From the NCBI GenBank assembly GCA_964234715.1, contig OZ174278.1: 64,000 bases of DNA; one strand, written 5' to 3'. Positions within the stretch are counted from its first letter, which is position 1; each line of letters opens with the position of its first letter. The notes under the pieces were generated by a model that saw only the letters and a program-made list of their open reading frames with translations, was not told the DNA's origin and searched no databases. Positions 1-64,000 of this stretch are shown here, piece by piece. This DNA is from Podarcis melisellensis (lineage: Eukaryota). The translations under genes and the position numbers were made by a program.

Positions 1-1289
1 TTCATATGCATGCCAAACGCATGCAATTGGGAAGTGGCCTGTATCTTGAAAGAGGAAGTGATTGCCCGGCATGAACACTGAAAGGGAACACTGTGTATAT
101 TTATTTGCAAGTCCCACTTCTGCCTCCATATTAGAGAGCAACTACGAAAACCAAGAAGCAGTGGAAACATAAGTGAGTAGTATACTGCTCTGGGTCTTCA
201 GTTTCTTTGAGAGAGGGTAGATGAACACTGTCTTCTTCATGATGAAGGACCTCTTCTTACTCAATGTTAGTGACTCAGTTCAGATGTAACAACATACCAT
301 GGGTGAGCTGGCACATGCTCAGGCAAGCTTGCTCCCCCTTATTTGTGTTCAGTAGGAGGGGTTTTGAAGTTTCCTAGCTTATTAGCTTATTAATAAAATT
401 GGTTGAATAAATTACTATTTGCCACTTGAAAACAGCAAGAAACTACAGTTTGTTACTGTTAGTGAAAGCTTTGATTTTTGTCCCTTGCATACAAAGGGGG
501 AGGGGAAGACACATTTATTTGAGGCTTGTGCTAGGTTCTTGCATCTGAACTGGACCACTGACATACATAACTAGAAGCATGAGGTCCTCCATTTATATTC
601 ATGTAACAAACTGTGGTTGGCGTGTTATGTCTGAACTTGGCCAGTGATTCTCAGTTTACTTCCTGTTGTCACACAAATCATTTCCCTGTTAAAGCGAACA
701 GGGTAATGTTTTTAAAAAATAGGTATGGCAAATCCTTTGTGAACTTTACAATTCATGGCAAAGGAGAGCTCAAACTGGTGAATAAATATCCCTAAGCTGT
801 GTTTAGTTGTAACTTAATGTTGCTTATTTGAACAGTTTTTCAGAACAGAATGTCTTAATTAGAAATATGAAAGCCTGGTAGAATTTTTTTTTTTAAAGAG
901 GAAGTACTTTGAAGTGGCACATTGCTGTCTTTTTCAGAAATATATTCTGGCAGTCTATGACAAAAACAAATCAAAACTTCCTTAAGTCCAGGCATACTGC
1001 AGTGATGAAGTTATTGCCTGAGTGTTTTATGTGCATTCTAATGTTAAAATGTACTTCTTAAAATTGCTAATTTAAGCATATTTAGTTGCTGTTAAAGAGT
1101 TTGATAAAAGAGAGAATAGGAAATGATTCTTATCTGAAAACATGGAGGCCAGCCAATTCAGCTGACAATCCCACAAAATCCCTGGTTGATCTGTGGAATG
1201 GGAAGATGACCTGGATTGGTTGATAGGATCACTCCCAAGTGCCCCTGCTCATTGTATTGCACTCTGTTCCTTGGTTATTTAATGAAATG

Positions 1290-1760
1290 CTTAGGAAGAG
1301 GACTAAAACAGCAATGAAGGAACACACAGGTGATTATAGAACCTTTTAACCATTGCCTGGATGCCGTGATGGACTGTAGATGGCTAACAGGTGGAAGCTC
1401 AATTCAGACAAGAGAGAGGTATTTATGGCCAGTAGACAAGTTGATCTGGTTTGGGAGTACATACTGTTCTGGATGGAGTGGCATTCCCTGTAGAGGATCA
1501 GGTTTGCAGTTTGGCTGTGCCTCTGGATGCCCAGGTGAATGCTGTAGCCAGGAGTGCTTTTGTTCTGCTTTGGCTATTGTGCCCACTACAGCTACACCCT
1601 TTCTCGGAGAAGACAGATCTGGTCATAATGTTGCATGCCTTGGCCATTTCCAGATGTTACTATTGCAGTGTGTTCTGGATGTGCCTTTGAGAAGTGTTAA
1701 AAGACTGTGGCTGATGCAATGCGCAGTGGCTCGGATTCTTCCTAGTATATGTTTCTCAGA
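1290..1760 (+). mobile_element. Degenerate L2-clade LINE ORF2 fragment
   Basis: Frameshifted translation resembling L2 ORF2 C-terminus (HALAISRCYYCS, PLRSVKRLWLMQCAVAR). Confidence 0.65.
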
Positions 1761-2815
1761 TCATGTTGGGGGTGTTGTTGGTTTGCTTTTGTTTTTATTA
1801 TGTATTTTGGTGTCATCATTTTGTCAAAATTTCCTGAGTGTGTGTTAATCCAGGACAGGGGACTTGTGGCCCTCCAGTTTTGGGGATCTAGGCAGCATGA
1901 TCAGTTGTCACATCTGAAGGATCACATTTCTCCATCCTTGTCCCAGAGAAGCTGTTTGCATGCTGCCTTAACATTAGAGTAGACACAGATTTTATTTGAA
2001 ATATGAAAAGGAAGCATCATCCTGATGGTATTGATCTTTTACTTTTAATCCTATTAATTAATACTCTGTGAATTATGAACAGTAATGGCTTTCGGAGCTT
2101 CATAATAAAATCAGTGCTGATCAGAGACATTTAGTGATATAGTTTGTTGTTGACTCAGTTGGTATCCAGATGAGAGGTCGTCACCTATACAGTAAATGTT
2201 TGCATTATCCCTGTTGTTCATGTAGCCCAAACTATATTTTTCCTTTTTAAAAGCACCAGATTGTTTGCAAGCAGTGATCCTTCTGATGCCAAATAGTGTG
2301 TAATCTGGTTATGTTACAACCTGCCTAATCATTGTTCTATGATAAGAGCAATAAATAATAATGTGCTTGTGGAGTTAAACCCTTTCCCCTCCAAGTTAGC
2401 TATTAAGATTACCAGTTAACTACTGTTTTTGCAGTGCAGAAGCAATGAGCTGGTGCCGTTTATGAATAAAATCACTAGGTCTAGTTCCTTCTCTCAGTGA
2501 TTAGAACAGTAAATGCTTTAAGGTCTGCAGTGCAAATAACCACCAACAGTGCTTCCTCTAAAACCCCTTAAGCTAATCAAAATGTATCCAATCTTCAATT
2601 AAACTTAATAAATGAGTGTTGCTTTTATGTTTCAGAGCTGTTGATAACATTTGGATTGGGAGAACCTTAAAGATAGGCAGCATAAATTAAATACATTAAG
2701 TCAGTCTTACTGCTAAGAACTTAATGATTTTCTTTTTTCTGTCCCTGCTCACCCCACCCCACTTTCTGTACTGTATCTGTATGGAATGTATGTATTCCTT
2801 TTATGGTTAGCATTG

Positions 2816-2960
2816 TAGAATTGTAGAGTTAGAAGAGACCCCAAGGGTCATCTAGTCCAACCCCCTGCATTGCAGGAATCTCAACTCAAGCACACATGAC
2901 AGATGGCCATCCAACTTCTGCTTAAAGGAGAGTCCATCACCATTCCACTGTCAAGCAGCT
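2816..2960 (-). mobile_element. CR1-type 3' end fragment
   Basis: tagaattgtagagtt...ggtcatctagtccaaccccctgc...atggccatccaac resembles the reverse of a CR1 3' terminus. Confidence 0.6.
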
Positions 2961-3358
2961 TGTGCTTAGATTTTTCTCCCTGATACTATATGCCGAGATA
3001 CTAATAAGATAAGCATAAGCAAGGCAACCAACCCCCACTCCCATTAGATATAAACCTGCTGTTGCATCTGTATGGGGGATTTTTTTTAGTTTCTCTTCTG
3101 TAGGGAAACTCAGCAAAATGGTCTATCCTATAGCTTTTTGTTTAGGTTTCTGTTGAACACAAAAGGCTGGAAATGTGCTGTGTGTGATGTTCCACATGCA
3201 CACTGTGAATTATATTCGTCAAGTTGTGAGGAGCTGCAGCTGGAAAGGAAAACTGGCAGTTATCCCATAGGTACACACAAGTGCTTCCATACAAGTGTAG
3301 GGCTCTTTGGATCCTGGTCCAATTTAAAACATTATTGAGGAATTTGCCAATGTGTGTA

Positions 3359-3600
3359 CAGTGGTACCTCGGGTTAAGTACTTAATTCGTTCCGGAGGTC
3401 CGTTCTTAACCTGAAACTGTACTTACCCTGAAGCACCACTTTAGCTAATGGGGCCTCCTGCTGCTGCCGTGCCGCCGGAGCACAATTTCTGTTCTTATCC
3501 TGAAGCAAAGTTCTTAACCTGAAGCACTATTTCTGGCTTAGTGGAGTGTGTAACCTGAAGCGTATGTAACCTGAAGCGTATGTAACCTGAGGTACCACTG
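3359..3600. mobile_element. Tc1/mariner (Tigger-like) MITE, family A
   Basis: TA|CAGTGGTACCTC...GAGGTACCACTG|TA; same family at 19289, 42943 and 62363. Confidence 0.9.
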
Positions 3601-5689
3601 TATAGAATTGGCCTTTCATTGCATGTAGAGATCTGAACATTTTGTTCCCTTTGATAGCATAGCAGCCCAATTACGTGCATGTCTCAGAAGAAACTCTCAT
3701 TTAGTGCAGTAGGACATATTCCCAGGTAAGTCCCTTGAATTCAGTGGGTTCTTTAAAGATAGATATATTTAAAATAACAATAAAATAATAAACCGAAAAA
3801 CCTTGCCTAGAACAAATTAGTGGAATGTATTTGGGTCTTAGCAGTATAGACCTGTAGTGTGAAGATAAGTGTATCAAGCCTATACAGGTTTCTGAAATCT
3901 TAAGCTGGAAAAGTGACGCTGTTGGAAGCAACTCCACTGCAGGTAAATGATAGGCAGGAATGGCTTAGCAAAATGCAAATTCAGCAGTAGCAGCGTTTTG
4001 AACAAATGAAGAGTGTGAGCATTCTGCAGGCCCACAGAATATTTTTTCATAGACATATAATTTGTGGTTGGACATGGGATTCCTACTGCAGTGGAATTTC
4101 TAATTACCTGCATACATTTCTTGTAGCTTTTTCTCTAGTCGTTATTTCTTCCATCTTAAGCATCTGATGTAACTCATTTATACATGCTATTTGTGGGCTT
4201 TTGAATCTGAGGAAAGAGTGTTAGGGAATATAATGAACTGCAGCTTTCAGAAGAAAAATGGTCATACTGACTTAAATTATTGGTAGCATATTGCATCTTA
4301 CACATCTTTCACTTGAGTTCTGGTATAGTTTGCCCTTTCAACAGTAGACGCTGCCTTGTGAGTTTGAAGACTCGTATCTGAACCATTTTCATAATAGTCA
4401 GGAAATCAAGATGTTGGGAACTGCTTAGTAAGCTGTGTTGGCTCTGGCACTGTGAATACATAGATACTCTTGGTAAATGGGATATATAGATATTCCTCCC
4501 AAACAAACGTAGTGCTTGGGAAATTTTGTTTTTGACATGTTCGCTTTGGAATTGAAGAAGAAGACGTTTATATGAAGATTAGTGAAATGGAAATAAAGCA
4601 AGTGCCTTATTCACAGCTTTTATCATGATTTGCAAAAAGTGGAATATTTGTTGTGTATGAATATTTAAAGTTGGTAGGCAGTCTCAGGTAGCACATCATT
4701 TAACAATCAAGCAAAATACTTTTGCAGCATGTAGACCTGTGTCTGATTATTTCCTTGTATGACTAATGCCCACAGTTAAACAAGTTGCAGTCTATTGATA
4801 ATAGATTTCCTGTCTTATTTCCTGTGATTATTTGAGAAGAAGGTGAGTGGCTCAGTACTGGCCAATTACAATTTGACATGCTAAGAGACCAAATGGCCAG
4901 GAATGTTACCGTGCTGAATGCTTGTGCTGAGTTTGGATTATCTAGTTGTATTACTCATACCAATACCTTAATGAAAATGCCCATAGCCTCATGGGGAGAT
5001 CAGGCCTTCTTTCCAGTCTTACATTGAGTAATATGGCTTATAAGAAATTAGTGTTGTGAGAAGTTGTGTGGGAGATTCTGTATCTGTAAAAAAGGTTCCA
5101 TAATGTGAGCAAGATGCTTGAGCAACAAAGTGGGGATTCAGTCTTGAGAAGGGGAGTGTAGGAGGGTTTTCCTTTCAGCTTTATGAAAAGAAACAAAACT
5201 ACTATTTTCCACTTTAATCAGTGCTACAAGCTCATTACTGAAGAGCAGTATTCAACAAGATGCTAATGATGAAAGGAAAACTTGCTCTATTATTTCCTTT
5301 CATTTTTGAAGTCTTCAGAATGATATTAAGAAAAGACAGAGCACTTCATATGTGTGAAGATGGGAAACATACAGGTGAAAATAATAAAGAATAGTGGGAT
5401 TTTGGTCCTGAAATAGCTTTGTAAGACATATGTGCCTTTCATGATATATAGATCAAAATACTGAGTTGTAATAAGAACCCATTATTTCATTAGAAAGTTA
5501 AATGTAAACTGTAGTACTTATTTTGTACAAACACACACACAAAATTTAGACAGGCACTATCTCCGATGGTATTTTGGTACCTCCTTAAAATATATTTATT
5601 AAACTAGACTTTTGCAGTTAGATAATTCTGTTTCTGTTCTTTTTGCTTCTGCCTCATTGCAGCTGCATTTTATTTTATTAGTATTAATT

Positions 5690-6100
5690 TGTATCCTGTC
5701 TTTCCACTCAAAGGAGCCCAGGGAAGGAAGCAAACACCAAAATGATAAAACAATGCAATTTAAAATAAAATAAAAACATATTTGAAAACATATAGAACAT
5801 ATAAAAACATTTAAATACAATTGCATACCCAGTGCATGATTTAGGATTGCTGACACATGATCCCATAAGGCTGACCCACTTACCAACCAAGCAGTCATAT
5901 TCTGCACTAGCTGCAGCCTCCAGACTTTCAGGCCAGCCCCACAAAAGAGTACATTACAGTAATCTAAGCAGGTCACCAGAGCATGGACAACTGAAGTCCC
6001 ATCTATTCCAGTCCAGAATAGCTGTAGCTCTCAAACCTGCCTAAGCTAGAGGATAGTAACTCCGGGCCACAGAAGTTACTTGAGAATCCATTGACAGGTT
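5690..6100 (-). mobile_element. Degenerate L2-clade LINE fragment
   Basis: Minus-strand translation CLDYCNVLF...WRLQLVQN, typical of L2 ORF2 C-terminus. Confidence 0.7.
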
Positions 6101-6623
6101 AGGAGAGGGTGAGAAGAAAAACTGGCCTTTTTGTCCCTCCTGGGATTCCCCACTCTACCCTATGAATTCCAGACTGGCTTGTGTATTGAACATGAACCCT
6201 TTTATTGAACACACAGGGACGTTTTGTTGCAGATACCTTATTTAAAGTATTTTAAAGGTATTTATTCATGTATGTTGGTGCTCTCCTCCTTCCTGCCCAC
6301 AGTATATTATTTCAGGTTGTGGTTGTAGTAGGGTGAAATAAAATGATTTGATTGGTCAGTACAGAGCACAAACAACACCTGACTGAGGGGAGAAGGGAGG
6401 ATAGATGTGAGTCCCATCCTGACCAGAGCTGGAGTCTGGGAAGAAGGTATTTAAAGAGAACCTGTTACAGTATATTTGTCAATTCAACCAAGTTAAAGTC
6501 TGCTTCAAAAGCTAAGCTGCAAACACCAGGACTAAAGGAAAGTGATTGCATGCTGAAAGCTGTTGCCCCTAGATGTGTGTTCTCTGTAGGCTTGTGCGGG
6601 TTCCTTGATTTGCATTCAGTATA

Positions 6624-6854
6624 CAGTGGTGCCTTGGTTTAAGAACAGTCCTGTTTATGAATGATTCGGTTTACAAGCTCCACAAAACCAGAAGTAGTGT
6701 CCCGGTTTGCACACTTTACCTCGGTCTAAGAATGGAATCCGAATAGTGGAAGGGCACCGGCAGGAGGCCTCATTAGGGAAACTGCCCCTTGGTTTAAGAA
6801 CGGTTTCGGTTTAAGAATGGACTTCCATTAAGTTTGTAAACCGAGGTGCCACTG
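6624..6854. mobile_element. Tigger-like MITE
   Basis: TA|CAGTGGTGCCTTGGTTTA...TAAACCGAGGTGCCACTG|TA. Confidence 0.85.
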
Positions 6855-7098
6855 TACTTTATTGGCATATTAAGGTAATGTGTTGCTAAAATGCATTACA
6901 TAGGCATGAATATTAAAGATAGGTATCAAGAGCTTTGTTAAAGCTGAATAACTGCCCCCCTTTGATTTATGGACAAACAGGTTTGGGGGTGAGTGGCGGG
7001 GGAAGAAGCTGTCCTTTCTCCTGCTCTGAAGTCTCTTCCCCACCCTTTCCTGAGTACCAGCTTGGCTTGTGGTCTGATCAGAAACACTTGTTCTAGGG

Positions 7099-7234
7099 CA
7101 GGCATAGGCAAACTCGGCCCTCCAGATGTTTTGGGACTACAGCTCTCACCATCCCTAACTAACAGGACCAGTGGTCAGGGATGATGGGAGTTATAGTCCC
7201 AAAACCTCTGGAGGGCCAAGTTTGCTTATGCCTG
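7099..7234. mobile_element. hAT-type palindromic MITE
   Basis: CAGGCATAGGCAAACT...AGTTTGCTTATGCCTG with 8-bp TSD TTCTAGGG on both sides. Confidence 0.9.
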
Positions 7235-7339
7235 TTCTAGGGTCTGTGCATGCAGATACATTTTCATCTGTGTTTCATTGGAGTTTCTAGTGCTTTCGGG
7301 GTAGGGCATTACAAGGAAGGAAAAGAGCATCCTTTCAAA

Positions 7340-7640
7340 TTATGACCACATCTGGAATACCACGTGGACCTGTGTATATTTTTGGCAAATTGGAAACAAT
7401 ATAGTAGATGAATTCTAAAAGACTATAAATGTTTCAAAAGCAAATCTTAAGAAGAGCTAAAGAAACTGGGTAAGTTTAGCCTAGAGTAGAATATTAAAGA
7501 GAAAATATTAAGAGGTTGTCAGGGGAAAGATAACAGATCATTTATCTTATCTGCTGAGGTTACAAACAAGATGCAGTGGTTTTCATCTACAAGTAGGAGA
7601 TGATGGTTACACACTTTGGGGGGAAATTCTAGCTGTTAGA
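7340..7640 (+). mobile_element. Old CR1 ORF2 3' fragment
   Basis: ccacatctggaatac...gagctaaagaaactgggtaagtttagcctagag resembles CR1 PHLEY...LKELG-FSLE. Confidence 0.5.
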
Positions 7641-9307
7641 GCGGGTCAGGGCATGCCACGGTTGACATTTAGAAATAGTTGTTTGTGCTTACATAGGCTG
7701 AAGATCTAGTCACTGATATCACTTATTCACCACCTAGTTGTTTCTCACCCCTTTTCTATCTGAGTTTAACTAAGTTGTTTAATTATGTTGTTTATCTACT
7801 ATATATTTTGGAAAGTAGTTTGTCCTTTATGAACTTGGGTGCCTCTTGATGTATTGTCACATAGACGGTTCCCAAGATAGAGCTGTTTTTGTCTACATTT
7901 TGAAACCACTGGATACCATTTTGAATCAAAACGGTGGGACAAACCTTTACAAATGGCACCATTTTGATACAACAGTTCCCGAGCTAGAGGGGTAGATTTG
8001 GGTCTGTGTTTGGAAACCATTGGATACCCTTTTGAATCAAGATGATGGATCAAATCTTTCCAAAATTCATTGATTTGGGCACCTTTGAAGATACTGTTGC
8101 TCAGTTTGGTATGACAGTTACTGAATTGGAGGGTTTTGGTTTACATTTGGATATTGTCAGACACAATTTTGAGCATTACCAGAATATGTGCATTAAAATT
8201 GCCTTTGGGGCTCAGGCAGCTCCAGAACCTTTCCTGGGTAGTAAGATATTTCATTAATACTGAGTTTCTGGTACAAGCATTGTTTAGGACGTGTCTTAGC
8301 ACTTTTCCTTTTCTTAGTGGACCAAGATGACTTTTTTAAAAATACAACTTGATTAAAGAATAGAATTTACACAAGAACGAAAAGGAAGAACACTACAAAG
8401 TTAATAATACATACACTTCAAATATCAATGACATACCACAGACTACTTTGAATGAGAAAAGTGTGCTAGTTTGGAGAGAAATATATGTTCGAACGCACAC
8501 AGGAGAGGCATCATTGGCCATCTGTCAGGGTCTCACTCTGATGCCAGCCTTGTGCCTCCCTGTTCAGGGTCTGTGTCTCTGAGCTGCCTGTCACTTTAAT
8601 TAATCACAATACCCCCAATGTAACATCACTCACAGTCATCATGGGACATTAAAATGTCAACCTTGCTTTTCCAGTTTCTGAATGGTTCCCAGATTTTGAC
8701 TGTGTGCTCCCTGGGGTCAGAATTTTTTTGTTTCCTTGCTAATGTTACTGCGTGTAAAGTACTATGTACATTGAAAAATACAAGTCTGTGAAGCTTCCCT
8801 GTGTGTTAATCACTGAAAACTGCAGGCTGTTGAAAAGCTGAGATCAAGGCCAACCTTGTAATTTGCTACTTGCCTAAGACAATTAGCAATTTTTATCAAA
8901 GCAAGAAGCTCTCTGGGCTCACTATCTGACCTGTGACATGCATGTGGACATTAGTAAATGCGCTAGTGAAGTATTTTTGCCTGCATTTCTTTTTGTACAC
9001 CTGGAACATGTTTCATTTTTATTTGAAAGTAAACTGTGCCTCTGCAGGAAGGAATGTGAAATTTAATGTTATGCGTACATTAAATAAATCTATGCTAGAA
9101 AGAACTTTGTGAAAAGCAGTTTTGCCCTTAGAATAACTTAATGTGTGGTTTAAAATAAATTCCACTTCCTTTTGTAAAACCAGTTGATTTCCCTGGATAT
9201 CATTCAATAAGTATCAACAAGTTGTTTTCCTTTGCCTTACTTTGTCTTATAAATCTTCTCTTATATGGTCTGATTGCCTACAGTGGCTACTTGAGGCATT
9301 GTTTTGT

Positions 9308-9322
9308 AACAATAGAGCTATC
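9308..9322 (+). repeat. 5' target-site duplication of POLD1 retrocopy
   Basis: AACAATAGAGCTATC, identical to 12937-12951. Confidence 0.95.
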
Positions 9323-9368
9323 GGGCGGGAGACTGGTCGAGGGAGTCGGGGTAGTGAGGAATGCCAAT

Positions 9369-11057
9369 ATGGAAAGCAAACGGAAGGCTTCTGTGGGGGA
9401 GCCTACTCTTTCCCAGAGGAATAAGTCGCGAGGAGGTGATTGGGAAGAGGATGGCCCCTCACAGTTTGAAGAGGAACTGGCCTTTTTGGATGAGGTAGAG
9501 GCTGAGATGGCTCTGGAGGTGAAGGAAGCACAGTTGGTACCTGATGTCATCCCCTTTGGTAATCTCTTCTCATCGGTGCAGAATCCAAAATGGCAGAGAC
9601 CACCGCCTCCCAAAATAAACCCGAAAGAGGAAGCTCTGTGTTTCCAGCAAGTGGAACTAGATTATTATGTGGGCGCTCACCTCCCTGGCTTCCCAGGATC
9701 TACTCAGGGTCCAGTTCCTGTCCTGCGGATGTTTGGAGTCACTGGAGCCGGCAACAGTATCTGCTGCCACATCCATGGCTTTGCCCCCTATTTCTATGTG
9801 CCCGCCCAGGCTGGATTCCAAGCAGAACATCTGGCTGACTTTCAGCGGGAACTGAATGCGGCTGTCATCCGGGACATGCGATCCAACAAAGACGGTCTGA
9901 CCCAAGTTGTTCTGGCAGTGGAGATCTGCAACAAGCAAAACATGTATGGCTACCACGGGCAACATCTTGCACCCTTCCTGAAAATTACTATGGCGTTGCC
10001 CCGGCTAATTGCACCAGCCAAGAGGTTGCTGGAACAGGGACTACGCTGTGGGACGCTGGGAGTGCTCCGCTATCAAGCCTACGAATCGAACATTGACTTT
10101 GAAATCAGGTTCATGGTGGACCGGGATGTTGTTGGCTGCAACTGGATTGAACTGCCTGCCGGAAAGTACCGCCTGCGACAAGAACAGCCTGCTGGAGAAT
10201 CCAGCAAGGATAACCCACCCAAGGTGTTGCTGTGTCAACTGGAGGCGGATATCACCTGGATGGATTTTGTGAGCCACCCGCCCGAGGGAGAGTGGCAGCG
10301 CATTGCCCCCTTGCGTGTGCTCAGTTTCGACATTGAATGTGCTGGACGCAAAGGTATTTTCCCTGAACCGGAGAAGGACCCAGTGATCCAGATCGCCAAT
10401 ATGGTCCTCCGCCAGGGGGAGAAGGACCCTTTTGTGCACAATGTCTTCACCTTGCAGAGCTGTGCCCCTATTGTGGGTTCCCAGGTGCTCTGCTTCCAAA
10501 AGGAGGCGGAGCTGCTCAAGGCCTGGGCAGAATTCATATGGACAGTGGACCCGGACATCATCACTGGTTATAACATCCAGAACTTTGACTTCCCGTACCT
10601 CATCACCCGTGCTCAGACCCTCAAGGTCACCACATTTCCCTTTCTGGGCCGTATTCCTGCACGTAAGTCCGTCATCCGTGACTCTTCCTTCCAGTCCAAG
10701 CAGATGGGCCGGCGAGAGAATAAAGTCATTAACATGGAAGGCAGAATCCAGTTTGATCTGCTTCAGGTTTTGCTGCGGGACTACAAATTGCGCTCCTACA
10801 CGCTGAATGCTGTCAGCTATCACTTTTTGCAGGAGCAGAAGGAAGACGTACAGCACTCTATCATCACAGATTTGCAGAATGGCTCGGACCAGTCCCGTCG
10901 GCGACTGGCTGTGTACTGCCTCAAGGACGCCTACCTGCCCCTGCGGCTCTTGGAGAAGCTCATGTGTGTCATCAACTACATGGAGATGGCCAGAGTGACA
11001 GGTGTCCCTCTCAGCTATCTCCTGGCGCGTGGCCAGCAAATCAAGGTTGTCTCCTAG
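9369..11057 (+). CDS. POLD1: POLD1 retrocopy ORF A (562 aa): N-terminal domain plus 3'-5' exonuclease; translation unproven
   Basis: Begins MESKRK in a strong context (aatATGg). ExoI SFDIECAG, Exo[14 protein letters not shown] and Exo[11 protein letters not shown] are intact. Ends at the premature TAG. Confidence 0.5.
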
Positions 11058-11072
11058 CTCCTGCGGCAGGCC

Positions 11073-12698
11073 ATGAAGCAGAATCTGGTTATGCCGGTGG
11101 TGAAGTCAGAAGGCGGGGAAGACTATGCTGGGGCTACCGTCATTGAACCTCTGAAAGGCTATTACGACGTGCCCATAGCGACCTTGGACTTCTCCTCCCT
11201 GTACCCTTCCATCATGATGGCTCACAACCTGTGCTATACCACGCTGCTGCAACAGGGGGCGGTTGATCGCTATGGGCTTTCGGCAGAGCAGTTCATCCGC
11301 ACCCCGACTGGGGACCACTTTGTGAAGGAGTCCGTCCGCAAAGGGCTGCTGCCTGAGATCTTGGAGAATCTCCTGGCTGCCCGCAAGAGGGCCAAAGGAG
11401 AGCTGAAGCGGGAGACTGACCCATTCAAGCGCCAAGTGCTGGACGGACGGCAGCTGGCGCTCAAGGTCAGCGCCAACTCTGTGTATGGCTTCACTGGCGC
11501 CCAGGTGGGCAAACTGCCTTGCCTTGAGATCTCTCAGAGCGTGACTGGGTTTGGGCGTCAGATGATTGAGAAGACGAAGCAGCTGGTGGAATCCAAGTAC
11601 ACAATCGCCAACGGTTACAGTTCTGACGCCAAGGTAGTATACGGGGACACAGACTCCGTCATGTGCCGCTTGGGTGTGCCGTCAGTCGCCGAGGCCATGG
11701 AGATAGGCAGGGACGCAGCTGCCTGGGTCTCCAGCCATTTCATTCCCCCCATCAAGCTAGAGTTTGAGAAGGTGTACGTCCCCTATCTCCTGATCAACAA
11801 GAAACGCTATGCTGGCCTCTATTTCTCTTCCAACCCTGACACCCACGACAAGATGGACTGTAAGGGCATCGAGACCGTGCGCCGAGACAACTGCCCCCTA
11901 GTGGCAAACCTCATCAACACCTGCCTACAGAAGCTGCTCATAGATAGGGACCCTACAGGTGCCGTGGCCCATGCCAAGGAGGTGATCTCCGACCTGCTTT
12001 GCAACAGAGTCGACATCTCACAGCTGGTGATCACCAAGGAACTGACACGTACAGCAGATGAATACACAGGCCGCCAGGCTCATGTGGAGCTGGCCGAGCG
12101 GATGCATCGACGGGATCCCGGCAGCGCTCCCAACCTGGGGGACCGGGTTCCATACGTCATTATCGGCGCTGCCAAAGGCGTAGCAGCTTACATGAAATCT
12201 GAAGATCCCATCTACGTGCTGGAGAATAACCTGCCCATCGACACGCAGTACTACCTAGAGCAGCAGCTTGCCAAGCCCCTCTTGCGCATCTTCGAGCCCA
12301 TCTTGGGAGAGGGCAAGGCGCAGAACGTCTTGCTGAAGGGGGAACACACTCGCTGCAAAACAGTCCTGACAGCCAAAGTCGGAGGGCTCATGGCGTTTGC
12401 TACCAAACGGAGCACCTGCATCGGTTGCCGGGCTGTGCTCAACCACCATGGTGCTGTGTGCAAGTTTTGCCTGGGCCGCCAGTCTGAGCTTTACCAGAAG
12501 GAGGTGACCCATCTGAGCTCTCTGGAGGAGAAGTTCTCGCGTTTGTGGACGCAGTGCCAGCGGTGCCAAGGGAGCCTGCATGAGGATGTGCTGTGTACCA
12601 GCCGTGACTGCCCCATCTTTTACATGAGGAAGAAAGTGCAGAAGGACCTTGATGACCAGGAAGTGCTGATCTCACGCTTTGGCCCTCCCACGTGGTGA
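11073..12698 (+). CDS. POLD1: POLD1 retrocopy ORF B (541 aa): B-family polymerase domain plus CysA/CysB; translation unproven
   Basis: Same frame as ORF A. Motif [12 protein letters not shown], motif [10 protein letters not shown], motif C YGDTDS, KKRYAG, CIGC..CKFC and CQRC..C..C are all present. Confidence 0.45.
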
Positions 12699-12897
12699 TA
12701 TGTCTTTGCCTTCCGTTCATCCGACTGAAACCCACCACCACCCATTATTCCCTTTTAAAGGCGCAGCAAGGCCCGTTTATGCTGCAGGGGAAATTGCTCC
12801 CTCCCCTTGCCCAGTTCTGCTCTGGGCATCGCTTCTGTTGCCAGGAAAAGCTCCCTGGAGATGATTGCGGGGGCTATGTTTTGTATGAATTTCTACC

Positions 12898-12903
12898 AAT
12901 AAA
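12898..12903 (+). terminator. Polyadenylation signal inherited from POLD1 mRNA
   Basis: AATAAA 15 nt upstream of the A-tail start at 12919. Confidence 0.9.
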
Positions 12904-12936
12904 GATTTCTTTTTTTCTAAAAACAAAACAAAACAA

Positions 12937-12951
12937 AACAATAGAGCTATC
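12937..12951 (+). repeat. 3' target-site duplication of POLD1 retrocopy
   Basis: AACAATAGAGCTATC directly after the A/(AAAAC)n tail. Confidence 0.95.
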
Positions 12952-13334
12952 AATTTTTGCTGTTTCTTATGACATAACCTCAACAGTTTTATGAAACAAC
13001 TGCATTGAATATGGCTATATTTCACCTTTTAAAGTGCAGTAACTTCCCTTACTGAAGATTTTTGAATCTACATAAACAATTTATCAAATTTAATATACAT
13101 CTTTTGTTTTTATTTAAATACCTTAAAATGTACCCAAGAAGTGGCATTATTATTTAGCAAATGTTTTCTAAAGCACTGTTTAATTGTGGTATGAATGTGG
13201 TCTTAAAAATAAGAAAACATGGGACACATGTTGCTTTTTGAATTTTTGAAATTCAGGCCTTCATTTTCCTTTCAAACAAGAGAATTCTTAGGTATATTTT
13301 GCTTAGTTTACCCCCTGTTTTATTTCATTGAAAG

Positions 13335-46404
<33,070 letters not shown>

Positions 46405-47111
46405 CAGTGTGGAAAACCTTGCAGAAAGCCTGCCCTTCTGAAGTTTGTGAGTGTGAACTTGAGAGCTAACATGCAAGTGCAACACTGCGTGCAAGAGAGA
46501 GATTATTCTCAAGACATTTTCAAAGAGTAGAGTTCCAGCAGTTTTTCAGGGTGGAGAAACTGCTCCTTTCAAGACATAAGTGGATTTGATCTTCTGTATT
46601 TTTGCTAGCCATACTTTTTTGAATCAGGGTTGAACTGACAAATAATTTAAAGAAGTTTACTTCCCATAAACTTTTAATCTGTGAAATGCATTTTCATGTT
46701 TACAAGGTGGTGAGTGACCATTTTCAAGCTGATAGTCCTCCTTTGTTCTTGTTCATATTTTCTACTCTTGTGTAGCATTTCCAGCTGTTTTTGTACTGAC
46801 TTGCCCCATCAACCATAAGTCACTTATTTCTTCTCTCCATTTTTTCTTTTAAAGAAGCTTTAATCTCTTTTTTTTTCCTTTTTCTTTTCTTTTGCATTTT
46901 AGCATCAAGCAAATGCAAGGGAAAATGTGGCCTTCACTACTGATTTTTCCCTACTGTTGTATCTTTGCTATTTAGAGAGAGAAAATTGAATGTGTAATAC
47001 ATTGTTTTGTCTTTGGTCTGCCTCTTGGAGGGCATTTTGACTGCAACAGTGGGCAGCTTTTCTTTGACATATGGCCGATAACTTTCAAGGTCTAGATGGC
47101 TTCAATTTTAA

Positions 47112-47138
47112 AATAAATTAAACGTTCACAATATTAAA
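47112..47138 (+). terminator. Candidate proximal CBLB polyadenylation signal cluster
   Basis: AATAAA 47112-47117 overlapping ATTAAA, with a second ATTAAA at 47133-47138, about 700 nt after the stop codon. Confidence 0.45.
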
Positions 47139-49113
47139 TTGCATTATATGATAGTTTCCCTGAAATGTAAATTGTACGTGGAACATTCCATGATGAGCTT
47201 GATGAAAGGTGCCCATGTTCATGCCTTGAATATTATCAGGCATGCCAAATAGATCCATTGTGTCGAGTTATATTAGCAGTGACCAGGTAGACCAGGTGGG
47301 ATCAGTTAATTTCCTGTGTGAAGAATTATTTGCTGATTCATCACAGCTTTGGGGACAAGTTCATATTAACACAGGTACTTTGAATCTTTGCACTGTTGAA
47401 TCCAAATGCAATTATTGTGGCACTATTTCTTCGAAGCTCACATTATTACCTTAAAAGCACATTCAGTGCCAAGATCAACCAATTGAGCAAGATTTTCCTT
47501 TTTGGAGATACCTTAAATATGTTTGCCTTGAGTTCCTAGTGGTGCCCCACACTGTGACGTTCCAAAGCACAGGCTAAATCAAGACCTTCAACTTCTTAAA
47601 TGAAGTGTTATTGGTAAGTTCCAGAAAAAAATCCACATGTCCTCTCATTCTTCCTTCTCTACTCAACATTGAAGTCTCCCCCTTTACTTTCACATAAACT
47701 CCCTGACATTGTTTAGCCGGAATGACAGGTGGTCCAAATGAATTCAAGCTTTGAGATGGGGAAAATGCTTATCGTCTATTGCTCATGCAGCTGTTGTGAA
47801 GAATACAGTCTGAATACACTGACTGCTCTGATACCACAATTGTGTTCAGAGCAGGAATGAGGAAGGTGTGGCTACACAAATGTTGCTGGACTGCAACTCC
47901 TTTCCTCCGTAATTGTTGGTCAAGTTGGCTTCGCCTTATGGAAGCTGGAGTTCAACAACATCTACAGCGAGGGGTGGGGATCATTTTTCAACCCAAGGCC
48001 TACATTCTCTTGTGAGGAACCTTCTGGGATCCGCATACTTCTGAAGAGTGGGACAGCAGCAAAAGTGGTGAAGCAATGGATGCGACTCTTACCTTTGAAT
48101 AATAGGCTACATTTCAGCCATGCAGACAGAAATTTAAGTACACATCTGCATCCTTGATCAAGGCAAGCATGACATGGTCACTGTTGAAGGCTACATTCCA
48201 GATGAGCACAAGCACTCAAGGAAGGCATGGAGCAGGTCCAGTGAGGAATGTGGTCTAAGGAAGGAAGGGTCCAGGGAGTGTCCCAAAGCCAGACAGAGGC
48301 CTGAGGGTTCCTCACTCCTTTTCTAGATGTTCATAGGTTCCTTGCCCCTGGTTTAGAGCCAATATAAGGCACCCATCTCTTCAGCCCTACCACCATATGT
48401 GACATGTCCAACATCACCTGGCCTAGTGGTTCAACATCCAATGAAGCTGTTGTGACTTTATAAAAACAGATACAATCATTCAGAGGAACTCCTGTTCCTA
48501 ATTGAATATAGACTAGTGGAAAAAAGTACTGCAAGGAGGGAATCAGGAACCAGGTCTCCAAAATTAAGGCTGTGATCCAATTTCCAGAAATCAGATTAGG
48601 CAAGACATCTCAGTTTGTGGTGCACATCCTCAGCCCTTTCCCTTGGGCCAGTTTTGAGAAGGTCTTTCACCTAGCAACCCATTGTCGCAACACTACTTGA
48701 TTTGATTTTGGCACTCTAGCTCATTTACGGTGACAAATTTTAAATATAATTTATATTGGAATTCCAATTTTTCATATCCTATATTCTTTCATAAAGATCT
48801 GAACATATGACATACCCACTTCTAAACTGTTCAAATTGTAATTCTGTGCAATCATACTTGGCTATCTCTTTGGTCCTCATGGAGAGACTTTTGGATAAGT
48901 TCCAAAAAGGATCATTAAGACTGGTTTTGAGCCTTCTAATTCATAAGAACCTTGTTGATGTGCTGCTAAGTTAAAAAGCTGCAATTTTCCTACAGAAAAC
49001 ACAAGTTATATTCTGCCATTTTAAAAGATTAATATATTATAAAGAGGGAAAGGACTACTTGTCATAGCACAAGACCTTCAATTGCAGTAGAGACGATTGT
49101 TTTTAGCAGAGGT

Positions 49114-49468
49114 CAGTGGGTCCCAAACTGTTTGGGGGCACCACCCTCTGGGTTCCATAAACTCAGCCCCAGTGCCCTTCTACCCTACCTTATAAAAAGT
49201 ATTATTCAAATAGTGGTATGTACAACCCACAAAGGAAGAGAATAATACAATAAAATTCAAAACAGTAACGATTAATTGCACATTTATTCACAATCCAATT
49301 AAATTATTTAAAGTAAAAAAATTTTTTTTATGCATTTGATCCAGTGATGCCTGCTTTTCAAAGTCTGACAGTCATTTACACCTTCAGCATCCCCTTGCCT
49401 CTTAATGCCCACGCTAGGTAATTCCACCATTCATTCGCGGGCAGTACTGGCCACTTTGGGAACCACTG
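49114..49468. mobile_element. hAT (Charlie-like) non-autonomous element
   Basis: Termini CAGTGGGTCCCAAACT / ACTTTGGGAACCACTG. Confidence 0.6.
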
Positions 49469-49592
49469 GTATGGGTATTTAGGAAAAGCACTAATTCTAC
49501 TCTCCTAAAGTGCGCAGTGGGGTGTTTTGTGTTACTGGGATGACTCCAGTAGATGAAGGCTTGTGAAAGAATGTGTCAACATACTCATAAAC

Positions 49593-49728
49593 CAGGCTTC
49601 CTCAAACTCGGCCCTCCAGATGTTTTGAGACTACAACTCCCATCATCCCTGACCACTGGTCCTGCTAGCTAGGGATCATGGGAGTTGTAGGCCAAAAACA
49701 TCTGGAGGGCCAAGGTTGAGGAAGCCTG
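49593..49728. mobile_element. hAT-type palindromic MITE
   Basis: CAGGCTTCCTCAA...TTGAGGAAGCCTG with 8-bp TSD TCATAAAC. Confidence 0.9.
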
Positions 49729-51646
49729 TCATAAACTGTCCCAAGTCTGGATCTAATGAGTCTAGGATTCATAAAGTCTTTGAAGAGGTTACAAGGCCAT
49801 CATATCCCAGTGAAGAATGTCCACATTAATGCCTACCCAATCTAAGTCATCCCATGGATGACAGAATGGTCCTGAAAAGCATTCTTAATACTATAGCCAT
49901 GCAAAATTAGCTCTCTGATGGTTTGGTTCTTGCTCATGAATTAGCAGAATAATATGGCAAGAGTTCTGTTCTGAACAAGGTCTTTACATTACCACAGAAA
50001 AAGGGCTTGTTCATACAAATGTTCACACATATTTAAGCACACTGTTGTGTTTGGTAGCACATAATTCTCAATGAATCAATTTCAGAGGTATTTAAGCTAC
50101 TCAGAATGGTGGTCCTGTTCCTACATCCAAGACTCACTCAAGAGCTTTAATTAATCATTTCAACATAGTGTCAGCTTTCTGCTAAAGAATTCTAAAATTG
50201 CTGACTCAGATGATGGGGCACATCGACAATGCAGACAATATGTAATGCAAGCAAACTCAACGTCTCTTAAATGAGCTGCCGTTTTAGTGCTTGATCAGTG
50301 TCCTCAAATAGCCAACTAGTCTTGTGCCAGGTTTGCTTAAATCCCATGTGTGTGCTTGAGGATTTTTCATAATGTGAATTTATTTGTACCAGAATCATAT
50401 TTCCAGCTTGAAGCTTTACTTTGCACTGACCTGGTAAATATTTTAATTTGTGTCTTAAAAGCTTGACAAACTTGGAAGCAGATAAGTGTGTTTTTAATCA
50501 GGTACTGCCTGTTGACCTGAAACGTAGTGCTTCTAGGACTGGTTTCTTGAAAGGACTGCAATAGTTTTCATTTTTGAAGGTTTATCTTCTAAATAACTAT
50601 TTTATCTGAAAAAAGCCTTTTTATAAACTTGTCTAACGTGGCAAACATAGTGATGTGATCAATTCCTATTTTATTCAACATTCTTTTTTCAATTCTGAAT
50701 ATTATGTAACCTCAAATTACTTTATCTGTTCTTGTAAGGTATTTTATAAAAATGTTAACAGAATCATACATTTTCTTGGAGTGTGTTTATTGTTTTACCC
50801 AAGCATCGTGTCATTTCCACAGTTAACCTGCAAATGGATGGATTTGATATTATTTATATGGACTTGTGAAGATGAACAGTTTTTAAATAATATGTTGATA
50901 TCCAGGAAACTTCTGTACCACTGGACTTAATAATCATGTTCTCAAGTTCATGTGTGTGTGTGTTTGCATAACAATTGTGAGTTACCATTGGTCTTACATA
51001 GGAATTGGGTTCCTGTTATAGTTAAAGTTTCTGTTATGTTGAGTAAATACACCATTTAGATAATAGGTTCCTTAAAAAAAATGGTCAGACTCCAAAGAGC
51101 GATGATAGACATACTTGAGGACTTCACATCATGGCATTTCTGCCTTTAAACACCAGACCACCATTCCATAACCCAAGACTACTTTTAAAAGGCATATCAG
51201 TTTCAAAAGTGTCCTTTGTGGCATGGTGGCCTATTTGAGAAACTCAAGTTTGATGAGCAAAATAGGATTTGTTTTGTTTTATAAGGTATGTAACAATAGT
51301 ATGTTATATTGTGTCTGGGACTACCTCATAAATTGTCTAGTGACAACTATATATAGAATAACTAGGTTCTTTCTCTGAGAATGGGATCACTGATGAGATA
51401 CAATTGTTTTATTCTCTTCTATTATCTGGTTCCTCCAGCATCGTAGCACTTCACTTTCTCTGTCCGAATCCTTGTAGGGATGTGATCTGTGTGTGTGGAC
51501 TTCTTGCCCAGCCTAAATCACTTCGTATCTTTTTAGTCCCTGTCTTGGTGGCTGGCATTTCAGTTTTCTTAAGGAAAAGCTAGCACTCATTCTGGTCTCA
51601 TCTTCGAAAGAGGTGTCCACTAGATAGCACTCTTAACACATACTAC

Positions 51647-51734
51647 TTTTGGCTTAGAAGAGAGTTGGGCATTTCATCTTCTGTTACCAATTTTGGCTTA
51701 GAAGAGAGTTGGGCATTTCATCTTCTGTTACCAA
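51647..51734 (+). repeat. Perfect 44-bp tandem duplication
   Basis: TTTTGGCTTAGAAGAGAGTTGGGCATTTCATCTTCTGTTACCAA x2. Confidence 0.95.
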
Positions 51735-52499
51735 TTAAAAGTTGAGTTGTAATAATACTATGAAGCTATGGAAACAAGTATTTGAAACAACTCAGTTCAT
51801 GGTTTTCAAGAACCCAATGTAATACAGAAATCAGATCCATTCTCTTAAGTTAGAATAAACTGCTAAGTCCTAATGCAAGATAAAGGGTTCTGCTGAAGCA
51901 AGGGTACTTAAGTGATGGGGAACGATAAGCAATCATTTTGAAAAAGAATTGCATAATGCTCCTTTTGACAACACTTTTGAGAATGCTATGGAGCCTATGG
52001 GAGGCTATCAGTTGATATGGATGATGATTAATGTACCAGGTGGAAAGCTGGCAACTTATTCTTTAAACAAGTTACTGTAACTCATGGTTGTTACTGAAAC
52101 GTGGGGCTTTCATGAGCCCACGGTAAAAATAACATTGATAGCCCCAAACTCCATTCTTAAAGCAACTGTATACTATCCCTTGTTAGATTTGTTTGTAACA
52201 TTTGTCATGGGCTGCAATGTGAACTTTCTCCATAAAATGGCAGGTCAATGGTTGGCAGCTCTCATCCACAACAGCCAACATGAGGAGCTGCCAGTGGTGC
52301 AGTTGTTGGAATCAGACTGAAGAAGTCATTTTTAATCCAGCAGATTTTCAAATGTGCCCCATGTATGATGTCCGTCATACAGGGAAATGTGGCTATCCAC
52401 AACAATCAAATCAGAATGATCCGCAATAAAACAAGAATTGTTGTCTAACATAAGCATTTCCCCCACTCATGCTTTCAAGGGTAGGTATTAGACCAAATG

Positions 52500-53640
52500 G
52501 AAAATCAATAGACTCTGAAGACTATTAGGTTGTCATGTATTAAGATGATTGAATGCACATTTATCTTTCATAGGCCACTGTAGTTGGGCCAGCTGAAGGG
52601 TGTCCATGTTCTTTGCTCTCAGGACCTGTCGGACTGTCCTCCAAATCTTGGCTGTGTGCTTTGCATGAAGGCTAACCATGCCCTACTTGGTGTCTATCAC
52701 TGCTGCCCAGTGCACCATGATCTGTGCTGAGTCCCCCCCCCCCCATGTTCACCACAAAGCTGTGGTTTTGTAGACAGATTAGGGTCTCTGTTATATCACT
52801 TGCAAGTTGTTGAAGAGAGTCTGAGCAGATGTCCACACAAATACCGATTGACCCTCTTGCGATCCAAGATGGCCTTCCATTTTTACGCCTTCTTTGGAAC
52901 CATTAACAAAATAGAGTAGCAGCCAGATTCCCTCTGTGGTTCTGCCACATGCTCCGTTGCCCTGATATCCAGCAAACACAGGAGTGCCTGAAGCATCAGG
53001 AGCAAAGGGGGGGAAATGGGGAAGGAGTAGCTGGTCAAACTCTATCCTGTAACCCTGCTGGATGATGCTGAGCAACCACCGGTATGTAGTTGTGGCCTCC
53101 AGTAACTGAGGAAGTGCTACAGCTTCCCCCCTTCCCTGGAAGCTGGTCAGAGTCAGGCTGTTGCTGCCTCTTGTTGTAACTATCTTAAGGCCTGTTGAAG
53201 AAGGAGTTCTGGTTATTCTGGTTTCTGTTTGAGAAGAACCCCACCTGCCCGCCCAGAGGACTTCTAGGCCTTGTTGTTGAAGGAGACTTTGTTGGCACCA
53301 AAGGAGGAATAATTTCCCTTCTTACCCTTTCTCTCAATCCTTTCTTCAGAATTAACATGGTCTCTGTCAGGGTGTCTTCCAGCCCCTCCCCAAATAGCTT
53401 GTCTCCTTCGAAGGGGTCACTGGCCAGAATGGCGTTGGCATCTGCCTGCCATTGTTTAAGCCAGAGCTGTCTGCACACTGCCATGGACCTTGCTGAGAAT
53501 GGGTGGTGGCAACCAACGCAGGACCCCCTTCTTCCCTATGGAGAAGGAGCTTATCACAGTAAGTACCAAAATGCACTTGCCTCTGATGAGGCACTAAGTC
53601 TCAGTGAATCCAAAATTTGCAACTTAGCCTGGATGTAGAT
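52500..53640 (-). mobile_element. Decayed DIRS-type (tyrosine recombinase) retrotransposon, gag-like and RT start
   Basis: Minus-strand peptides RQLWLKQWQADA...PFEGDKLFGEGL (DIRS ORF1-like) followed by LSIIQQGYRIEF (DIRS RT N-terminus-like); frameshifted. Confidence 0.75.
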
Positions 53641-56600
53641 GCTGAGCGTGATGAAACTTCATTCAAGTTGGTTTTAGTATGTGATAGTTCCTACCTTTGA
53701 TTGTTCAGGCCAGTGCTACTCAAAGGGGTGGTCCGCAGACCAGTTCTAAGAAAATTTCGCAGAAGGGAAGTTCACAGAAGGAAAATTTCCCTGGCTCCTA
53801 CTTCCCTCTGTAGCTACCTGCACCCTCAAATAGTCCTACCTGAATGTTCAGATAGCTTGAGAAGCACTAGTCTAGACCATTTTATCTGACAAAGTTGGGC
53901 CACAATCTACAAGACTGCAATAAAATGCTAGGATGCAACAGGTTTTCCATTGTTGGGGTTGCAATAGACTAACCAGGCCACTCTTCTAAAAACTTGTGCT
54001 GCATATGAATCGTGTACTGAATTTTGAAGTAAATCTATATGTCTATCCGCACCCTCAAAACTCATGCCTGGCTCTGTGCTTTTGTGAAAGATGCCTGAGT
54101 AAAAGACGTATTGGCATCTGGACAGAGTAAGCTGTCTGTTTAATTTCGAGTTATTTGAAATGTTTGCCTTCAGCAGCGGTAGTCAACACCTAATATATAT
54201 GGGGTAACACAATGGGAAAGAAGAAAGGCTGGACGGAACAAAAGCCCCGGCTCACGTATGATATTGATTTCAGTCCGCATCCTCTCATTAGTTTCAGTTA
54301 AACATCTTGTCCCACAGCTCATATCATAAATTAAATCAACTGACTTAGAAGGAAAGCTGCAGCTCTGTCAACTGTCCCATAATGAAGAGTTCAACTGAGA
54401 GGTGAAGGCCGTGACATTCCTCTCATTGTCTCAAGAGCACAGGCATTACTATGTATTGCAAGGGCTTGGTGGCTCTTCAAGCAGGCCTCATCTCTTTCTT
54501 TCCCTTCCTTTGTGCTAAAAAGCTGGCCTTGCTTTTCAAGAGTTTTTTTTAAATCGAAGTTTCAAACGCCTTTCAGCTGCTGCACTCTTGCCTGAAAACA
54601 CCGGTCCACAGCCCCTCCTGACCAGTGTTTAAGGTTTCTCTTAAAAGGCTCCTGTGTGGGAAGAAGCAACATTGTGGGGACTGCAAAGTTCAAGAGGGTT
54701 AGATACTTTAAAAGATTTAAATGCATGTGTCTTGTTTAATTGCAAGACTTCTGTTGTGACAATATTGCTTCAAGCACCTTCTAGATCAGTGGTTCCTTTT
54801 TTTGGCCATGCCCCACCTAAGCATCTCTAAAATCCTGATTCCCCCCCCCCCCCCGGACATATAATTCATACTATTCAAAAAGTGAACTCCTATTCACATG
54901 GAGGAAGCCTAAAAGGCCACTCACTGTTAATAACTCATTCTCAAATTTCCCCCCTTAAAAATCAAATTGCCCCCCTGTGGGGCGTGTGCCCCACGTTGGG
55001 AACCTTAGATGGAAAATGTGATATTGATGTAATTCTGTGTTCATAACCTCTACGGTCCTGTAAAGCACTCTGAATTGAATGAATCGCTCCCCACCAGCTT
55101 GCACCCTCAAACTGGCCAACATAACAAGAAACACACAGGAAGAAGAAAGTACACATGGGTGTGTCTTATTTTCAGCATGATAAACAGATTTGTCTGGAGG
55201 ATGAGGCAGTAACCAGCTTGCAGGTGAGTGCATCTGGCTAATCCTCAAATCAGATGAAGGAGGGAGCGATGTTGATGGAGGGTTTCAGCCTAAGCCTACG
55301 GGATGGTTCCCATATGAATGGTCAACACTTCATGACTGATGCATCAATGGTGACTTCTGTTATGTGTGGGAATTTTAATTTCTCGCATTCCTTAAACAAG
55401 GCTTCACCAACCTGTTGCCTTCCAGATGTTGTTGGACTACAACACACTGCTGGCTGGGGCTGATGGCCTTTGTAGTCCCCACAACATCTGGAGGGAAGAC
55501 CCAAGTTCTATTGAGGTGTTAAAATCACAGCATTACAAAGAAGAGAAGCAGACACTGCCTTCTGGTCCTGTCATTGCTGCTTTGACTCCTGCCAGCTGCA
55601 GGACTCCAGATCACAGAGAGATCCTACACATCTCAGGTGGGTTTCTTTGTTGGAAGTATTCCCCCAATGTGCTTATGGTGCAGGATCATGGCAGGCCAGT
55701 AAGGGCCATTCCACAATATATCCCCAGGCAACGGGGTGATTTTAAATGCTTGAAAAGGGCAAAAGTGGCTCCTAATGGAGCTGGTTGGAATGAATTTATT
55801 GTCAAGTGATCAGAAATCAAGCGATTTAGACATGCATATGAACCAGCCATAGATTTCCTGCTTTGTCTAGCTAACTCTCATCTCAGAGTGCAAATCAATC
55901 CTAATGACATTATGCAGAGGTCCTATTCAGTTTTGTGTCTCAAACGGCATAGGACTTTAGCATAATGTCATTAGGATTGTATTATTAATTAATGTTGAAG
56001 CTTGTACTGATTACTCAGTGATTAGTGACATAATTGGAAATCTGTGTTTTGTAACAAATATCTTGCCCCACGGCTACCTATTATATCTATGTTTTATGAA
56101 GCGTATGCCTTTCCCCTTCTGCCTTTTTTTTTAAAGCACCTGAAACCATGTAAAACTTTTTAATATATCTGAACAGCAGCAAAAGCAACAGGCAATAAAG
56201 GAGCACAAAATACGACCCCCAAAAGACTTGCACGTTGATTTAAAATACTTCTAAAATAAAAAGAAAGTTTTGGTCTGCACTGAACTTCATTAGAAAAAGT
56301 GGTCTGGTGATCTTCACTAGCAGGTGCTTGTAGACTATAGATCTCTGCTATTCCTTGCCCATACTTTTGTGAACAATAAATAGTTCTGCTCATCTCCAAT
56401 AAAAGGGTTAATATACTTAAATAAATGCGTTGTCTTGCCTTTCCATTAAAAAAATGGGGTAAAGCCCTGAAGCTAACTTTGCAACCAAAAAAGCAATATT
56501 AGGGTTATCAAAGAATAAAAATAACAAACAATAAAAGATGTTTCGATTTAGATGGAAAACAAACTAACAGAAGGATGCCACACGAAACCTGAATAAAAGA

Positions 56601-57227
56601 ACCAATAAAGGTTTTAGTGGTATCTTCAGAGATATTAATGCAGTTTAGAAATATTAAGCAACTGCTAAGCTGAAATGTACTTTAATATCAGTGGACTTGC
56701 TATCTAAGCAGGCATACAAATCCACTAAAATAAACCGTTTGTGTATAATTTCAGAACTGGTGCCCAGCTTCTAGATTCAGCTTTGCAGTTTGATGCACAA
56801 TATCAGCTTGTTGATGTTGCTTTTTTACAGTTTGGAACTCATTTCCTTCAGATATTCCCAGGCTCGCCACTTCCCTGCTCTTTAAGGAGCATCTCAAATG
56901 CATCCCATAGGTTTTATGTCCAAAGTTAACTCAAGGACGTTCGCAGTAAGAAAATAAAGTGGCTCTTTCTCCCTCCTGCAGCAGCTTGAAAAGCACCCTG
57001 GAGGCCAAGGGAACCCGAATCAACTGTGGACCCTGTGGACCTGTGATTGGGTCCTGTTTGTGGATATCCCACAGGAATCTGGATGGCCACCATGAGAATT
57101 GGATGCTGAATTAAGATGGGCCTTTGGCCTGATCCCGCAAGCTGTGCTTATGTTCTTACATTAGGGCTGTTGCTGTACTGTTGTTCTGGTTTAGTGCCTA
57201 TCCTCTAAACCTATCCTGATGAATCTA

Positions 57228-57233
57228 AAGAAG

Positions 57234-57264
<31 letters not shown>

Positions 57265-57410
57265 CTGTGAGGTGAGTGAGGCTGAGAGACTTCAGAGAAG
57301 TGTGACTAGCCCAAGGTCACCCAGCAGCTGCATGTGGAGGAGCGGAGACGCGAACCCGGTTCACCAGATTACGAGCCTACCGCTCTCAACCACTACACCA
57401 CGCTGGCTCT
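57228..57410 (-). mobile_element. tRNA-derived SINE with (AAG)12 microsatellite
   Basis: Minus strand AGAGCCAGCGTGGTGTAGTGGTTGAGAGCG...GGTTCGCGTCTC has A/B boxes; (AAG)12 at 57228-57263. Confidence 0.8.
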
Positions 57411-58536
57411 CTTGCCATGCAAACCCTGTGGATGTGTGCAATGATTCCTCAATTGCCTTTAACTTTTGTGTTAAAAGCAAAACAAAGAGTTGGTCAATTT
57501 TGTAAGCAACTGGCCAGGACCATCAGAACTGGACAAGTAGTGACGAGCTTTGAGGTGGAACTGGGGATCTGTGAGGTTCTGGTTTTTGCAATTCTGGCCA
57601 GTACTGGAGAGAAAAACCCCCCCCGAACTTTTACTGCCTCTACGTGCATCTCTTTGTGACAGACCACACATTGGCATCTCTAGGCCACTTGATGTGCCAT
57701 AAGACCTTTGAGCCCCCGTGACCAATAATTGGAAAAAGATTAAGTTTTTCCATACTTCTGCATCCTTGGGAGTTCTTTTCTATTCTGCCTGTTTTAAATG
57801 TAATCTCATGCTCTTTGGCTTGTGATTATTTTTGCTATTGATCCACTGTGGGAACGAAGCCCTGGCAGCCCAATTTCCTTTCAATATTCTCCCGTGAACG
57901 TGATTAATTTTGGTTGCACGGCTCTCCCGTCTCTGTGCTACTTTCAGGCTGTCATGCCTGCCAATGCGTGTTCACCCCCTCCATCTTTCCTTTCTCTCCC
58001 CCTCCCTCCTCCTTGTGCCATTTCGTAATGGGGAGCTTTTATCCACCTGGTGTGCCCTCACTTTGAGTCTAATTGCCTGTGCCAATCACTTTTTTATTTC
58101 TTTCTTTCTTTTGGAAAGGAGACTCCCAGATTGTCTAATTAACAGTGTTTGACCATTAAACTGAAAAAAGCAAAACAAATTAGAGATCAACTTAGAAGAA
58201 GACAAATGAGTGGAGGGAGGTGTAGGGAAGGATGGGGAGAATTTGCACCACGAGTGAAGATAAATGATTTTTTTAAAATCCCAAATATGAGTCCAAGGGA
58301 AAAAAGATTTATAGGCTTCTCAAGATCTGAGAGAGGGAAGTTAATGACTGGCAAGTGGTCTGCTAGTGCAGACAAGTGAGCTGCTTAGATTTTCTTTTTG
58401 TCCTGTGAAAGGAAGCAAGTCCTTGAGACATAAATTTCTACATGGGTCGATCAAACTGAAAGTTGCCAAATTTGAGATCGGCTCTTCCCCGGTTGTGTTT
58501 AACAATATAAAAGCAAGATAAAAAATTAAAAGGGAT

Positions 58537-58654
58537 GCTGGATAGCTCAGCTGGTAAAGCATGAGACTCTTAATCTCAGGGCTATGGGTTTAAGCCCCAC
58601 TTGGGGGGGAAAGATGGTCCTTGTAGTCCCTTCAAATTCTACAATTCCATGATT
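58537..58654 (+). mobile_element. tRNA-Lys(CTT)-derived SINE with CR1-like tail
   Basis: TAGCTCAG..GGTA.AGCATGAGACTCTTAATCTCAGGG head with degenerate T-arm and acceptor stem, followed by CCCTTCAAATTCTACAATTCCATGATT. Confidence 0.75.
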
Positions 58655-60629
58655 GGGGCTTTATAAAATAATAGGCATGTGTTTTGCACAAGTGTTTCAC
58701 TTGGTGAAATGAGTCCTTTAGTCCTGTGTACTGAACAGGCACATCCTTCAAGGAATGGACACTGGGATGTATTAAGAGCATCCCTCCTCTTGTACGAAGC
58801 ACACCTTCTCCATCCAATTGCACACAAATAAAAACATGAGAAACGATCACGGTTGAATTCTGTACCACCTTGGGAGAGCCAGCCCTGAATGTAAATGAGG
58901 CAAAATGCTTTTGGTGATGTGCTTCCATTCCTTCCCATCTCCCAACAAATAGCTTTGCATTAGTCATCATAATAATGATAAGTAAAGTTGCTGTTTAAAA
59001 TCTGAGATATGTCAAAGTGTTAAACTCGGGGTTTTAAGCTGTCATGCTTGACAGATTAATTACAAGGGTTGGGGATGGCAACTCAGGAAAGAGATGCCAT
59101 ACCCTTTCTTTCTATCTTTCATTTTAGGAAAGCTCCCTTGTAATGCGAGATGCATCGTGCCATAACGTAACTTTTCTAATCAGAATGTGTGTTAATTTGG
59201 AGAGATGAATCCTAAATCCTTTTAAACCTTCTGAGATTTGCTGTAAATAGAATGAGTGTATAATACTTTGTTTACCAAGCTAGCTATCATGCCACATTTG
59301 AAGAAGGATTTGTTTACAAGAAGGCTTAATTTCAAAATGAAAAGCATATCCCTCTGGTCGTTTGGGGAAGAGGGGGAAAAAAAGTGTTGCAATTGCAACC
59401 CTGCTTTCAAATAGTGTCCATATTGACACTGGGATGTGGAAGGGAAGCTACACACTCCCTTTATGAACACACAGACTCCCTGTTCCTTTAATCTAGAAAT
59501 TCATAGCATGATTTGATGCTCAATTGGAGCAAATTTGCAAAATCGTTTAGGATCAAATTGTTGACTGTTAGCTTCATGCTAATTTGCAGCAGTTGAGGTT
59601 GTGGCTCATAAGCTCTGAGAGAATGCTGTTCTCCTGCTCTCTTAGAAATGTTTAATGAGTTATTGCCACAATTTGATTTTGTCATTTAAATGTTCAAATG
59701 AGTTGAACGAAGATCTCGTGCTCCTGGATCATTGCAACTGTTCACAATCCAATGTGCGGTATTTGGCACACTAAAACACTCTGTGCCTAGGGAGTTATCT
59801 ACCTGCACTTGAAAAAGAGAGAAAGCAGTGTGTATGAAAACTGGCTACCTTGGCAAAGGCTTCCTGGATATTTTCATAGTTAGCTTTTCGAAGAATTCTG
59901 TGTAGTTCCATAAAAATGTAGCTTTTTGTCTGAAAGTAAATTGATAACACTTGCACACATGTGACTATAGGATCATGGTTACATTTTGTATAAAGCATAC
60001 ATGATTAATTCCTTTCGCCAAACATGGGAGAAATGTTAAGCATATATGGAACCTGATATCTTCAAGGTTCCACAAAAGGATACACTTTTTGAGGGTTAAC
60101 TATTGTTTTATGAGGAAGGACATACAGGAAGTAGCCAAACAACAACTGAGCATGCTCAGTGAGCATTTCATGGACGAGGGAGGAAGAATGAAACAGTGTG
60201 TCCTGGAAGGGGGATGCCCATATATATATATATATATGGCAACATTTTGTAGCAGGACTCACTTGCTGATTTTCATTTGAAACAAAGATGAAGCAGCTTG
60301 CCTTGATGATCCCCCTTTCCCCAAGTTGCTAAGCAACAGATTGAGTCGGCAGTCATCGACAAGCAACTGGGCTAGTGAGAAGGGGGACTGAGGAGGAGGA
60401 GGAGGAGGCGGCTTCTGACTGTGCCAGGGACAGGGCATAATTCCAAAAGTGGACGAGATAAGTCTGGGGGGACTGCTCTGAGAGGGGTGCTGAGGAAGTC
60501 TGCATGGGACAGAATCTGAAAGATAAGTGCTAGCAGCCTATGACAGAGAGAGTCGTCAGGAGCACCACAAGTATCTAACCCCGGTGGTGAAGTGCAGTCT
60601 GCTGGGTTTTGGATGTTATTGATGTTATT

Positions 60630-61570
60630 GGCCTTTATTGGCATACGTTTAAACAATAAAACCATACAAAGTCATGTAAATACATTAATAATCCAAAGAC
60701 ATACAATATAGAAAAGACTGGATAGCCACCACTGAATAAATCAGGCAATTTTAGCTTTAGCTTTAAAGATCTCTGCTAGATACCCCGAAACAATCTTCTT
60801 TGTTCCGGGCGTATCATCCTTCAACAAATATTGGATTACAGACTCTTTGTAAATCGTTTTCTTTTTTTAAAAAAAAGCTGTAAGGGAGTCACTAGGAGAT
60901 CTTTATGAAGGGTGTTGAGAAGAGGGCAATCCCAAAACAAGTGATGTATTATACCTGGTGTTTTCTTATTACAGATGCGGACTATGTTCTGGAAGGGTTT
61001 TTTGTTTTTTTAAACCTACTGAACAAAACAGATGAGGGGAATGCATTTAGACGAGCTAGCACAAAAGCTCTGTGATGGAGTATACAAGTTATAAAAGTAA
61101 TTAGGCATTATTCCATGGTGGGACTGCAATTCTAAGTAAGCAGATGAACATACAAAAGGCTGGGAGGGGTAGAATTTTTGGATCTCATGGTCTAGCAGTC
61201 TCTGCTTGATGAGGGAGAAAATTTGTGGCCATTCCTATAGAAGAAGGGAATCTATTGCAATCCCTGTATTCCTAAGTTTGAGAGCAACATGAGAAAACCA
61301 TGTAAAATTATGTGTATTTATCAACAAAGAGGTTAGTGAACTCTCCAGGTCTGTATTAAAGTGAATTTTTAACAAGTATTTGGAAGTCATAATCCAGCCC
61401 CTAGATTCTAAGAGATGCTGGCCTAACTCTGTACATATAGCCAGATAGAAGAAACATTTTGGAACTCCTATAGTTTGTCGGAAGAAGGGTGCCTGTACAC
61501 CCTTAACTTTGTCGTTAAAGTCAGGTATCCACAAGGGAATCCCATAAAGGAGTTGCAAAACAGTTTTTTA
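60630..61570 (-). mobile_element. Degenerate non-LTR retrotransposon ORF2 3' region
   Basis: Minus-strand peptides QLLYGIPLW...VQAPFFRQTIGVPKC...ELG and AFVLARLNAFPS, with a Cys/His knuckle remnant. Confidence 0.6.
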
Positions 61571-61756
61571 TGCTATAGGTCCTAACCTAACCACTGCAGG
61601 CACATTCTGATTACCATCAAAAAAATAGAATCATTTAATTCATTCTACAGAGCATTTTGCTAGGTTGGTTATCCTGTTACGATGGGTCACCCATTTTAGA
61701 TTGTATTTAAAGCTTTTAACTTGTTCGATTTATTGATCACAAAACACCATTTAGAT

Positions 61757-61882
61757 CAGGCTTCCTCAAACTCAGCCCTCCAGATGTTTTGAGACTACAA
61801 TTCCCAGCATCCCTGACCATAGCTAGAGATCATGGGAGTTGTAAGCCAAAAACATCTGGGGGGCCAAGCTTGAGGAAGCCTG
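61757..61882. mobile_element. hAT-type palindromic MITE
   Basis: Same family as 49593; 8-bp TSD ATTTAGAT. Confidence 0.9.
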
Positions 61883-62362
61883 ATTTAGATGGATGCCAAC
61901 TCTTTAAAAATACCAAGATCTTGGATTTTTAGTAATTAATTGCTCGGTGATTTCCTTGGCAGTAATGAAATAATGCTTTTAGAAACCTTTGAAGCCCAAC
62001 TCTGGTGCAGGAGAGGAGAGTCTGCATATAAAAGTATGGCCACTGCCTTAGGTCCTAACCTAGGAGGGTGGCCATTCACAACGAGTCAATGTTGTTTCAT
62101 ATCTTTCAAAAATAGATTAAATAGATGTGGGGTGAAGAATACAGCCTTGTTTGGTGCCTGCTGGGAACTTTACTGGTATTAGTATAAAGTGGACATTGTT
62201 ATTATATTTTGGTGACGGTTCTTTGTTATAGGTTCTACTTTCATCAATCCCAATTTGAAACTTATGTGTAGCATTGTCGTGTTGGTGTGTGGGTGGGTGT
62301 TGCTCGATTTCTCCTCTCCTCAATCTGTTACAAATAGACCACGTTCCTTTTTTTTTTTTGTA

Positions 62363-62601
62363 CAGTGGTACCTCAGGTTAAGAACTTAATTTGTTCTGGA
62401 GGTCCGTTCTTAACCTGAAACTGTTCTTAAACTGAGGAACCACTTTAGCTAATGGGGCGTCCCGCTGCCGCTGCGCTGCCATGTGGTTTCTGTTCTCATC
62501 CTGAAACAAAGTTCTTAACCCAAGGTATTATTTCTGGGTTAGCGGAGTCTGTAACCTGAAGTGTCTGTAACCTGAAGCGTCTGTAACCAGAGGTACCACT
62601 G
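62363..62601. mobile_element. Tigger-like MITE, family A
   Basis: TA|CAGTGGTACCTC...GAGGTACCACTG|TA. Confidence 0.9.
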
Positions 62602-63599
62602 TATATAATTTTCTTCTCCTGTTTTGCAAATTTTGGACGCTGAGGTAATTGCTCTTAAGGAATATAACCTTGGCCACAGGATCCAGGTTGCAAGGAAGTC
62701 TGTTATATTTGTAATGTAACCTGGCCTTCACAAGCCACAATAGCAACAGCTGAGGATACATATGGAATATTTAGTCACTTTTCTTGTTGAAGAATATCAT
62801 TGCCACACTGTCTACACTGATGGGCCAAAATGTGCTTGCAGTCCAACCTACTTTGTGCCACGTTTTCCAAAGGTCTCAGTTGACATGTTGCTGCTTGGGC
62901 CCTCTAAAACCTGGGAGTGAAGAACTATCTCCCTCCTAGGCAGAGCTCCAAAGAAACTATCACCCAATCCCACTTAAATTTGCAGCACTATTAACATTTA
63001 GTACAACCTGTTGTTAGCAGCTCTGAGTCTGTGGAATGTAGCAGAATATAAATAATATAAAATTATAATAAAAGCCACATGGGTTTCCTTTAAAACTTGC
63101 ATAGGTGGGGAAATCGGACCAGCTGCAACTTCTCCCATCACTGCAGTTTTTATGGGGAAATTCCATAATCTGGATCGAAGAGAAATAACTCAAAGACCAC
63201 TCGGGCTTGTAATGAATACAGACAGTGTTTTGTTAAAAGCAAATACAATCGATACTTGTGGATACACAATTTCACAGTTCTTGCCAGAGTTATTGGAGAC
63301 TGATGGGAGGAGGGCAATCAAAATCAACCCTGTTGCCAGGCATCCTTGGGGAAGAGTCTGATTACCCATAGATTGATTCATTACATTAAGGATACAGGAT
63401 GCAAAGGGGGAGCAGATAGACGCAAAAGCAGCATGGATCAAAACGACATCTTTAGTGTGGCCATAGGCTTATATGGAATACTACTATGTTCTGAAACAAA
63501 ATGGTGTAGTGTGGTGTGTTCCGGTTCAGCGTTACAGCTAATCCATCAGTGCTGCCTTCTAGGACACTATTCCATTCACTCTATATTTCTCTCTTGACA

Positions 63600-63914
63600 G
63601 GCTCAGCCCCTCACACCACTCCTACTTCTTCTGAGATCCAGCGCCGAGGGCCTTTTAGCGGTTCCCTCATTGCGAGAAGTGAGGTTATAGGGAACCAGAC
63701 AGAGGACCTTCTTGGTAGTGGCGCCCACCCTGTGGAACACCCTCCCTTCAGATGTCAAGTAAATAAGCAGCTATCCTATCTTTAAAAGACATCTGAAGGC
63801 AGCCCTGTTCAGGGAAGTTTTTAATATTTAATGCTGTACTGTTTTTAACACTTGATTGGGAGCCACCCAGAGTGGCTGGGAAAAGTCAGCCAGATGGGCG
63901 GGGTATAAATAAAT
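63600..63914 (+). mobile_element. L2-clade LINE 3' end
   Basis: gtggcgcccaccctgtggaac...ctgaaggcagccctgttc...gagccacccagagtggctggg...gatgggcggggtataaataaat. Confidence 0.75.
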
Positions 63915-63915
63915 T

Positions 63916-63983
63916 CTCCTCCTCCTCCTCCTCCTCCTTCTTTTTCTCTTCCTCCTCCTTCTTTTTTCTCCTCCTCCTCCTCC
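63916..63983 (+). repeat. (TCC)n / pyrimidine microsatellite
   Basis: Direct reading of the sequence. Confidence 0.85.
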
Positions 63984-64000
63984 ATTTTGAACTTCCCCAA

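Follow-up and report, generated by a model that had tools for sequence, protein, structure and literature searches.

A young POLD1 retrocopy with a single in-frame TAG, probably drifting neutrally in a CBL-family intron of a squamate reptile

A POLD1 reading frame of 1110 codons that is broken by a single TAG, placed between its exonuclease and polymerase domains, raises the question of whether the break has made two working proteins out of one, or is simply what chance leaves in a gene copy on which selection has let go. The frame lies at 9369–12698 on the plus strand of the 64,000-nt stretch of DNA analysed here (the window). On the explanation that we favour, and that we hold with high confidence, the locus is a young POLD1 processed pseudogene of the L1 type, situated in a CBL-family intron of a squamate and drifting neutrally.

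The TAG and the two reading frames that it separates

Translation from the ATG at 9369 (A at −3, G at +4) meets stops only at codon 563 (TAG, 11055–11057, plus strand) and at codon 1110 (TGA, 12696–12698), and so reproduces the claim of the first-pass annotation that the TAG is the sole break in 1110 codons. The upstream open reading frame (ORF) (9369–11054, plus strand) has 562 codons and encodes the N-terminal and 3′–5′ exonuclease domains of POLD1, as identified by Pfam (DNA_pol_B_exo1, PF03104, at 6.7e-67; POL3_N, PF24055) and by alignment to residues 3–557 of human POLD1 (6s1m_A; E 1e-236). The downstream ORF (11073–12698, plus strand; 541 codons and the TGA) encodes the polymerase domain (DNA_pol_B, PF00136, at 7.9e-148) and the C-terminal Cys-rich zinc-finger/Fe-S region (zf-C4pol, PF14260, at 5.2e-21), and matches human POLD1 residues 559–1102 at 1039 bits. 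Both halves match the human protein end to end, and the TAG aligns with Gln558; a Gln occupies this site in 6/6 vertebrate homologues that cover it, as aligned to a readthrough version of the copy with X in place of the stop, and the parent codon is CAG (Gln).

The first-pass annotation had described the TAG as parting an ORF for the exonuclease from one for the polymerase, and the order of motifs agrees, with the exonuclease motifs on the 5′ side and the polymerase and zinc-finger motifs on the 3′ side. YCLKD occupies codons 516–520, with its Asp at codon 520, and further along come DFSSLYP, whose first codon is 607, and YGDTDS, from codon 758. Between them the two ORFs retain every catalytic motif and Cys ligand, by Pfam and by alignment to human POLD1, again as had been claimed. 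The local context was also read correctly: the base after the TAG is C, and an in-frame ATG follows 15 nt past the stop, at 11073, in the context gccATGa with a purine at −3.

Such an arrangement invites a functional reading, in which the locus would give a stand-alone 562-aa exonuclease, a 541-aa polymerase initiated at the ATG at 11073, a two-chain enzyme or a product of TAG readthrough. The intact motifs and Cys ligands of both ORFs speak for it, as do the purine at −3 of the downstream ATG, the C after the TAG and the occurrence of the TAG in two haplotypes, that of the window and that of a genome run of organism A (X1, below). We nevertheless consider it very improbable. Ahead of the ATG at 11073, the retrocopy transcript would contain 30 ATG triplets (14 in frame), so that a scanning ribosome would not get there, and in eukaryotic scanning ribosomes reinitiate to a negligible extent after an ORF as long as 562 codons. 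Programmed readthrough in eukaryotes and viruses occurs in the contexts UAG-CARYYA and UGA-CUAG. The UAG of the POLD1 copy resembles such sites in having C next, but the hexamer that follows it (CUCCUG; TAG-CTC-CTG in the DNA) fits neither motif, and there is no conservation for recoding.

Natural precedents for a divided enzyme do exist, since in some archaea and phages the exonuclease and polymerase parts of family-B polymerases are encoded by separate genes. The POLD1 copy is like these in being broken between the exonuclease and polymerase domains, with complete motifs in each ORF. However, the split archaeal and phage polymerases have their own translation starts, belong to a prokaryotic setting and carry a split that is conserved and under selection, whereas in the POLD1 copy, a eukaryotic retrocopy that brought no promoter and is apparently unfixed, the split is due to one nonsense substitution. 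Retention of the motifs, for its part, would be expected anyway at a divergence of 0.7%, and we attribute both the intact motifs and the long ORFs on either side of the TAG to the recency of the copy rather than to function.

Retrocopy structure, host intron and parent gene

Public reads from four runs (X1, X4, X7 and X23) were compared with the window over 8800–13300. X1 consists of whole-genome contigs of organism A that cover both the flanks and the POLD1 segment, whereas X4 (organism B) supplied five short pieces only, none of them in the flanks. X7 and X23 both come from organism C, X23 being raw stranded RNA whose first mates all lie on the minus strand, as fits plus-strand RNA. X7 can be taken as parental mRNA because it has a 2303-nt contig colinear with 9333–11635 and no sequence on the flanks. 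Contigs leave the window into GT...AG ends at six exon junctions of the parent (9672|9673, 10108|10109, 10766|10767, 11633|11634, 12450|12451 and 12503|12504), which marks these as sites of parent introns that are missing from the continuous copy in the window.

A perfect 15-nt direct repeat, the only one found that brackets the POLD1 unit, forms a target-site duplication with its 5′ copy (AACAATAGAGCTATC) at 9308–9322 and its 3′ copy at 12937–12951, both on the plus strand and 3629 nt apart. Parent contigs (X1, X4) match the window only from 9324 and read ...CTTGTT before that point, so that the G at 9323 (plus strand), where the parent has T, is one untemplated base at the start of the retrocopy, which may have been copied from the mRNA cap. 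Next come 45 nt of parental 5′UTR (9324–9368, plus strand; present in parent contigs from 9324 and in the X7 mRNA contig from 9333), and it was with these 45 nt, and without a promoter, that the retrocopy arrived. At the other end, the parental 3′UTR (12699–12918, plus strand) includes an AATAAA at 12898–12903 and is followed in the sequence by a short interrupted poly(A) tail (12919–12936, plus strand; A5 C A4 C A4 C ...). The X1 contig common to parent and retrocopy stops about 7 nt after 12912, near 12919, where the two diverge. Base composition changes as well, GC being 0.555 in the 10001–12000 bin vs about 0.36–0.44 in bins outside the retrocopy. The locus thus has the features by which an L1-type processed retrocopy is recognized, namely absence of introns, poly(A) after AATAAA, a target-site duplication and a disabling mutation. 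The uninterrupted ORF that would characterize a functional retrogene is missing, as both the window and X1 carry the TAG at codon 563.

The next exon downstream, at 13336–13485 on the plus strand, belongs to a CBL-family host gene (Pfam Cbl_N at 4.4e-11, and Cbl_N2), and more host exons occur on the same strand near 15940, 18400, 19070, 20110 and 21680, which places the retrocopy in a CBL-family intron in sense orientation. Among homologues of the two halves, which were searched separately, Phrynosoma partial protein models are 97% identical to the polymerase half and 88% identical to the exonuclease half, and a Sphaerodactylus partial model is 95% identical to the polymerase half; turtle (80%), frog and human identities are below those of these squamate models. 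The partial models point to a squamate genome, and a crocodilian or turtle origin, which the turtle match had suggested, was discarded in view of the 95–97% squamate identities in the polymerase half.

Its position suggests one way in which the retrocopy might matter irrespective of any protein, by acting on the host RNA through premature polyadenylation, exonization or a non-coding co-transcript. The sense orientation upstream of a host exon and the intact AATAAA at 12898 favour such an effect, as do a polypyrimidine-AG site near 9283 and a frame that is open from 9222 through the start codon of POLD1. Yet intronic retrocopies are mostly inert, and in the RNA of organism C, a species that may be without the insertion, depth on the flanks is zero and reads of the retrocopy type are absent, so that we regard an effect on the host RNA as unlikely. 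It would be compatible with the processed-pseudogene explanation and not exclusive of it.

The reads also settle to which copy the TAG belongs. In X1, a contig at depth 46.2 ends exactly at 11054 and then splits into a branch with C at 27.7 and a branch with T at about 18.8, and base 11055 is C in the X7 mRNA contig and in 3/3 X23 RNA reads. Because the parent has CAG in X1, X7 and X23, the TAG is a property of the retrocopy. The CAG>TAG change proposed by the first-pass annotation from the letters alone is thereby confirmed, with C in the parent contig of X1, in X7 and in all three X23 reads and T in a second X1 contig. The comparison of TAG with CAG in reads, which had been suggested as a check, thus finds T on an X1 branch of its own and C in the parent of two organisms. 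The split is absent from the POLD1 parent in those two organisms and from all homologues examined.

X1 represents a haplotype other than the assembled one, as it differs from the window at five flank sites (8949, an insertion at 9269, 13090, 13098 and 13099) and, inside the copy, by a 21-nt indel and at least nine differing positions. After 12846, every read set has 21 nt that are missing from the copy in the window (seen in X1, and as concordant loose ends in X7 and X23). Given its several private sites and this deletion relative to X1, some letters of the window could be errors, and the TAG might be imagined to be one of them in an otherwise intact retrogene. However, the T branch comes from independent X1 reads (about 18.8x, vs 27.7x for the parental C) and leaves a common contig that ends exactly before the altered base. 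An origin of the TAG in sequencing or assembly error has next to no probability and was rejected on these grounds.

Age, presence/absence and substitution pattern

Over about 3.6 kb, about 25 sites (0.7%) distinguish the copy in the window from the organism A parent. In the flanks, which serve as neutral sequence, the window and X1 differ by 4 substitutions in 874 nt, a level similar to the copy–parent divergence. CpG decay has barely begun, as judged from a CpG observed/expected ratio of 0.54 in the copy vs 0.17 in the flanks. Each of these measures describes a young insertion.

Contig structure in X1 bears on whether the insertion is fixed. In a k=31 graph, a genome with filled sites only would give a flank contig that extends about 30 nt into the retrocopy, and one with empty sites only would yield a single contig that runs through the site. 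The 5′-flank contig of X1 ends instead at 9322, the edge of the target-site duplication, and the 3′-flank contig begins at 12937, as follows from the just 13 letters left beyond 12950. Breaks exactly at both duplication edges fit a sample that contains filled and empty alleles. Depth in X1 agrees with this reading, being 35–39 in the flanks, about 18–20 on retrocopy-specific branches and 34–48 in segments common with the parent, although the retrocopy:parent ratio at 11055 (18.8:27.7) is no clean 1:2. A second organism A sample, X11, contains 0.51 of the sampled words vs 0.78 for X1, and a genome with the parent only is estimated to hold about the 0.51 seen in X11. From the contig ends and depths we infer that the insertion is apparently still polymorphic, one sample carrying both the filled and the empty allele. 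An insertion that appears unfixed is a further argument against a functional split or recoded polymerase.

The substitutions that have accumulated since the copy arose were examined by classing the listed differences by codon and polarizing them with organism C and six vertebrate homologues. Seven sites that cluster at 10130–10268, mostly synonymous (2 nonsynonymous, 5 synonymous), were left out of the main test, as the cluster resembles a second parental haplotype more than it does mutations of the retrocopy. Outside the cluster, among the differences listed, the retrocopy lineage has 6 nonsynonymous changes (K18N, H234R, R357H, R391W, Q563* and A900T) and 4 synonymous ones, vs 2 nonsynonymous and 15 synonymous in the divergence of the parent between organisms A and C, again among the differences listed (Fisher p = 0.025). 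A nonsynonymous share of 6/10 fits the neutral expectation of 70–74% (p 0.3–0.5) and not a parent-like ratio (p 4e-4). The 6:4 ratio, as counted among the differences listed, thus gives no indication of purifying selection on the retrocopy branch, although counts this small may also be compatible with a dN/dS somewhat below 1. Of the residues hit, K18, R357, R391 and Q563 are conserved in most or all of the outgroups that cover them and A900 in 3/5, and the change of conserved residues at a neutral-like ratio weighs against any of the proposed functional products. CpG transitions (CGG>TGG, CGC>CAC, CCG>CCA and (C)GCA>ACA) are among the changes.

The survival of a frame with just one break in 1110 codons might be taken for constraint, and it can be compared with chance. 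A random substitution in this POLD1 coding sequence has a 3.3–4% chance of creating a stop, so that with about 25 changes about one stop is expected. A single break is therefore the neutral expectation and no sign of constraint.

These observations are best explained by a sequence of events in which a full-length polyadenylated POLD1 mRNA would have been reverse-transcribed by L1-type machinery and the cDNA placed within a CBL-family intron of a squamate reptile, in the sense direction of the host gene. Arriving without a promoter, the copy would then have drifted neutrally, with CAG at codon 563 becoming TAG as one of its few substitutions, while the insertion would still be segregating in the population. 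The intronless structure, the target-site duplication, the poly(A), the CAG of the parent and the T in an independent run are direct observations, and the substitution pattern points to neutral evolution of the retrocopy. Neutral pseudogenization, which the first-pass annotation had named as its fallback, is supported by the youth of the copy, its relaxed substitution pattern and its apparent polymorphism; none of the other products that had been proposed (a stand-alone exonuclease, a proofreading-less polymerase, a two-subunit enzyme or a readthrough product) gained support.

Expression, known systems and significance

Expression could be followed in the stranded RNA of organism C (X23). Retrocopy-type letters at the diagnostic sites occur in 0 of its reads, organism C being one that may lack the insertion; the diagnostic sites all show the parental letters of organism C, and depth on the flanks is zero. 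The POLD1 of organism C is about 1.9% from the window copy, which makes it a different species and one in which the insertion may be absent. Silence of the retrocopy in its source species is accordingly presumed from RNA of organism C only. For a functional split polymerase, a copy that brought no promoter and has no retrocopy-type reads in this RNA is nonetheless an unpromising source. Exact matches to the 541-, 562- and 611-aa ORFs were absent among the called proteins of a 15-billion-sequence collection. A literature search found no paper linking POLD1 with a retrocopy or retrogene, and a 2026 preprint on vertebrate processed pseudogenes is without squamate-specific detail.

L1-mediated processed pseudogenes and polymorphic retrocopies (retroCNVs, or retroduplication variants) have been described in humans, dogs and horses (PMC4608704, PMC9435743, PMC10249811). 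The POLD1 copy is like these in being intronless and full-length, with poly(A) after AATAAA and a 15-bp duplication of an A-rich target, and also in being promoterless, inside the intron of another gene, accompanied by presence/absence evidence and disabled early by mutation. Unlike the mammalian cases, it has a squamate reptile as host, and its polymorphism is deduced from contig structure and not from population genotyping; on that footing, it is probably a retroCNV.

A small residual chance of relevance lies in effects on the host gene or in an expressed exonuclease fragment. In carriers, the retrocopy might be transcribed with the CBL-family transcript or spliced into it and so give an N-terminal POLD1 exonuclease-domain protein or, much less likely, a proofreading-less polymerase, an outcome to which we assign very little credence. 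If it were true, either product, by competing for the partners of Pol delta, could increase the rate of mutation, and a mutator or dominant-negative allele would be segregating in a wild reptile.

As a gene, the POLD1 retrocopy matters little, since it is in all probability an ordinary young processed pseudogene whose split is a by-product of random nonsense mutation. It offers a worked example of how, at 0.7% divergence, one stop in 1110 codons is no evidence of constraint. Of similarly modest value is that it marks a very recent L1-type retroposition of cellular mRNAs in a squamate lineage.

Two possible parental haplotypes

Of the listed sites at which the window copy departs from the parental contigs, seven are crowded into 140 nt (10130-10268), and five of these seven are synonymous. 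In the organism A whole-genome contigs (X1), the parent-type letters in this cluster have a depth of about 18.8 and the window-type letters a depth of about 36.5, and the intron sequence that precedes 10107 is present on two contigs. Taken together, the clustering of the differences, these depths and the two intron-carrying contigs suggest that the parent POLD1 gene itself has two diverged haplotypes at 10130-10268, one of which is the source of the retrocopy.

The two ends of the retrocopy

The target-site duplication is followed at 9323 by one additional G, where the parent has T, before the sequence begins to match the parent gene. This extra G is compatible with the reverse transcriptase having copied the mRNA cap, and a cap-derived G would place the transcription start of the parent POLD1 gene at 9324. 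A TTGGCGGGA (E2F-like) motif adjoins 9324. The main POLD1 start is preceded, at a distance of 8 nt, by an out-of-frame ATG at 9361, which opens an overlapping upstream ORF that originates from the parental 5'UTR. The POLD1 frame is also open upstream (9222-9368), across the duplication and into the host intron, and includes a polypyrimidine tract and an AG near 9283; in the run examined, this stretch is not covered by any RNA read.

Towards the other end, the window copy lacks 21 nt at 12846, where the X1 sequence reads TCAACGGCTGATACCATCAGG. Because these 21 nt are present at full shared depth in X1, are also visible in the mRNA contig (X7) and the raw stranded RNA (X23) of organism C, and the gap is flanked by CAGGA microhomology, the gap is either a slippage deletion private to the haplotype that was assembled or an error in the assembly.

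Polyadenylation signal within the host gene

In the region 13336-21750 the + strand carries exons of the CBL-family host gene, which is CBLB-like by motif, at approximately 13336-13485, 15940-16090, 18400, 19070, 20110 and 21680. The motifs tried did not locate, within the window, the host exon that precedes the retrocopy. An AATAAA and its cleavage site are intact at 12898-12918, in sense orientation within the host gene intron, and could cause host transcripts to end prematurely in carriers.
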